Virus record (IMG/VR): IMGVR_UViG_3300033166_000001
Location: 26,654-90,653 of that record
Length of the DNA stretch: 64,000 bases
Strand: one strand, 5' to 3'
Source of the DNA: a virus
Taxonomy: Duplodnaviria; Caudoviricetes
Made by a program: the position numbers and the translations under genes. Below, piece by piece: positions 1-64,000 of the stretch (positions are counted from its first letter, which is position 1; each line of letters starts with the position of its first letter). Under the pieces are notes generated by a model. That model saw nothing but the letters and a program-made list of their open reading frames with translations. It had not been told where the DNA came from and did no database searches.

Positions 1-2919
1 GTAGATAATGTAACAGTTACTGCAACTCCTTATTATTATACAGTAGATGTTTTTCCTCTAGATTCTAATGAACCTGGAGCAGATCCCTTAGATATAGCTG
101 TAGGGTATTGGCTCATAGATAATGGAGGGTATACATATTTAATAACAGATATTTCTGGTAGTACTATTACTGTATATGATATTAATGAAAGGTCTTGGGG
201 GGATAGTTACATAGGCCCTCTAGAAGATCTTCCTGGATATGTATATAAGACTAAAAACGGGGCATTTTTACTTAGTCAGTCACAGTTAAGATTTTTAGAT
301 AAATCTGCCCCAGATATACTTTATCCTATAGAAAAAGGAATTATTTGGAAATATAGAGGTATAGAAATAAATGCTCTTTATGGGGATGGAGAAGCAGTAG
401 AGACTATTGCTGAAGATAGTATTGATAATATTACAAAACTATCTCTTTCTCCTGAATTTATTTTAAGAACAGAAGAAGATGGTTGGCAAGGAGGTAAAAA
501 ATATTCTCTTAGTTTAGATGGATTATTACACAATACCCTTCAAGATATACAGGGTACAGGATTAGGAGATGATTATATTCACTTGGATCAGGACCAAGTA
601 GATGCTCTGTGGACTAAGGATGGTTTGAATATTACTAGAGATAGTGCAGCATCTTTAACAGGCATACTAAGTGTAGATGAGATTAAATCATATACAAGTG
701 ATATACCTTTAATTAAAAAGGAAGGAAACAACGTAAGAATTTCTACCTGCATACTTTCAGATTGTGTAAATGATAGAGTGGGTATATTTACAGAAACACC
801 TTTAGATCATTTACATCTTACAGGGTATGCTAGAATAAGTACCTTAGCAGAAACAGCTAATTCAAGTTTAGTTACCTCTAATTCTGATGGAAGACTTATA
901 AAACTACCATACGATAATAACGAAAGTAAGTATTTAAGAAGTGATGGTACTTGGGCGGTAGTATTAACTTCTACTGGAGATTTTCTAGATAGCGTTATTA
1001 GAATGGTTGTGGATAGTACTTTTGATCCAGGAACACCTTCTAATGGAGATAGATATATAATACTTAATGCTGCGAGTATTAATGCTAATTTTGGAACCAT
1101 AAATGAATTCTCTGATGGCAGTGCTTTAACGTTAGGTAATAATGATATAGTACAGTATTATTCTGTGCACAGTGAATTTAGAATAGTATATGATACATCT
1201 GCTGCAATGCAACCCGCAACTGTAACTGTAGGAACAGATAAAAATGGGAACATTAATCATCAATGGACATACAATGTTACAGATGATATATGGGTAGATA
1301 GGGGTGCAGCAGTAAGCCATAATTCTTTAGATGGGCTGAATGATGGAGACTATCAGCATTTAACTGCTGCTCAATACACTAATTTTATTAGTCTTACAGA
1401 TGGTTCTGATGTATCCAATACTCTACATAATCATAATACCCAGTATGCTATCAAACAATCTTCCACAACGGATACTACGTCTGGTAGGGGATTAATTGTG
1501 GGAGCGTTTGGGCTGGGTGAAACCAATGTATTATTAGATAATTTTAATAATAGGGTTTTTTCTGGTTTATATCGTTTCTCAAATACAACTCCTAATAGGC
1601 TATTTAATTACGGTACAATTCTTAATATGAGATATAGTTCGGGAAATATATCTCAACTCATATTTCCTGTTACCGCTGCGGGTGATTTGATGTTTAGAAG
1701 ATACCAAACAACTTGGAGTGATGCTTATACAATTTTCCACACCGGCAACCTCGTCAACCCCGTCACGGGCACGGGCACAGCGGGTTATCTCCCAAAGTTT
1801 ACAGGTACATCAGCGTTAGGTAATAGCGTGATTTATGAAACTGGTGGCAACGTCCTAATAGGCAAAACCTCAGTAACCTCAGGCTATATGCTGGATGTGA
1901 ATGGAGCTACTCAAACTACAGGATTAAAAATAGGTACTTTATCAGGACTATTAAAAGCTAGTAGTGGAGTAGTTGGTACAGCAGTTTCTGGTACAGATGT
2001 TAAAACTATTAATGGAAGTTCTATATTAGGGAGTGGAGATATAACAGTAGGGGCTACTCCTGGAGGAAATACTACAGAGGTTCAGTTTAATGATGGAGGA
2101 GTATTTGCAGGAGATGCCGGATTCACTTTTAACAAAACATTTAAGGCTTTAACTATTACAGGAGTATATGCTGGTTCAAACCTAGAAACCAATATAGCAA
2201 GTTCATCTACTAGAATAGGAATTGATAGTGGAGCAGCAGAAGATAAAACAACAGTCAGATATAATGCGTTTATAGGATGGAGTAGTGGTAAAGCAACTAC
2301 AACAGGTTCGGAAAATACTTTTGTTGGGAGTCTGACAGGATTGAAAAATACAACAGGAAGCGAAAATACCTTTATAGGATTTAAAGCAGGAGAAAGTAAT
2401 ATAATTGGAACAGCCAATGTTTTTGTAGGATCCAGTGCGGGGACCTTTAATACAGAAGGATTGGGAAACGTTGCGGTAGGATGGATAGCAGGCAGGGACT
2501 TAACAACTGGAAGATACAATACAGTAATAGGACCAGGAGCAGGTTACTCATTAACAACAGGAGAAAGAAATACACTAATAGGACATGGTGCAGGAAATCA
2601 TTGTGTAACGGCTTCAGGTAATGTTTCTGTAGGAGCGAGTGCAGGAAATTGGGAAACTGGTTCTAATAAATTGTATATAGACAACCAAAGTAGGAGCAAT
2701 GAAGCTGCAGGAAGAACAAATGCTTTAATACACGGAGAGTTTAACTCAACTGTATCGTCTCAATGGTTAAGAATAAATGGGCAATTACAAATTATTGATG
2801 GAATAAGTGCCCCATCTACTGTAACAGGGTATGCTCAAATATATGTAGATAACGCAGACGGTGATTTAAAAATAAAATTTGGGGATGGAACTGTAAAAAC
2901 TATTGTAACTGACAGTTAA
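1..2919 (+). CDS. Tail fibre / receptor-binding protein, 5'-truncated (frame open from base 1; the ORF-track TTG at 583 is internal)
   Basis: Frame 1 has no stop from 1 to 2919. Contains two HNxLxxxxG..YxHL motifs, DTTSGRGLIVGAFGLG plus a knob-like domain, VKTINGSSILGSGDI, and Gly-rich NTF(I/V)G beta-helix repeats. Lies upstream of the lysis genes. Confidence 0.8.
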   Translation, partial: VDNVTVTATPYYYTVDVFPLDSNEPGADPLDIAVGYWLIDNGGYTYLITDISGSTITVYDINERSWGDSYIGPLEDLPGYVYKTKNGAFLLSQSQLRFLDKSAPDILYPIEKGIIWKYRGIEINALYGDGEAVETIAEDSIDNITKLSLSPEFILRTEEDGWQGGKKYSLSLDGLLHNTLQDIQGTGLGDDYIHLDQDQVDALWTKDGLNITRDSAASLTGILSVDEIKSYTSDIPLIKKEGNNVRISTCILSDCVNDRVGIFTETPLDHLHLTGYARISTLAETANSSLVTSNSDGRLIKLPYDNNESKYLRSDGTWAVVLTSTGDFLDSVIRMVVDSTFDPGTPSNGDRYIILNAASINANFGTINEFSDGSALTLGNNDIVQYYSVHSEFRIVYDTSAAMQPATVTVGTDKNGNINHQWTYNVTDDIWVDRGAAVSHNSLDGLNDGDYQHLTAAQYTNFISLTDGSDVSNTLHNHNTQYAIKQSSTTDTTSGRGLIVGAFGLGETNVLLDNFNNRVFSGLYRFSNTTPNRLFNYGTILNMRYSSGNISQLIFPVTAAGDLMFRRYQTTWSDAYTIFHTGNLVNPVTGTGTAGYLPKFTGTSALGNSVIYETGGNVLIGKTSVTSGYMLDVNGATQTTGLKIGTLSGLLKASSGVVGTAVSGTDVKTINGSSILGSGDITVGATPGGNTTEVQFNDGGVFAGDAGFTFNKTFKALTITGVYAGSNLETNIASSSTRIGIDSGAAEDKTTVRYNAFIGWSSGKATTTGSENTFVGSLTGLKNTTGSENTFIGFKAGESNIIGTANVFVGSSAGTFNTEGLGNVAVGWIAGRDLTTGRYNTVIGPGAGYSLTTGERNTLIGHGAGNHCVTASGNVSVGASAGNWETGSNKLYIDNQSRSNEAAGRTNALIHGEFNSTVSSQWLRINGQLQIIDGISAPSTVTGYAQIYVDNADGDLKIKFGDGTVKTIVTDS

Positions 2920-2924
2920 ATAAA

Positions 2925-2956
2925 TTTGGATATTAGCTAGATATGTTTTAAATTTG
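2925..2956 (+). promoter_or_regulatory. Bacteroidota primary-sigma-type promoter (-33 TTTG, 20 nt, -7 TAAATTTG)
   Basis: Exact TTTG-N20-TAnnTTTG in the intergenic gap before the lysis cluster. Confidence 0.7.
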
Positions 2957-2978
2957 TAAATTAACTAATAACTATATT

Positions 2979-3200
2979 ATGAAAGAAAAGTTAGAAAAAA
3001 GGTTTAAAGAGATTAATGATGAGTATACCAAACAAGCTAAAGAAGTACTCAACATTGAGAAAACACTAGAAGCAGCTAAAGCAAGAGTTAATTCACTTGG
3101 AGGGCAACTAGCAGAACTTCAGTATCTTTATGAAGAGATGTTTAAAGAAGTATCTCCAGAAACTGAGGAGAAAAATGTTACTAAACCTAGCAAAAAGTAG
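2979..3200 (+). CDS. Small coiled-coil protein (possible fibre chaperone)
   Basis: 73-aa heptad-rich ORF directly after the tail fibre. Confidence 0.6.
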   Translation: MKEKLEKRFKEINDEYTKQAKEVLNIEKTLEAAKARVNSLGGQLAELQYLYEEMFKEVSPETEEKNVTKPSKK

Positions 3201-3810
3201 AAGTCTAGTTATTTTAGATGCTGGCCATGGAATAGATACTCCTGGAAAGAGAAGTCCTGTCTGGAAAGATGGGACTCAACTCTTTGAATGGGAATTTAAT
3301 AGGTATATTGTAGATAAAATATCTCAGTACTTAACAGCTTCTAGAATTGCTAATATTAAGTTAATAACTACGGATAAAGATATTCCTTTACCCGAAAGGG
3401 GTAACTTAACTAATACTTTATACCATAAGTATAAAAAAGATTATTTTGTATATTTATATAGTATACACGGTAATGCCTACAAAGAAGAGAAAGTAAATGG
3501 TATAGAAGCTTTTACTACTGTAGGACTTACAGTATGTGATACTATAGCTGATATTACTCTACAAGAACTAGCTAAGTTAGGTTGGAATATGAGATATAAT
3601 AGTAAAACTAAACTAAATAAAGATCTAGATTACTGGATGCTGAGAAGAACAGATTGTCCAAGTGTTATTACAGAGTCTGGGTTTTATACTAATTACGAAG
3701 AGTGTAAAAAAATGCTGGATCCTTATTGGAGGAACCAAATAGCTTTAGCGCATATAAGAGCAGCAGTAAAGGTTGAATTTGATAAAAATATAACATATGA
3801 ACTGGTTTAA
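3175..3810 (+). CDS. N-acetylmuramoyl-L-alanine amidase (Amidase_3) endolysin; alternative start 3130
   Basis: VILDAGHG, E in FEWEFN, SIHGNA, and ITESGF zinc/catalytic motifs. Confidence 0.9.
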   Translation: MLLNLAKSRSLVILDAGHGIDTPGKRSPVWKDGTQLFEWEFNRYIVDKISQYLTASRIANIKLITTDKDIPLPERGNLTNTLYHKYKKDYFVYLYSIHGNAYKEEKVNGIEAFTTVGLTVCDTIADITLQELAKLGWNMRYNSKTKLNKDLDYWMLRRTDCPSVITESGFYTNYEECKKMLDPYWRNQIALAHIRAAVKVEFDKNITYELV

Positions 3811-3994
3811 AGAAATATTTGTAGACTCATCTAATATGATGAGTTCTAAAAGAGTAGGGGGATTCTTCCTAATTCTTTCTGGAGTAATAATGGCTTTCTT
3901 TCAAGTTGTAGATAATGGGGTATGTATTTCTACAATAGGTATAGGAGCAGGATTACTTAGTGGTGATAGTATAACAGAAATTTGGAAAAAGTAA
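3797..3994 (+). CDS. Holin-like small membrane protein
   Basis: 65 aa with two hydrophobic segments and an SSKR motif; overlaps the endolysin stop. Confidence 0.6.
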   Translation: MNWFKEIFVDSSNMMSSKRVGGFFLILSGVIMAFFQVVDNGVCISTIGIGAGLLSGDSITEIWKK

Positions 3995-4555
3995 ATGAAG
4001 ACTATCTTACAAGTAGTAGCAGTACTGGGGTTAATGGTATTAATATTTCTAGGAACTAGAAAGTTTTTTCCTAGAGTAGAAGTAGATGTGCAAACTACTG
4101 TAGAGTATAGAGATACTACCATTTATAAAGACAGCCTTATTCCCAGTCCTTATCCTGTAAAAGTATATTTACCAGGAGATACTGTATATCTTCCAGCAGA
4201 TAGTGCGGAGATTACAAGGTTATACCTTGCATTACATGCGGAGTATAATACTGTAAGAAAATATGAAGAGACTTCTGGAGATAGTGTGGTAAATGTTAAA
4301 GTAGAAGGCAGAGTAACTCAGAATAGGCTAGACAGTTTAAATATTATATGGGACTATAAGAAGTTTGAGAAGACTATTACTATTACAGAAACCATTGTAC
4401 CTAATAATTGGTATGTATATGGAGAAACAAACTTTAACAGTCTAAGTCTTGGAATTATTCATAGTAGAAATAAATTTGTGTATAAAGGAACCTACAACCT
4501 TAATGATAAGACTATATCTTTAGGAGTAGGGTATAAAATAGATAAGTTATGGTAA
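3995..4555 (+). CDS. Spanin-like membrane-anchored lysis protein
   Basis: N-terminal TM helix, DTTIYKDS/DTVY repeats and a C-terminal beta-strand region, in the lysis cassette. Confidence 0.5.
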   Translation: MKTILQVVAVLGLMVLIFLGTRKFFPRVEVDVQTTVEYRDTTIYKDSLIPSPYPVKVYLPGDTVYLPADSAEITRLYLALHAEYNTVRKYEETSGDSVVNVKVEGRVTQNRLDSLNIIWDYKKFEKTITITETIVPNNWYVYGETNFNSLSLGIIHSRNKFVYKGTYNLNDKTISLGVGYKIDKLW

Positions 4556-5286
4556 GAAGTTTAAATATGCTAGTGTGGGAGCTTCTAGAATTATATAGAG
4601 CTTCACATAAAGTAACAGATTCATATGAGGAAAGGCTTTTTTATGCTTGGGTACAGGCTACCAGAGCAAAGCTAATTAAACAGCGTTTAGATGCCCATAT
4701 GAGGATACCAGATGAGCACTGGGTACAAGACTTAGGATACATAGAGTTAGAGCCTGTAGATAGCTCTGCGTACCCTACAATAGCCTCTGGTAAGTATATA
4801 TTGAGAACTGTAAAAGATATACCTTGGACTATACATTCTAAAGGAGAGCCTGGAGGATTTACTAGAATAGCTCCCGCAGATAATCTAGAAGAAAATTTTA
4901 GATTGGTTTCTTATGAAACAGCTCTTACTAGTGGTAATGGAAAGTTTAATAAATCTCAAATATATGCTGCTCTAGATGGACAAAAACTTTGTCTATTCAG
5001 TAAGGATAGACTACATAAGCAGTTAAAATATATTAGGGTAAAGGGTATATTTGAAAACCCTATAGAGGCATACGAGTTCAAAAATGGTATTGAATATGAC
5101 TGGGATTTAGAATTCCCTATAAGTGACAGTTTAGTAAATGATATGAAAAATATTATTGTGCAAGAAAACTTTAGACTTATTATGGTTCCTATGGATGATA
5201 AAGAATCTAATAGTATTGATAATGTAGCTAATCCAGCACCAGAAGCAGGCGTACAAAGTGTGCAAAATCCAATGAATAGGAGGTAG
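4549..5286 (+). CDS. Tail ring / tubular structural protein (crAss-like)
   Basis: YIRVKGIFENP and EFPI..LV motifs; position at the start of the tail gene block. Confidence 0.6.
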   Translation: MVRSLNMLVWELLELYRASHKVTDSYEERLFYAWVQATRAKLIKQRLDAHMRIPDEHWVQDLGYIELEPVDSSAYPTIASGKYILRTVKDIPWTIHSKGEPGGFTRIAPADNLEENFRLVSYETALTSGNGKFNKSQIYAALDGQKLCLFSKDRLHKQLKYIRVKGIFENPIEAYEFKNGIEYDWDLEFPISDSLVNDMKNIIVQENFRLIMVPMDDKESNSIDNVANPAPEAGVQSVQNPMNRR

Positions 5287-5290
5287 TGGT

Positions 5291-5815
5291 ATGTATTTTA
5301 AAAGAGGCAAGAGAGCATTATTAGCAGATACTTCTAGTAGAGATATGTATAATTTCTACAAAGAAAAGTGTAAATTGGATCCTTTAGGGTATGGTAAATT
5401 TATTTCTATCTGGAAAAGATTTATAGAACTTAGACTTCAAATGGTAGTATTTGAAAATGTAGAATTTCATATGCCCTATAGATTAGGGTCTATAAGAATA
5501 AAGATAGGAGGAGATTCTGTAAGATTAAAGAAGGATGGAACACTGAAACTTATTCCAGATTGGGGAGCCTCTAAAAAGCTATGGAAAGAACAATATCCTG
5601 GACTTACTCCTGAAGAAATAAAAGCTATACCTAATAAGGAAAAGGTATACTTCCTTAATGAACATACAGACGGTAAAGTTCTTCACTGGCATTGGGATAA
5701 ACAAACTTCTAATTTTAAAAATAAGGGAGTTTATAGAATACATATGAATAGGAAGTGGAAGAAAATGCTAACTAGTAAAATAAAAACAACTAAAAAAATT
5801 GAGTATTATGAATGA
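5291..5815 (+). CDS. crAss-like IHF/HU-related conserved protein
   Basis: Basic protein with FHMPYRLGSIRI and FLNEHTDG; synteny with tail genes. Confidence 0.55.
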   Translation: MYFKRGKRALLADTSSRDMYNFYKEKCKLDPLGYGKFISIWKRFIELRLQMVVFENVEFHMPYRLGSIRIKIGGDSVRLKKDGTLKLIPDWGASKKLWKEQYPGLTPEEIKAIPNKEKVYFLNEHTDGKVLHWHWDKQTSNFKNKGVYRIHMNRKWKKMLTSKIKTTKKIEYYE

Positions 5816-6056
5816 TTATAAACGCTGGTCAAAAGAGGTAAGTACTCCAGAAAGTACTAAATCTGTAATGGTAGAAGAAATAGATAATGGATTTATTGTA
5901 ACTTTCTGTGAGTATAAAAACTCAGACTCTGAAAAGTATGAGGAGCCTAAAAGAAAGAAGTTTTACTCTAAAGAAAATCCTTTAGCTGATATGGAGCCTG
6001 AAGTTACAGAAGATAGCATAAAAGACTTTTTTAATCCCCCAATCTTTCAAGACTAA
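5808..6056 (+). CDS. Small conserved hypothetical protein in the tail block (ATG 5808; track TTG 5799)
   Basis: Overlaps the upstream stop; VEEIDNGFIV motif. Confidence 0.55.
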   Translation: MNDYKRWSKEVSTPESTKSVMVEEIDNGFIVTFCEYKNSDSEKYEEPKRKKFYSKENPLADMEPEVTEDSIKDFFNPPIFQD

Positions 6057-6868
6057 TGTTCTATAAAAATTATACGCACATAGATGAAATCATAGAGAAG
6101 GTTAAGGACAGATTTAAGTTTGAAGATGTTCCTAAAGATTCTGCTATGGAAAATGCCTGGTTAGCCCTCAATAATTTGGGGGTTTCAGACATTTTAGAAG
6201 ATGCTAATTGTGAGGTAGTAATAGAAAACTACAGAGGTATAATGCCTAGTAACTTGATTAGTTTGAAGGCCATGAGAGAGAAAGAAAGCCAAATACCTCT
6301 AATACCTTCTAAAGATATATTCATAGAAGGTAATCTAACTAATCCAAGTACATCTAAAACATATGTTGCTGGGTATACTGTAACAGGATTTAGTCCAGAA
6401 GTACCAAATTCAGAAGCTGACTTAGAAGTTAATTATGCTTATATAGAAAACTATCCTAAAAGTTCTGGGTTAAATCCAGGAGATTCTATAGGATTTCAGA
6501 TAAAAGATGGGATACTCTGGTGTGAGGTACCTAATTGTACTATAGAAATGGCCTACAAGGCTTTTCCCATATGGGATGATAATACTCCTAAAATACCAGA
6601 TGATTCTAAAGTAATAGATTTTTTAGTAGATTTTGTTGCATATAGAGTGGCTATAGGTCTATATATGACTGATAGACTTAGTAGAGATAAATTTGAATTT
6701 GTAAGGACAGAATCATATTGGTCTCAGGGAGCAGCTAGAAATAAACTTTTAATGCCAGATAAATCTATGATGGAATTTATGAGAAGAATGCAGACAAGGC
6801 TAATACCTAAACCAGAACAATTTAATACAGGGTTTAAATATCTAGGAGAAAGAGAAAGACTAAAATAA
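6056..6868 (+). CDS. Tail tubular / ring protein
   Basis: YKAFPIWDDNTPKIPDD motif; immediately precedes the 1207-aa tail protein. Confidence 0.65.
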   Translation: MFYKNYTHIDEIIEKVKDRFKFEDVPKDSAMENAWLALNNLGVSDILEDANCEVVIENYRGIMPSNLISLKAMREKESQIPLIPSKDIFIEGNLTNPSTSKTYVAGYTVTGFSPEVPNSEADLEVNYAYIENYPKSSGLNPGDSIGFQIKDGILWCEVPNCTIEMAYKAFPIWDDNTPKIPDDSKVIDFLVDFVAYRVAIGLYMTDRLSRDKFEFVRTESYWSQGAARNKLLMPDKSMMEFMRRMQTRLIPKPEQFNTGFKYLGERERLK

Positions 6869-6878
6869 TTAAAAGGCT

Positions 6879-9800
6879 ATGGCTAAACATATAAATACCT
6901 TCCAAGGAGGATTAGATTTAGATACTAATGTAAATTCATATGATAATACTCATTATCCATATGCATTAAATATGAGGTTAATATCAGATACTGCAGGAGA
7001 ATCTGGTACTCTTACTAATATGGAAGATTCTAAAGTAGTAGTCAATGTGGAGAATTTTTTTACCGTAGTAGGGTTAGGAAGTTTAAGAGAAAATACTATT
7101 ATATTTACTAGAAATAGTAATAATGGAATGGGTAGAATATTTTCTATCTCCAACACTTCTTTGCTAGGAGGTAACACAGTTACTTTAAATTATTCATCTT
7201 CAGTTATAAGCAAACTTTTTAACTTTGGAACAGATATCCAGGTTATCGGTAGGTATGAAACTCCCTCAGTACAAAAAATATATTGGGCAGATAGTAATAC
7301 AGATAACTCTATTAGATTTGCTAATTTGGCAGATTCTGATATTAATTCTAAGAACGTAAGAGAATTCAACATTGTACAGGAAGTAGAATTAGCTTCTCCA
7401 TCGCTAAATGCTATTATTAACGGTACTTTAAAAACAGGTGTGTATCAGTACAGCTATTGCTTATTTAATAATAACGGGGCAGAAACAGGGTACTCTTCTG
7501 CTACTGTACCTATTCCTATTTCTTCTTCCTCTTTAACTGATGCAAACTCTGGTAACTTTATGGGGTCAGATTTAGGGGAAACTACTAGTAAAGGCATTAG
7601 TATTATAATCAATAATGTAGATACTAATTTTAGTAAAATCAGAGTAGCCAGATTATTTTATAGCACTCAAGAAGGTATTCCAGAAGTAGAAATTATATAT
7701 GAAGGAGATGCAACCTCTTCTGTAACTGTTAATGACAGTGGAGGAGTTACTCTTGGAAGTCTTATACTAGAGGATGTTAGATATATACCAAATATATTTT
7801 CCGCTAAAACTTTAGAGGTAAAAAATGATTTCTTATTTGCAGGTAATATTGTAGAAGATACTTTTGATATAGATTTTGATGCTAGAGCTTATAGGTTTAG
7901 AAATGATGGAGGAGATATAAAAGCCTCTATATGGAATAAGATTACTCCAGACTATGATTGGTGGAATGGTGAATATATAAATGTAAACAGTACTACGTGG
8001 GATGTACCAGAAAATTATAATTGTATTAATCCATATAATATTTTAGATTCTTTTGACATAGCAGCCCTTAATTTTAAATATAAATCAAATGGAACAACTT
8101 TAGGAGGAGAGGGTAAATATATTGAATATGAATTTGGAGTAGTCAGCACCAGACCTATAGATGATGCACCTAGTTCAGCTACTCCGCTGAAAACATTTAC
8201 CACAGGATATGATGATTTATCTAATCCTATAACTATACAAGACCAATTAGGATACCAAAGAGGAGAAATATATAGATTTGGTATAGTATTCTACGATAAA
8301 TATGGAAGACAATCCTATGTAAAATGGATTGGGGATATAAGAATGATAGATGATTCTGATGGAAAGTACTATGGTATAGTAAATGGTAGTGGAGAGATTA
8401 ATGACTTACCTATTAGATTTAAATTAAAAGCTCTAGCAGTTAGCTATCTAAAAACTCAAGGTATAGTAGGTTGGCAAATAGTAAGGGCTGAAAGAACTTA
8501 CGCAGATGCCACAGTAAAAGATTGCGGGTATTTAAGTGGATTAGAAAATACAACTACAGGTGATAAGGTAAAGTTTAGAAACAGAATACAGGTTGCAGCT
8601 GCATCAGCTACTAAGGCCCAAAATATATTTGAATATATTTCTCCAGAAACAGTATATAATAAAAACAATAATGTTAGTTACGATAGAGTAGACCTAAAGA
8701 GAGCCGTGCCAGGGGGCGGGGGGTCGCTGATTACAAAAGTATCTTCACATGCAAATGGTACAGCTTCCCCAGTTATTCATAGGGTAACTCCTAATTTTGA
8801 TGATTCTACTATATATAAGATACGTACTTCTAAATGTATGGAATTTAAAGCCGCTAAAAAGCAGGAGAATACTAATTTAGGAGTATTAGGTACTACTAGA
8901 CAGCTTACTAACTCTTTAAATCCATTTCCTATTTCCTCTGTGGATAATAGATGTGTGCATGGTACTTGCCTACTTTTAAGATTGGATAGTGTACCTGAAA
9001 ATAATAATTCAGGTTATTATGTCAGAAGAAGGTCTTATGGATTACCTTATGGAGGGTACAGCTATGATGCTATTAAAAGTACTGTGTATTATCCTTGTTC
9101 TCCTGTATTTGCTGTAGATAGTAATATAAGAACTATATGGGGAGGAGATTGCTATATTGGTATATTTGAATATATGAGAGGTTTATGTAGTACAGACTCT
9201 TCTATAGTGGGAACTTCTGCTCCATCTACTAAATTATGTAATCAAGTATTATATGTACCGGTAGAAACAAAAATAAACCTAATGTATACTGTTAACCCTA
9301 GATGGTCTAGATTAGATTCAGGAGTACAAGCCTCTCTGGGAAACAGAGAAGCCTTTACAGGGTCTTATACTTATAACGCTATGTGGGAAACTTCGGGAGT
9401 ACATGAAGCTGGTACCCCTGCCGGGGGCACCACTGAATACTATGAACAAGATTATGACTTATATGTATCTAATCCTGTATATAATATAATGGATAAATCC
9501 AAAGTATTCTTCATTAAACCTTCAGATTTAGATGAAAACAATAGTGTGGATACTAGAATATATAGAACAGGTAAAAAATTTAATGGTGAGGTATCTGATA
9601 CTTGGACAAAGTTTCCTATTAATAATCAATTAGATGTAGATACTAAATATGGAGGTATTACTAAACTTGTAAACTTTAAAGATAAACTATTCTATTTCCA
9701 ACCTAAAGGCATAGGAGTTATAGCTGTACAAGAAAGAGAAGTTGTAAGTGGGCAGAGCGGTGCTTCTACAGTATTAGGTGTAGGAGGAGTTATGGATAGG

Positions 9801-10502
9801 TATGACTATATTACTACAGACAGTGGATGTAATAGTATTAATGGAATAGCCAGTTCTACAGCAGGACTTTATTACGCAGATGAGTATAATAAAAAAATAT
9901 GCAGATTAGGGCAGAATGTAGAATTTTTATCAGATATAAAAGGTATAAGAAGCTGGGCAGATGGGAAAGATTTTACAACTTCTTCTGTATTATATAATCA
10001 AAACTTCAATGAACTTTGGTTTTATATAGAAGATGAAACTGTTATATTTAATGAGTATGTAAATGGGTTCGTGACCTTTACATATGAAGCTTTCAATAAA
10101 TACTCTAAAATAGGGAATAAAACATTTATAATTACTCCGACTAATACAGGTAAAAGGTTAGATGAGGAAAATACTAGAAAGAATTGTACTCTGCGTATGT
10201 ATAGTAATCCTAATAATTTAATAGTAAATAGATTTGATAGTCTTACATTTGGGCTTACATCTACAGGCGTATTTGATACCATTAAGTTTTCTAATAGGTA
10301 TCAATATTCTGATACTTTAAATTTTAGTGCTAATACTAGGTTAAGATCTAGAAACTATATAATAAATAATTTAAGGGATTATACAGGTAAAAGACTCTAT
10401 GACAATCATCTTAAAACAGAATTAACATTTAATACCTCTAGTAACGAGACTATTAAAGTGTTTGACATAATCACTAATTATACACCTATAAATACTAGAT
10501 AA
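6879..10502 (+). CDS. Tail stabilisation / muzzle protein (P22 gp10-like, beta-propeller rich)
   Basis: 1207 aa; N-terminal NTFQGGLDLD..YALNMR, GYQRGEIYRFGIVFYD and WGGDCYI, typical of the crAss-like muzzle. Confidence 0.75.
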   Translation: MAKHINTFQGGLDLDTNVNSYDNTHYPYALNMRLISDTAGESGTLTNMEDSKVVVNVENFFTVVGLGSLRENTIIFTRNSNNGMGRIFSISNTSLLGGNTVTLNYSSSVISKLFNFGTDIQVIGRYETPSVQKIYWADSNTDNSIRFANLADSDINSKNVREFNIVQEVELASPSLNAIINGTLKTGVYQYSYCLFNNNGAETGYSSATVPIPISSSSLTDANSGNFMGSDLGETTSKGISIIINNVDTNFSKIRVARLFYSTQEGIPEVEIIYEGDATSSVTVNDSGGVTLGSLILEDVRYIPNIFSAKTLEVKNDFLFAGNIVEDTFDIDFDARAYRFRNDGGDIKASIWNKITPDYDWWNGEYINVNSTTWDVPENYNCINPYNILDSFDIAALNFKYKSNGTTLGGEGKYIEYEFGVVSTRPIDDAPSSATPLKTFTTGYDDLSNPITIQDQLGYQRGEIYRFGIVFYDKYGRQSYVKWIGDIRMIDDSDGKYYGIVNGSGEINDLPIRFKLKALAVSYLKTQGIVGWQIVRAERTYADATVKDCGYLSGLENTTTGDKVKFRNRIQVAAASATKAQNIFEYISPETVYNKNNNVSYDRVDLKRAVPGGGGSLITKVSSHANGTASPVIHRVTPNFDDSTIYKIRTSKCMEFKAAKKQENTNLGVLGTTRQLTNSLNPFPISSVDNRCVHGTCLLLRLDSVPENNNSGYYVRRRSYGLPYGGYSYDAIKSTVYYPCSPVFAVDSNIRTIWGGDCYIGIFEYMRGLCSTDSSIVGTSAPSTKLCNQVLYVPVETKINLMYTVNPRWSRLDSGVQASLGNREAFTGSYTYNAMWETSGVHEAGTPAGGTTEYYEQDYDLYVSNPVYNIMDKSKVFFIKPSDLDENNSVDTRIYRTGKKFNGEVSDTWTKFPINNQLDVDTKYGGITKLVNFKDKLFYFQPKGIGVIAVQEREVVSGQSGASTVLGVGGVMDRYDYITTDSGCNSINGIASSTAGLYYADEYNKKICRLGQNVEFLSDIKGIRSWADGKDFTTSSVLYNQNFNELWFYIEDETVIFNEYVNGFVTFTYEAFNKYSKIGNKTFIITPTNTGKRLDEENTRKNCTLRMYSNPNNLIVNRFDSLTFGLTSTGVFDTIKFSNRYQYSDTLNFSANTRLRSRNYIINNLRDYTGKRLYDNHLKTELTFNTSSNETIKVFDIITNYTPINTR

Positions 10503-10517
10503 ATAATTAGTAAAAAA

Positions 10518-10549
10518 TTTGGAAGTTACAATATAATAGTTTAAATTTG
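10518..10549 (+). promoter_or_regulatory. Bacteroidota primary-sigma-type promoter (TTTG-N20-TAAATTTG)
   Basis: Exact consensus in the gap before the cargo/RNAP genes; same flanks as 2925-2956. Confidence 0.7.
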
Positions 10550-10565
10550 CTAAAGATAACTAGTT

Positions 10566-12779
10566 ATGGCACAAAGAAATAGGAGAACATCTAAGAAGAA
10601 ACAACAACTTACCTATGAAGACATAAAAGACCTCTCTCCAGAGCAACTGGAACAGATGGGTTTAGGTAGTTGGTTAAAGGATAATGCAGGTAATTTAGTT
10701 CAAACTGTAGGTGGTGTTGCACTGGGAGCTGCCGGTGTCCTTACTGCTAATCCTATGTTAATAGCAGGAGGAGCAGGAATGGTAGGTTCAGGTGTAGGAG
10801 GCTTTTCAGAAACAGCTGGGCAGAAAGAACAAATGGAACTACAAGAGCAACAAATTAAAGAACAAAATGCTTTAAGTACGGCTAATACAAATCTACAAAA
10901 TAAACTAAATCAAAATCCTTTAGTAAATTATGTTCCTACAAGACGTAGAGGAGGGAAACTTCCTAAATACCAAGCAGGAAGTACTTTACCTATAGACTCT
11001 AAGGCTTATACCCCTCCAACAGAATCTGTTTCTAATAGTATGAGAAGATTGAGAGGGGAGACTACAGAAGATATGGAAGCATATTTTGCAGATGATCCTA
11101 ACGTAGCTTTACAGCATACCAGTTTTCCAGATCAAATATATCATTTACGTAAAATTAATGACCCTTATAGTGAATATTATGGAGGGTATGAGGTAGGGTT
11201 TGACCTTAGAGCTAATGATGGTAGAGTTAATGCTCCTATTGAAAGAATAAAAGCAGCTGATTGGGCTTCTTTTGTGGAAACACATAGAAAAAAATTTATA
11301 GGGCCGTACAGTAAATATTTAGATGTCCTTGAGCCTAAACAAATGGCTATGGGGGGTACTATTAATTATAGTGGACAAACACATGAAGGTCCTAATGGAG
11401 GAGTTCCTGTAGATGCTCAAGGTAATCCTAATGCTCAGAATCCTGTAGCTCTAGTAGAAAAAGGGGAAGTTAAATATGATACTGGAGAAGGAGATTATAT
11501 ATTCTCTGACCAACTAGAATTAAGGAAAGGTAAAACTTTCGCTAAGAAAGCTAAAGATATTCAGGCTAAATATAAAATGAGAATGTCTGAAGGAGTAATA
11601 ACTGACCCTATAGCTAAGAAAGGTTACGATAAAGAAATGCAAGACCTTGTTAAAAAACAAGAAGAACTAAGAAGTATAGTAGCTCCACAAGAACAACCTA
11701 TGATGAGGACTGGAGGGGGTTTACCTAAATATGATGGTGTAAGTTGGACTCCCGGAAACACTTCTTTTTTAAATCCCGAATATAACTTTAATCCTAGAGC
11801 TTCTTTTAATACTTGGCAACCAGAAGAACTAGACTATAAAACTCTAAGGCAAAACTATTATAGAAGTAATTCTATGGTACCATCCCCTAATTCTGCAGAA
11901 CTCAATCCTTATGATACAGATATAGATTTTGGTACTTTTGAAGAAGCTCCTTTAGCAAGACTTGGTAGAGATAATATGTTAATTCCAGATAGACTTACTC
12001 CTAGAGTAGCTTCTCTACCTTCTCCAGATATAATGCCTACTAGAGCACAATCTAGAGCAGATTTTGACCAAATACTTTCTAAATCTCCAGCTAAAAATTT
12101 ATATCAAGGACAGACCTGGACAGAAACTGGATTACAAATGATACCGGGTATTGCCAGTGGTATATCTAATATTGCTCTAGCTAGAAGTAGAAGAAGAGCT
12201 GCAGAGAATATGACTAAATTACAGGCTCCTCAAATAGTAGCACAACAAGTTAATTTAGAACCTGCCAGAGCTGGAATCAGAGAACAGGGTAATGTTGCTA
12301 GAGCCAATACCAGTAGAGGGCTTAGAGGGTCAAGTGCTACACCTGGACAATATATGAGTAATATGATTGCAGCTGAGACAGGAATACAGAGAGGTGTAGG
12401 AGAAGGAATTAATCAACTTAATATACAAGAGCAAACTCAGAATGCAGCCTCTAGACAATCTGCAGATGCTTTTAATGCACAGATGCAGGCTAGAGCAGAT
12501 GAAATAAATTATATGAAAGAACAACAAGCATTAGATGCTTATTACAATCAGTTAGCAGGAGGTATAGGACAAATAGGACAGGGAATTACTGGAGCATTAA
12601 GTACTAAAGCTTCAAGTGCTCAGATGGCTAATATGATGCAAATGATGCAGCCTAACTATATGCTTACCACAACTCCTGGAACCGAAGTGGACCCCAATGC
12701 AAATAGACTTAGAAGAGGTTGGCAAAGATTTAGGGGGCAACTTGATTATAATATAAATAAAACACCTAGAAACACTTAA
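10566..12779 (+). CDS. Internal virion (ejected cargo) protein
   Basis: N-terminal Gly/Ala hydrophobic segment, GQTHEGPNGGVP..EKGEV..IFSDQL motif, Gln/Ala-rich helical C-terminus. Confidence 0.65.
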   Translation: MAQRNRRTSKKKQQLTYEDIKDLSPEQLEQMGLGSWLKDNAGNLVQTVGGVALGAAGVLTANPMLIAGGAGMVGSGVGGFSETAGQKEQMELQEQQIKEQNALSTANTNLQNKLNQNPLVNYVPTRRRGGKLPKYQAGSTLPIDSKAYTPPTESVSNSMRRLRGETTEDMEAYFADDPNVALQHTSFPDQIYHLRKINDPYSEYYGGYEVGFDLRANDGRVNAPIERIKAADWASFVETHRKKFIGPYSKYLDVLEPKQMAMGGTINYSGQTHEGPNGGVPVDAQGNPNAQNPVALVEKGEVKYDTGEGDYIFSDQLELRKGKTFAKKAKDIQAKYKMRMSEGVITDPIAKKGYDKEMQDLVKKQEELRSIVAPQEQPMMRTGGGLPKYDGVSWTPGNTSFLNPEYNFNPRASFNTWQPEELDYKTLRQNYYRSNSMVPSPNSAELNPYDTDIDFGTFEEAPLARLGRDNMLIPDRLTPRVASLPSPDIMPTRAQSRADFDQILSKSPAKNLYQGQTWTETGLQMIPGIASGISNIALARSRRRAAENMTKLQAPQIVAQQVNLEPARAGIREQGNVARANTSRGLRGSSATPGQYMSNMIAAETGIQRGVGEGINQLNIQEQTQNAASRQSADAFNAQMQARADEINYMKEQQALDAYYNQLAGGIGQIGQGITGALSTKASSAQMANMMQMMQPNYMLTTTPGTEVDPNANRLRRGWQRFRGQLDYNINKTPRNT

Positions 12780-12781
12780 TA

Positions 12782-14788
12782 ATGGATAGAAGAAGATACC
12801 CTCGACAACAATATGTTCCACCAGGAATGGTAGACTTTGGTCAAATGGACTTTGGACACGATGTAGTAGCCCAGCAAATGCCTGGGATATTACAGAACTA
12901 TCAACAAAGATGGGATATGCAGGATGCTGCTATTGCCAAGCTATTAGAAGAGCAAGCTGGTACTCAAATGCTAGAAGGAGATGCTCAAGCTGTAGGAAAT
13001 CTTTTAAAAAGTAGTTTTGATGAAATAGATACTCTAGTTAAAGATAAATACCAGGGAGATAGAGGAGCTGCTGCTATGGATATAGTAAAGAGATTATCAG
13101 CTGCTAGAGCTCCTTTAGCACAGGCTAGGGCAGAAAAAGAAAGATACGATAAAGCTTTTGAACAGTACCAACAGTTAGCTACACAGGGTAAAGCTCCTAG
13201 AGGGAATTATGATCCTGTTACAGGAACTTTCCAAACATTAGGATTTACAGATTTTTATAAGGATACTCAGAGAAGTGCTTTTGATGAAAAAGGTAGATAT
13301 GTTCCTAGAGAATACCAACCATTAAGAGGAGCAGGACAACACTCTGAATATATAGCTAAGAATTATAGTAAAGAATTACAGGATAGAATTATATCAAAAG
13401 TACCCCAATTAGCTAATATAGAAGGTATAGGGAATATGATTAAAAGTGGGCAACTTAGAGGTATTACAGATGAAGAGGTAAACAAACTATTCTTTAGTAA
13501 TGGAGAACTTACAGATGAGGGTAGAGCCTATGTACAAGACTTTAAAGCTAATAGTACTTTTGCAGAACAAGAATTTGGGGAAGCTTTTAAAGATGATAAA
13601 GCTATAGGAGAATTTATAGCTAATACTGTTAAAGCCCAAACTGTAGGATCTATAGTAGACAATTATTCACAGTATAGTTCTGGAGAAAGTACTGATGCAG
13701 ACTTAAATTCTTACAGAACTTTTTCTGGGGTAGAGGTTACAGTACCAAAAGAAAACATGGCACAGGCAAAGGAGTTCATAAAAACTACTTCTTCTGGAGT
13801 AGGGGGAGGAATTGCTAGAGGACTTATCAAATCTGCTGTGCTTACAGCTGATCCTTTATATAGAAAAAAAGCTTCTTACAACGCTTTAGCAAAAGTGGCT
13901 ACATCTTTGTTTATAAATCCAAATTCTATTATAGGAGCTTCACTCAAAGCTTTTCCAGAGGCTTATGCCGATCTAATGCTTAAAACAGTGGAAATAAATG
14001 AACTATATTCCGCTACAGGAGGCACTGAAGGTAGAGTAGAAAAAGGAATAGAAAAACTTCAAGCTGAAGGAAACTCTGCACAACGTAATTTTGCTTCTTT
14101 AGCAGATATAGAAATGGATACAACTAACCCTGTAATACAGGCAAGTAGTCGAAGATATGCTCTTGCAGAAGATGCTCCAAAATATGTGAAAAGAGAACGG
14201 GCAAAAGATTATATTAAAGAATTTAGTACTATGTCAGTATCTCCTAAGATAAATGTGCGTTATAGCAATAAAAAGGATTTAGATCAACTGAAAGCAGAAG
14301 ATGAATTCTGGTTTGGTAGAAATGCAAATGATGAACCTGTATTTAAAGCTTCTATGGCGAATAATGCTGTGTTTATTAAAGGAGAGTCTGGAGAACCCGT
14401 AGGTGGTGCAGCTTTTATTAATGAGGTTGAAGATAGGCCGGTCCAGGCATATGGTACATATAGTAATGATAATCCTTTCGGAGTAGGAGCCAAACAAGTT
14501 ATAGTAGAAGGTAAAAACGGTCCGGATATATATGCGATGATTCCAACAGAGGATCCTAATCCTATAGATTTAGTAGAATGGCAAATACACAATGTTAAAT
14601 ATTTACCAGAACAAGAGATAGAAATAGTTACTCCTTTTGGTAATAATTTACAGATACGAAATATTTCTTCAGGGGATAAATTTTTAACTAATCCTGAGTA
14701 CGAAGTAATAGTAGATGGAACCAGAGTTAACCAAACTTTTAGGTCTACTGGAGATATTTTTATTAAGTATATGCAGGCCCTTCAATAA
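12782..14788 (+). CDS. Internal virion / ejection protein
   Basis: 668-aa helical ORF between the cargo gene and the giant RNAP gene. Confidence 0.55.
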   Translation: MDRRRYPRQQYVPPGMVDFGQMDFGHDVVAQQMPGILQNYQQRWDMQDAAIAKLLEEQAGTQMLEGDAQAVGNLLKSSFDEIDTLVKDKYQGDRGAAAMDIVKRLSAARAPLAQARAEKERYDKAFEQYQQLATQGKAPRGNYDPVTGTFQTLGFTDFYKDTQRSAFDEKGRYVPREYQPLRGAGQHSEYIAKNYSKELQDRIISKVPQLANIEGIGNMIKSGQLRGITDEEVNKLFFSNGELTDEGRAYVQDFKANSTFAEQEFGEAFKDDKAIGEFIANTVKAQTVGSIVDNYSQYSSGESTDADLNSYRTFSGVEVTVPKENMAQAKEFIKTTSSGVGGGIARGLIKSAVLTADPLYRKKASYNALAKVATSLFINPNSIIGASLKAFPEAYADLMLKTVEINELYSATGGTEGRVEKGIEKLQAEGNSAQRNFASLADIEMDTTNPVIQASSRRYALAEDAPKYVKRERAKDYIKEFSTMSVSPKINVRYSNKKDLDQLKAEDEFWFGRNANDEPVFKASMANNAVFIKGESGEPVGGAAFINEVEDRPVQAYGTYSNDNPFGVGAKQVIVEGKNGPDIYAMIPTEDPNPIDLVEWQIHNVKYLPEQEIEIVTPFGNNLQIRNISSGDKFLTNPEYEVIVDGTRVNQTFRSTGDIFIKYMQALQ

Positions 14789-14802
14789 TTAAAACCCAAA
14801 TT

Positions 14803-17800
14803 ATGTCTTTGAGAGAAAGTATAGCAAAAAAAATGGAACTACGGGATAGTATAACTTCAAATATACAACATCCTACTAATATATCTATGGAGACTTTTAA
14901 CACCCAAATAGATGCTCCAATATATGATTATAGACAAGAGGCTGTTATCGGAGAACACCAACTTACTTCTAAATATGATAAAGGATTGTTGCCTGGAGTA
15001 TCACAAGATTCCCACAGAGCTTCTAATCAAAAATGGTATGAACAAACTGCTAATTTTATAGGACAGGCCGCTCTAGGAGAAATATTAGGGGGTACTATGA
15101 TGTCTATAGGAGCTTTAGTTGAGGCTCCAGAGATGATATATAATTATCTTACAGGGGAAAAGAATGACTGGGATAATGCCATATTCTCATTAGGTAAGAA
15201 TATATCAGATTACTCTAGAGAGGCTATGCCTATATATCAAACAGGAGAAAGATTTGGAGATTGGGGCTGGTATATGCAAGGATTTACATCTGCTGTAAGT
15301 GCTGTTAGTATGATGGTGCCAGGAATGGCTGTAAGTAAAGGTATAGGTTGGGTAGCTAAGGCTATGAAACTAGCAGCTACTCCTTCTGCTATAGCTTCTA
15401 CATTACTAGGAGCTGGAGCAATGAGGCATTCAGAAAACTTTAGAGAAGCCGCTGAATTATACCAAAATTTTCAACTAACTCCAGAAGAACAGGAAACACT
15501 TGTTAATAAGTATAAACCTGCTATGGAAGAGGAGATGATGGCAGCAGGTGTTATATTTGATCCTGAGAATCCTCAAGCAGCTACACAGGAAAATATTGCT
15601 AAACAGGAAGCTATAAGAACTAAATATGCAAAATTACTAGAAGAAGATATAGAGGCAGCAAAGCAGATGGGTACAGCAATGGCCTACAATGCTAACTGGA
15701 TTAACTATGGTTTTGATGTACTACAACTAGGGGCTGTACTAAGACCTCTTAAGGCTCTTACTAGAGGAGGCACTATTGGTAGTAAAGTAGCGGCTGCACA
15801 TGATGCTACAGTTACAGGAACTAAATTACTACCTAAATCTTGGGCAGGTAGAGTAGGCCGGAGAATTTGGGATCCTGCAAAAGTAGGGTTACGTGAATGG
15901 ACTGAAGGTGTAGAAGAATTAATAAATACTATATCTGCTATAGAGGGAGAAAGAGCGGCAAGAATAGAACTTGGGGTAGAGAATGACGATGGGTCTACTA
16001 TTACAGATAGGGTATTAGGATACTTAGGAGAAGAAGAAGTACAAGATGCCTTTATATGGGGTATGCTTGGAGGAGTAATATTCAAAGGTGCTTCTAGAGC
16101 TATAGGTATGGATGCTGGAGCCTCTATAAATAATAGAAAACTAGCGGAAATAGCTAATAGAAGTGAACATCTTAAAGCATATAATGCTAATATATCAGCT
16201 ATAAGAAATGGTGAAAAGCTTGCTGATATGGAGGGTAATGTTATTGCTGATTACTCTAAACTAACCCCTAAAGAAAAAATAAGAGAAGAAGAATTAGTTA
16301 TAGAAAGAATGGGTTTTGATAAAGGGCTTAGAAGTTCTCAAGCTGGTACTATGGATATAGATGTCCAGTGGGCTAGAGATCCTAAAACTGCTAAGACTTT
16401 TATAGATATGGGTATGGCTGATGAAACTAATGTATCTGAAAAGATAAATAAGTTTGTGCAGCAGATGGAGAATGCTGAAAGGATTTACCAAAAGCATTAT
16501 ATGAACCTATTTGAGTCCCCAATAACTCAAACAGCTAAATCTATACTTACTCAACAGAATGTAGCCTTAGACCAACAATTACAACAAAATCAATCAGAGT
16601 TACAAAGATTGCAAACAGACTATAATAAGATATTAGCTTCTGATCCTTTCCTAGTTCAGAATGCTGATAATCCAGATGTAATGAATAGTATAAAACTATT
16701 GGCATTACAGATGGCTGAGGTAAGTTTAAAGGAGACTAAAACTATTAACAAGGGAAGTGAATTTATTACCAAAGCTATAGATGAATCTTTAGCCAGTATA
16801 GCAGAGGTAAAGAAGCAGTACACTACAACTAAACCTGTAAGTCTAGGTAATATCAATATGGAGCTTGTAAAGAACTTGGCTAAAACACAAGTACTAACAG
16901 CTTATAATGAAGGTATTAACAATGAACTTATCAGAAGGGCTGATAAAAAGAATATTGCCAAAGAAGCAGCTAAGATAGATAAAGAGGTAGAGCTACAAAG
17001 AGAGGCTGTAAATAAAAGGGCCCAAGAACTAGAAGAGAAAGAAACTCTAGAGCAAGAAAAGACTTTAAAAGACTTAGGCTATACTAAAGCTCAGATAGAT
17101 AGAATGCCTACTAAAAAGAGGCAAGAGATTATAGAGCAAGCTAAAGTAGAAGAACAAACCACTCTTTCTACAAAATCAACTTCCCCGTCAACTTCCCCAG
17201 CTGTTACAAGGGAAGTAGATTGGAATAACCTAATAGTAAATGCTGTTAATGAAAGAGAACTAGATGCTATTATAGATCAGATGACAGAAGCAGGTATAGA
17301 GCCTGATTTTGCTACTATTAATAAAAGAAGGGAAGAACTGACTCCTAAAGATAATAAGAAAGAAAAGATTGCTGATATTGAAAGAAGAAGGCAGGAAGAA
17401 TTAAGCAGAGAAACTCCCATAAAAAATGAAATGGTAAAAGTAGATACTGGAGATGGAGTTTTAACATTTAAAGTTATAACTTACAAAGATGGTTCAACAA
17501 GAATAAAAGGTTTTACTGAATCTGGGGAAACATCTTTAGCTGGATTTAAAAGAATTAATAATTATCCAACGATTGAAGATTTTCAAGATTATCTAAAATA
17601 CGATTTTGAGGAAAATGCTAATGGTATAATAGAAACAAAAACTGTAAAAGATAATTATACAGATAAACAATCTCTTGAAACAAAAGCTGCTAAAGAAAAA
17701 ACAATCAACGCTAAATACGATGCAGAACTAGCTGCTTTAGAACAAGAACAAGTTACAGAAGATTCTGGATTAGAACCAGATAATACAGATTTAATGACCC

Positions 17801-20800
17801 TTCTAAATCTTCCTACAGATATAGAAACATTTGAAGATGGTAATACCCCTCCTCTGTCAGATAAGGATATAGAAGATATTGAGAATAGTATTAATGAGGA
17901 GATGGAAAGTATTACTCCTCAGATGAAGAGGGTAAATGCTATAGGTATTATAAACCTTGTAAGAAGGCATAAACAAACTTCTACAGGAGAGAAGTTTAGT
18001 ACTACAGATGAGGTATTAAATCCTGAAGCTCTTTTACTATCCAGCTGGAAGTATTTTAATCCTGGAGATGAAGTTATTGTTTCTGTAGATACTGAATATA
18101 ATGGTGAAGTAAATACCTATACAGATGGTAGACAGAGATTAACTAAGGATGGAGAAGCTATAACAGAGAGAAAAACTTATGGACAACTTAAAGCTGATCC
18201 AGATAATCTTCCTATAAAAGTAGAATTAAAAAGAGGAGATGTAACTACAAAGGTAGGGTATTTTCCAACAACATATTGGGTAGGAGAAAAAAATGCAGAT
18301 GGTTCTTATGTTAACATAGCAGATGAAATGGCTATGGAAGGCAATGGAGATGTTCAAGTAGAACAAATGCAGCAATTAAGGAGAGAAATAGCTGCTGTAG
18401 AACACGGTACTAAATTATCTTTTAAAGTTACTAATTCTACTCCTGGTAGCCTATTCCTTACCTCTAAAAGAGTTAATGGTATTAGAGAGAAGAATCCTAT
18501 TAGTACTAATATGCCTACATTCCTAGAGTTACCTATATGGGCTAATACTCCAGGTGTAGCTCCTTTTACAGTATTTAACAAAGGGTTTATGATTAACAAG
18601 GATGTAAGATTCCCTGCTAACATGACCGTAGTAAAACCTGAGAATGTAGATGAGGTATTCCCTCCAGGTACAATTGTAATGATGGTTCCTTCTGCTAATG
18701 CTGGGGTATTTATTCCTAGACCAGTTAAACTAAATAGAATACCAACTCCTGTGGCCCAAGGTATAGCAGAAGTTATTAAAGGATATATGACTAAGAATGC
18801 TGAGGTAGCAGGTAAAGTATTTAAGACTGACCAAAGCATTGAAGGATTAAAAGCTTTAAAAGATTATTTAGAGCAGTTTATGTATTTTAGTCCTGTAGAG
18901 GATGTAAGAAAAAATACTTCTGTATTTGCTAAGGTAGGCTTTGATATGGAAACTGGTACCCTAATAGTAGCTAGTTCTATTAAACACGCAGAAGTACAAC
19001 TAAATAGATTTAGAGAGAAAGATTTTAGTGACCCTAAAGTACAAGAAGAATTTGATAAGCAGGTTACTCCTTTAGTAGAAGCTCTGACAAAGTTACATAT
19101 CACTGTTAGAACTACCATGATAAATAGTCAGGATAAATTCTTTATACCTAGATTAACTAAGGATGGAGCACTTGACTTTACAGAGTCCACTTTCAATGAA
19201 TATCTTTCAGATAACCTTCTTACAGATGTACTAGAGAAAACTACAGATGAAGGAGAGGCTGTATATGCAGTACAGCCTGTAGTAGAGATTAAATGGGATA
19301 AGGAAGATAAACTAGATCCTAAACCTAAAGAGCCTGTACAACAAACTCCAGATACTCCTGTAATACCTACTATAGATTTAAGTGGGCTAGATGTATCTGA
19401 TATTGTTGGAGAAGGAGATTTTGCTATAGGACTTGGTCCTAATCCTACTATGTCTCAATTAAAGACTAAGTTAAAGGGTAATGGTGTATTAAGTAATGCA
19501 GGTGTAAAAAGATTTGCAGCTAAACTAGCAAAATATAATAAAGAAAATGGTACTTCGCATCAGTATAAGGCTATACCTATAGGAGAGAGTGCTAGCTATA
19601 AAATAGAGTTAACTCTTTCAAATATGCCTGTTAATCAATGGGCTAAAGAACAAAGGGATGCCATTAAGAAGGATGATTTTGGACTAACTGTTGGAGATTA
19701 TGCTATAGGAGTTCCACAAGCAAATAAAATATCAGAACTAGCTTATAGTTACTTAGTTAGTGATGGAGAATATACCTTTACAGCTGAGAAACAACAGGCT
19801 ATTACTTCTACTATTACTAACTCAGTATTTGCTAAGTTACTAGAAGCTGAAGAGGTAGGAGAACAGATTACTGTTAGAGAAGCTTTTGATTCTGCTAAGA
19901 AACAATTTACTAATCTTTTAAAGGGTCTTAATAAGGTAAATACTGTAGCTACTCTTGAAAACTTTAAAGATATTAAACCTCAACTACAATCACAAGGTTG
20001 GGGATTTATACAGTCCTATGAACATTTACAGTTTCTTATAGAAGAAATTAGTAGGGTTACTAAAGACGATGTATTTAGACAGTTTACTTTACAAGTGCAG
20101 GATAATCTTAGAAAGCTAGATATTACTGCTAGAGAGGAAGAAACTAGTTTAGATGCAGAGGGTAATGAAACTACTCTAGAAAGAACTTGGGAAGATGGGG
20201 CATATCTTAAAATGTTTGCTAAGGATAGTGCTGTACGTAAGGTTAAACTAGCTTTAGGTAAGATTAGAGATACTAAATTGAACTATCTAGGATTACCTGC
20301 CTATGTTCCTTTTGATACTGTATTTGATGATATAATGAGTATTTTAAGTAGTAAGCCTATAAGCAATACTATTGAACAAAACAGTAGAGTTCTTAGGGAT
20401 ATAGCCCTTAACAATCCATATAAAGCATATTTATCACAAGTAGCAGATTTACTAGATAATCCAGATGTAACCCAGTCCCTTAAGAATAACTTCCAGTCTG
20501 TTATTATGAGAAATAATAATGACTTTGTATTCTTAATCTGGAATAAAGGGGATAAAGGTTGGACTTTTAAACCTATGGATGCTAATAGGAATAATGTAGT
20601 CAGTAGAATAGTAGATAGTTGGAATGAAAACTTTGTTAGGAGCCCTTTAGTTAAAGAGGTTAATGGGGAGAAAGTTCTAGATAAGCAGGCTGTAAAAGAT
20701 AAAGGATATACTATAGAGGATGTTAAAAACTTAGATACTTTAGAAAAGAAGAAAGCTTTTACTGAAAGATTGTTCCTAGACCTTGGTTTAGGTATAGATC

Positions 20801-23800
20801 CATCAGCTTTAGAAAAACTATTTAATTCTCTAAATTTAGTTAAAGATTTTGGTAAAGGATTCCCAGGAGGATTTGGTGCCCAGTTTGGTTTTACCGCTAA
20901 AAATGAACCTAATGGACTAATATCATCATTAGTGCATGCTCTTAATATAGAACAGGCTGTAGAAGAGGGAGATAGCCTATTTGAAGTTAACAATCCTTTT
21001 GTAGGTAAGAATAGTGAAAGAGCTGCTAAGTATCTTGCGGGTATAGCTGCTAACTATAGTGAACTTATATTCTCAGACTCTCATAGAAATATTAATGGGG
21101 ATACCGTTAATAATTATGCTTTTTATACCCCTGAGACTTTAAGAATAAAGGCTATACATAATCCAGAGGTTAGAGCTAGATTAAGAACTCAGGCTATTAC
21201 CCACAATTCTTTCTTTCTAAGAGAACTAGATAGAGGAAAGGAAATTAAGTACCATTTAGAAGATGGTATGAGACAGGAAGGCAGATCTGATAGTGGTGTA
21301 GGTAGAGGAAAAATGTCTTCTAGAGAACAAAGGTTACTAGCTATAGGGCTATTCCAACAGATAAACCCTCAATATGTAGGGCTTACCCACTCAGATAAAT
21401 CTCTTACACCTATAGTATCTGCACCTAAACTAGGACTAAGTATAAGTTCAGAGTACATAACTGTAGTAGATGGTATACCACAAATATCTGTAGAAGCTTT
21501 ACCTAATAGAGTTAGAACAGAAATACAAGAGCTTATTATAGCTGAGAGAAATAGGATTAGAGAAATAGGAGATAAGATTAGAGAGCTTGGTGAAGAGGTT
21601 GCTAAAAGAGAATTAGGAGAACAATACTTTGAAGGTTCCCAATATTTCTACTTCTTTCCAGAATTAAATAATATAGTTAGAGAAAATGGAGTAGTAAGTC
21701 TAGCGCAACTAAATAATTTAGATGCTTTAGTAGACAGTGCTATGAGTACTATGGTCGATACTATCAATGATACTATCAAGGAGTGGTATGAGGATGGTAC
21801 TATTTACCAAGATAAAAAAGTCTGGAAAACTAGATTTAATCAAGCTTATATTAACAGTACCCCTAAATATACAAATCTCCCATTTGAAGCTATGGTTGCA
21901 CATGCAGCTGTAGATATGGATATAAACTATGCCATCTTCAATGCTAATATGATGAGTGTAGTACAGGGAGATCCTGCACAGACCTTTAAGAAAAGTAAGA
22001 AGAAAGGTGCTACAGCTATAGACCATGTAGAGACTACTTTAGAAGAATATCAAAAGAGAGAGGCTAAAGATATGGCTCCTGGTGCTTTAGGGTACTGGGG
22101 ATGGAGTACTAATGTTGGAGGTAATATGTATAAGGCTCCCAGTAATTATGGAGTAGCCTATATTAATGATGTTACCTATGGGACTTTAATGGATGGGTAT
22201 TTAAGTACTTTAGAAGCCTATACAGGTAAACTGGATAGAACAGATGCTCAAGAACTAACCACAGTAGAAGAACATATAGATGTTATGTTCTCTTATGGTA
22301 AGATACCCGATAATATCTATCAAAGTGTTAAAGCTAAAATACTAGCCAATAAAGGAGGAAAGTATAAACTTACTCCAGAAGAGAAAAGGTTTGTACTTCA
22401 GCCTATGAAACCTGTACAGATAGTTAGAACTTGGAATCCTACATTTGGTGTAGAGGAAACTCATTATATTAAATCTTCTAGTTTTCCTCTTCTACCAGAA
22501 CTAGTAGCAGGTACAGATTTAGATGTTATTAGAAAGGCTATGGAGACCAGTACCTCTAATGGTAATAGAGGAGTACAAAGATTAGCCTATAAAACAGCTG
22601 TTAAAGTTGGCCATAAGAGATTAAACACATTATTTGATAGTAAGGGTGTAGTTAATAAAACTGTAGAATTTACAGATGATGATATAGTAGTCCTTGATAG
22701 AGAAGGGTTCTTTATTCAGCAAGAGGTTCCTTACAAGGAAGGAGACCATAGGATTGTTACAGGTAGTCAGATGAATAAGCTTCTGTTCCAAGGATTAGGG
22801 GATAACTTTACTTTTAACTTTCAGGATAAGGAATATACTACAAAACAACTAAAAGCTATTAAAGAAAGTGTAAGAGTAGAACTCTTTAAAATGTCTGAGC
22901 GTGAAATACATAATAAGCTTGGCATGGAGTTAGTAGATGGTATTCCTACTTTTATAAATCTTGCAGCTCTTAGAGAGTCTTTAATAGATGAAGCTAAAAA
23001 AAGAGGTTGGGGGCTAAATGATATAGATGCTCTTAGAATAGTTGATGGTGCTGTAGTAATACCATTTGCTTTTAATAATAGTGCTCCTAGAATAGAATCT
23101 ATGATACTATCCATATTCAATGGAATAATAAAGCAGAAAATGAATGGTAAATCTCTAGTACAAGGTACAGATGTAGGATTAAGACAGACTAGAGAATTTA
23201 ATGAGGATATAGATACTATTGGAGGAGAAAATGGTATAGTGCTTATAAGGGATGGTAATGGGAAATTACTATTTGATAAGCAGAAAGGATTACAATATTC
23301 AGATATTTCTAAAGACGGAGTAAAACTTGCTCAGGTATTTATGCCTTGGAAATATGAAGGAGAACTAAAGAACTTTATTAATGATAAAGGAGAATTAGAT
23401 ACCTCTAAAATAGACCCAGAACTTCTTAAGCAGATAGGATTTAGGATACCCACACAGGGGCATTCATCTATGTTAATGATACAGGTAGTAGGATTTTTAC
23501 CTAAAGAGATGGGAGACTTAGTACTAGTTCCTGGAGAGATTACTAAACAGATGGGTTCTGACTTTGATGTGGATAAGCTATTCAACTATATCTATAATGC
23601 AATACTATCAGATGAAGGAAAACTTATTAGAGTACCTAATGAAAAAGTAGTTAAAGTAGATGAAGAGGGTAATGTTGAGGTAGACAGAAAAGAATTAAGG
23701 CTTTGGATTAAACAGACCTATAATACTAGGTATAAGAATGGCTGGGCTATAGCCGATAAAGTATCAGAATATTTAAAAGATACTGATACTCCTTTAACTT

Positions 23801-26800
23801 CTAAAGAAATTGTAGAAGGATGGGCCAATAGTGGGACTAAATTTACCACTGTAGGGGTTGATAGTCTAGAAGCTAGGGCTATGCAAGAGTTGGGATTAAC
23901 TCCTGATAAGGTAGATTTACCTTCTAGTAGAGCTATAGCCAGACAGGCTTTAGAAAATGCTTACATAGGAATACATGAGAGTGTGCTCTCACATCCAGAA
24001 GTTATTAAGAAATCTACACAACCTTTAGACAGGGATGATTTAAAGGATACTGGAACAGCTTATACTACTCCTAGTAAAAAGCCTATATTTATATCTAGGA
24101 AAAGACAACTAGATGATTATCTTATGCAGAGAGCTGGTAAAGAGGGTGTAGGTGTATATTCTAGAGCGGTAACAGGTGCAGCTGTTATAGAAGGATTTAA
24201 TGTAAGACTGGCTAAAGCATTTGATGGATTTGATGGTTATGCTCTACAAAAACTATCTGGTAATGGTACCTCTTTTTTTAATGATAATAAGAAACTTGTA
24301 AGAACTAAGGTAGATAATCTAGTTACTCAACAATCAGGAGCTGTAGATAATGCTAAGACTCCTGTATTGGATATGAATAACTTGAACATGCAAACCTTTA
24401 ATGTGGCTATTATCCTTAGCATGTTAGAGGATAGCAGAGGTAAAGCTTTAGATCTTAGATATAACTCCTACTTTCTAAGACAGGAGATTATTAAAGACTA
24501 TGTAAAGGAAATGCAAAATATTTCTGATAGTCTCAACGATGAGTTTGGTGAAGGTACTAGACAGGAGCAGGTTATAGATGCTTTAAAAGAAAAGTATTTA
24601 TCTAGAATAGACGGTAAAGTATATAAAAGAAAGAAAAAATCTTTTACGCTGAAAGAGCTTACAGATATGCTTATGGCTGAAGATACTAGTACTGTAGAGT
24701 ATGTAGAGGGACAGCTAGAAGTACTAGAGAGATTTTCAGAACTAGATAAAATAGGTAAGGAGTATAGTGATTTTCTTACAGCTATATCTACAGATAGTAA
24801 AGGATTTGGTAAAAGTTTCTGGGAAGTAGCCAAGAGAAGAGAACAATTAGACAGAGTATATGACTTTAAACTTATAGAGGGATTACAAGAAGTTATAGAG
24901 ACTGGTGAACATGGGACTATTGCTGGATATGTTAGACAGGTAGCAGATAACATGGGACAGCTATTTCCTTATGATAATCCTAATATAACCTCTATTATTA
25001 AGATTATTGAGCAGCAGTCAGGTAAAGATGATTATATAGATGTAGAGTTTAGAGAGAAAATATGGAGTAGTCTAAAATCTTTTATCTTTACTGATAAAAA
25101 GTTAGACCTTTCAACAGATAGGGATGAACTATTTTATGGAGAGAACTCTGTAGCTAAACAGGTTATAAAAGCTAAAGAGAGTTGGGGGATGAATAATTTA
25201 TTCCTTAATAAATTATCCCCAGTACTAGCCAAGAAACAAGGTATGCCTGATCTAGTTAACTTTGCAGCTGCTATAGTGGAAAGAACAGATGAGATTAATG
25301 TAGTGAGAGCCTTTACAGATCTACTAGTTAGTTCTAATGAAGAGGCTAGAAATTTAGGTGAAAACCTTATTAAGTATGCTTATGCTAAAGGAGGTATCCA
25401 AGAAGCTCTACAGTTTATCAAGTATATTCCTACAGCCTATTTAGCTACTACTAATTTTGCAGATAGAATAGGAACTAGTTTAAATCAGGTAGAACAAATG
25501 AGATTTATTGAACAGTTCTACCAGCATTATCCTCAATACTCTCCTAAGTATAACCAGGATATTAAGTTAGATGAAGAAAGGAATTTAATTGTAAACATTA
25601 AGGAATCAGATACTCTTCAGGATAAACTATATCTAGCACATAGAGATACTAAGGCTAAAGAATGGCTACTATTTAAGAGAGTTAAATTAGAAGGTAATAA
25701 AGCTTTCTATCAAAGAATTCCTTTACTTGGAGGTAGAGGTAAGAACTATACAGCTTATAATGAGTATAACTATAATGCAGAAGGTGTACAGATTTCTACC
25801 ATACCTACTAATAATCCCAAAGACATTGCCAATGTTGTAGAACCTACTACTAATCCAGCTGTAGATACTACAGAAGATAGGATTGTAGTAAAGAATACTT
25901 CTGTAATGGATAATAGAGTTGCAAGGTACCAATCCACTAAAACTGGTCCAGAAGGAGTTATAGATTTAGTAGATAAATTAGGTACTCCAAGATATAGGCT
26001 GCTAGGAGAAATTTTTTCAGAGGCAGCCTCTCTATTTCCAGCATTCTCTTTTAGTATTAATAGTAAACTTACTAATACTCAAGGAGTACCTGTAAGAGGC
26101 ATGTATGACAAAGGTAAACTAGTTATTAATCCTACAGAAATTAAAAACTATTATGAATTAGAAGGTAGAAAAGTAACTAAAGAAGATGTAGAAGGGGTAA
26201 TGATGCATGAACTTACTCATGCTGTTACATCTGAACTTTATAATGCTTACACACAAGGAAAATCTCACCCTTTACTAACAGACGCTGTTAAAAAAAGATT
26301 TGATAATCTAGCTACACTGTTTAAAGTATCTACCAGTAAACTTACCAAAGAAGAAAGAGCCATTGTAAATGCTATAGCAACTGGTAAAGTAAGTGCTATA
26401 AGTACTAATTCTGCTGAACAACAAAGACTTATACAAGAGTATTATGGGTTTACCAATGGTAAAGAGTTTATGTCTGAGGCTACTTCTAATCCTGTATTCC
26501 AAAGAAAGTTAAATGAGATACAGTTTAAAGAAGATAAAACTTTACTAGATAGATTCTTGCAGTTACTATCTGATCTATTTAAAGAGATAGGTGCGGCTAT
26601 AGGAATGGATGTTAATCAACAAAGTGTATTAGCGCATACTTTGATAGAAGTTGTAGCTTTAGTTGAAGATGTTAAAGGAACTAATAAAGATAATTTTAAA
26701 GCTATAAGAGATTATGAAGTATCTACTAGTAAGAAACAGTATACTTTAGAAGGTACTAATAAGGTAGTTGAAGGATATCCTATAGTAGTACACGATTTTA

Positions 26801-27180
26801 TAGAACTACAACTATTTGTATTCAAACAAAATAATGGTACTTGGAGAGTGTCAGAAGAGACTTCTGGAAGAGTAATGCCTTCATTTGAAGAAAAAACTAG
26901 AAAGGATACAGTAGATTCTGCAATATTTAAACTAAATGAGTATATAGCTAAAGAAGGAAGAACTTTTATATTAGAGACTATTCAAAGTAAACCTCTCACT
27001 AGACCTAAATCTTTTAAAGATCAAATTAATGATTTTACTGGAGAAGATTTGGCAGTGTCAGTTAAAAGTACTAACTTGCAGTCCTCTGTATCTGAATTTA
27101 TGCAGGGCTTAAATAAAGTAGAAAGGGAAGCCTTAAGAAGCCTAATGACCTCCAAGGATATAATTTTTAAATGTAAATAA
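14803..27180 (+). CDS. Giant virion-packaged RNA polymerase polyprotein with C-terminal zincin-like domain
   Basis: 4125 aa; GFRIPTQ (23443), GSDFDVDK DxDxD motif (23560-23577), HELTH (26206-26220); hallmark of crAss-like phages. Confidence 0.9.
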   Translation: MSLRESIAKKMELRDSITSNIQHPTNISMETFNTQIDAPIYDYRQEAVIGEHQLTSKYDKGLLPGVSQDSHRASNQKWYEQTANFIGQAALGEILGGTMMSIGALVEAPEMIYNYLTGEKNDWDNAIFSLGKNISDYSREAMPIYQTGERFGDWGWYMQGFTSAVSAVSMMVPGMAVSKGIGWVAKAMKLAATPSAIASTLLGAGAMRHSENFREAAELYQNFQLTPEEQETLVNKYKPAMEEEMMAAGVIFDPENPQAATQENIAKQEAIRTKYAKLLEEDIEAAKQMGTAMAYNANWINYGFDVLQLGAVLRPLKALTRGGTIGSKVAAAHDATVTGTKLLPKSWAGRVGRRIWDPAKVGLREWTEGVEELINTISAIEGERAARIELGVENDDGSTITDRVLGYLGEEEVQDAFIWGMLGGVIFKGASRAIGMDAGASINNRKLAEIANRSEHLKAYNANISAIRNGEKLADMEGNVIADYSKLTPKEKIREEELVIERMGFDKGLRSSQAGTMDIDVQWARDPKTAKTFIDMGMADETNVSEKINKFVQQMENAERIYQKHYMNLFESPITQTAKSILTQQNVALDQQLQQNQSELQRLQTDYNKILASDPFLVQNADNPDVMNSIKLLALQMAEVSLKETKTINKGSEFITKAIDESLASIAEVKKQYTTTKPVSLGNINMELVKNLAKTQVLTAYNEGINNELIRRADKKNIAKEAAKIDKEVELQREAVNKRAQELEEKETLEQEKTLKDLGYTKAQIDRMPTKKRQEIIEQAKVEEQTTLSTKSTSPSTSPAVTREVDWNNLIVNAVNERELDAIIDQMTEAGIEPDFATINKRREELTPKDNKKEKIADIERRRQEELSRETPIKNEMVKVDTGDGVLTFKVITYKDGSTRIKGFTESGETSLAGFKRINNYPTIEDFQDYLKYDFEENANGIIETKTVKDNYTDKQSLETKAAKEKTINAKYDAELAALEQEQVTEDSGLEPDNTDLMTLLNLPTDIETFEDGNTPPLSDKDIEDIENSINEEMESITPQMKRVNAIGIINLVRRHKQTSTGEKFSTTDEVLNPEALLLSSWKYFNPGDEVIVSVDTEYNGEVNTYTDGRQRLTKDGEAITERKTYGQLKADPDNLPIKVELKRGDVTTKVGYFPTTYWVGEKNADGSYVNIADEMAMEGNGDVQVEQMQQLRREIAAVEHGTKLSFKVTNSTPGSLFLTSKRVNGIREKNPISTNMPTFLELPIWANTPGVAPFTVFNKGFMINKDVRFPANMTVVKPENVDEVFPPGTIVMMVPSANAGVFIPRPVKLNRIPTPVAQGIAEVIKGYMTKNAEVAGKVFKTDQSIEGLKALKDYLEQFMYFSPVEDVRKNTSVFAKVGFDMETGTLIVASSIKHAEVQLNRFREKDFSDPKVQEEFDKQVTPLVEALTKLHITVRTTMINSQDKFFIPRLTKDGALDFTESTFNEYLSDNLLTDVLEKTTDEGEAVYAVQPVVEIKWDKEDKLDPKPKEPVQQTPDTPVIPTIDLSGLDVSDIVGEGDFAIGLGPNPTMSQLKTKLKGNGVLSNAGVKRFAAKLAKYNKENGTSHQYKAIPIGESASYKIELTLSNMPVNQWAKEQRDAIKKDDFGLTVGDYAIGVPQANKISELAYSYLVSDGEYTFTAEKQQAITSTITNSVFAKLLEAEEVGEQITVREAFDSAKKQFTNLLKGLNKVNTVATLENFKDIKPQLQSQGWGFIQSYEHLQFLIEEISRVTKDDVFRQFTLQVQDNLRKLDITAREEETSLDAEGNETTLERTWEDGAYLKMFAKDSAVRKVKLALGKIRDTKLNYLGLPAYVPFDTVFDDIMSILSSKPISNTIEQNSRVLRDIALNNPYKAYLSQVADLLDNPDVTQSLKNNFQSVIMRNNNDFVFLIWNKGDKGWTFKPMDANRNNVVSRIVDSWNENFVRSPLVKEVNGEKVLDKQAVKDKGYTIEDVKNLDTLEKKKAFTERLFLDLGLGIDPSALEKLFNSLNLVKDFGKGFPGGFGAQFGFTAKNEPNGLISSLVHALNIEQAVEEGDSLFEVNNPFVGKNSERAAKYLAGIAANYSELIFSDSHRNINGDTVNNYAFYTPETLRIKAIHNPEVRARLRTQAITHNSFFLRELDRGKEIKYHLEDGMRQEGRSDSGVGRGKMSSREQRLLAIGLFQQINPQYVGLTHSDKSLTPIVSAPKLGLSISSEYITVVDGIPQISVEALPNRVRTEIQELIIAERNRIREIGDKIRELGEEVAKRELGEQYFEGSQYFYFFPELNNIVRENGVVSLAQLNNLDALVDSAMSTMVDTINDTIKEWYEDGTIYQDKKVWKTRFNQAYINSTPKYTNLPFEAMVAHAAVDMDINYAIFNANMMSVVQGDPAQTFKKSKKKGATAIDHVETTLEEYQKREAKDMAPGALGYWGWSTNVGGNMYKAPSNYGVAYINDVTYGTLMDGYLSTLEAYTGKLDRTDAQELTTVEEHIDVMFSYGKIPDNIYQSVKAKILANKGGKYKLTPEEKRFVLQPMKPVQIVRTWNPTFGVEETHYIKSSSFPLLPELVAGTDLDVIRKAMETSTSNGNRGVQRLAYKTAVKVGHKRLNTLFDSKGVVNKTVEFTDDDIVVLDREGFFIQQEVPYKEGDHRIVTGSQMNKLLFQGLGDNFTFNFQDKEYTTKQLKAIKESVRVELFKMSEREIHNKLGMELVDGIPTFINLAALRESLIDEAKKRGWGLNDIDALRIVDGAVVIPFAFNNSAPRIESMILSIFNGIIKQKMNGKSLVQGTDVGLRQTREFNEDIDTIGGENGIVLIRDGNGKLLFDKQKGLQYSDISKDGVKLAQVFMPWKYEGELKNFINDKGELDTSKIDPELLKQIGFRIPTQGHSSMLMIQVVGFLPKEMGDLVLVPGEITKQMGSDFDVDKLFNYIYNAILSDEGKLIRVPNEKVVKVDEEGNVEVDRKELRLWIKQTYNTRYKNGWAIADKVSEYLKDTDTPLTSKEIVEGWANSGTKFTTVGVDSLEARAMQELGLTPDKVDLPSSRAIARQALENAYIGIHESVLSHPEVIKKSTQPLDRDDLKDTGTAYTTPSKKPIFISRKRQLDDYLMQRAGKEGVGVYSRAVTGAAVIEGFNVRLAKAFDGFDGYALQKLSGNGTSFFNDNKKLVRTKVDNLVTQQSGAVDNAKTPVLDMNNLNMQTFNVAIILSMLEDSRGKALDLRYNSYFLRQEIIKDYVKEMQNISDSLNDEFGEGTRQEQVIDALKEKYLSRIDGKVYKRKKKSFTLKELTDMLMAEDTSTVEYVEGQLEVLERFSELDKIGKEYSDFLTAISTDSKGFGKSFWEVAKRREQLDRVYDFKLIEGLQEVIETGEHGTIAGYVRQVADNMGQLFPYDNPNITSIIKIIEQQSGKDDYIDVEFREKIWSSLKSFIFTDKKLDLSTDRDELFYGENSVAKQVIKAKESWGMNNLFLNKLSPVLAKKQGMPDLVNFAAAIVERTDEINVVRAFTDLLVSSNEEARNLGENLIKYAYAKGGIQEALQFIKYIPTAYLATTNFADRIGTSLNQVEQMRFIEQFYQHYPQYSPKYNQDIKLDEERNLIVNIKESDTLQDKLYLAHRDTKAKEWLLFKRVKLEGNKAFYQRIPLLGGRGKNYTAYNEYNYNAEGVQISTIPTNNPKDIANVVEPTTNPAVDTTEDRIVVKNTSVMDNRVARYQSTKTGPEGVIDLVDKLGTPRYRLLGEIFSEAASLFPAFSFSINSKLTNTQGVPVRGMYDKGKLVINPTEIKNYYELEGRKVTKEDVEGVMMHELTHAVTSELYNAYTQGKSHPLLTDAVKKRFDNLATLFKVSTSKLTKEERAIVNAIATGKVSAISTNSAEQQRLIQEYYGFTNGKEFMSEATSNPVFQRKLNEIQFKEDKTLLDRFLQLLSDLFKEIGAAIGMDVNQQSVLAHTLIEVVALVEDVKGTNKDNFKAIRDYEVSTSKKQYTLEGTNKVVEGYPIVVHDFIELQLFVFKQNNGTWRVSEETSGRVMPSFEEKTRKDTVDSAIFKLNEYIAKEGRTFILETIQSKPLTRPKSFKDQINDFTGEDLAVSVKSTNLQSSVSEFMQGLNKVEREALRSLMTSKDIIFKCK

Positions 27181-27181
27181 T

Positions 27182-30100
27182 ATGGCAATTTGCTGGGTAG
27201 AAAGTACAACTAATCCAACTCTCCAAAAGTATTTAGAGGGCTTTGGACAAAGAGAAGGTTTAGAGAGATTTATTAAAGAACTTGCAGGTACAGATGTAAT
27301 TGCTGATTATGCTGTAAGTGTAGTTAATCCAGATACTGAAGATATTGGATATGGTAAAGTTGTACAGCATCTTACTAAGACTTTAAGAACTAAGTATGAT
27401 AGATTGGATAAGGCTAATATAGCCTTAAAAAATGCTAATAAAGCAGATGATCTAGATAAGATAAAAAAATATAAGAAAATTAAGACTAAGCTTATAGAAG
27501 ATATAGGTATTCTTAAAGAGCAGATAGAACAAACTAAGAATGCAGATGATGTTAAAGTATTAGAGGAAATAGCTAATAAACAATTAGATTGGCTTAATGC
27601 TTTATTTGAACAAGAAACTTTATCAGAATCTGAGATTACTGAGGCTAATAATGTTATAGATACCTGGAGTAATATTAAGGATATTTTATTTGATAAAGAT
27701 GAGATTATTGGGGAAGGTGCCTTAGAAATATTATCAAGAATAGAAAATAGGATTAACTCAGAGGATTTTAGCCGTAAATGGTGGAATGCTATGGGGGATT
27801 ATTTAGCTGTTCTAGGTAAGTATAAAGATAGTCAAACACTCTTTACAGACTTTTACAAACTTGAAGATATTAGTTCTTTAAGAGGTTGGATATTAGGAGC
27901 TTCAGATACAGGTATAAAACTTATAGGAGAAACTGATAGGGCTATAAGAAACTCTTTAAATAGAGCAGATGTTGAAAAAGCTGCTTGGTCTAAAAAGATA
28001 AAGGATAGTTTTAAAATTCTTAGAGATAAAGGAAAGTATGATGATTTTGTAGACCTTACCTTTCAAAGGAATGCTAGAGGAGAGATATCAGAAAATGCAG
28101 GTATGGTTGGAGAGTATGCTCAAGTATATTGGGATAATATAAGTAAAATGTCTGAGAATGCTCGTGTAGCTTTCTATAAAGCTAAAAATGATCCTACCAA
28201 TAAGAAAGCCCAAATACTTGCTAAAAAAACTTTATCTGCTAAAAATAAATGGCTTAGAGAGAATACTATTCATGTGGATGTAAGATTCTTTAAAGATCCT
28301 AATTTTATTACAGAGAGTGGAAAATCTTTTGCTACACACAAGGCTGATCTAGAAAATGTATTAGGTAAAGAGAAAGCTGAAAGAGCCATTGAAAAAGCTA
28401 GAGACAGATATAATCAATTTTTAGAAGCTAGAGAAGATGCTAATACCTACTTTGAAGATGAAATAGCTTCAGGAACAATTAAGGTACCAGAAGGTGTAAC
28501 TAAAGAAGCGCATCTAGCAGATTTAATGGAAGAATGGGATTTAAAGAATAATCCTGAAGTATGGTTTAGACAGGCAGAACCTGGTAATACTACTTTTACA
28601 CAGTATGCTAATAGGTGGACTTATACTATACCTAGAAGAATAGGATTAGATGGTAAGGAAACTGGTTACTATGATAAGAATTATGAGAAGATTATGAGTG
28701 ACCCAGATATGGCTGAGTCTTTTAATCTTACCAAAGAATTTATGGATACTATGCTAGAAGGTATTCCTCCTTATTTAAGACGAAATATACAATCTAATTT
28801 TCTACCACGGATAAAGAAAGATCTTGTAAGAGAGTTTACTCTTAAAGGCTCTTTAGGAGCTATTACAGCCCTTTATGATAGATTTAAGGATAGTCTAACT
28901 AGTAGAGAGGGTACTGCCTATAATGAGATAGATCCTACCACGGGACAGCCTTATAAGCAACCTCCATTGATAGGTTTATCTCCAGTAGAATTAGCTGAAA
29001 GAAGTATGGACTTGGAAAAAATACTTATGGTGTTTGGGGAAAGTGCTCTTAACTATAAGTATAAAGCAGATGTTCTTGATAAGGTAATGGTAGTAAATAA
29101 GTTTCTAGAGATGATTAGTAAGGATAAGAATAGGAAAGAGTTTACTAATGATGAGTTACCCCTTTTAAGGAATATGCTAGACTATACTGTAGAGGCTCTT
29201 ATATTTGAAAATGCCAGAAAGGAAGAGGGGGTAATAAAGCAATGGAGATTCTTTAAAGGTAATGCTGTACTAGTTAAGGATAAAGCTTTAGAACTAGAAA
29301 TAGATGCAGAATTACAAAAACTTAGAAAAAAGAAAGCTGGAGAAGATGCTTTTAGAATTATTAAAGAAAAGTATGGGGATGCTGTAGAGATAGTTAGTCA
29401 AAAGGCTAAATATAGAGTTTTAGAAAAACAAAAAGCTGATTTAGAAGAAAAACTATTTAATAAGGAAATTACAGAAGAACAGTTTGACGAAGCTGTTAAA
29501 CCTATAGAAGAAGAAGCTAATAAGTTGGGTAAGAGTGTAGTAGCTTCTAGAGTGGGGGATGCAGGTATGAAAGTAGTACAGGCTCAAGCATTCTGGTTTA
29601 ATCCATTTTCAGCTTTTAACAACTATATGTTTGGTATTACTTCTACGGCTATGTGGGCATCTGGAGGTAGGGACTTTACAACTAAAGAGTTTAGAAGAAG
29701 TTTTGGTGTAATTACCAAATCTATGTTTAAACTTAAAGATAAACAGCTAGATAAAGCAGCTAATATGATAATAAAGTATAATGCTTTATCAGAATCTAAA
29801 GACTTTAAAACGGATAAAGGCAATGAATCTCTCAACAAGATTAGTAATTGGCCCTATATACTCTTAACTAAAGGAGATTACTTTATTAAGGGGCAAACAT
29901 TAGTAGCCCTTATGATGTATAAGAAGATTACTACTAAATCTGGAGAACAAATATCTTTATGGGAAGCCTATAATGATGATGGTACCTTTAGACGAGAATT
30001 ATTTGATGATGAAACTAATAATTTATGGGACGGAGATGCTAGACAGGAAACTCATCTAGGAGAATATTTGGCCTTTAAGAATAAAGCAGATGCTGTTATA

Positions 30101-30775
30101 AAGAAACTACATGGTAACTTTGATCCTAAGTCTCCTTCACTACATAAGAAATATGTGCTAGGTAGAATGCTGGGACAGTTTAGAGCAAGCTGGGTGGGCG
30201 TAGGTATAGAGCAAAGATTTGGCCAAAGACAAATGGATCCATATTTAGAAAGGGAAGTGGAAGGTAGATATAGAACAGTTTTTACACTAGGATTTTCTAA
30301 ATCTATAAAAATCCTTACTAGACTGGCTTTAGGTAGTTACTATAAAGGGGATCCTTTACAAGGAATAAGGTCTCAGGATAGAGCTATAGTAGAAGAAAAT
30401 ATGAGGAAGAACCTTATGGAGATTTACATATATTCTGTAATATTTGCCATAATGTTAACTATGAAACATATATCTAAAGGAGGAGATGAAGATGATTATA
30501 AGTATAGATTAGTTTATAATATGCTTTGGAGAGTAATGGGAGAAACTACTTTCTATCTATCTCCTAAAACATTTGTGGAAATAGTTAGAGACCCTCTACC
30601 TATACTACAGTTAGCTAAAAGGGCTAGAGGGTTACAAACAGGAGCAATGGATTTACTATTTGAAGAAGATCTTACAGATAGTGAAAGACAGAGAAGCATA
30701 CTAAAAATCACAAATACTTTTCCAGGTGTTAATGCTATAAATAAAGGATTCTATGCTACTCAGAGATTAAGATAA
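27182..30775 (+). CDS. Large internal virion protein (third ejection protein)
   Basis: 1197-aa helical ORF coupled to the RNAP gene; last gene of the + block. Confidence 0.6.
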   Translation: MAICWVESTTNPTLQKYLEGFGQREGLERFIKELAGTDVIADYAVSVVNPDTEDIGYGKVVQHLTKTLRTKYDRLDKANIALKNANKADDLDKIKKYKKIKTKLIEDIGILKEQIEQTKNADDVKVLEEIANKQLDWLNALFEQETLSESEITEANNVIDTWSNIKDILFDKDEIIGEGALEILSRIENRINSEDFSRKWWNAMGDYLAVLGKYKDSQTLFTDFYKLEDISSLRGWILGASDTGIKLIGETDRAIRNSLNRADVEKAAWSKKIKDSFKILRDKGKYDDFVDLTFQRNARGEISENAGMVGEYAQVYWDNISKMSENARVAFYKAKNDPTNKKAQILAKKTLSAKNKWLRENTIHVDVRFFKDPNFITESGKSFATHKADLENVLGKEKAERAIEKARDRYNQFLEAREDANTYFEDEIASGTIKVPEGVTKEAHLADLMEEWDLKNNPEVWFRQAEPGNTTFTQYANRWTYTIPRRIGLDGKETGYYDKNYEKIMSDPDMAESFNLTKEFMDTMLEGIPPYLRRNIQSNFLPRIKKDLVREFTLKGSLGAITALYDRFKDSLTSREGTAYNEIDPTTGQPYKQPPLIGLSPVELAERSMDLEKILMVFGESALNYKYKADVLDKVMVVNKFLEMISKDKNRKEFTNDELPLLRNMLDYTVEALIFENARKEEGVIKQWRFFKGNAVLVKDKALELEIDAELQKLRKKKAGEDAFRIIKEKYGDAVEIVSQKAKYRVLEKQKADLEEKLFNKEITEEQFDEAVKPIEEEANKLGKSVVASRVGDAGMKVVQAQAFWFNPFSAFNNYMFGITSTAMWASGGRDFTTKEFRRSFGVITKSMFKLKDKQLDKAANMIIKYNALSESKDFKTDKGNESLNKISNWPYILLTKGDYFIKGQTLVALMMYKKITTKSGEQISLWEAYNDDGTFRRELFDDETNNLWDGDARQETHLGEYLAFKNKADAVIKKLHGNFDPKSPSLHKKYVLGRMLGQFRASWVGVGIEQRFGQRQMDPYLEREVEGRYRTVFTLGFSKSIKILTRLALGSYYKGDPLQGIRSQDRAIVEENMRKNLMEIYIYSVIFAIMLTMKHISKGGDEDDYKYRLVYNMLWRVMGETTFYLSPKTFVEIVRDPLPILQLAKRARGLQTGAMDLLFEEDLTDSERQRSILKITNTFPGVNAINKGFYATQRLR

Positions 30776-30810
30776 GTTAGTAGAAATTTTTTAAGAGGCA
30801 AGAGCAAAGA

Positions 30811-30840
30811 AAAAAGGGAGATTATTCTCCCTTTTTATTT
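30811..30840. terminator. Bidirectional intrinsic terminator at the convergence of the two gene blocks
   Basis: AAAAAGGGAGA-TTAT-TCTCCCTTTTT perfect inverted repeat with A/T tracts on both sides. Confidence 0.8.
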
Positions 30841-31091
30841 TCTAAAGGCAATGTTTCAAATTTATATACGTTTTCATCTAAATCTTTAGAGTAACCATAA
30901 TAACCTTCAACATCTGTAGGATATACATAACCTCCGCTTCTTCCACATATAGCAATAGGTTTTTGAGTACTTAATAAAAAGTCACCATCAGATACGATAT
31001 GTACAAAATCTTCGTTGTATTCATTAGTTACAATACTTTCCTCTGGAGCACCTTTTAAAAACTCTTTTAATTGTTTTACTGTTAGTGACAT
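30822..31091 (-). CDS. Hypothetical protein
   Basis: 89-aa ORF in a tightly packed operon. Confidence 0.6.
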   Translation of the reverse strand: MSLTVKQLKEFLKGAPEESIVTNEYNEDFVHIVSDGDFLLSTQKPIAICGRSGGYVYPTDVEGYYGYSKDLDENVYKFETLPLENKKGE

Positions 31092-31092
31092 A

Positions 31093-31341
31093 TTATTCTC
31101 CCTTTTCTTTTATTTCTTTTCTTAATCTTGCAAGATCTTTCTTTATAAGATTGTGTGTTTTCACACTTATTTCTAGCTCAATTTCTTTTAATACTCTTAA
31201 AACTCTTTCACGTTCAACTAACAATATTTCCATATTCTTAAAATCTTCTTTTGAACAGTAAAGTTTCCTCCTTCCTAAAGCTAGTTTATCTGAAACTGCT
31301 TCTAAAATTTCAGTTTCTGAATTATAATATACTTTAATCAT
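31093..31341 (-). CDS. Hypothetical protein
   Basis: 82-aa ORF with coupled start/stop. Confidence 0.6.
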   Translation of the reverse strand: MIKVYYNSETEILEAVSDKLALGRRKLYCSKEDFKNMEILLVERERVLRVLKEIELEISVKTHNLIKKDLARLRKEIKEKGE

Positions 31342-32144
31342 TACTCTCTCCTTTTAAATTTTTTCCACTGTTCCAAACATCCTTCACATTGATATGGATA
31401 TAATGTAGGGGACATAGACGCTCCAAAACTTAACATATCCTTCTTACTATACATTGGTTTATTATCTTCAATATATTTCTCTGCTGCTTCTTTTGTTGAA
31501 AAATACTTAAATTCTTTAGCCACATATCTACTTACAAATGCGCCACTTAATATATCATAGTCTCCCATAACACAGTAAAAACTATCTCCTTCAAACATTT
31601 CTTTACCATCTTCAGTAATTAAGATAGGTTCTTTATAATGTACTGCCCAATCTAAACAAGTTCCATAATCTTTTCCGCATTCTAGCCAGGGAATACTTCT
31701 TTTTGAAAACTCTGACACCCCACTATCATCTAAAGAAATACCAGTTATTTTCCTTACCCCTCCAGCTCTAAGGTCTAATTTATCTCCAACAGAAAATATT
31801 TCCCCATCCTTTCTTTTTATCGAGTGAATAGAATTAGGATATTCTTTAAGTAACCATTCTAAAGTACATTCCTGTATGTTTTTTCTATTTCCCCATCTAC
31901 CGTGGTTATTACATGTTACAAGACTATTATCTATGTTTAAATTAAGTATTTCATAGTCTTTTTCAACTACTTTTTCCCAAAATTCTGGATTATTTTCTAC
32001 ACGAGAAGAAATAATTCTCATATGTGTGTGTTTATCACTACAAGGAGAATATAAATCATGTGCTTTACTGTTTTGACTTACTTCCATTCCAACTTCCCAA
32101 TCTTTAGGAAGTGAGGGGTACCATTTTTTGAGTTTATATTTCAC
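31341..32144 (-). CDS. Modular hypothetical protein
   Basis: 267 aa; FSVGDK and KYFSTKEAAEKYI modules. Confidence 0.65.
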   Translation of the reverse strand: MKYKLKKWYPSLPKDWEVGMEVSQNSKAHDLYSPCSDKHTHMRIISSRVENNPEFWEKVVEKDYEILNLNIDNSLVTCNNHGRWGNRKNIQECTLEWLLKEYPNSIHSIKRKDGEIFSVGDKLDLRAGGVRKITGISLDDSGVSEFSKRSIPWLECGKDYGTCLDWAVHYKEPILITEDGKEMFEGDSFYCVMGDYDILSGAFVSRYVAKEFKYFSTKEAAEKYIEDNKPMYSKKDMLSFGASMSPTLYPYQCEGCLEQWKKFKRRE

Positions 32145-32437
32145 TCTAATTCCTCCTTCATTTTATCTGCTACTTTTAGTATACTTTGTTCATCTACTCC
32201 ATATACAGGCAGTATAACAGTTTTACCATTATTTGCCGGTAATGTTTCAATACTCAATTCCTCATGGTCTACTACTTCTACAATACCTTCTTCAGCACAA
32301 ACTCTACAAGTTTCTTCAATAGCATCAATTTGAGCAGTCTTAATTACTTCTAATAAATATGGTTTGGTAACTTGCCAAGCAGTTCCTATATGATATTTTT
32401 CTTTAATATCTTCTAAATATTGTTCAGCTTTTTTCAT
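32141..32437 (-). CDS. Hypothetical protein
   Basis: 98 aa, ATGA-type overlap. Confidence 0.6.
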   Translation of the reverse strand: MKKAEQYLEDIKEKYHIGTAWQVTKPYLLEVIKTAQIDAIEETCRVCAEEGIVEVVDHEELSIETLPANNGKTVILPVYGVDEQSILKVADKMKEELE

Positions 32438-32670
32438 ACCATTAATTTTTCAAAATCTTCTTTAATAATTTCTTCCATTATTAGAGAACCTTTATGTGCT
32501 CTACATTTAGCATTTCCAGCATAATAACCTTCTTTAAAAGCTTCAAATTGAGATTGTACAACTATTTCTTTAATCATACTAGGAGATACATCAGTTAAAA
32601 AGTTTTTACACACTTCTTCCCAAGATCCGCAACCATAATGATTATAAATTATTTCTTCAGCTTTTCCCAT
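32434..32670 (-). CDS. Hypothetical protein
   Basis: 78 aa, overlapping neighbours. Confidence 0.55.
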   Translation of the reverse strand: MGKAEEIIYNHYGCGSWEEVCKNFLTDVSPSMIKEIVVQSQFEAFKEGYYAGNAKCRAHKGSLIMEEIIKEDFEKLMV

Positions 32671-32851
32671 CTAATCCATATTTCTTATTAAAATCTTCTT
32701 CAGATAAAACATCTAGTAGAAGTAAGACAATATCTTGCCTTACCTCTTCTAAATGTTCCTTACATACAGCTATACCTTGAATATCTAAATCGTTAGTAAG
32801 CCTTATATCTGTTTCTTTATTGCATTTAATACAGTTTCCCATTTCTAACAC
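32657..32851 (-). CDS. Small zinc-ribbon protein
   Basis: CIKC...CKEH putative Zn ligands. Confidence 0.55.
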   Translation of the reverse strand: MLEMGNCIKCNKETDIRLTNDLDIQGIAVCKEHLEEVRQDIVLLLLDVLSEEDFNKKYGLDGKS

Positions 32852-33153
32852 TAATGGTTAATACGTGTATCAAAATTATCCTTAAGTAGGTATAACTCAT
32901 ACAATAAAGTTTCATTTGTATGAATATTATCAAATATATCCTGTATATTATTATAAATAAATACTATAGATTCATCTTTCCATTCTTCAGGAACAACATC
33001 CTTAGGATTAGCTGAACAGAACATTAATATTTTACTTTTATCAGCTTCAATATCTTTTTCTAGTTCAGAGATTTTATCTTCTAGCACTAACTTATTTTCA
33101 AAATGCACCCTTGAAATATATATTTCTGCATTAATTGTAGTTCCCCATCCCAT
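32851..33153 (-). CDS. Hypothetical protein
   Basis: 100 aa, coupled start/stop. Confidence 0.6.
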   Translation of the reverse strand: MGWGTTINAEIYISRVHFENKLVLEDKISELEKDIEADKSKILMFCSANPKDVVPEEWKDESIVFIYNNIQDIFDNIHTNETLLYELYLLKDNFDTRINH

Positions 33154-33155
33154 AA

Positions 33156-33581
33156 TTATTCCTCCTTTACTTCTACCTTAATTCTTCCTTCATCACTGTA
33201 TTGTAATCCTGGAGCATCATATACATTATACCATTTTTCTCCAGGATTTTTCTCTCTATACTCTTTAGCAAATTGTTCCCATATAGGCCTATAAATATCA
33301 TAAGATACTTTAGCATCTTCATGTAATTTATCAGAACCTATTCCATAAGAAGCATTTAGAGGAAGACCTGTGAACTGTACTTTTAGGAATTTTAATTGCT
33401 CTTCTACTTGATTTCTCATCTCCCAAAAACTATCAACTTTACTTTGGTTTTCATACTCTTTAAACTCCATAGCATCGGGAATTTCCCACTGTCCAGCTAG
33501 AAACCTACTATAAAATTCTAGCCCTCTAGCCATAGTTCTTAACTGTTCTTCAGTAAATTCTACTACATATTTTTTATTCAT
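33156..33581 (-). CDS. Hypothetical protein
   Basis: 141 aa; LEFYSRFLAGQW and SYGIG motifs. Confidence 0.65.
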   Translation of the reverse strand: MNKKYVVEFTEEQLRTMARGLEFYSRFLAGQWEIPDAMEFKEYENQSKVDSFWEMRNQVEEQLKFLKVQFTGLPLNASYGIGSDKLHEDAKVSYDIYRPIWEQFAKEYREKNPGEKWYNVYDAPGLQYSDEGRIKVEVKEE

Positions 33582-33775
33582 TGTTCATCAAATTTATTTC
33601 CCAATTTATCTAGAAATGTCATAAGATTATCTATTACTTTAATAAGAAATTTTATATCACCTTTTAAAATATACCAAGGTAAAACTATTATTACAAATAA
33701 AGCAAACAATAATACTGTCAATACAATAGTAAAAAATGTTAAACCCACTAACCATAATCTATATAGTATATTCAT
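33578..33775 (-). CDS. Small membrane protein
   Basis: Long hydrophobic stretch in 65 aa. Confidence 0.55.
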   Translation of the reverse strand: MNILYRLWLVGLTFFTIVLTVLLFALFVIIVLPWYILKGDIKFLIKVIDNLMTFLDKLGNKFDEQ

Positions 33776-33777
33776 TT

Positions 33778-34035
33778 TTATACCTTTAAACCGTTTAAAC
33801 TCTCTTCAATACTCTCCAACTTTTCTATAATCAAGGCTAATTCCGGTATATTTTTTAAACTTTCATCTACATATTTCATTATAGCTTGTTTTATATTAGC
33901 GTGGTAAGTTTCTTTAGTAGATATTATCTCTTTAAGATTACCTTCTTTATCCTTACCTTCCTTAACTTCTTCAAACCTTAATATCCAATTATAAGGATCT
34001 GATATTAAAGTATAATTTTTATCTAGTTTAATCAT
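33778..34035 (-). CDS. Hypothetical protein (start likely 34035)
   Basis: ATG overlapping the upstream stop; YTLISDPYNWIL. Confidence 0.6.
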   Translation of the reverse strand: MIKLDKNYTLISDPYNWILRFEEVKEGKDKEGNLKEIISTKETYHANIKQAIMKYVDESLKNIPELALIIEKLESIEESLNGLKV

Positions 34036-34435
34036 CGTTATTACGCCATTTAATAAATTCAATTACCGCACTATAAACTAATTCTATTAATGGAATTTCA
34101 TCTATTCTAGATTCTTTCCAGGTTATTTGTAGCAGATCATTATGAATATTGGATACAATCTCACAATACTGAATATTTTCATCTGCAATAATACCTATTG
34201 TGGTATTGTATTCCAGATTAATCTTTTTTAGTACAGGCATGAGCCAATCATAGGAAGAATGATATTTAGAGTATTTAATAATATTATGAATAACTTTCTC
34301 CTTACTATTTTCTGTAGTATAATAAAATGGAGGGTCACTCCAAGAATGAATATATCCAGCAGATGAAATTTTCTTATCTACTTCCATAAATTCAACAATA
34401 AGTTTGTTTCCTTCAAATATTTCTTCTTTTGTCAT
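34028..34435 (-). CDS. Hypothetical protein (NKLIxEFM / YHSSxDWLMPV family)
   Basis: Motifs recurrent in Bacteroidota phage proteins. Confidence 0.65.
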   Translation of the reverse strand: MTKEEIFEGNKLIVEFMEVDKKISSAGYIHSWSDPPFYYTTENSKEKVIHNIIKYSKYHSSYDWLMPVLKKINLEYNTTIGIIADENIQYCEIVSNIHNDLLQITWKESRIDEIPLIELVYSAVIEFIKWRNNDD

Positions 34436-34436
34436 A

Positions 34437-35135
34437 TTACCAATGTATTATATTCATATTACGTAATTCCAGCTCAGTATTGGCCTCTTTAAAGATATTA
34501 CTTCCTAAAAAGCCAGCATTCTTATTATAGACTTCGGCAGCTGGATGACTAGCAGTCAAGATACTATGGGTTTTATTTGTCACAAATTTAGCATATTTTT
34601 GTGACTCTTTACCTAATAGTACCCAAATAATTTCATTCTTTTCATTTAATTTTTTAAGGACAAATGTAGTAAATTCTGCCCATAATTCTAGATGAGAACC
34701 TGGTTTTCCTTTTTCTACCGTTAAAGCTATATTTAAAAGTAGAACTCCTTGTTTTGCCCAACGCTGTAAATCTTGTCTATCTAACCTCCCATAATTAATT
34801 TCCTCTTTCCATTCAGGATACTCATTGTCTATCTCTTGCAGAATTATCTTCAAAGAAGGAGATATTTCATCAGTAAGGCTGTTAGAAAAAGCTAACCCAT
34901 CCATAGAACCATTATGGTATGGATCTTGGGCAAGTAGTACGAGCTTAACTTTATCATATGGAGTTTCTCTAAATGCTCTAAATATTAGTTCTCTTGGAGG
35001 ATAAATGGTTCTTTTATGCCTAAGGGCTGTTATGATTGAAGCTAAATTAGTAAAAGCCTTAGAGGAAATATACTCCTCTAAGACTTCATACCAAGATTCC
35101 CCAAACATTTCTATTAGTTTATCTTTGGGTATCAT
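34437..35135 (-). CDS. ung: Uracil-DNA glycosylase, family 1
   Basis: LLAQDPYH, GLAFS, QGVLLLN, ASHPAA motifs. Confidence 0.92.
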   Translation of the reverse strand: MIPKDKLIEMFGESWYEVLEEYISSKAFTNLASIITALRHKRTIYPPRELIFRAFRETPYDKVKLVLLAQDPYHNGSMDGLAFSNSLTDEISPSLKIILQEIDNEYPEWKEEINYGRLDRQDLQRWAKQGVLLLNIALTVEKGKPGSHLELWAEFTTFVLKKLNEKNEIIWVLLGKESQKYAKFVTNKTHSILTASHPAAEVYNKNAGFLGSNIFKEANTELELRNMNIIHW

Positions 35136-35138
35136 ATA

Positions 35139-35930
35139 TTATGTTATTGTTGTTGTCCAAATTTCTTCCTTTTTTTTAGGCTTTACATCTAAATCTACAT
35201 TCCAAAAATGGTCTTTAGTACATCCATATAAATCTAACATTTCTTGTAATAGTTCTGGTGCTCTAGTAAGTACTTGCCAAATTCTATTATTTTCTTTCAT
35301 TCTATGAAAGCCCTTTATTCTTGATTTTAAATCATCTGATATTTTTGAATATTTACCATTTAAGAATAATTCTACATCATAATGATATTTCTCCTGAATA
35401 TTAAAAGTTACTAAATCTAATCCTCCGGTATAATTCTGTATTCCTTTAAAACTGGGAATACTCTGTAATCTTTTTTCTAATTCTCCATATGTATCTGCTG
35501 TGGAGAATCTATAGAGTACCTTCAACTGCTTACAATCCTCCGAAAGATAAGCATTAATAAAGAAGGTTGTATAGGCAAAGTAGTCTTTATTATTACCTAA
35601 TACAGGAAGTATATAGATACTACATCTATTTCTAAGATGTGTAAGTATAGTATATTTTTCTCTAAAGTTCTTATTATCTGCACCTTTTAAAATGTAGTTA
35701 ACAGGATAGGCACTTGGTAGAGTGCTGTAGTCATGCTGGAATAAATCTCCAGTATTTAAGGAGTAGTCACCAATTGAAAGGCTAATTATATTATTTTGGC
35801 TATCTTTTGCTTCTTTTATATTATGGGCATTTGTGTATATTTCAACTGTTCTAGCATCCGTTATAATATAGTACAATTTATTACCTGCACTTAAGTCTAC
35901 GGTTGAATAATCCACTTTGCCCTGTGTCAT
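35139..35930 (-). CDS. Hypothetical protein
   Basis: 263-aa ORF in operon. Confidence 0.65.
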   Translation of the reverse strand: MTQGKVDYSTVDLSAGNKLYYIITDARTVEIYTNAHNIKEAKDSQNNIISLSIGDYSLNTGDLFQHDYSTLPSAYPVNYILKGADNKNFREKYTILTHLRNRCSIYILPVLGNNKDYFAYTTFFINAYLSEDCKQLKVLYRFSTADTYGELEKRLQSIPSFKGIQNYTGGLDLVTFNIQEKYHYDVELFLNGKYSKISDDLKSRIKGFHRMKENNRIWQVLTRAPELLQEMLDLYGCTKDHFWNVDLDVKPKKKEEIWTTTIT

Positions 35931-36211
35931 ATTTTAAGCCTTAACTGTTTAGCACTAGTTTCTGGTAATTTACATAGTTCATCTAACCAAAAATCTACTG
36001 TATCCCAAGTTATACCATTAGTAGCATCATGCTTTTCTATCATAGTATCTAAAGCTTTAGGAAATAGGTTTCTATCATATATTTCCATACCTTCCAATTC
36101 TTCTTTTTCTCTAGCACTAGCCTCAAAATCTAATATATTCCAAAATACTCCTCTGGCTCCTCTCCTATATTTCTCTACTAATTCAATTTCATTTTCATCT
36201 GTTATAATCAT
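35927..36211 (-). CDS. Hypothetical protein
   Basis: 94 aa; HDATNGITWDTV motif. Confidence 0.6.
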   Translation of the reverse strand: MIITDENEIELVEKYRRGARGVFWNILDFEASAREKEELEGMEIYDRNLFPKALDTMIEKHDATNGITWDTVDFWLDELCKLPETSAKQLRLKI

Positions 36212-36212
36212 A

Positions 36213-36434
36213 TTAGCATTGTATATTTTCTAAAACATTGTAAACAATATCATATAGATTGTTAAATTGATCCTGATATTCTTCTCTTAGTTTAAAACTA
36301 TCTAGAGTATCTTCTTCATATAGAATATCATCAATTTTATCATCTTCCCATCCAGCATCTTTATATTTCTGCTTCATTATTTCAATAGCTATTTCACTAG
36401 AAGCTTCTATAATATTAACTTTTATTATTTGCAT
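36213..36434 (-). CDS. Hypothetical acidic protein
   Basis: 73 aa in operon. Confidence 0.55.
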   Translation of the reverse strand: MQIIKVNIIEASSEIAIEIMKQKYKDAGWEDDKIDDILYEEDTLDSFKLREEYQDQFNNLYDIVYNVLENIQC

Positions 36435-36775
36435 TCTATACTCTTTAAAAAGGTTTCAATATCTAGATCTAATATTTTATCCAGGCACTCGCCATCAGTA
36501 TACTCTTCTGCAGGAAGTTTCTGAATTTCTACTATCTTTTTAAATAGTTCTAACATTTCTGCAATCTTTTCTTCTGATATCTTCTTAGGTAAAGGATAAA
36601 TAGATTCATCCGCTAAATCTATACTAAATCTTTCTCCTGTAGCCTCATCTTCTACTATATAAATTAGATCAAAAGCTGCTTCTTCACATATACTAGCAAT
36701 GTTCATAGCTGCTTCTAATGGATTATTTCCTTCTGTAGCTGAAAATCCTCCTAAAGTTACTTCATAACTATTCAT
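36425..36775 (-). CDS. Hypothetical protein
   Basis: 116 aa; NPLEAA and TGERFSIDL motifs. Confidence 0.6.
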   Translation of the reverse strand: MNSYEVTLGGFSATEGNNPLEAAMNIASICEEAAFDLIYIVEDEATGERFSIDLADESIYPLPKKISEEKIAEMLELFKKIVEIQKLPAEEYTDGECLDKILDLDIETFLKSIECK

Positions 36776-37016
36776 TTTCTAAACTTTTTAAATAATCTTC
36801 AAATGTTTGATATTGAAGTTTATCATTTTCTAATAATTCTTCAATATACATTTCTGCTGCAATATACGATGCCTCTCTACTAGCTTCAAAACATCGTTTA
36901 CCAAATTCTAAAGCAACTCTTTTAGCAAATTCTTCAGAGTGTGTTATAGATAAATAGTAATTATTTATTTTATAATAATTTTCATCTATCTGTTCAATTA
37001 GTTTTTCTAAATTCAT
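36768..37016 (-). CDS. Hypothetical protein
   Basis: 82 aa in operon. Confidence 0.55.
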   Translation of the reverse strand: MNLEKLIEQIDENYYKINNYYLSITHSEEFAKRVALEFGKRCFEASREASYIAAEMYIEELLENDKLQYQTFEDYLKSLENE

Positions 37017-37018
37017 AA

Positions 37019-37915
37019 TTAAAAATTATCTTTAATTTCTATATCCTCAATTTGCGAATCACGAACTACTTCTGTAATATTAGGATAATCAGGTACTTTT
37101 CCTACCTCTCTAATAAAATCTTCAGGTGTTCGTAAAATATATAAAAGTCTAAAATTCTTTTGGAATTCAAATACAGAAGTAGGAATATGAGGATATTGCT
37201 TAATGTAATGCCCCATAAAATTAAACCATAAATCACAGTCTTCGTTTTCTATAGCTTTTTCCCAATATTTAATTCCTTTTCCAGGCAGCCCTTTAATCCC
37301 GTCAGCACTGTCCCCTGCAATCATAGAATATTTTAAATTATTTTCAACATCTTCAGGACTAGTCTCTACCCAATTACCTTTAATAGTATCTTCTTCACTA
37401 TAAACATAGTCGGAACTTATTTTTCTCCTTCCTTTAGCTTCATCTGTTATTCTATAAGTATAATCAAAATGTTTTCCCACAAATCCTTTTAAGATGTCTT
37501 TGTCTGGAGAGCATAAAATCTTTATGGTATCTTTATTGAATATTTCATCTGGTACACATTCTATTTCTGAATGTCCTACTAATCTAGTAAATTCAGGAAT
37601 AGAATAGAAATACCCTACAGCATCATCTGCTTCATATCCTATACAAACATTTAGATTATACTCTGCAATAGCCCATTCTTTTAAAGCTGATAGATATTTA
37701 GGTGGTTTACCTGTTCTATTAGCTTTATAGTCTGGACTAATATTGTGTCTAAATGTCTTTCCTTTACCTACAAATCCTGCCCAATGGGTACAGCCCGTTT
37801 TATCTAAACAATTCTGAAGCTTATCCTTTAAAGCTTCTATACTCTCTTCTAATGTATCTCTGGTAGAATGATACAACATCCCATCAAAGTCTATGATACT
37901 TAGTATTTTATCCAT
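37019..37915 (-). CDS. 5'-3' exonuclease / flap endonuclease (T7 gp6 / PolA 5'-exo-like)
   Basis: IDFDG, GYEADD, SPDKD, GDSADGIKGLPGKG (H3TH) motifs. Confidence 0.85.
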   Translation of the reverse strand: MDKILSIIDFDGMLYHSTRDTLEESIEALKDKLQNCLDKTGCTHWAGFVGKGKTFRHNISPDYKANRTGKPPKYLSALKEWAIAEYNLNVCIGYEADDAVGYFYSIPEFTRLVGHSEIECVPDEIFNKDTIKILCSPDKDILKGFVGKHFDYTYRITDEAKGRRKISSDYVYSEEDTIKGNWVETSPEDVENNLKYSMIAGDSADGIKGLPGKGIKYWEKAIENEDCDLWFNFMGHYIKQYPHIPTSVFEFQKNFRLLYILRTPEDFIREVGKVPDYPNITEVVRDSQIEDIEIKDNF

Positions 37916-37974
37916 TAATTAAGTCCTTTCTTCTAATATTACCATCTCTAGCAGTATAGTATTTATTTCTCTTT

Positions 37975-38619
37975 TTAAACATCTCCTACTAAATTATCAA
38001 TTACCATTCTAGCTTCATCAAGTAACCCACTTTCTTCAGGTTCTCCATAGTATCCCCAACAGCTATCTATTTCTTCCCAATCAGTATCTTCCTCCGCTAC
38101 CCGCAAAAAAGCTTCAGAAGAAAATGTACCAGTAATACATAGAGTATCAAATTCTTCCTTAGATGTTGAATAGATAGTATTAGGCTTCTCTATAATAAAA
38201 CCATATATTTCTCCTGATAGGTATTGGTTCCAAGTTTTTATTAACCCTTCAGCAGCAGTTTTAGCTGTTTCTAAATCCTTAAATTCTTCTTTATAAGCTA
38301 AAATATATCCAGATACACTACTATCCCATCTACACTGTTTAGTTCCTGTGAATAAAGATAAAGACACTCCTGAATGTATATAAGCCTCAACAGGAAATAT
38401 CCAGTACTCATGGTATCTATGTCCTTCCCATAATTCAGGTTCATCTGTAGCTAGGAATTCATATAAAGCTTTGGGTTCAAATCCTTCTCTTTCTATATAG
38501 AATTGTCTATGGTCATACACTAAAAATACTTCTTCATCTCCATCTTCATCAGGAGAGTCATTAGTTACACTTTCTCTTATCTTAATCTTGTATCCTTTAT
38601 AATAGATATCTTGTTCCAT
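37975..38619 (-). CDS. Conserved hypothetical protein
   Basis: 214 aa; YIHSGVSLS..WDSS..G, W.QYLSGEIYGF and DSCWGYYG motifs. Confidence 0.65.
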   Translation of the reverse strand: MEQDIYYKGYKIKIRESVTNDSPDEDGDEEVFLVYDHRQFYIEREGFEPKALYEFLATDEPELWEGHRYHEYWIFPVEAYIHSGVSLSLFTGTKQCRWDSSVSGYILAYKEEFKDLETAKTAAEGLIKTWNQYLSGEIYGFIIEKPNTIYSTSKEEFDTLCITGTFSSEAFLRVAEEDTDWEEIDSCWGYYGEPEESGLLDEARMVIDNLVGDV

Positions 38620-38622
38620 AAT

Positions 38623-39750
38623 CTATAAATTAATAAAGGCTAATGCATATAGCATATGATAATACCATGCATTTAGCCTATTTTGTTTGCTATTATAGTA
38701 AGATTTACTTACTTCTTTTTGGTTATCCTCTACTATTTCTAGTTCTTTACTTAATTCTGTACCTTCATATACAGCTAGATTAGTAATATTTATCCCATAT
38801 GGATGCAGCTCTTTTATAAAGTCTAAAGTTCTCTGGTATGTAACCTTAGTTTCTCCAGGTAATCCTACAATAATATTTGGAATAATATTAATCTCTAGTT
38901 CCTGTAATATTCTTACTGCTTCTAGAATACTTTTTTGAGAAGCGGGTTTCTTCATACTTTTCAGTATAGTATCATTAAAACTTTCTACTCCTAACTCTAC
39001 GGCAAATATGTGTAGTTCTTCAAAATTAATTTTAGGAACCTGTGAGGCAGTAGTTTGTACAATAAACCCTTTGAACTCGTGGTTATAAGATTTAATCTTT
39101 CTATACAAATAGGAAAGTAGCTTATAGTTATCACATTGCCCAAAAGTTTTATCATCTATATATACCAACTTAAACTTTAAAGGATACATATTTAGAGCTT
39201 CTAGCCTAATCTCATTAAAATCATTCTCTACTACTTCGTTAGGAATAGTACAGAACTTGCATCTGTGTAAGCATCCTTGAGAGAGTTGTAACCTTGGAAT
39301 AGTTTCTATATCCCTAAATAAAGAGTAATCTACACCTTTATAGTAAGGTATATTGAAATAGGTACAAAATTCTTGTACACTATTAAACCATTGTATGTTG
39401 CTACTATCTGGTTTAGTATATCCTCCTGCACATATAGGCTTTTCGACACTGCTGCAAATACTATCCACAACAGGTTTAGTAACACTTAGTACTGAAAATA
39501 GAATAACATCAGCATCACTATCATTAATAAACTGTATAGACTTTGTTATATCCTCAATAATATGTAGCTCTTTATTTTCTATACAGTAGGATAGTTCAGC
39601 TATCCATCTAGGTATCTCCCAAAAATGTTCAGGTCTAACATAGCCATCTTCATAATGCTTATGGTACCAAGTATTATAGAATTGGTTTGCATAACTTTCC
39701 TCTTTTGTTGTTAGCAGCTTATTTGATACTTGGCAAAATAATACTTTCAT
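38623..39750 (-). CDS. Radical SAM protein with degenerate N-terminal B12-binding domain
   Basis: SQGCLHRCKFC (CxxxCxxC), DDKTF, GVES..LKSMKK, IIVGLPGET. Confidence 0.85.
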   Translation of the reverse strand: MKVLFCQVSNKLLTTKEESYANQFYNTWYHKHYEDGYVRPEHFWEIPRWIAELSYCIENKELHIIEDITKSIQFINDSDADVILFSVLSVTKPVVDSICSSVEKPICAGGYTKPDSSNIQWFNSVQEFCTYFNIPYYKGVDYSLFRDIETIPRLQLSQGCLHRCKFCTIPNEVVENDFNEIRLEALNMYPLKFKLVYIDDKTFGQCDNYKLLSYLYRKIKSYNHEFKGFIVQTTASQVPKINFEELHIFAVELGVESFNDTILKSMKKPASQKSILEAVRILQELEINIIPNIIVGLPGETKVTYQRTLDFIKELHPYGINITNLAVYEGTELSKELEIVEDNQKEVSKSYYNSKQNRLNAWYYHMLYALAFINL

Positions 39751-39752
39751 AA

Positions 39753-39950
39753 TTATTTAACTTTATTTTTACTAATAGTGGCAATTGGAGTTAATGCCCC
39801 AGCTATAGTATATCCTTTCTGAGCAGCATACATAGCTTCAAACAATTGTGTTTTAGAGCATTTAATACTATCTAAAATTCTATCTATCCTAACATCATCT
39901 TCTTTCTCCAGCATTTTATCCAATGCTTTAATAATCTCACTATTTTCCAT
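39753..39950 (-). CDS. Hypothetical protein
   Basis: 65 aa. Confidence 0.5.
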   Translation of the reverse strand: MENSEIIKALDKMLEKEDDVRIDRILDSIKCSKTQLFEAMYAAQKGYTIAGALTPIATISKNKVK

Positions 39951-40113
39951 TTGTCTTCTGTTCTTTAAGAAGTTCTTTAAGAGTATCTACTTTACTCTTA
40001 ACTGTTAATACTCTATCCCTATCTACTCTCTTATTAGAAAGAATAAATCTAGATAGAGCTGAAGATAGAGACCTTTCTGAGTACTCTATCTTCTTCTCTA
40101 ATTGTAAATCCAT
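39940..40113 (-). CDS. Small hypothetical protein (57 aa, not in ORF track)
   Basis: MDLQLEKKIEYSERSL...KEQKTNGK fills the gap exactly between neighbours. Confidence 0.5.
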   Translation of the reverse strand: MDLQLEKKIEYSERSLSSALSRFILSNKRVDRDRVLTVKSKVDTLKELLKEQKTNGK

Positions 40114-40115
40114 AT

Positions 40116-40796
40116 TTAGCTAAATGAATGTTCTACAAAGGAATGCAATTTCACATGCCTATCAATATACTCCAATGGATGTGATTGCTTTAAAGCATGG
40201 GTTACGTGGTTATAGAAAGACCAAAGATTCTCTGCTGGAAATAGCTTAGATTCCTGTATCTCTTTCTTTACTATATTAGCCATTGTAGGGGTAACAATTT
40301 CTTCTTCTACAAATAATCTACCTAGTAATTCTGCTTGGGCACGTTTATTAAGGTCTATTTCATTAAATCTATTTTTAGCCTTAATAATTTTATAATATTC
40401 ATCATAAAGAATAGCAGTACCTTCTTCAATCATATTAGTTAAATCTTCCCATACATTAGTAGTATGTTTTCTTCTCATACTATATTCAGCTGATATTACA
40501 CCGTTGAGACAGATAAAAACCTCTGCTCCCATTGCTATTACAGCTGCTTTAGATTTATCGTAAGAATTAGTTAAACCTATCTGCATATCCATACCAGGTT
40601 CTTCTCCAGCAAATACTAATTTGCCTGACATTACCTGCCCATTTCTAGCCTCATTCCAATTATCCCTTACTAGTGTAAAATCTCTCTTATAGGCCGCTTC
40701 TAAAATAGTATCTATAAATACCCCATGAGGAACAGGAGTATAAGAAGCTGTTTTTGCAGGTAAAGGTACCTGTCTTAGTTCTATTTGTGTTGTCAT
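40116..40796 (-). CDS. DUF932/DUF945-family protein
   Basis: PVPHG, GLTNSYDKS, VFICLNG, NLWSFYNHVT motifs. Confidence 0.75.
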   Translation of the reverse strand: MTTQIELRQVPLPAKTASYTPVPHGVFIDTILEAAYKRDFTLVRDNWNEARNGQVMSGKLVFAGEEPGMDMQIGLTNSYDKSKAAVIAMGAEVFICLNGVISAEYSMRRKHTTNVWEDLTNMIEEGTAILYDEYYKIIKAKNRFNEIDLNKRAQAELLGRLFVEEEIVTPTMANIVKKEIQESKLFPAENLWSFYNHVTHALKQSHPLEYIDRHVKLHSFVEHSFS

Positions 40797-40799
40797 AAT

Positions 40800-41345
40800 C
40801 TACCAGCTTGCATGATAATAAAAGTCACCTCCTTTTTCTAAGTAAGGCTCTAACATTTCCACTGTTTCTTTTAAATCTTGAATATAGTATTCATCATATT
40901 CTGTGGAACCAAAGAAAAATCCTGAAGTAGTTGGGAGCAATTCTTCTGCTATACTAACATCTTCTACTAGTTTGCCATCTTCTAATATATCTATCCATTC
41001 TCCATCTTCTAATCTTTGTCCATTTTTTACCTTACCATCTATTAGAACTGTAGTAGATATAATCTTTTTACATATATCTACAAGTTCCTTTAATTTAGAC
41101 TCATCTACATAGTATGTATCACAATCATCAGCTCCTTCTTGTACATTTTCTACAAACCAATTATGAATAGCGTTAGCTTTTCTCCAGTAGGCAATTTCCT
41201 CTTCAATATAGCTTATTTTGGCTACATTAATACTATCTACTGGTTTACCATTTTTAGTTATGGTAATATTATACATTTCTTCTGGTTTGTAAAAACTCCA
41301 ATTTTTAACGTAGGTTCTCCTACTTAAATACATATCTAATCCCAT
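40800..41345 (-). CDS. Conserved phage protein (MGLDMYL / YWRKANAIH family)
   Basis: MGLDMYL, YWRKANAIHNWF, LLPTTSGFFFGS motifs. Confidence 0.7.
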   Translation of the reverse strand: MGLDMYLSRRTYVKNWSFYKPEEMYNITITKNGKPVDSINVAKISYIEEEIAYWRKANAIHNWFVENVQEGADDCDTYYVDESKLKELVDICKKIISTTVLIDGKVKNGQRLEDGEWIDILEDGKLVEDVSIAEELLPTTSGFFFGSTEYDEYYIQDLKETVEMLEPYLEKGGDFYYHASW

Positions 41346-41347
41346 GT

Positions 41348-41782
41348 TTACAATATTTTAATTATTACTCCTGGATTATCTTTATCATAAGAATACCATT
41401 GCCCATCTACCTCTAAAGGAAAAGGAAGAAAGTAATCCATATTATCATCTTCTATAAAACAATGTGCAACCATTAAGTCCGCAACTATTTGACAAAGATT
41501 ATGAAAATCTGCTTTATGTTTAGTACCTCTTACAAAATGAAACCCTATTTTTAAAGGATACTCTTTATTACCCACTAATTCTAAGAAAGGTTTCTTATAC
41601 AGCATAAATGTATTAAGCCTTCTAGCATACCCCTTTACAGTTTTTTCTCTAACAGAATACTTTTGAATACCATAACTATTTAAGAAATTTTTTACTGTCT
41701 TAGACATAAAACTTCCTTTAGTAGTATTTATCTTACTGTTCTTAGAACTAGGTATGTTTCCTTTTATGAATAAAGTATCCAT
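41348..41782 (-). CDS. RusA-like Holliday junction resolvase
   Basis: GNIPSSKNSK, ADFHNLCQIVADL..DDN acidic motif. Confidence 0.65.
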   Translation of the reverse strand: MDTLFIKGNIPSSKNSKINTTKGSFMSKTVKNFLNSYGIQKYSVREKTVKGYARRLNTFMLYKKPFLELVGNKEYPLKIGFHFVRGTKHKADFHNLCQIVADLMVAHCFIEDDNMDYFLPFPLEVDGQWYSYDKDNPGVIIKIL

Positions 41783-41986
41783 CTAGTTTAGTTTCTGTAA
41801 CAAATTCGTTAAATATTCAGAATTAGTATGTTTATATCTTCTTTCTATTATATCTAACATCTTTTGTTCCTGTATTTTAGTTCTTTTAACTCTCTCTGCT
41901 ATCTCTTCTGCTTTTCTAACTTGCGGTAAAGTTCTTTTAGCTAAAGCATTTTGATAGTCCATTATGTAATCTTTATATTTACCCAT
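41783..41986 (-). CDS. Hypothetical protein
   Basis: 67 aa. Confidence 0.5.
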   Translation of the reverse strand: MGKYKDYIMDYQNALAKRTLPQVRKAEEIAERVKRTKIQEQKMLDIIERRYKHTNSEYLTNLLQKLN

Positions 41987-42047
41987 ATTATATTATTTAG
42001 TTATTATTGGGTCTAGTAACTTTTTAAACTTCATTTAAACAATTTTA

Positions 42048-42079
42048 TTTGATATTCTAATAATTTATTAGTACATTTG
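42048..42079 (+). promoter_or_regulatory. Bacteroidota sigma-type promoter for the homing endonuclease
   Basis: TTTG-N20-TACATTTG, 20 nt upstream of the ATG at 42100. Confidence 0.7.
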
Positions 42080-42099
42080 TTATTATAAACAACACTTAT

Positions 42100-43275
42100 A
42101 TGAGCAAAAAATTAACAAATTTAGAATTTGTAGAGAAATGTAGAAAGATACATAAAAACTTCTATGATTACTCTGAAACAATTTATACCCGTAATAGGGA
42201 TGATGTAATTATAATCTGTCCTATACACGGAAAATTTACTAAAAATGCTGCTCAACATATTAATGGAAAAGGATGTAATGAATGTAATTATAATAGTAAA
42301 CTAAAAGAGTATCTTGAAGGAAATAGAAAAAAACCTAAAAGATACAGAGTCGATAAATCAGAACAAGCTCTAAAACCCTCCAAACCTTCTTTTCAAGAAA
42401 GACTGGATAAACTTAAACTTTTTCTTAATTCTGATTTAACTTTAATAGAGGATTATAAGCCTGTAAAAAATAAGTTTAAAGTTGTAGATAGATTAGGAAT
42501 AGAGTACTTAGTTAAATATTTTGATCTATTAAAGGGAGGGCATCCTAAAATTACTTCTGCTGTAAATAAAACAAAAGCTTTTAGTATAAAATTAAAGCTT
42601 ATACACCCCACACTAACAGTCATCAGTGAATATACTACTTCTGAAAATAATATTCTAGTGAAGGACGCATTAGATATTGTTTATCTGGTCAGAGCAAATG
42701 ATTTATTACAGGGAAGTAGACCTACAATTCAGAGTGCTGTAGATAAAATAGACTGTTTTAGTAAGAAGGCTAATATAGTTCACCACAATAAATACGATTA
42801 TAGTAAAATTAATTACATAGATACTTTTACTAAAATATCTATTTTTTGTAAAGAACATAGAAGATATTTCTTACAACAGCCCTCAGCACATTTAAATGGG
42901 CAAGGATGCCCCAGATGTGTTACTACAGTAGGGTATTCCAAAAAACAATTTTTAGAGTATTGTGCTGCATATAGTAAAAATACTCCTATTTTATACATTA
43001 TAAGGTGTTTTAATGACAGTGAAGAGTTTATTAAAATAGGGATAACTGCCAAAAACACATCATTAAGATTTGCTTATCCTATACAACTTCCCTATTCTCA
43101 TGAAATAATTAAAGAAATAAAAGGCTCCCCTGATTTTGTTTGGGATAAAGAAAAAGAGTTACACGAAGCGTGTAAAAAATTTACATATTCTCCCTCAATA
43201 TTATTTGGAGGGCATACAGAATGTTTTACATTAGAATGTAAACAAATCCTTAAGAAAATTTTGAGTCCGTTCTAA
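42100..43275 (+). CDS. Free-standing homing endonuclease (DUF723-like zinc-ribbon repeats plus C-terminal GIY-YIG/T5orf172-like domain)
   Basis: Two YDYS..C..H..F.....H..G.GC..C units; LYIIRCFNDSEEFIKIGIT; antisense to its neighbours. Confidence 0.8.
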   Translation: MSKKLTNLEFVEKCRKIHKNFYDYSETIYTRNRDDVIIICPIHGKFTKNAAQHINGKGCNECNYNSKLKEYLEGNRKKPKRYRVDKSEQALKPSKPSFQERLDKLKLFLNSDLTLIEDYKPVKNKFKVVDRLGIEYLVKYFDLLKGGHPKITSAVNKTKAFSIKLKLIHPTLTVISEYTTSENNILVKDALDIVYLVRANDLLQGSRPTIQSAVDKIDCFSKKANIVHHNKYDYSKINYIDTFTKISIFCKEHRRYFLQQPSAHLNGQGCPRCVTTVGYSKKQFLEYCAAYSKNTPILYIIRCFNDSEEFIKIGITAKNTSLRFAYPIQLPYSHEIIKEIKGSPDFVWDKEKELHEACKKFTYSPSILFGGHTECFTLECKQILKKILSPF

Positions 43276-44232
43276 TCCATATTTTTCAACAAAATCAGAA
43301 ATATCCTTAATTTCTTCCTGACTATATTTTTCTTCAATGTATACATAAGGAATATTATACCTACTAGAAAACTCTTGCGCTTTAGCTATACCTGTAGCGT
43401 CATTATCATAAAACAGAATCAGCTTATTAAATCTTTTACTTTGCTTTTCAAGATACTTTTTATCTAAAAATAAGCTTTCACTAGGAGGAGCTACAGATAC
43501 ATATCCTAAAGTATATAAAACCATTACATCTTTTAAAGACTTTGTAACTATTAAAACTTCTCCTTTTTTGGGTAACATTCCTTCCCCCTGATAAGCTTTT
43601 CCTCCATTACTTAGCCATTTTATTTTTTTATGGTAGGGTTGATAAATTTTACGGAAAAATACAGAATTATCTTTCTCCCAGTAGAAATCGAAGCTGTAGG
43701 CATATTTATCTGCCTTAAACATTTTACCATTGACCCAAAAGTGTGTTATAGGAACTACAGAAAAAGCATTTAGTGTTTCCTCTGTAATATAATATCTACC
43801 ATACCAAAAACTGTAATCATGCTTTTCCCAGTTTCTTTTTTTTATCTTTATAGAAGAATTTTTCTTATCTTGAAATTTAGGAGGTACTTTTATTTTAGGT
43901 GTATCAATTCTACTAGGTTTAAATTCTAAAATATAGCCTAAACCTAATTGAAAATCTCTATTAATCTGCTGCAATGCTTCAGGATAACTAACTCCAAACT
44001 TAGCCATAACAAAGTCTATAGCTCTATAACTTTTCCCTGTTCCAAAATCTGTATACAACAGATCTCCCTTAATCTGTGCAATACAGCAAGAAGGATTATC
44101 TTCCTCCCTAAAGTCTGAAATAAAATGTTTATTTACTTCCTTAAAATTGTCACTATAATAACTGAAAATAGCATATGCTGAAACTTTTGATAATATATTC
44201 TCTTTTGTTAATTCTTCTCCAAATCCATACAT
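43231..44232 (-). CDS. DNA primase (Toprim)
   Basis: SDFREEDNPSC N-terminus, IVTKSLKDVMVL, FYDNDATG, KDISDF. Confidence 0.85.
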   Translation of the reverse strand: MYGFGEELTKENILSKVSAYAIFSYYSDNFKEVNKHFISDFREEDNPSCCIAQIKGDLLYTDFGTGKSYRAIDFVMAKFGVSYPEALQQINRDFQLGLGYILEFKPSRIDTPKIKVPPKFQDKKNSSIKIKKRNWEKHDYSFWYGRYYITEETLNAFSVVPITHFWVNGKMFKADKYAYSFDFYWEKDNSVFFRKIYQPYHKKIKWLSNGGKAYQGEGMLPKKGEVLIVTKSLKDVMVLYTLGYVSVAPPSESLFLDKKYLEKQSKRFNKLILFYDNDATGIAKAQEFSSRYNIPYVYIEEKYSQEEIKDISDFVEKYGLERTQNFLKDLFTF

Positions 44233-44249
44233 CTAATGTAATTTAAAAA

Positions 44250-44278
44250 TCCTAGTAGGACTGTTGCCCTACTAGGAT
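44250..44278 (-). terminator. Intrinsic terminator / hairpin between the SSB-like gene and primase
   Basis: ATCCTAGTAGG / CCTACTAGGAT inverted repeat followed by a T run on the minus strand. Confidence 0.6.
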
Positions 44279-44301
44279 TATATAATTAGTACCTACTACT
44301 A

Positions 44302-44913
44302 CTAAAACTGAGGTGCTTCAATTGTACCTTCAGGAATAAAATCATTTCCTGTAGGATCTGCATCTGGTTTTACATTAGCACTTACAACATTATCATATTT
44401 AGTAATCTGTAATTTAGTTTTATTAGCAGGTACCGTAATATCTTCAAATATGGGAGCATATGCTGGAAGAGTTGGGAAATCATCTTTATTAAGAATAACC
44501 TTAATCCTTAGCTCTTTATTTGCGTATTTCTCTCCAATATCCCTAATTACTACATTGCATAGACTTTTAAAATCTGTTACCCCTTGTGGCTTATAAGATT
44601 CTCCTAAAAACCTACGAGAAAGATTAGCAATAACCTTATTAAACTTTTCTACTGCTTTCTTTAAATCAGCCTCATTCTTTACATATGTTCCATCTACATT
44701 AGGCTCAAACCATCTTCTATTTGCTGTCTTACCAAATTTATCTTCAACAACTACTTCAAAATAGGCATTCTTGTCTCCTTCTGCTTCTACAAACTTTATC
44801 TCTTTAACAAATCTTCCTTCTGCAATTGCAGTTTCAGGGGTTACATCAATAAATTTACTTCCACCTACTTCTGAGGTATTCTCATCAAATCCGTAGCTTG
44901 TTGCTGTACTCAT
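44302..44913 (-). CDS. Conserved replication protein, possibly ssDNA-binding
   Basis: 203 aa with acidic C-terminal tail; between the AAA ATPase and primase. Confidence 0.5.
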   Translation of the reverse strand: MSTATSYGFDENTSEVGGSKFIDVTPETAIAEGRFVKEIKFVEAEGDKNAYFEVVVEDKFGKTANRRWFEPNVDGTYVKNEADLKKAVEKFNKVIANLSRRFLGESYKPQGVTDFKSLCNVVIRDIGEKYANKELRIKVILNKDDFPTLPAYAPIFEDITVPANKTKLQITKYDNVVSANVKPDADPTGNDFIPEGTIEAPQF

Positions 44914-44949
44914 AAAATTAATTGTTTTTATTATTATTAAATTAGTTAC

Positions 44950-44982
44950 AAAAAAGATAGTGAGGCTCCCCCACTCCTCACT
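44950..44982 (-). terminator. Intrinsic terminator ending the intergenic RNA
   Basis: AGTGAGG / CCTCACT stem, then ATCTTTTTT on the minus strand. Confidence 0.6.
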
Positions 44983-45100
44983 GTGTTAGCCTAAAGTCTT
45001 GTCTTTTAATATTACTGGTAGACCACACCTCGCCACTGGCTAAATTGTCCTCCTCCTATAAATAGGATTAACGTTGGAGGGGTTTTAAGTAATGATATTC

Positions 45101-45146
45101 GTTGTGTTCAATAAGTCAAAGATACAATCTGAAAGCAATTCACAAC
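45101..45146 (-). CRISPR. Solitary 46-nt CRISPR-like repeat of Bacteroidota type II-C form (no array, no cas genes in window)
   Basis: Minus strand GTTGTGAATTGCTTTCAGATTGTATCTTTGACTTATTGAACACAAC; terminal GTTGTG/CACAAC palindrome, length and internal sequence match type II-C repeats as I recall them. Confidence 0.75.
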
Positions 45147-45233
45147 ACTAGAATTAGGTGTACATCCTATCTAGTGCGCTCATCCTGCATATCATCAGTA
45201 TAATACTGAGAGAGGCTATGATGGCTCTATTTC

Positions 45234-45491
45234 TTAAATAACATCTTGTTCTGGAATATAAGGTCTTTGGAGAGTTTCAGTTAGTCCACTTTCTGAAGGA
45301 GTTGCTTCCTCAACTAATTCAAATCCTATAGAATACTTAGCTTTCTTAACACCTTTTAATTTAGGATTAGCCCATAAAACCTTAGCTTCTCTAGGATTAA
45401 GTTCATAATACTCATTAATCTCTTTCCTGCTCTTACCCTCTTCTAACATTGCTAGAATGTCTTTCAATACAATTTTTCTTTTTTCTTGCAT
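45234..45491 (-). CDS. Hypothetical protein
   Basis: 85 aa, possible HTH-like N-terminus. Confidence 0.6.
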   Translation of the reverse strand: MQEKRKIVLKDILAMLEEGKSRKEINEYYELNPREAKVLWANPKLKGVKKAKYSIGFELVEEATPSESGLTETLQRPYIPEQDVI

Positions 45492-45506
45492 ATTAATTAT
45501 TATTTA

Positions 45507-46154
45507 TTATTTTACAAACTCTAATATTTTCTCTAATACTAAATTACTATCATTAGGAATTTGATATATCCCCTCTCCAAATATATCTGGTGGGCATTTA
45601 GAACTAGAATTATCTAAAGCCATATCAAACCATGCTTCTACCTTTTTATCATCTGTAAGTTTTCTATCAGCATATAATACTAAAGAAAACTCTTTTTCCA
45701 CGGTACCTTCCCACGCTTTACCTTGAGTTTTAACTCTTCTTTCTTTAGCTCCTCCTTCATCTTGTATCCATTCATAATGAGCAGTAAGAAATACTTCTTT
45801 TTCTACATTTTTAACAGCTGCTAAGAACTTGGCTACCAGCTCGTTGTAATAATTCCAAATATCAAAACCTTTTTTAGTTGCTTTAGCTTCTGCTAAAAAT
45901 AAATCAAATACTGCACTTAAACTATCTATTACAATACAATCTATTTCCTTATTATCATTATAAGCTTTTAAAGCAGCAAATACACCTCCTGTAGCAAATG
46001 GTTTACCGTGATATTTAAAATTTCCTTTAAATGGTAAAGGTTTGTTCTCTACATTTATAAATCCAGTTTTTTCTCTATTCATATTTCTAAAACTATATGT
46101 TTTTCCTTTACCCGATTGACTTACCAGTAATACTTTATAATAGTCTCTACTCAT
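45507..46154 (-). CDS. AAA_24 / Sak4-like P-loop ATPase
   Basis: SQSGKGKT Walker A, IVIDSLS Walker B. Confidence 0.8.
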   Translation of the reverse strand: MSRDYYKVLLVSQSGKGKTYSFRNMNREKTGFINVENKPLPFKGNFKYHGKPFATGGVFAALKAYNDNKEIDCIVIDSLSAVFDLFLAEAKATKKGFDIWNYYNELVAKFLAAVKNVEKEVFLTAHYEWIQDEGGAKERRVKTQGKAWEGTVEKEFSLVLYADRKLTDDKKVEAWFDMALDNSSSKCPPDIFGEGIYQIPNDSNLVLEKILEFVK

Positions 46155-46183
46155 AGTTTATTTATTATCTCCATTTCCATTAA

Positions 46184-46663
46184 CTAAATATTCCTAAGAA
46201 ATTCCTCTAAAAGAGCTATATCCTCTTTCTTATCCTCAATTGATTTATTAAGCCTTTCTATTTTTTCTTTATAAGCCTCTTCTATATCTTTAATTTCTTG
46301 TTCTTGAGCCAGAATAAGATTTTTCTTAGTTTGTAACCCGTTAATAAATGCATGTACGTAAGCATCCATTTTATCAGAAGTTTCTAGTCTTTTAATATCA
46401 ACTTCAAGAAAAGCATTGGAGTAGTTTTCTTTAAGTGTATCTAGAATTGCTTCCCCATCTACTAATTTATCTGCAAGTTGTATTTCTACACTCTCAATTT
46501 CTCTTTCTTTATCTCCGATCCACCTTTTCATGTTACGAATAGTTCTCTTTAATTCAGTGTGGAGTTTGCTACCAAATCTACCAATCATACCTTCTTCATT
46601 AGAATCAATGAAAGACATTACTTTTTGTGCCCAAGAGGCATCGGTCATTTTCTTTGTTGCCAT
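46184..46663 (-). CDS. Coiled-coil protein
   Basis: 159 aa, heptad-rich. Confidence 0.6.
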   Translation of the reverse strand: MATKKMTDASWAQKVMSFIDSNEEGMIGRFGSKLHTELKRTIRNMKRWIGDKEREIESVEIQLADKLVDGEAILDTLKENYSNAFLEVDIKRLETSDKMDAYVHAFINGLQTKKNLILAQEQEIKDIEEAYKEKIERLNKSIEDKKEDIALLEEFLRNI

Positions 46664-46696
46664 AATTGTAATTTAATTTATTGGTTATTAAAATAA

Positions 46697-48637
46697 TTAA
46701 AAAATGTTAAATTGTTTTGGAACTGTTTTCTTAATTGTTACTTCTATTTCTTCTCTATCTAGTAGAGATTTAGGTTCATCATGAATACATTTATGGTATA
46801 GACCCTGTACATACTCTAATTGACAAGGAATTTCATATGGCAAAGCTTTTCTTACATTTCTTGCAGAGGTCCAGTTACTTAGATTTATTTTCCCCGGAAC
46901 ATGTACTCTAAAACTAGTACCGTTAGATTCTTTAACTACTCCTGCGTCACCAACAGTGTTAGTCGCCCCTGATAGAGTGGTCAGTACTACCCAATCACCA
47001 TCTTTATATGTTTCAGTCTTATCTTTGATCTCATCTGGTCTAGCTTTTCTTAAATCTGCTGGTCTAGTCCAGTTACCATACTCTGGTCTTCCTTCAACCC
47101 GTACTCTAAAAACTCCATTTGAAGTACTAATTTCCGTAATTACTCCTACATCTCCAATCTTATTATTACTAGAAGTAGTATTACCTGTAATTACTACATA
47201 ATCTCCTACTTTATAAGATTCTTCAGATTTAGTTACAGAGGCTATTTCTTCTGGAGTACATAGTCTACAGTATTTAGCATCAACTCCAGTACTTCTACCT
47301 TTTTCAGGTCTTAGCCAAGTAGTCTCGTATACACAAATTTCAGCTATTTGAAATATAGGAATATATCTACCATCTCCATATTCATACCTAAAATCATTTC
47401 CATCCAAGACTTCTTCAGCGTATACCCAATCTCCAACCTTAAAGGGAATTTTAGAATTAGTAGGTATTTCTTCTTTAGTAGCTCTTCTAAAGTGTTTTTC
47501 CTCATAACACCAATACCAAATACTGCCATCTTCAAATGTAACTCCTTTTGGGTCTTTATACCCAGTAATCTGAACAGTCCTGCCAATATATTTATCCATA
47601 TCAGAGCTCCAATTAATGTCACTTCCAGTGATTGTAATCCAATCACCAATTTTAAATTCTTCTTTCATGGTATTTTCTAAACTAAAATCTTTTTCATAAT
47701 ATTGACCACTATTTTGTTTTTTACCTTTAGTATCTATCCATTCTATGTGAACATATTTATCATCGTAACCTACAACTTTAGCAGAAGAACCTTTAGGAGC
47801 ATTTCTACCTATATCGTTTACTAAATATATAGTATCTCCAAGTTTAAACTTTCTTACTTTTTCAGGTACCTCTTCTTTTCCCTCTTTTAGAACATACTTC
47901 TTAAATTGTTCAAGAGTTATTTCTGTATATCCCTCTAATGTATCAGAATACGGGGAGTCATTAGTATTCTCACGATTAATCAGAAAATCATAATTTCCTT
48001 CAATATGTGAGTGGCAGCCATATTTTTTATTAAACCAATCACAAGATTCTTGTCCTGCATCTTGTCTTATACACCATTTTTCAGGTAATACAAATTCTTT
48101 AATCTTATCAGGATGTCCATCTGGAAGATATTGTTGGATTTCTGATAAGTCTGTGATAAGTTTTGGAGTATATTTGTTCAAACAAAGATATCCATTTTTA
48201 TCTTTGTTCAAACAAAGATATCCATTTTTATCTTTGTTCAAACAAAGATATCCATTTTTATCATAGAATCTACTTTCGGTATTGATACTCTCCGCCCAAA
48301 ACTCTGTGTTATTCTTAATCTCTTTAAATTTAGATATCCATTTACCTAATCTGTACCACTTTCCAACTTCAAATTTAGGGGGTTTCTTACTAACTACTTT
48401 ATCTATTAAGTCTTCAGAGTCCACTAGTATTCCTTCAGGTTCATCTCTAAATAAGGTCCATTCCCCAAAATCTTGATTATATCCTAACCAACACCATAAA
48501 TTATCTTCGGGCTTAACATAAAACTTAATAATATTCACATTTACTTTTTCATCAATTTCTCTTAGATCTTCCCCCATATCTCTAAGTTCCACACTAGACC
48601 CTACTTTACAATAATATTCTCTGTTCATTTCATACAT
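46697..48637 (-). CDS. Multi-repeat protein with tandem KOW/SH3-like modules
   Basis: Six (F/Y)(K/E)xG(D/K)xx starts; four modules end in R(R/L/K)(A/C)xxxEI. Confidence 0.7.
   Translation of the reverse strand: MYEMNREYYCKVGSSVELRDMGEDLREIDEKVNVNIIKFYVKPEDNLWCWLGYNQDFGEWTLFRDEPEGILVDSEDLIDKVVSKKPPKFEVGKWYRLGKWISKFKEIKNNTEFWAESINTESRFYDKNGYLCLNKDKNGYLCLNKDKNGYLCLNKYTPKLITDLSEIQQYLPDGHPDKIKEFVLPEKWCIRQDAGQESCDWFNKKYGCHSHIEGNYDFLINRENTNDSPYSDTLEGYTEITLEQFKKYVLKEGKEEVPEKVRKFKLGDTIYLVNDIGRNAPKGSSAKVVGYDDKYVHIEWIDTKGKKQNSGQYYEKDFSLENTMKEEFKIGDWITITGSDINWSSDMDKYIGRTVQITGYKDPKGVTFEDGSIWYWCYEEKHFRRATKEEIPTNSKIPFKVGDWVYAEEVLDGNDFRYEYGDGRYIPIFQIAEICVYETTWLRPEKGRSTGVDAKYCRLCTPEEIASVTKSEESYKVGDYVVITGNTTSSNNKIGDVGVITEISTSNGVFRVRVEGRPEYGNWTRPADLRKARPDEIKDKTETYKDGDWVVLTTLSGATNTVGDAGVVKESNGTSFRVHVPGKINLSNWTSARNVRKALPYEIPCQLEYVQGLYHKCIHDEPKSLLDREEIEVTIKKTVPKQFNIF
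48173..48262. repeat. Exact 30-bp tandem repeat x3 (DKNGYLCLNK x3)
   Basis: TTTGTTCAAACAAAGATATCCATTTTTATC at 48173, 48203 and 48233. Confidence 0.95.
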
Positions 48638-49127
48638 TGTTTAGTTTTAAATTATTCATTGTATCTATAGTTTTTAATTTCTTTGTATACTGTGTATCTG
48701 TAGCATACCCAACTTTTTTAAGAAAAGAATAATAACAATCTTCTATTAGCCTATTATGATAATCTTGCCATAAAATATAGTCTTCTACACTATCTGTCCA
48801 ATGTTGGTATTTTGCATGATTTAAATTACTCCCTAAAGATACAGTATTTCTTATTCTGGGGTGCCTCATACCAAACAAGTTATTATTTACTGTAAACACT
48901 AGAGAGGTAAAATACCCAGTTTCTAGTATAGCCTGCTTTATAATAATTTTTTGATATTTGATGCCTCTTAAAGTTAGATACTCTTTAAAGTTCTCATAGG
49001 AGAAATCTAAATGTTGTAATACTGTTATTCTTCTACTATCTTTTACCCATTCATAGGGTATATTTGGGGCCAAAATATTAAGGTGGGCTCCTAAGACAAT
49101 AAAAACTATTAAACATATTTTTTTCAT
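48630..49127 (-). CDS. Glucosaminidase (GH73-like) with N-terminal membrane anchor (start likely 49127)
   Basis: QAILETG, NNLFGM, Y.HW.DSV.DY, GYATD motifs. Confidence 0.8.
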   Translation of the reverse strand: MKKICLIVFIVLGAHLNILAPNIPYEWVKDSRRITVLQHLDFSYENFKEYLTLRGIKYQKIIIKQAILETGYFTSLVFTVNNNLFGMRHPRIRNTVSLGSNLNHAKYQHWTDSVEDYILWQDYHNRLIEDCYYSFLKKVGYATDTQYTKKLKTIDTMNNLKLNNV

Positions 49128-49143
49128 AATTAAATAGTTAGAA

Positions 49144-49413
49144 TTAATCTGCAAAGATAATATTTTTCTTTATACTATCAAAAGCATACTTCATAAGCTT
49201 AAGTTCTTGATTACCTCCTTTTATCAAGGTAATATCTTTCAACCAACCTATTTCTAAAAGTTTCCCATCTGGAAGTACTACTGAAGAATGAACTGGAGGA
49301 GAATAATTAGTTAGCCAGTACTGAATAACTTTTAAAAGAAATTCAACCTCTTCTTCTTCATTTTTAAAAGAATGTTTATCCTTTAAGGTTTTTCTAAATT
49401 CTTTCTCAGTCAT
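49144..49413 (-). CDS. Hypothetical protein
   Basis: 89 aa. Confidence 0.55.
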   Translation of the reverse strand: MTEKEFRKTLKDKHSFKNEEEEVEFLLKVIQYWLTNYSPPVHSSVVLPDGKLLEIGWLKDITLIKGGNQELKLMKYAFDSIKKNIIFAD

Positions 49414-49829
49414 TACTTTTCTTCCTGCTTTAACATCTCATCTGCAATCATATATGCATCAGATACATACATTTTTGCAATACTCTTAGTTATAGATACC
49501 TGTAATGAAGAACATAGCCCCTGCATAATTTTTGTAGCGATATAGAGCCTTTTAGAAATTCCATAAGTACCTGTATTACCATATTCTTTGGAAGGGAAAA
49601 TAGGATCTTCTCCTAATTTAATTCTTTCCTCTGGTAGGTCTGTTACATATTTACTGCATTCTAAATTCGGTTCTGCTTTAAAATAAATATTTGAAGCATC
49701 TATTTCAAATGTTTTATCTGTTAATCTAGAATGTACTATAGCTTTACCATCTTTACAGAATAAAACACTAACAGCTAGTTTTATATCTTTATGCTGTTCT
49801 ACTGGTTCTTTTAAATATCCATATGCCAT
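49413..49829 (-). CDS. Hypothetical protein (RLYIATKIMQGL..AY.IAD.ML C-terminus)
   Basis: Common phage C-terminal module. Confidence 0.6.
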   Translation of the reverse strand: MAYGYLKEPVEQHKDIKLAVSVLFCKDGKAIVHSRLTDKTFEIDASNIYFKAEPNLECSKYVTDLPEERIKLGEDPIFPSKEYGNTGTYGISKRLYIATKIMQGLCSSLQVSITKSIAKMYVSDAYMIADEMLKQEEK

Positions 49830-49831
49830 AG

Positions 49832-50962
49832 TTATTTATGTATTATTATTCTTTTTTCTAAATTACTATATAATTCAGGAGTCATATGTTCTGCTCTGGG
49901 TAATTCTTTGAAAAAATTACAGGCCCCATCAAAATATAAATCTGTCATTACAGAACTGCCTCTCCTATTAAGTATTACTGATAATTCTCTGTAAGAGTCT
50001 TTTAATCTAGTAATATCATATCCCTCCCATTCAGCCCTTCTAAATCTAAAAGGAGAAAATAACCCCAACATCATATCTACATCTCTACCTGTAAGTTTAT
50101 TATCAGCAAGACCATTAGCACTAGGTCTTAACATATTGGCTTGGGCGTGCTCTACACTTTCTTGAGCCGCCATTTGCTGTTGAACGTTGACTACAATATA
50201 TTTCCATCTATCCCTCATGGCGAGAGAATAGTGTGATGAAAACTTACTCATAGCTTCATGTAGACTCTCTTCTTTTTCAGGAGTCAGGATTGATAGATGA
50301 TCAGTAATAATTACTACAAACTCATCAGGATCATCCGGAATATATCTTATAATTTTTTTGGCCTCTTCATGTAATCCTTTTTCTATCCATTCCGTATTAA
50401 GAATTTTACCATCTTTATCTATATAATGTCCAGAACTATGGGCATAATCTCTAACAGTTTTATAGATACCATAAGGATTTCTTACATTATCTATAAATTC
50501 TACTTTAGAAAGAAATTGGTGCATAGTAGGTTTTAATTCTTCAATAGCTTGCGCTATGGTATCTTCTAATACATAATGTTTAAAAATAGAGTCCATTTTG
50601 TCAGGACTAATTCTTATGTTCTTGTATATGTACAGAAAGTAGGATAAAGCCTCTTTTATCTTATCATCTTTAGACATTTCTAAACTAAAGTAAAATACTT
50701 TCACCTTAATATTAGTATCTGTTTCTGTTACAAACCTATAAGGCCCATAAAGAAACATAGAATCTGTAAATTTTGTCTTACCAATTTTTGTTCCAGCTGT
50801 TGTAATGATGAGCCTTCCTTTTTGAATTCCTGGTATTTCTTCACTGAATCTTGGAAAAGGGAAAGGTATTGATATATCTTTCCCCTGTTCTCTTAATCTT
50901 TTATTCTCTAAAATCTGCCTATAAACATTATCAAATAATGCTACACTCTTTGAGCTGTCCAA
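49832..50962 (-). CDS. DnaB-like (SF4) replicative helicase
   Basis: AGTKIGKTKF Walker A variant, FSLEMS, IITDHLS, VQQQ motifs. Confidence 0.85.
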   Translation of the reverse strand: MDSSKSVALFDNVYRQILENKRLREQGKDISIPFPFPRFSEEIPGIQKGRLIITTAGTKIGKTKFTDSMFLYGPYRFVTETDTNIKVKVFYFSLEMSKDDKIKEALSYFLYIYKNIRISPDKMDSIFKHYVLEDTIAQAIEELKPTMHQFLSKVEFIDNVRNPYGIYKTVRDYAHSSGHYIDKDGKILNTEWIEKGLHEEAKKIIRYIPDDPDEFVVIITDHLSILTPEKEESLHEAMSKFSSHYSLAMRDRWKYIVVNVQQQMAAQESVEHAQANMLRPSANGLADNKLTGRDVDMMLGLFSPFRFRRAEWEGYDITRLKDSYRELSVILNRRGSSVMTDLYFDGACNFFKELPRAEHMTPELYSNLEKRIIIHK

Positions 50963-51420
50963 TCTTTAACCTCCTTTACCTTAAATTCATCGTTAAAGTT
51001 TTTATTCTCTAAATATGTTCTAGCTTTTCTACAGAATTTCTTATCATTTAAACTACTATAATAAGCTTGTACCTTTTCTACAGCTAATTCTTTTTCTTTA
51101 GGTTTTAACCTTTTCCAGTATTTTTCAGCAGCTGCCCTATCTGTCTTTGCTAAGTGAGTTACAGTGTGGTAATGGTTCCAGAACTCCTCGAATGTAACAC
51201 TTGCTTTAGACTCAAATAACTCTCTACCTTTACCTCTTAATTCATATCCTTCTTCTGTAGATTTAATCCACATTTCTAATTCTAAATTACGTGGAATGTT
51301 TTTATCAGATATTAAATATTCTTCTGGATTTTTTCCAGAATTTATTAAAGCAAGTACAAAGTAATCTTCTACAAATAATCCAGACTCTTTAAGTTTTTTT
51401 AAATCAATTGTTAGTTCCAT
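50941..51420 (-). CDS. Replication initiator / helicase-loader-like protein
   Basis: FEEFWNHY..A.K.W..L and RTYLENKNFNDE C-terminal module; adjacent to the helicase. Confidence 0.6.
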   Translation of the reverse strand: MELTIDLKKLKESGLFVEDYFVLALINSGKNPEEYLISDKNIPRNLELEMWIKSTEEGYELRGKGRELFESKASVTFEEFWNHYHTVTHLAKTDRAAAEKYWKRLKPKEKELAVEKVQAYYSSLNDKKFCRKARTYLENKNFNDEFKVKEVKDWTAQRV

Positions 51421-51479
51421 ATTAAATTTTACTTACTAAATTTATAAAATCTTTTTTACTATAGTGCAGATTAGACTGC

Positions 51480-51620
51480 GTGAACTACCCACACACTAAA
51501 AAGATGTGTGGGCTTCCTGCACAACGCATAGCCTAATGGCTTACGTTAGCGTACAAAGGGTTGTCCCTAACCCCAAAATTCTTTATATTCAAAGAAGCAT
51601 TTAAATCTCTATCCATTGAA
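51480..51620 (-). ncRNA. Predicted TnpB omegaRNA (reRNA) scaffold overlapping the tnpB 3' end; 5' limit approximate
   Basis: Established TnpB architecture plus the visible right-end hairpin. Confidence 0.5.
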
Positions 51621-52651
51621 TTACCACACTTATCACAATTGTAAGTTCTATCTGAAAGTTTTAAATCTTTCTTATGGTTTCCACAATTAGAACATACTTT
51701 ACTACTTGGTTCAAATCTTCCAATTACAACAAGGTTTTTACCTTGCCATTCGGTTTTGTATTCAAGCATTGTTCTTAATTGTCGCCAACCCATATCAGAT
51801 ATTGCTTTAGCTAAATTATGGTTTTTTACCATATTACTAACAGCTAAATCTTCCAAAACGATTGTATCATACGTGTTTACTAATTCAGTAGATATTTTAT
51901 GCAAGTAATCAGTCCTTTGATTACGGATTTTCTCTTGCAATAATGCTACTTTTAATTTTTGTTTCTCTCTATTTATTGAGCCTTTCCGTTTTCTTGCAAG
52001 GCTTCTTTGTTCAATTCTTAATCTTCTCTGTTGGGATTTAAAAAAGTTTTTATTTTCATACACCACACCATCAGAAGTAATTGCCAAATTTTTAATACCA
52101 AAATCAATTCCAACAGATGATTCAGTTTTAATTGACTTTTGTTTTGGTTTTTCTGTTTGAGTGTCAACCAATATAGATACAAAGTATTTTCCAGTTACAG
52201 TTTTGGTCAAAGTAACTCTCTTAGGTAATCCTTTAAATTCTCTATGATAGTCAATAGCAACTTCTTTTAGTTTAGGCAATTTCAATGTACCATCTTTAAA
52301 AGATACTTCAAATCCTTGTGGAAATGTAATTGATTGCTTAGAATACTTGTTTTTAAATTTCGGAAATTGACCTTTACCTTTAAAAAAGTTTTGGTATGCA
52401 GTATCTAAATTAATAATACTATGTTGTAATACTTGACTTGGGCATTCTTTAATGTAATCAAACTCATTTCTCAACTCTGGAAGTTGATTGATTAAGTCAT
52501 ATTTAGATATTGATTTTTTATTTGAAGCATACGCAACAGTCTTGGTTTCAAGACCCAAATTATAGACAAGTCTATTTACACCAAAATACCTTTGTAATTG
52601 GTCTTTTTGGTCTTCAGTTGGAAATATTCTGTATTTGTATCCTTTAAGCAT
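51533..52651 (-). CDS. tnpB: RNA-guided endonuclease TnpB
   Basis: HTH YKYRIFPT..Q, RuvC GIDFG / VLEDL / DRDLNAS, Zn finger CSNC..CDKC. Confidence 0.93.
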   Translation of the reverse strand: MLKGYKYRIFPTEDQKDQLQRYFGVNRLVYNLGLETKTVAYASNKKSISKYDLINQLPELRNEFDYIKECPSQVLQHSIINLDTAYQNFFKGKGQFPKFKNKYSKQSITFPQGFEVSFKDGTLKLPKLKEVAIDYHREFKGLPKRVTLTKTVTGKYFVSILVDTQTEKPKQKSIKTESSVGIDFGIKNLAITSDGVVYENKNFFKSQQRRLRIEQRSLARKRKGSINREKQKLKVALLQEKIRNQRTDYLHKISTELVNTYDTIVLEDLAVSNMVKNHNLAKAISDMGWRQLRTMLEYKTEWQGKNLVVIGRFEPSSKVCSNCGNHKKDLKLSDRTYNCDKCGNSMDRDLNASLNIKNFGVRDNPLYANVSH

Positions 52652-52775
52652 ATATTATTAAATAATCTAAACCTTTGTAAAGGTACGATATTTTTATCTA
52701 AATGCAAAGTTTTGGTTAAATTTATTTATTTGATACCGTATTTTACATAAATAATCAAAAAGTATTATGTCTTCA

Positions 52776-53084
52776 TTACTTATTTTCATAATTCAAAGGT
52801 TTATTTGTTTTAAAATTAATCTGGATTCCTATATTAAGACCTAGCCACCTAAAGGCTAATCCTACACCTATAGTAGAAGGAATAAGATCTCCATTATTAT
52901 CTACCCAAGTTTCATTCATTTGCATATCTATAAAGAAAGATAATGCGGGTAATAACTCTATATTAAAAAATTTAGAGCACATTAGATGAAATTCTAACCA
53001 ACCTTCAAATCTTTCAAATTTATACTTGTAATTATCCATTAATTCTTTAAAGTTTTGTACTTTATCTTCAGTTTCCTTTTTCAT
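52776..53084 (-). CDS. Hypothetical protein
   Basis: 102 aa. Confidence 0.55.
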   Translation of the reverse strand: MKKETEDKVQNFKELMDNYKYKFERFEGWLEFHLMCSKFFNIELLPALSFFIDMQMNETWVDNNGDLIPSTIGVGLAFRWLGLNIGIQINFKTNKPLNYENK

Positions 53085-53421
53085 TTTTTTCTTGTATTAA
53101 AAGTAAAGTTTGATATAATCCTTCTTCTAAAGCCTGTTCGTAAGTAGTGAATAAGTAAGTTTGTGGATCTGATAAATAAGAACTCAATCTAATTTCTTGC
53201 AGAGCATATTTACCATAAATACTTACATCATATGTCAACATATCAGATTCTATTAATACTAACATATCATATTCTTCTCTACACCATTTCTGCAGTTCAC
53301 ACATCCATAAATAGTATCTTAAATCTTCTTTAAGGCTGTGTTTCCAATTAGTATCTGTAAACATTTGAGAGGTAAATCCTATTTGTTTACTAGTTGCTAA
53401 TTCTATTAGTTTAGTTTTCAT
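53068..53421 (-). CDS. Hypothetical protein
   Basis: 117 aa; LQKWCREE and TYEQALEEGL motifs. Confidence 0.6.
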   Translation of the reverse strand: MKTKLIELATSKQIGFTSQMFTDTNWKHSLKEDLRYYLWMCELQKWCREEYDMLVLIESDMLTYDVSIYGKYALQEIRLSSYLSDPQTYLFTTYEQALEEGLYQTLLLIQEKNEKGN

Positions 53422-53567
53422 AATACAATTTTTATTGCAATTCCTACTCCTACTCCCATTAAATAAATAAAAGTAAGAATAGCAAAAATTTCAAAATTAG
53501 ACCATTCACTTTCTTTGTGGGCATAATTATCCTTAAGAGTGTACCTTTTTGGGCTCTTCCATTCCAT
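53418..53567 (-). CDS. Small membrane protein (49 aa, not in ORF track)
   Basis: MEWKSPKRY...FAILTFIYLMGVGVGIAIKIVL; TGA overlaps the next ATG. Confidence 0.4.
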   Translation of the reverse strand: MEWKSPKRYTLKDNYAHKESEWSNFEIFAILTFIYLMGVGVGIAIKIVL

Positions 53568-53790
53568 ATAATTCATGTATTAATTTTCTTTCTTCACTAT
53601 AAATAATAGGTTCTAAATATTTCATCACATCATCTTGTGAAATATCAACCTTAAATTCAGTTCTTAAAAAGTTAGTTAGTTCAACATAATCATTAGAATT
53701 AAGTTTAGATTGTGCTACTTTAATTAACTCTACCTTAGTATCCCAATTAACTTGTACTAATTCTACTTTTTGCTCTACTTTAGTTTCCAT
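53533..53790 (-). CDS. Hypothetical protein
   Basis: 85 aa. Confidence 0.55.
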   Translation of the reverse strand: METKVEQKVELVQVNWDTKVELIKVAQSKLNSNDYVELTNFLRTEFKVDISQDDVMKYLEPIIYSEERKLIHELYGMEEPKKVHS

Positions 53791-53819
53791 TGCTTTAGTA
53801 TTGTTAATACATCTGCCTC

Positions 53820-54047
53820 TTACATATCACAAGCGCAACTTGGGCACATATGCCCTAATGGTATCGGTGCTACTTCTGCATTACAATTCTTACAAACCCA
53901 TTTTACAACAGCGGGTGCAGCTAATAATTTAACTATATCCTCCGCTAATTCATTGTAATTATCTTCACAAATTGCCATTTCAGGGTAGTTACTTCTATCA
54001 ACTGCCCCTTCGTATTTCTTGAATAGTTCTATAATTTTCTCTTTCAT
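53820..54047 (-). CDS. Small zinc-ribbon protein
   Basis: CKNC...CPSC; base composition differs from neighbours. Confidence 0.6.
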   Translation of the reverse strand: MKEKIIELFKKYEGAVDRSNYPEMAICEDNYNELAEDIVKLLAAPAVVKWVCKNCNAEVAPIPLGHMCPSCACDM

Positions 54048-54121
54048 TTCCGTATATTTTTAGTTTCAATTCCGTAAAAAACCGACAACACACCCGCATC
54101 CGTTAAGGCTCATTTTTGCTT

Positions 54122-55411
54122 CTATACTACAATTTCATCAATACTATTAATATAAGTAACCTCAATATCTCCCTCTCTCTCTTTTATAGCAGAGAAAAAT
54201 TTATTAAACCATTGTTCTGCTTGAGTATGTAAAGGTACTATAATAACTATATTAGCAGTTTCTTCTGCCTTTAGCCTATGGGTTCTACCTATCTTTTGTA
54301 GAGTATCTATACTACTACTATTAAAACTTTCTACAATAGCCCAGTTAACATTAACTAGATTAAGACCTAGTGATAAAGTTCTTACGGCACTTAACTCTCT
54401 AATAATTCCTTTATCAAATTGTTCCATAAGAGATTTATTCTCATCTTCAGGTTTATTACTATGTACAGAGTAATTTGATATTTTATCTGTCTGAGCTGTT
54501 AACTCTGAGAATAGTAATACTTTATTATCAGGATTAATAAGTATTTCATCTTTTATCTTGTTAGCTATATCTGCACTACTGGTTAGGTTCCATAAGAAGG
54601 ATTTCCTATACTTAATAGCATTTAGATACTGTATAGCTGCTCTTTTCTGTTCTGGAGTACCTTCACCTTTCCAAGCCCATAGTCCTGCATCTGTAAACCA
54701 ATCATCACTACCTGTATACGCCATAGCTCTTTGGCCCTTTTTTAACTGCTGAGAGAGATAATCATACTGAGTTTTTTCTCCTACTTTAAAAGGTTTTTTC
54801 TTGGTACCAGCTAATATCTGATATTCATCTGTAAGTTCATACTGATAAATAAAATATCTTTTCTTATTAATTAATCCATCCTTAGCACTATCATAGTATT
54901 CATATACTATAGGTAGATAGGTTTGATAGAATAAAGCTTTATCTGGATTATCCAGGTTTGGTGTACCTGTTAGACCTAATACAGGTATATTAAGTTCTCT
55001 AGCATTAATTATTAATTGTCCGTAAGCTTCAGTTATACAGAGATGGGCTTCATCCACAATAATGAAATCAAACTGTTGTATTTGCTCTTTAGTCCATCGG
55101 TAGGTAGTTTGTATATTCTCTATTACTATATTATTATCTAAAGTAACAGTACTGTTTACAGGAACAGACCAATGATTAGAATCAATTTGAAATACCCCCC
55201 ATTTTTCTAACTCTTTTCTCCAGCTATCCTTAAGATTAGTTCTAGGGCTAGTTATAAGTATACTTTTAAAGTTTCCTTTTTTAATACAATCTATACCCAC
55301 CTTGCTTTTTCCACTCCCCATATCTAAACAAACAGTTGCATTATAATTATTATTAATTATCTTTTCTAAAGCTTCTGATTGTATTTTATTTTTTAGTTCA
55401 TTTGTTATCAT
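54122..55411 (-). CDS. Superfamily 2 helicase
   Basis: DMGSGKS, IVDEAH, GLTGTP, QKIGRTHR motifs. Confidence 0.85.
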   Translation of the reverse strand: MITNELKNKIQSEALEKIINNNYNATVCLDMGSGKSKVGIDCIKKGNFKSILITSPRTNLKDSWRKELEKWGVFQIDSNHWSVPVNSTVTLDNNIVIENIQTTYRWTKEQIQQFDFIIVDEAHLCITEAYGQLIINARELNIPVLGLTGTPNLDNPDKALFYQTYLPIVYEYYDSAKDGLINKKRYFIYQYELTDEYQILAGTKKKPFKVGEKTQYDYLSQQLKKGQRAMAYTGSDDWFTDAGLWAWKGEGTPEQKRAAIQYLNAIKYRKSFLWNLTSSADIANKIKDEILINPDNKVLLFSELTAQTDKISNYSVHSNKPEDENKSLMEQFDKGIIRELSAVRTLSLGLNLVNVNWAIVESFNSSSIDTLQKIGRTHRLKAEETANIVIIVPLHTQAEQWFNKFFSAIKEREGDIEVTYINSIDEIVV

Positions 55412-55435
55412 ATAATATTATTAGATTTAGATTGA

Positions 55436-55460
55436 AAAGGGTAGTTAGACTACCCTTTTA
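55436..55460 (-). terminator. Intrinsic terminator
   Basis: AAAAGGGTAG-TTAGA-CTACCCTTTT. Confidence 0.7.
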
Positions 55461-55461
55461 T

Positions 55462-56268
55462 TTAACTTCTTAAAAAATCTGCTATTGCTTCTAATTCTGC
55501 TAATTTTCCTACTTTACACCCAAACTTTATAGTATAAGTTGCATCATCAGTTATATTCATTTCTAGAGGATACCCCGCTAATTTAGGCGGATTGTGTATG
55601 TAATCAATAACTTCCTCAATATCTTCTAAAGTAACTTTACCATAAGATGTAGCAGCTGCTTTAGCTTCTTTATCACAAATGAACTCTACATCTCCAAAGT
55701 ATAGAGATTTTTTAGTTTCTTCTTCAACATAGAATTCTTTAGCGTACTTTATAGCTTTATCCCAATCTTGAGGGAGTATAAAATGTACTGCTTCCTTGCT
55801 CAAAGTACCACAAATATTCTTATGGAATTTAGGAGAACCACTAGTCATATATTCCCAACTGTATGAACTTGTTGGCACTAATCCTAATTCTTCTCCAAAA
55901 GCTTTTTTCAAAGATTCTGGGCCTTCAAATGAGAAATCTTCTTTTTTCATAATTTTAGTTTGTTTTAAAAATTCTTCTTTAGTAACATATTTATCAATTT
56001 TATTACAATACTCCAACCAGTCAATTTCTTCCTGAGTAGCTAATCTAAAGGTTCTATTATAATCTTTATAGCACCAACTTTCTCCTCTATATAAAGATTG
56101 ATAACCTCTAGCTATAAAATAATGACAACTCCCTTTAAAAATATCTTTGCTAGAATCTTCTTCGTTTAAAGGAACATCTACTTTACCAATCATAAAGAAA
56201 TTACCTTCCTCTACATAGTAATACTTATTTTTTTCAGGTAATTTATATTGTCCTTTCTTATATTCCAT
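55462..56268 (-). CDS. Modular hypothetical protein
   Basis: 268 aa; FRLATQEEI and ILPQDWD modules. Confidence 0.65.
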   Translation of the reverse strand: MEYKKGQYKLPEKNKYYYVEEGNFFMIGKVDVPLNEEDSSKDIFKGSCHYFIARGYQSLYRGESWCYKDYNRTFRLATQEEIDWLEYCNKIDKYVTKEEFLKQTKIMKKEDFSFEGPESLKKAFGEELGLVPTSSYSWEYMTSGSPKFHKNICGTLSKEAVHFILPQDWDKAIKYAKEFYVEEETKKSLYFGDVEFICDKEAKAAATSYGKVTLEDIEEVIDYIHNPPKLAGYPLEMNITDDATYTIKFGCKVGKLAELEAIADFLRS

Positions 56269-56270
56269 AA

Positions 56271-56480
56271 TTATAAGTTTTTTCTAATTGTTTTCATAAA
56301 TAAATAACTGTATTGCATATGTAATCCAAAATTATATATTCCATCTAAAGTACCTTTATCTATAACATTCCATACTTCATCAAATATATCTTTAGGAACT
56401 TCATTAAGATTGTACCATTTAAAGGGGCTTATGGTACGTAAGTAATCATAAGCCCTTTCTTGTAATTTATCTTTATCCAT
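56271..56480 (-). CDS. Hypothetical protein
   Basis: 69 aa. Confidence 0.55.
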   Translation of the reverse strand: MDKDKLQERAYDYLRTISPFKWYNLNEVPKDIFDEVWNVIDKGTLDGIYNFGLHMQYSYLFMKTIRKNL

Positions 56481-57609
56481 CTAATCTTTCAATTAACTGT
56501 TCTATTTCATCTAGAAATATTGCAGCATCTTCAGTACTATCAATAATACTATCTTCTGTAACAGTTAGATCTTTACCAAATTTAGATACTATTTTAATAG
56601 CTTTTTTCATAGTTTTAAGGTCTTTTAAAGTAATATCTTCGTAACAACCAATAGATACCTTATCTTCTTTAAACTTAACATTGTAACCAGCTATTTCCAT
56701 AGGTTCTACTTCTTTTAATAATTCTCTACTAAAAGCTTCAGCTTCTTGTAATGTTGGAAACCATTTAACCCACGTACTTATATCTGGTTTAGATGGAGTT
56801 GGTCCAATACCTTCTTTTACTAAAAAACAACGAATACCTTCAAACCTTCTTATTATATCAATATCCCCTTTTTTAGAACCTCCGTATTTCTTTAAAAATA
56901 CAACATAAGTACCTGTAGTCCAAGGTTCAACTACTTTAGGTTTAATTATTTCAGCCCATTTTCCATTATCATAAACAAGACAATCACCGTGATTTTGAAT
57001 TAATTTAGGATTATTGCCACGTAAAGTAAAGGTAGGTTCTGTAATAGCCGCTTTAGAATTTCCTCCTAAAGAGTTAACAATAGTTCCTACAGGATATCTC
57101 CTTTCAGCTTCTTTTAATAATTCTTTTATTTTAAATTCTTTTTGTTGTTTTTCATATGCTTCTTTTGTTGAAGGTTCTGTACAACTTATATTATACCAAA
57201 CATTAGGATATTGTGTTGAGTAAGAGTGCCTCTTTGGAACAAAAACTATATATCCAGAAGCTTTTTTTCCTATAACTTTGGCTATATCATCTTTTTTGAA
57301 CCCATAGTCATCGTGTAAAAGCCTAACATACTCAGGAATCCTTTCTTCTAATTCAGATGCTGCTTTTAAACATTCATCCCATTGTTGAGGTAAGATATAG
57401 ATAGTACAAGTATACACAGAACTAGAACTAAAATGCTGTGTTTTCATACTTACTTCTTCATTATTAGCATTAAAATATAAATCTGGACGTTTACCCCAAG
57501 GAGCAAAATCATAGTCATATTTCCAACCTAGTTTTTCTACTTCTTCTTTTAAAGCCATTAGTAAAGGTAGAGAGCCTTTTACTCCAAAATTGTTCTTAAA
57601 TCTCTTCAT
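56473..57609 (-). CDS. Modular hypothetical protein
   Basis: 378 aa; ILPQQWD, LLKEAERRYPVGT and VYDNGKWAEII modules. Confidence 0.65.
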   Translation of the reverse strand: MKRFKNNFGVKGSLPLLMALKEEVEKLGWKYDYDFAPWGKRPDLYFNANNEEVSMKTQHFSSSSVYTCTIYILPQQWDECLKAASELEERIPEYVRLLHDDYGFKKDDIAKVIGKKASGYIVFVPKRHSYSTQYPNVWYNISCTEPSTKEAYEKQQKEFKIKELLKEAERRYPVGTIVNSLGGNSKAAITEPTFTLRGNNPKLIQNHGDCLVYDNGKWAEIIKPKVVEPWTTGTYVVFLKKYGGSKKGDIDIIRRFEGIRCFLVKEGIGPTPSKPDISTWVKWFPTLQEAEAFSRELLKEVEPMEIAGYNVKFKEDKVSIGCYEDITLKDLKTMKKAIKIVSKFGKDLTVTEDSIIDSTEDAAIFLDEIEQLIERLDG

Positions 57610-57631
57610 TGTAATAAGATTTAATTATATA

Positions 57632-59521
57632 TTAGTTAAATAATTTTAATTGACTAGAATCTTCTAATTTAGCAACCCATTCTTTTGCTTTTATAATATA
57701 ATAAGTATAGTCTATATTATAATCTTCAAAATTAATAGGAAAAAATGCTTTATTAAAGTATGTTACTTTCCACTCTTTTTTAAATCTTTTATGTTTATAC
57801 GGAGCTTCTACATATTCGGTATATCCACTTTCTGACCTTTTAATAAGTTGTTTACCTTTAACTGATATAAAATATCTTACAGTTTTAGATAATTTTTGTA
57901 TATTTACTTTACCATCTTTTACAAAATGTAACTCATACCAAGATTTACCCCTTTCTGGAGATTTTCTAGCTTTTACTCCAGCACAAAAGTCAAATATATT
58001 TTTATGATTCTTAATAGTATCTTCTATAGATATATTATTAACAAAATAATTATGTATGGCGTATGGTATTATAGAATGAGATTTATTTTTATGTAAAGGA
58101 ATATCTTTAAATTCGTATTTACCTTTCCATTTAAACTTACCATTAGTATATACAGCTAAATAATTATTAACATCTGATATAATCATTTTAGAGTATTCTG
58201 CATATTCTAAAGTAAGTTTTGTTAAATTTTCCCAATATTTACATTTTTGATAAAATAATTCTTCATGTTGCTTATGAATTTTAACAGTTAATCCATCTGT
58301 ATTACATTGTATCATTGTGAGGTTAGGTATATCCATTAATTCTTCTGCAAGCATTGTAAGCATTAATTGTCCATTAAGAGTAGTAGTAACAGTATATTTA
58401 GGATCATATAACCAACTAAATTGACTATTACTATTTCCATAACTAGCATTTGCAGCTTCCTTAAATCCATCAACTATATGTTTATTACCCTTTTCTTTAA
58501 GAGCCTTTTCTTTTAATCTTACATCTACAATGTCATGTTTATATACCTCATAAAATGCAGGACCTAAATGTTGAGGATACATTTTATTTACAATAGCAAT
58601 ACTTGGATATAGTGATGATACATCTGCATCAATTATTACATGGTTATCATCAGAATTTATAATTTTGTTTGATATTGAAGCATGAATTCCTCCGGTACCA
58701 TAATAAAAGTCTAATCCTTTATAGTTAATGCAGAAATCTAAGTCTCCAGAAGTATTTTGAATAGTAGTTTTTTGAAGTTGTTTTAGAAATTCTTTAAATA
58801 TATCAGATTTAAAATTAATATAATCAAAGATACACTCTGATAATTTAATAGATTTTCTATAAGTTCTTAAACTCTTAATATCTTTAGGTAATTTGTTGGT
58901 TTTTTGACAATATAACTTTAGTAATAGTTCAGAACCTATTTTTGTATTAGACCAATTTAAACAAGGTATATTATACATTTTTTGTAAATTCTTTCTTAAT
59001 TCAATCATTGGTTTGGTCCTAATATATAACTGTTCTGTAGCAATTACATCATTAAGATTATAAGACAATACTTGTTCTTCCCAATTATCACCCTTTCCTT
59101 GACTAGGTAAATCTTCTATATCTTTTAAATCCATTGAAAATTCACACCATTTTAATCCTGTTCTTCTATTTTTATTGTCAAAATGATGAATTTTATATAA
59201 ATCCAAATGAGGAATTTTAAGTTTCCATTCAGGTACATCTGGAAATCTATTTTCATCTGAATTAGTTATAATTGCGGCATATCTTTGTATATCAGCTGCA
59301 CTTGCTTTAGGATTTCTGAATAAATATTCTAATATTTGAGCATCAAATGTTATACAGTTAAATCCTATTAATCCAGTAACTTCTTTTTTTAAAAATTCAA
59401 ATAATTGTTCTCTTTCATCTTTTTTTTCAGATATTACAAATGTTTTAATTTTTCTATTATCTCTATTTAGAAAAGTTCCTGTAAATATATTTAAGGTTTC
59501 TAAATCATATATCCATATCAT
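57632..59521 (-). CDS. Family B DNA polymerase with 3'-5' exonuclease (start likely 59521, MIWIYDLET)
   Basis: Exo YDLET / FNCITFD / YNLNDV; Pol DADVSSLYPS, KEAANASYG, QCNTDG. Confidence 0.92.
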   Translation of the reverse strand: MIWIYDLETLNIFTGTFLNRDNRKIKTFVISEKKDEREQLFEFLKKEVTGLIGFNCITFDAQILEYLFRNPKASAADIQRYAAIITNSDENRFPDVPEWKLKIPHLDLYKIHHFDNKNRRTGLKWCEFSMDLKDIEDLPSQGKGDNWEEQVLSYNLNDVIATEQLYIRTKPMIELRKNLQKMYNIPCLNWSNTKIGSELLLKLYCQKTNKLPKDIKSLRTYRKSIKLSECIFDYINFKSDIFKEFLKQLQKTTIQNTSGDLDFCINYKGLDFYYGTGGIHASISNKIINSDDNHVIIDADVSSLYPSIAIVNKMYPQHLGPAFYEVYKHDIVDVRLKEKALKEKGNKHIVDGFKEAANASYGNSNSQFSWLYDPKYTVTTTLNGQLMLTMLAEELMDIPNLTMIQCNTDGLTVKIHKQHEELFYQKCKYWENLTKLTLEYAEYSKMIISDVNNYLAVYTNGKFKWKGKYEFKDIPLHKNKSHSIIPYAIHNYFVNNISIEDTIKNHKNIFDFCAGVKARKSPERGKSWYELHFVKDGKVNIQKLSKTVRYFISVKGKQLIKRSESGYTEYVEAPYKHKRFKKEWKVTYFNKAFFPINFEDYNIDYTYYIIKAKEWVAKLEDSSQLKLFN

Positions 59522-59552
59522 TTTAAATTCTAATATTAAATGTAAAAAAAAA

Positions 59553-59600
59553 TAACCCGCATAACTATCCATATTTAGTATGTTTAGATTATGCGGGTTA
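59553..59600 (-). terminator. 12-bp stem, 24-nt loop, U-tract; upstream of the DNA polymerase gene
   Basis: TAACCCGCATAA / TTATGCGGGTTA, followed by a long T run on the minus strand. Confidence 0.6.
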
Positions 59601-59650
59601 AGTTAGATGTTAATTATATGTAAAGAACGTTTTATTTCTAAAGGCAAATA

Positions 59651-60196
59651 TTACTTAGTCTGTGCAGCAAATGATTGATGTTCTACACTCTTAGTTACAG
59701 GAGTGTAATCAAACTTCATAACTTTATCTCCTACATATTCCTCAGTAGTAGATAGGAATGTGTGAGTATAAATTGGCTTACCAGAAGATACTCTTACTTC
59801 ACCATCACTGCTAACTATAGGCTTTTGATTAGGAGTCATAGGAGTATGCTCATCTCTAATACCAATCAAGGCACCTTCTGGAAGAGTAGAACCAATTTCC
59901 AATCCTAGGGCATCAATTGCAGCCACATTCATATTTTCAATATGACGTACAATATAATTGTTACTAGAACTGGTATCCCAACCTTTAAGCATTTTGCTGA
60001 TAGAGCTAAGTTCGCTACTAGGAGCAGACCCTCTAGATTCTACTTGCCTTTTTTGTGCAAGGTAAACAGTTTTCCATTCAGGCTTAATAGTATCCTCTGA
60101 ATGGATAAGAACTACTTTACCTGTTTCTAATTGTGCTGCAAATTGCTTCTCAAGTTCAGCATTGGTAATCTTGTTTGTTTGAAATACATTTTTCAT
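59651..60196 (-). CDS. Hypothetical protein
   Basis: 181 aa. Confidence 0.65.
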   Translation of the reverse strand: MKNVFQTNKITNAELEKQFAAQLETGKVVLIHSEDTIKPEWKTVYLAQKRQVESRGSAPSSELSSISKMLKGWDTSSSNNYIVRHIENMNVAAIDALGLEIGSTLPEGALIGIRDEHTPMTPNQKPIVSSDGEVRVSSGKPIYTHTFLSTTEEYVGDKVMKFDYTPVTKSVEHQSFAAQTK

Positions 60197-60267
60197 TTTA
60201 GTAAATTTGTTAATTAGTAAATTGTTTGTTTGTGTTTATATATTAACCAGCTGAGTTAATTCTTTTG

Positions 60268-60387
60268 TTAATCTTTTAATGCATTAGCAAGTACTTTCAG
60301 TAAATATAGAAATGCGGCCAGTACATAAAACCAGCCTGATAGTTTAAAGCCATATATTACAATACAGGCTATTAATAATAGTAACAT
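60268..60387 (-). CDS. Small membrane protein (39 aa, not in ORF track)
   Basis: MLLLLIACIVIYGFKLSGWFYVLAAFLYLLKVLANALKD; ATG a few nt after the upstream stop. Confidence 0.5.
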   Translation of the reverse strand: MLLLLIACIVIYGFKLSGWFYVLAAFLYLLKVLANALKD

Positions 60388-60391
60388 AGTA

Positions 60392-60817
60392 TTATTTTAT
60401 TATTCTTTTAATGATGATTTGATTACTTACAATAAGTTCTGTTTCATCTTCAAAGTATTCAGAACCTTTAGGTATAATACAGATAGCATTATAATAATTT
60501 CTATCTTTAGTTTTAAAGGAATGAAATCCTTTTGAAATTACTTTAATGTTATCATTTGTAGTTATTCTGTATCCATACACACAAAATACCTGTGGATACG
60601 CCATAAATACAATTTCATCTTGTACCTTAAAATCTATTCCAATACGTAATCCTGAAACAGGTTTAGGAGTTAATTCAGTAGAGTATTTTTTTCCAATTAT
60701 ATATTGGAATCCTTGTACCGTACTGCTAATTATATCAGAACATATTTCTACTTCTTTGTAGACTTCTATATCTTTTTTGGCAATCTTTGCTTTTTTTTGT
60801 CTTGTTATTAAACACAT
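60392..60817 (-). CDS. Conserved phage hypothetical protein (start likely 60817)
   Basis: MCL..AKKDIEVYK..GFHSF..CIIPKGSEYF. Confidence 0.65.
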   Translation of the reverse strand: MCLITRQKKAKIAKKDIEVYKEVEICSDIISSTVQGFQYIIGKKYSTELTPKPVSGLRIGIDFKVQDEIVFMAYPQVFCVYGYRITTNDNIKVISKGFHSFKTKDRNYYNAICIIPKGSEYFEDETELIVSNQIIIKRIIK

Positions 60818-61020
60818 TATCTTTAGTATTAAATTACTTAAAAACATCCAAGTAGAGTCCACTATTAACTTATTAATTAAACCCTACTAAATTTAAAATA
60901 AATATATACTCTACTTGGATGTATATTATTGTTTAGAATATAGAAAATTCCTGGGATAATAGTTGTAAATCGAAAAATATTTAAAATTAGTTTACTATTT
61001 CCCAGGAATTCTCATCCAAC

Positions 61021-61281
61021 CTAAACCTGCTCTTTTATAATAACTTCAGATAGATTAATTAAAGGTACATCCTCTAACCTCTTTTTCTGAGTTCTTTTCT
61101 CTGTGTGCATAATATCTTCTAAAGAAGATAAGGGTTTAGAACATTCTAGCCAAAAGATTATTGCATCTTCTGTAGATCTAAAAGACTTTGCGTCTTGCTC
61201 TGTACAAGCATATAAAGGTGCCATATGTGCTTTCTCCTTTGCAATATTAGGAGATTTCATATAATGAACTATTTTACACAT
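61021..61281 (-). CDS. Hypothetical protein
   Basis: 86 aa. Confidence 0.5.
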   Translation of the reverse strand: MCKIVHYMKSPNIAKEKAHMAPLYACTEQDAKSFRSTEDAIIFWLECSKPLSSLEDIMHTEKRTQKKRLEDVPLINLSEVIIKEQV

Positions 61282-61517
61282 TATACAGCCTCCTCTAATT
61301 TTACTTTCTGATAGTCATACAAGAAAGGCTTGGCCTTAAAGAACTTGTTAGTTCTTATTACAGTTGGATTATTCAATGAGCCTCTACCTAACTTAGAGCT
61401 ATTAGGAATATAGTTAAACCCGTATCTTCTAGTTCTTCTATTAGGAAATGATCCAGAAGATATAAACCCTAATGGACTTTCCTTGATCTGTTCTCTTGTT
61501 AAAGGTATATTTCCCAT
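61281..61517 (-). CDS. Small basic hypothetical protein
   Basis: 78 aa. Confidence 0.5.
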   Translation of the reverse strand: MGNIPLTREQIKESPLGFISSGSFPNRRTRRYGFNYIPNSSKLGRGSLNNPTVIRTNKFFKAKPFLYDYQKVKLEEAV

Positions 61518-61521
61518 AGTA

Positions 61522-61923
61522 TTAAAAGTTTTTAGGTCTTGGTGTGAATTTAAAGGGTTTAGTATCTAGGAATACTTTACCTAATTTTAATCCTTCATCT
61601 ACTTTAGATTGTAGAAAATCTTCAACATCCTCCTTATAGATATAGGTAGTAGTTGTAGTCTTAAAATTAGGATCTTTTTTGACATTAATGAAATAAACTG
61701 TCAATCTAATCTTATTTAGAGATGGTTTAGGTATTTTAACCTTTTCAATCTTAGCAAGGGGTTGAACACTTGCTTTTAATAACTTCAACTCTTTCCTTTC
61801 TTGGGCAGTTAATTTATTCCTAATAATAGGAATAATTCTAGGCTGTCTTAATCCTAAACTCACCATTAGAGCATCATCATTAACATCTATTGGTGGGTAT
61901 TTACTTCTTCTACTCTCATTCAT
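61522..61923 (-). CDS. Basic hypothetical protein
   Basis: 133 aa, Lys-rich. Confidence 0.55.
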   Translation of the reverse strand: MNESRRSKYPPIDVNDDALMVSLGLRQPRIIPIIRNKLTAQERKELKLLKASVQPLAKIEKVKIPKPSLNKIRLTVYFINVKKDPNFKTTTTTYIYKEDVEDFLQSKVDEGLKLGKVFLDTKPFKFTPRPKNF

Positions 61924-62029
61924 TTTGTAAGAGATTTTAATTGATTAGTATTAAAAAATAATCCTGCTGTCAAACCTAGAGGCTGAACAAGGGATTTATT
62001 AAACCTCTCAGCAGGATTAAATCCAGATT

Positions 62030-62218
62030 TTAATTTTCATCATTACTAGATTCTGGAACTGTTTCGTTAGGTTCAGGTTCCATATCAAATTCTACTCCCT
62101 TCCAAGTACATACATCATATATTATGAATATAAGTACTAATAGGTACACAAATACAATAGCTGTTAACCATATTGCAGATGGATATAGTCTATAAAATTC
62201 TAGAATATTTGTCATCAT
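62030..62218 (-). CDS. Small membrane protein
   Basis: One strong TM helix with an acidic tail. Confidence 0.55.
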   Translation of the reverse strand: MMTNILEFYRLYPSAIWLTAIVFVYLLVLIFIIYDVCTWKGVEFDMEPEPNETVPESSNDEN

Positions 62219-62457
62219 AATGCAAATTTTTCTACTTTAATAACTACATATCCTTTATAATTAACCAGAAAGGATATTTTTCCCCAGCTACCATTACCAA
62301 GATCATTTCTTTTTCTTGGGTTAGGAATTTCATCTCCTTTTTTATCTATAATGGTATCAGATAAAATTTGAATAGTACCATCATCGAAGACTTTAACATC
62401 ATTCTTTTTATGAAGTTTTCTAGTCACTTCATCAGTTGTATAACTTTTACGTGCCAT
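62215..62457 (-). CDS. Hypothetical protein
   Basis: 80 aa; DLGNGSWGKISFLVNY motif. Confidence 0.6.
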   Translation of the reverse strand: MARKSYTTDEVTRKLHKKNDVKVFDDGTIQILSDTIIDKKGDEIPNPRKRNDLGNGSWGKISFLVNYKGYVVIKVEKFAL

Positions 62458-62556
62458 AATTTAATTATATTTAGTGAGTAATTGATTAATATTGAAAAGA
62501 GTACAGTAATAGCATATTAGGTATCTGTACTCTTTTGTGTTTTATAAGGCTTACAC

Positions 62557-62898
62557 TTACCTATATAGCCACCGGTTATTTTTCTTAAACCTTACTTTAA
62601 ATGGCCTGTTATCTGTTAAGGTACTAGAAGATAGTACCCAAGTTGCTCCAACTATATTAGCTCCAAAATACATAACCGTACAGTTTTGTCTTAATTGTTG
62701 ATTGTTAGTATGTAGAGCATACTCCTGTACTGCAAATATTGCTAAATTTACAGCAATCATAGTAATAACCCTTTTCTCTTGAGTTTTTTGTCTTTCAATT
62801 AAGGGTCTATTATTATACTTTGGTCTAGGTTGAGCTAGTTGTGCTTGTCCTAATATATTTGTTAGGGCAAAAACTAATATTAATAGTATAGTTTTCAT
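62557..62898 (-). CDS. Secreted or membrane hypothetical protein
   Basis: Signal-peptide-like N-terminus and two hydrophobic segments. Confidence 0.55.
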   Translation of the reverse strand: MKTILLILVFALTNILGQAQLAQPRPKYNNRPLIERQKTQEKRVITMIAVNLAIFAVQEYALHTNNQQLRQNCTVMYFGANIVGATWVLSSSTLTDNRPFKVRFKKNNRWLYR

Positions 62899-63003
62899 AG
62901 TTTAAGTTATTTAATTTACAAAAAATAACAGGTAGCATTTTTAGTCTAGGAATGCTGAAGTAACTTAACTGACGCTTCAATTAAGATGCTACCTGTTAAA
63001 TGG

Positions 63004-63075
63004 TTATTTTCTGTCCCAATTAGGTAACTCATCTCTTGGAATAAGATTACCTTGTACTAATACCAAATCTTTCAT
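63004..63075 (-). CDS. Candidate 23-aa peptide MKDLVLVQGNLIPRDELPNWDRK
   Basis: ATG in an A-rich context (CTAAACTATG) like that of the neighbouring gene; short, unverified. Confidence 0.3.
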   Translation of the reverse strand: MKDLVLVQGNLIPRDELPNWDRK

Positions 63076-63341
63076 AGTTTAGATTGTATTTCCCTACTTT
63101 AGTACACATTATCTAAAGAGTGTAGGTTACTCTCTAGTGTGTTTTTATTAAAATAATAGTTATCCATACGGATTAATATGGTCAAGATTTTATAGATGGT
63201 TTGTTCCCCATCTCCTGTTACTGTGCACAGTAGAGCAGGACCTCCTACAGTATCTCTTAGGTCATGTAACCTTTAGGTGGCCATCTCCTTAAGACTAAGA
63301 GTTCTTTCAAGGGTGCTAATCCCTCTTCTGTATAACTATTA

Positions 63342-63409
63342 TGGAGAGGCAGGTAGGAATTGAACCTACATTATCACAATATCACACTTAATATATGTGC
63401 TACTGTCTC
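63342..63409 (-). pseudogene. tRNA-like element (His-type TTGTGAT loop) with intact acceptor, D and T arms and CCA but a collapsed anticodon arm; 68 nt
   Basis: GAGACAG-TA-GCAC..GTGT-GATATTGTGATAAT-GTAGG TTCAATT CCTAC-CTGCCTC-T-CCA. Confidence 0.65.
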
Positions 63410-63419
63410 ATAATTAATG

Positions 63420-63870
63420 CTTATAAAACTTCGGGTTTGAAGAAACTTAGCATTGCTGACATCAGAGGCGAAAAGGCACTCTTATCAAGTTTTTTAGAAA
63501 GTAACAAACAACATTTATTAAACTTCTACTATTTCTTTAGTTAACATTAATTAGCATAAGGCTTCAGTCTAAGACTTACTACACTGCTTTAAGTAGAGCG
63601 TATGTTGTCTGTTATTAAAAGAAAGTAACAAGTAATCACATGAAGTTTAATCCATTTACACTTCAATTATTCTATAAGCATTTTCACCTGTGGATGCAGT
63701 TGAAATTACTTGTTACTTATAAGTTAAAAGAAAGAATGTCTCTCTATCTATGTTGAGAGAAGTTGTAAAGACTCAGGTTAACATTTTGTAGTCATCTAAT
63801 GTGTCATTAAACACACACCTCTACAGTTACAACTCTAACTTGACTCGTTAGCATTCTTTCTTAAATTATA
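63420..63870 (-). ncRNA. Cluster of structured non-coding elements, unassigned
   Basis: No long ORF; 14-bp (63623-63636/63705-63718) and 11-bp (63728-63738/63852-63862) closing stems with nested hairpins and T-tracts. Confidence 0.4.
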
Positions 63871-64000
63871 TTCTATACCTCTAGGCCAACTATACTAGAG
63901 TTAATACCTTTTACGGGTGGATAAATATAGAGTATTTAAGGTGTTATTTAACAATCTTAACTGTTTTACCTAATATTTTAGATATCTCAGCAACTGTTAG

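Follow-up and report, generated by a model that had tools for sequence, protein, structure and literature searches.

A single CRISPR repeat in the replication operon of a phage

What is a single CRISPR repeat doing between the replication genes of a phage, and could it interfere with the Cas9 of the host? The question is raised by a stretch of 64,000 nucleotides, in the following called the window, from an IMG/VR virus contig of 90,653 bp that is rated 92% complete. A sequence-only reading of the window had described one 46-nt unit on the minus strand without a second copy, and had proposed that this unit, together with a self-folding 30-nt pseudo-spacer, is a candidate RNA anti-CRISPR or decoy for host Cas9. 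We located the unit at positions 45101–45146 (-), where it begins with GTTGTG and terminates with CACAAC, and found no further copy in the window or in the record as a whole, which confirms its solitary state. Local alignment to the neighboring 220 nt on each side gave scores at the level of shuffled sequences and revealed no degenerate second repeat, and Rfam detected no other CRISPR-repeat-like RNA in the window at E values up to 0.05. The statement that the window has no cas gene was likewise borne out, as neither cas9 nor cas1 was found in the 90,653-bp record. The Rfam family CRISPR-DR49 (RF01362) aligns with the repeat from end to end at 34.3 bits (local E value 5e-4), below its gathering score of 41; since this threshold is not reached, we regard the family as a close relative and not as the same repeat.

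The gene order on the minus strand is Sak4-like ATPase, 85-aa protein, repeat element, 203-aa protein and primase. All these genes are co-oriented, in line with the earlier description of the unit as intergenic in a replication operon, and the repeat lies in crRNA sense on the same strand as all flanking genes, an orientation that speaks for a decoy. The upstream gene (45234–45491 (-)) encodes an 85-aa protein of phrog_16221, of unknown function, and its stop codon lies 87 nt before the repeat; the protein matched no Pfam family and does not resemble solved Acr structures. For the downstream gene (44302–44913 (-), 203 aa), which is 95–97% identical in sister phages, no family was found. Small unknown proteins are present near the repeat, and comparison of the neighboring genes with Pfam, PHROG and PDB revealed no resemblance to known Acr or Aca proteins, which counts against a decoy.

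The best relatives of the primase are found in crAss-like phages (31–33% identity) and the window encodes an ORF of 4125 aa; we therefore treated the phage as a distant crAss-like phage. It likely infects environmental Bacteroidales, with Bacteroidales that bear the repeat as its hosts. DNA similarity to catalogued phages was searched for and none was found. Elsewhere in the window, at 63188–63249 and 63345–63409 (-), a match to the Rfam freshwater-1 RNA (73.8 bits, above threshold) adjoins a tRNA-like match of 32.1 bits that was not called by ARAGORN.

The repeat is identical to that of Bacteroidales type II-C arrays

When species-representative genomes were scanned, the first 26 nt of the repeat occurred exactly in 68 genome stretches. 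Nearly all of these belong to Bacteroidales/Bacteroidia MAGs, to which Perlabentimonas gracilis is added as an isolate. The majority are arrays that have a period of 76 nt and in which the spacers measure 29–32 nt, mostly 30 nt (508 of 726). The 3' halves of the array repeats vary by lineage. The phage copy equals the commonest variant in 46 of 46 positions; this variant is present in 148 copies in L020, L038, L040, L050/L069, L053 and L068, and the type II-C system of P. gracilis has the identical repeat as well. Judged by alignment, such an identity is beyond chance.

Arrays with the identical repeat adjoin cas9, cas1 and cas2, with csn2 and cas4 absent. In L020 the array follows cas9 (RuvC_III, HNH), cas1 and cas2. 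The P. gracilis locus (L075) encodes a Cas9 that scores 522 bits with TIGR01865, a Cas1 of the NMENI type and Cas2, has neither csn2 nor cas4 and contains one inserted ORF resembling a REP-associated tyrosine transposase. By its layout the host locus is of type II-C. The sequence-only reading had referred to Bacteroidota type II-C repeats with spacers of about 30 nt and had called for a comparison with known repeats; on both counts the Bacteroidales arrays agree with it. The inserted ORF of P. gracilis occupies the gap between cas9 and cas1, where L020 holds 50-nt palindromic REP/MITE-like copies (L020:3545-3873 and 4255-4334).

Read in the GTTGTG orientation, the repeat runs antiparallel to cas9, which agrees with other II-C systems. 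An anti-repeat (L075:15044-15066, L076:5737-5758) lies directly upstream of cas9 in divergent orientation; it is 91–96% complementary to repeat nt 2–24 and is followed by a short nexus-like hairpin and then a terminator; we assigned this element as the tracrRNA. The corresponding region of P. gracilis (L075:15035-15235) exceeds that of L076 by about 100 nt, which lie after the nexus-like part and before the terminator, and has a duplicated short motif ahead of the terminator, representing either an insertion or a long-form tracrRNA.

In the phage, the tracrRNA-complementary segment comprises repeat nt 1–24 (45123–45146 (-)), as judged by the anti-repeat match and by cofolding, and it is unchanged in the related contig L130 described below. 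Cofolding of the flank plus repeat RNA with the L076 tracrRNA paired repeat nt 3–14 and 16–23 with a ddG of -18.6 kcal/mol. Host pre-crRNAs (n=11) gave values of -11 to -25 kcal/mol with tracrRNA; the phage value falls inside this range, which argues for a decoy. The hairpin of the upstream flank remained folded beside the repeat:tracrRNA duplex. The pairing that had been expected for the 5' part of the repeat is thus as strong in silico as that of host pre-crRNAs. A tracrRNA or fused sgRNA of the phage itself was looked for and none was found.

We also compared the spacers of the repeat family with phage sequences. Among 719 sampled spacers the best match to the phage was 22 of 30 nt, which counts against a decoy. 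A spacer of the Bacteroidales MAG UBA2295 (L040, with the identical repeat) matches the phage record at G000:C1:17907-17936, outside the window, in 22 of 30 positions, 18 of them contiguous, and this site is possibly the protospacer of a related phage. Comparison with the other viral stretches that bear solitary repeat units (SRUs) yielded one match of 26/30, from an L032 spacer to L116, and a whole-array query against the phage collection matched nothing. The one perfect protospacer that we found was a self-match in P. gracilis, a single case from which the PAM is not derivable. Here the spacer L075:7714-7743 is identical in 30 of 30 positions to G001:C21:43789-43818 (L133) of the same genome; it is either a self-targeting spacer or one whose protospacer belongs to a prophage or mobile element, and the 3' flank of the protospacer begins AGCAGCGG.

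The upstream flank is also present without the repeat

The 30 nt immediately upstream of the repeat (45147–45176 (-)) would be the guide of a crRNA-like product. Together with the first G of the repeat they form a hairpin of 12 pairs with a 2-nt bulge, and the predicted energy of -10.4 kcal/mol, reached by 1% of shuffled sequences, confirms the fold that had been noticed earlier. The further suggestion of a pseudo-spacer shaped to keep the seed locked found no support: the sister phage L078 has the same hairpin (-8.5 kcal/mol) without a repeat, and the 5' arm of the hairpin is deleted in the second sister phage L079. The flank is therefore the older sequence, and the repeat came to lie beside it. 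We also rejected the reading of the flank as an acquired guide spacer, because the 30 nt are common to the sister phages.

A PAM-flanked target of the flank, the search for which had been proposed, was found neither among the 719 host spacers nor in the host cas loci nor in 401 Bacteroidales genomes. In detail, no spacer of the sample matched the flank, and none of 74 host CRISPR-cas stretches contained an exact match of at least 10 repeat-proximal nt; for three genomes that share the identical repeat the whole region upstream of cas9 was covered, and the true host may fall outside this sample. In the 401 Bacteroidales genomes matches with up to three mismatches were no more frequent than those of a reversed-pattern control.

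For the comparison of alleles we used the sister phages L078 and L079, defined by 95–97% identity in the 203-aa protein, and the contig L130, a set without an outgroup, in which either the repeat or the cassette may be the ancestral allele. Two scans with flank patterns gave only the known sisters or chance matches in coding sequence, leaving four relatives in all. L078 and L079 share the flanks on both sides and carry an unrelated 74-nt hairpin cassette (L078:2242-2315) at the exact site of the repeat. The boundaries of the repeat between these common flanks are thus exact to the nucleotide, which speaks for a decoy. For the 74-nt cassette neither an Rfam match nor another copy in viral contigs was found, and the idea that it is another CRISPR repeat or a mobile element was dropped for this reason. 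In L079 the 5' hairpin arm and 125 nt downstream of the repeat site are lost. A second segment that varies between the haplotype groups is located 40 nt upstream of the repeat, where the window and L130 have a small perfect hairpin (45195–45209 (-)) and L078 and L079 have another one. Judged from predicted folds and from these alleles, the intergenic region is a plastic chain of hairpins. Because two sisters have no repeat and L079 has also lost most of the intergenic region, the repeat is dispensable, which counts against a decoy.

L130 derives from another metagenome, is 96.2% identical over 1274 nt and carries the repeat at the same site, which again argues for a decoy. Since this contig is independent, an assembly chimera was rejected and the allele has persisted. 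The L130 repeat has two substitutions, at repeat nt 31 and 33, both outside the tracrRNA-pairing segment. Divergence thus amounts to 2/46 in the repeat in comparison to 3.4% in the flanks, and to 0/30 in the 5' part where about one change is expected; with numbers this small there is no significant sign of purifying selection, a point against a decoy. As to the conservation of repeat plus hairpin, proposed earlier as a check, the repeat is kept in L130, and L078 has the hairpin without the repeat. Outside the repeat region, the Sak4-like gene region of L130 (L130:2043-2840 versus window 45512–46179) has no nucleotide match to the window in a contig that is otherwise 91–96% identical, which points to a mosaic replacement.

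Transcription signals around the repeat

A full host-type -33/-7 promoter was found at about 49152–49159, ahead of the operon, and none in the intergenic region. No dedicated promoter upstream of the repeat was seen in the intergenic region, which counts against a decoy. The repeat itself contains a match to the Bacteroidota -7 box (TAnnTTTG, 45117–45124 (-)). No further box of this type occurs on the same strand of the intergenic region. The 3' end of the repeat is in addition spanned by a -35/-10-like pair, and the embedded -7 box may have promoter activity. Repeat-embedded promoters have been reported for Flavobacterium II-C arrays (PMC10309648). The arrays with such promoters, known from Neisseria and Flavobacterium, share with the phage element the repeat family, the orientation antiparallel to cas9 and a promoter-like box in the repeat. 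The phage locus differs in having neither an array nor a downstream repeat, so that a transcript starting inside the repeat could not form a crRNA.

Downstream of the repeat, a non-coding stretch of about 125 nt (44976–45100 (-)) is conserved in L078 and L130, absent from L079 and without an Rfam family. It leads to a hairpin resembling an intrinsic terminator, with a 7-bp stem including 4 GC pairs and a T run (44949–44975 (-), with the hairpin itself at 44959–44975), which is conserved in L078 and L130 and likely forms the 3' end of any transcript that carries the repeat. The predicted fold of the intergenic region as a whole is no better than that of shuffled sequences (z of -0.09). At another place in the window (48183–48236), within the 5' part of a 646-aa ORF, both strands carry TATCTTTG boxes, four in all, which are arranged as a palindrome and are each accompanied by a -33 TTTG at a distance of 18–22 nt.

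Solitary repeats in other viruses

Camara-Wilpert et al. 2023 (PMC10651486) collected 2,103 viral SRUs of all CRISPR types except VI, including II-C examples from IMG/VR3. RNA anti-CRISPRs (Racrs) were validated there for types I-C, I-E, I-F and V-A only and for none of type II, in agreement with what the sequence-only reading had stated on the literature. The accessible part of supplementary file 3 of that study holds II-C SRUs, including Bacteroidota-type repeats with the same first 17 nt, and the phage record of the window was not found among the SRUs in it. SRUFinder, as used in that study, requires at least 90% identity and coverage; the repeat in the window has 100% of both, is overlapped by no ORF of at least 40 aa, has no full or partial repeat within 100 bp and lies on an element without cas genes. 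Measured in this way the phage element is a genuine, exact and solitary type II-C repeat. Lone viral repeats of this type were thus already catalogued in 2023 and the window copy adds one more, with a presumed effect on Cas9.

We then scanned viral contigs with 17 nt of the repeat and obtained about a dozen further solitary copies of the repeat family in unrelated contexts, a recurrence that argues for a decoy. Full-length copies are present in L002, L003, L084, L085/L090, L092, L096, L106, L112/L113 and L118. L095/L100, L102, L116 and L119 contain only the first 20–28 nt, followed directly by a terminator hairpin. 12–13 of the 16 solitary copies are in sense and lie 0–40 nt after an ORF on the same strand. 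The sense bias and the copies made of a 5' half plus terminator fit an RNA-level role for the tracrRNA-pairing half.

In L095 (L095:2491-2570), L116 (minus strand; repeat start at 7683 of the reversed locus), L119 and L102 the half-repeat follows a few nt after a stop codon and precedes a GC hairpin with a T run; these viral copies look like dedicated crRNA-mimic RNA genes. The copy in L003 (L003:2598-2643 (-)), a viral contig of 85 kb, is located inside an open frame of about 80 codons and not between genes.

Several known systems resemble the phage locus in part. SRUs and Racrs (Faure et al. 2019 as cited in PMC10651486; Camara-Wilpert et al. 2023) likewise consist of one host-type repeat in an intergenic position of a virus without cas genes, of a subtype that fits the likely host. 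The validated Racrs form a hairpin to which Cas6, Cas5 or Cas12a attaches directly, and many of these Racrs are located just after a promoter of their own, whereas the partner of the repeat in the window would be tracrRNA plus Cas9 and the repeat lies inside an operon with no dedicated promoter seen. Mini-CRISPR arrays (Medvedeva et al. 2019, as summarised in PMC11656645) also bring the repeat of the host into a virus and hold guide-like sequence found in related viruses, but comprise at least two repeats that enclose an acquired spacer. The phage locus has a single repeat, and its apparent spacer is ancestral, homologous flank. In viral scaRNAs and sgRNAs (Feussner et al. 2026, bioRxiv 10.64898/2026.06.01.729453), phage RNAs of II-A and II-C systems are proposed to sequester Cas9 and tracrRNA and to silence the cas9 promoter. 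Their crRNA-like repeat start that pairs with tracrRNA is common to both. The viral scaRNAs carry a short guide identical to that of the host scaRNA or tracr-L against the cas9 promoter and are found in Acr/Aca islands; for the phage repeat no such guide match, no Acr or Aca gene and no fused tracrRNA part was found.

Possible roles of the solitary repeat

As the best reading of the locus we propose, with a probability of roughly 45%, that the repeat is a Racr-like decoy which would tie up tracrRNA and Cas9. The repeat would be transcribed in crRNA sense within the message of the replication operon, with no promoter of its own upstream. Its nt 1–24 would pair with the host tracrRNA, and the resulting duplex would be bound by Cas9 and presumably cut by RNase III. 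In this way tracrRNA and newly made Cas9 would be diverted into complexes whose guide is the phage's own flank. As this flank adjoins the repeat rather than a PAM, nothing would be cleaved, and fewer Cas9 molecules would carry anti-phage guides, so that immunity may be weakened. Precedent speaks for this reading, both in the SRUs that act as Racrs and in the phage mimics proposed to sequester tracrRNA and Cas9. Cas9 that was loaded before infection would escape the decoy, which counts against it, as does the restriction of the validated Racrs to types other than II.

A host repeat, a hairpin in its own right that includes a promoter-like box, might also have been captured by recombination into the chain of hairpins as a neutral passenger or generic module without a role in CRISPR, serving at most as a generic RNA stem, a processing site or a promoter for the downstream 125-nt RNA. 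This would suit the unrelated hairpin at the exact site in the sisters and the other hairpin swapped 40 nt upstream, the large losses in L079, a repeat that changes about as fast as its flanks, the TAnnTTTG box and the -35/-10-like pair, and a region that folds no better than shuffles. It accounts less well for boundaries that are exact to the nucleotide without spacer remnants, for the crRNA-sense orientation and for the maintenance of the repeat in two diverged lineages, and the repeat family recurs in sense after genes of many unrelated phages, sometimes as the tracrRNA-pairing half with a terminator. We consider a neutral passenger or generic module somewhat unlikely. If a DNA-level role were assumed, with the 46-bp identity as a substrate for recombination or an integrase, e.g. 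for crossover with the host array or as a decoy site for Cas1-Cas2, one would understand why the whole repeat is identical to that of the host, even in its 3' half, which tracrRNA pairing does not require, and ideas of that type have been raised for SRUs in literature cited in PMC10651486. But the copies that are reduced to a 5' half with terminator in other phages point to RNA, a strong sense-strand bias is unexpected for a DNA site and L130 tolerates changes in the 3' half, so that such a role appears very improbable.

The remaining explanations make use of the flank as a guide. A type II crRNA consists of a spacer with the repeat behind it, so that a transcribed repeat would turn its upstream flank into a guide against sibling phages. 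In the carrier the place of the PAM is taken by the repeat, which would give protection, whereas siblings that lack the repeat retain the protospacer and could be cut by host Cas9, leading to exclusion of competitors or to homing-like spread. In L078 and L079 the 14 nt of the flank closest to the repeat site are indeed identical to those of the window, and over 20 nt L078 differs at no more than 2 positions, both remote from the repeat site, with the cassette following in place of the repeat. The Sak4-like recombination gene adjoins the repeat. Cleavage of the sibling allele hinges, however, on the PAM of this Cas9, which is not derivable from one protospacer, and the 12-bp hairpin of the flank covers the seed. 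Such targeting would moreover follow from the insertion whether it is selected or not, and only four relatives were found; we judge a guide of this kind to be improbable. Both alleles, repeat in the window and L130 and cassette in L078 and L079, occur in nature at one site, and it is a long shot that a lone type II repeat is a selfish guide-maker, which, with the carrier as the repair template, could be copied into the cut sibling allele and so behave as a homing element that borrows Cas9. A mimic of guide plus repeat in the manner of the viral scaRNAs, directing Cas9 to its own promoter and silencing cas9, would require a guide followed by a tracrRNA-pairing repeat start. The locus has this architecture, with a tracrRNA-complementary segment that includes the first repeat nucleotide, but no guide match of at least 10 nt was present in the 74 host CRISPR-cas stretches, the 401 Bacteroidales genomes gave background only and the flank is shared phage sequence rather than an imported guide, which makes this mode of action highly unlikely.

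Significance

If only the ordinary reading holds, the locus is one more entry in a known catalogue. No plain-repeat RNA anti-CRISPR is known to act against Cas9, and the type II route via tracrRNA differs from the class 1 and V-A cases. At one and the same site nearly identical phages either have the repeat or do not, which is a clean comparison provided by nature. P. gracilis is a cultured candidate host system with an identical repeat and an identifiable tracrRNA, which makes the proposed decoy directly testable. Beyond spacers, the repeat is a further type of sequence that connects an environmental crAss-like lineage with a host clade.
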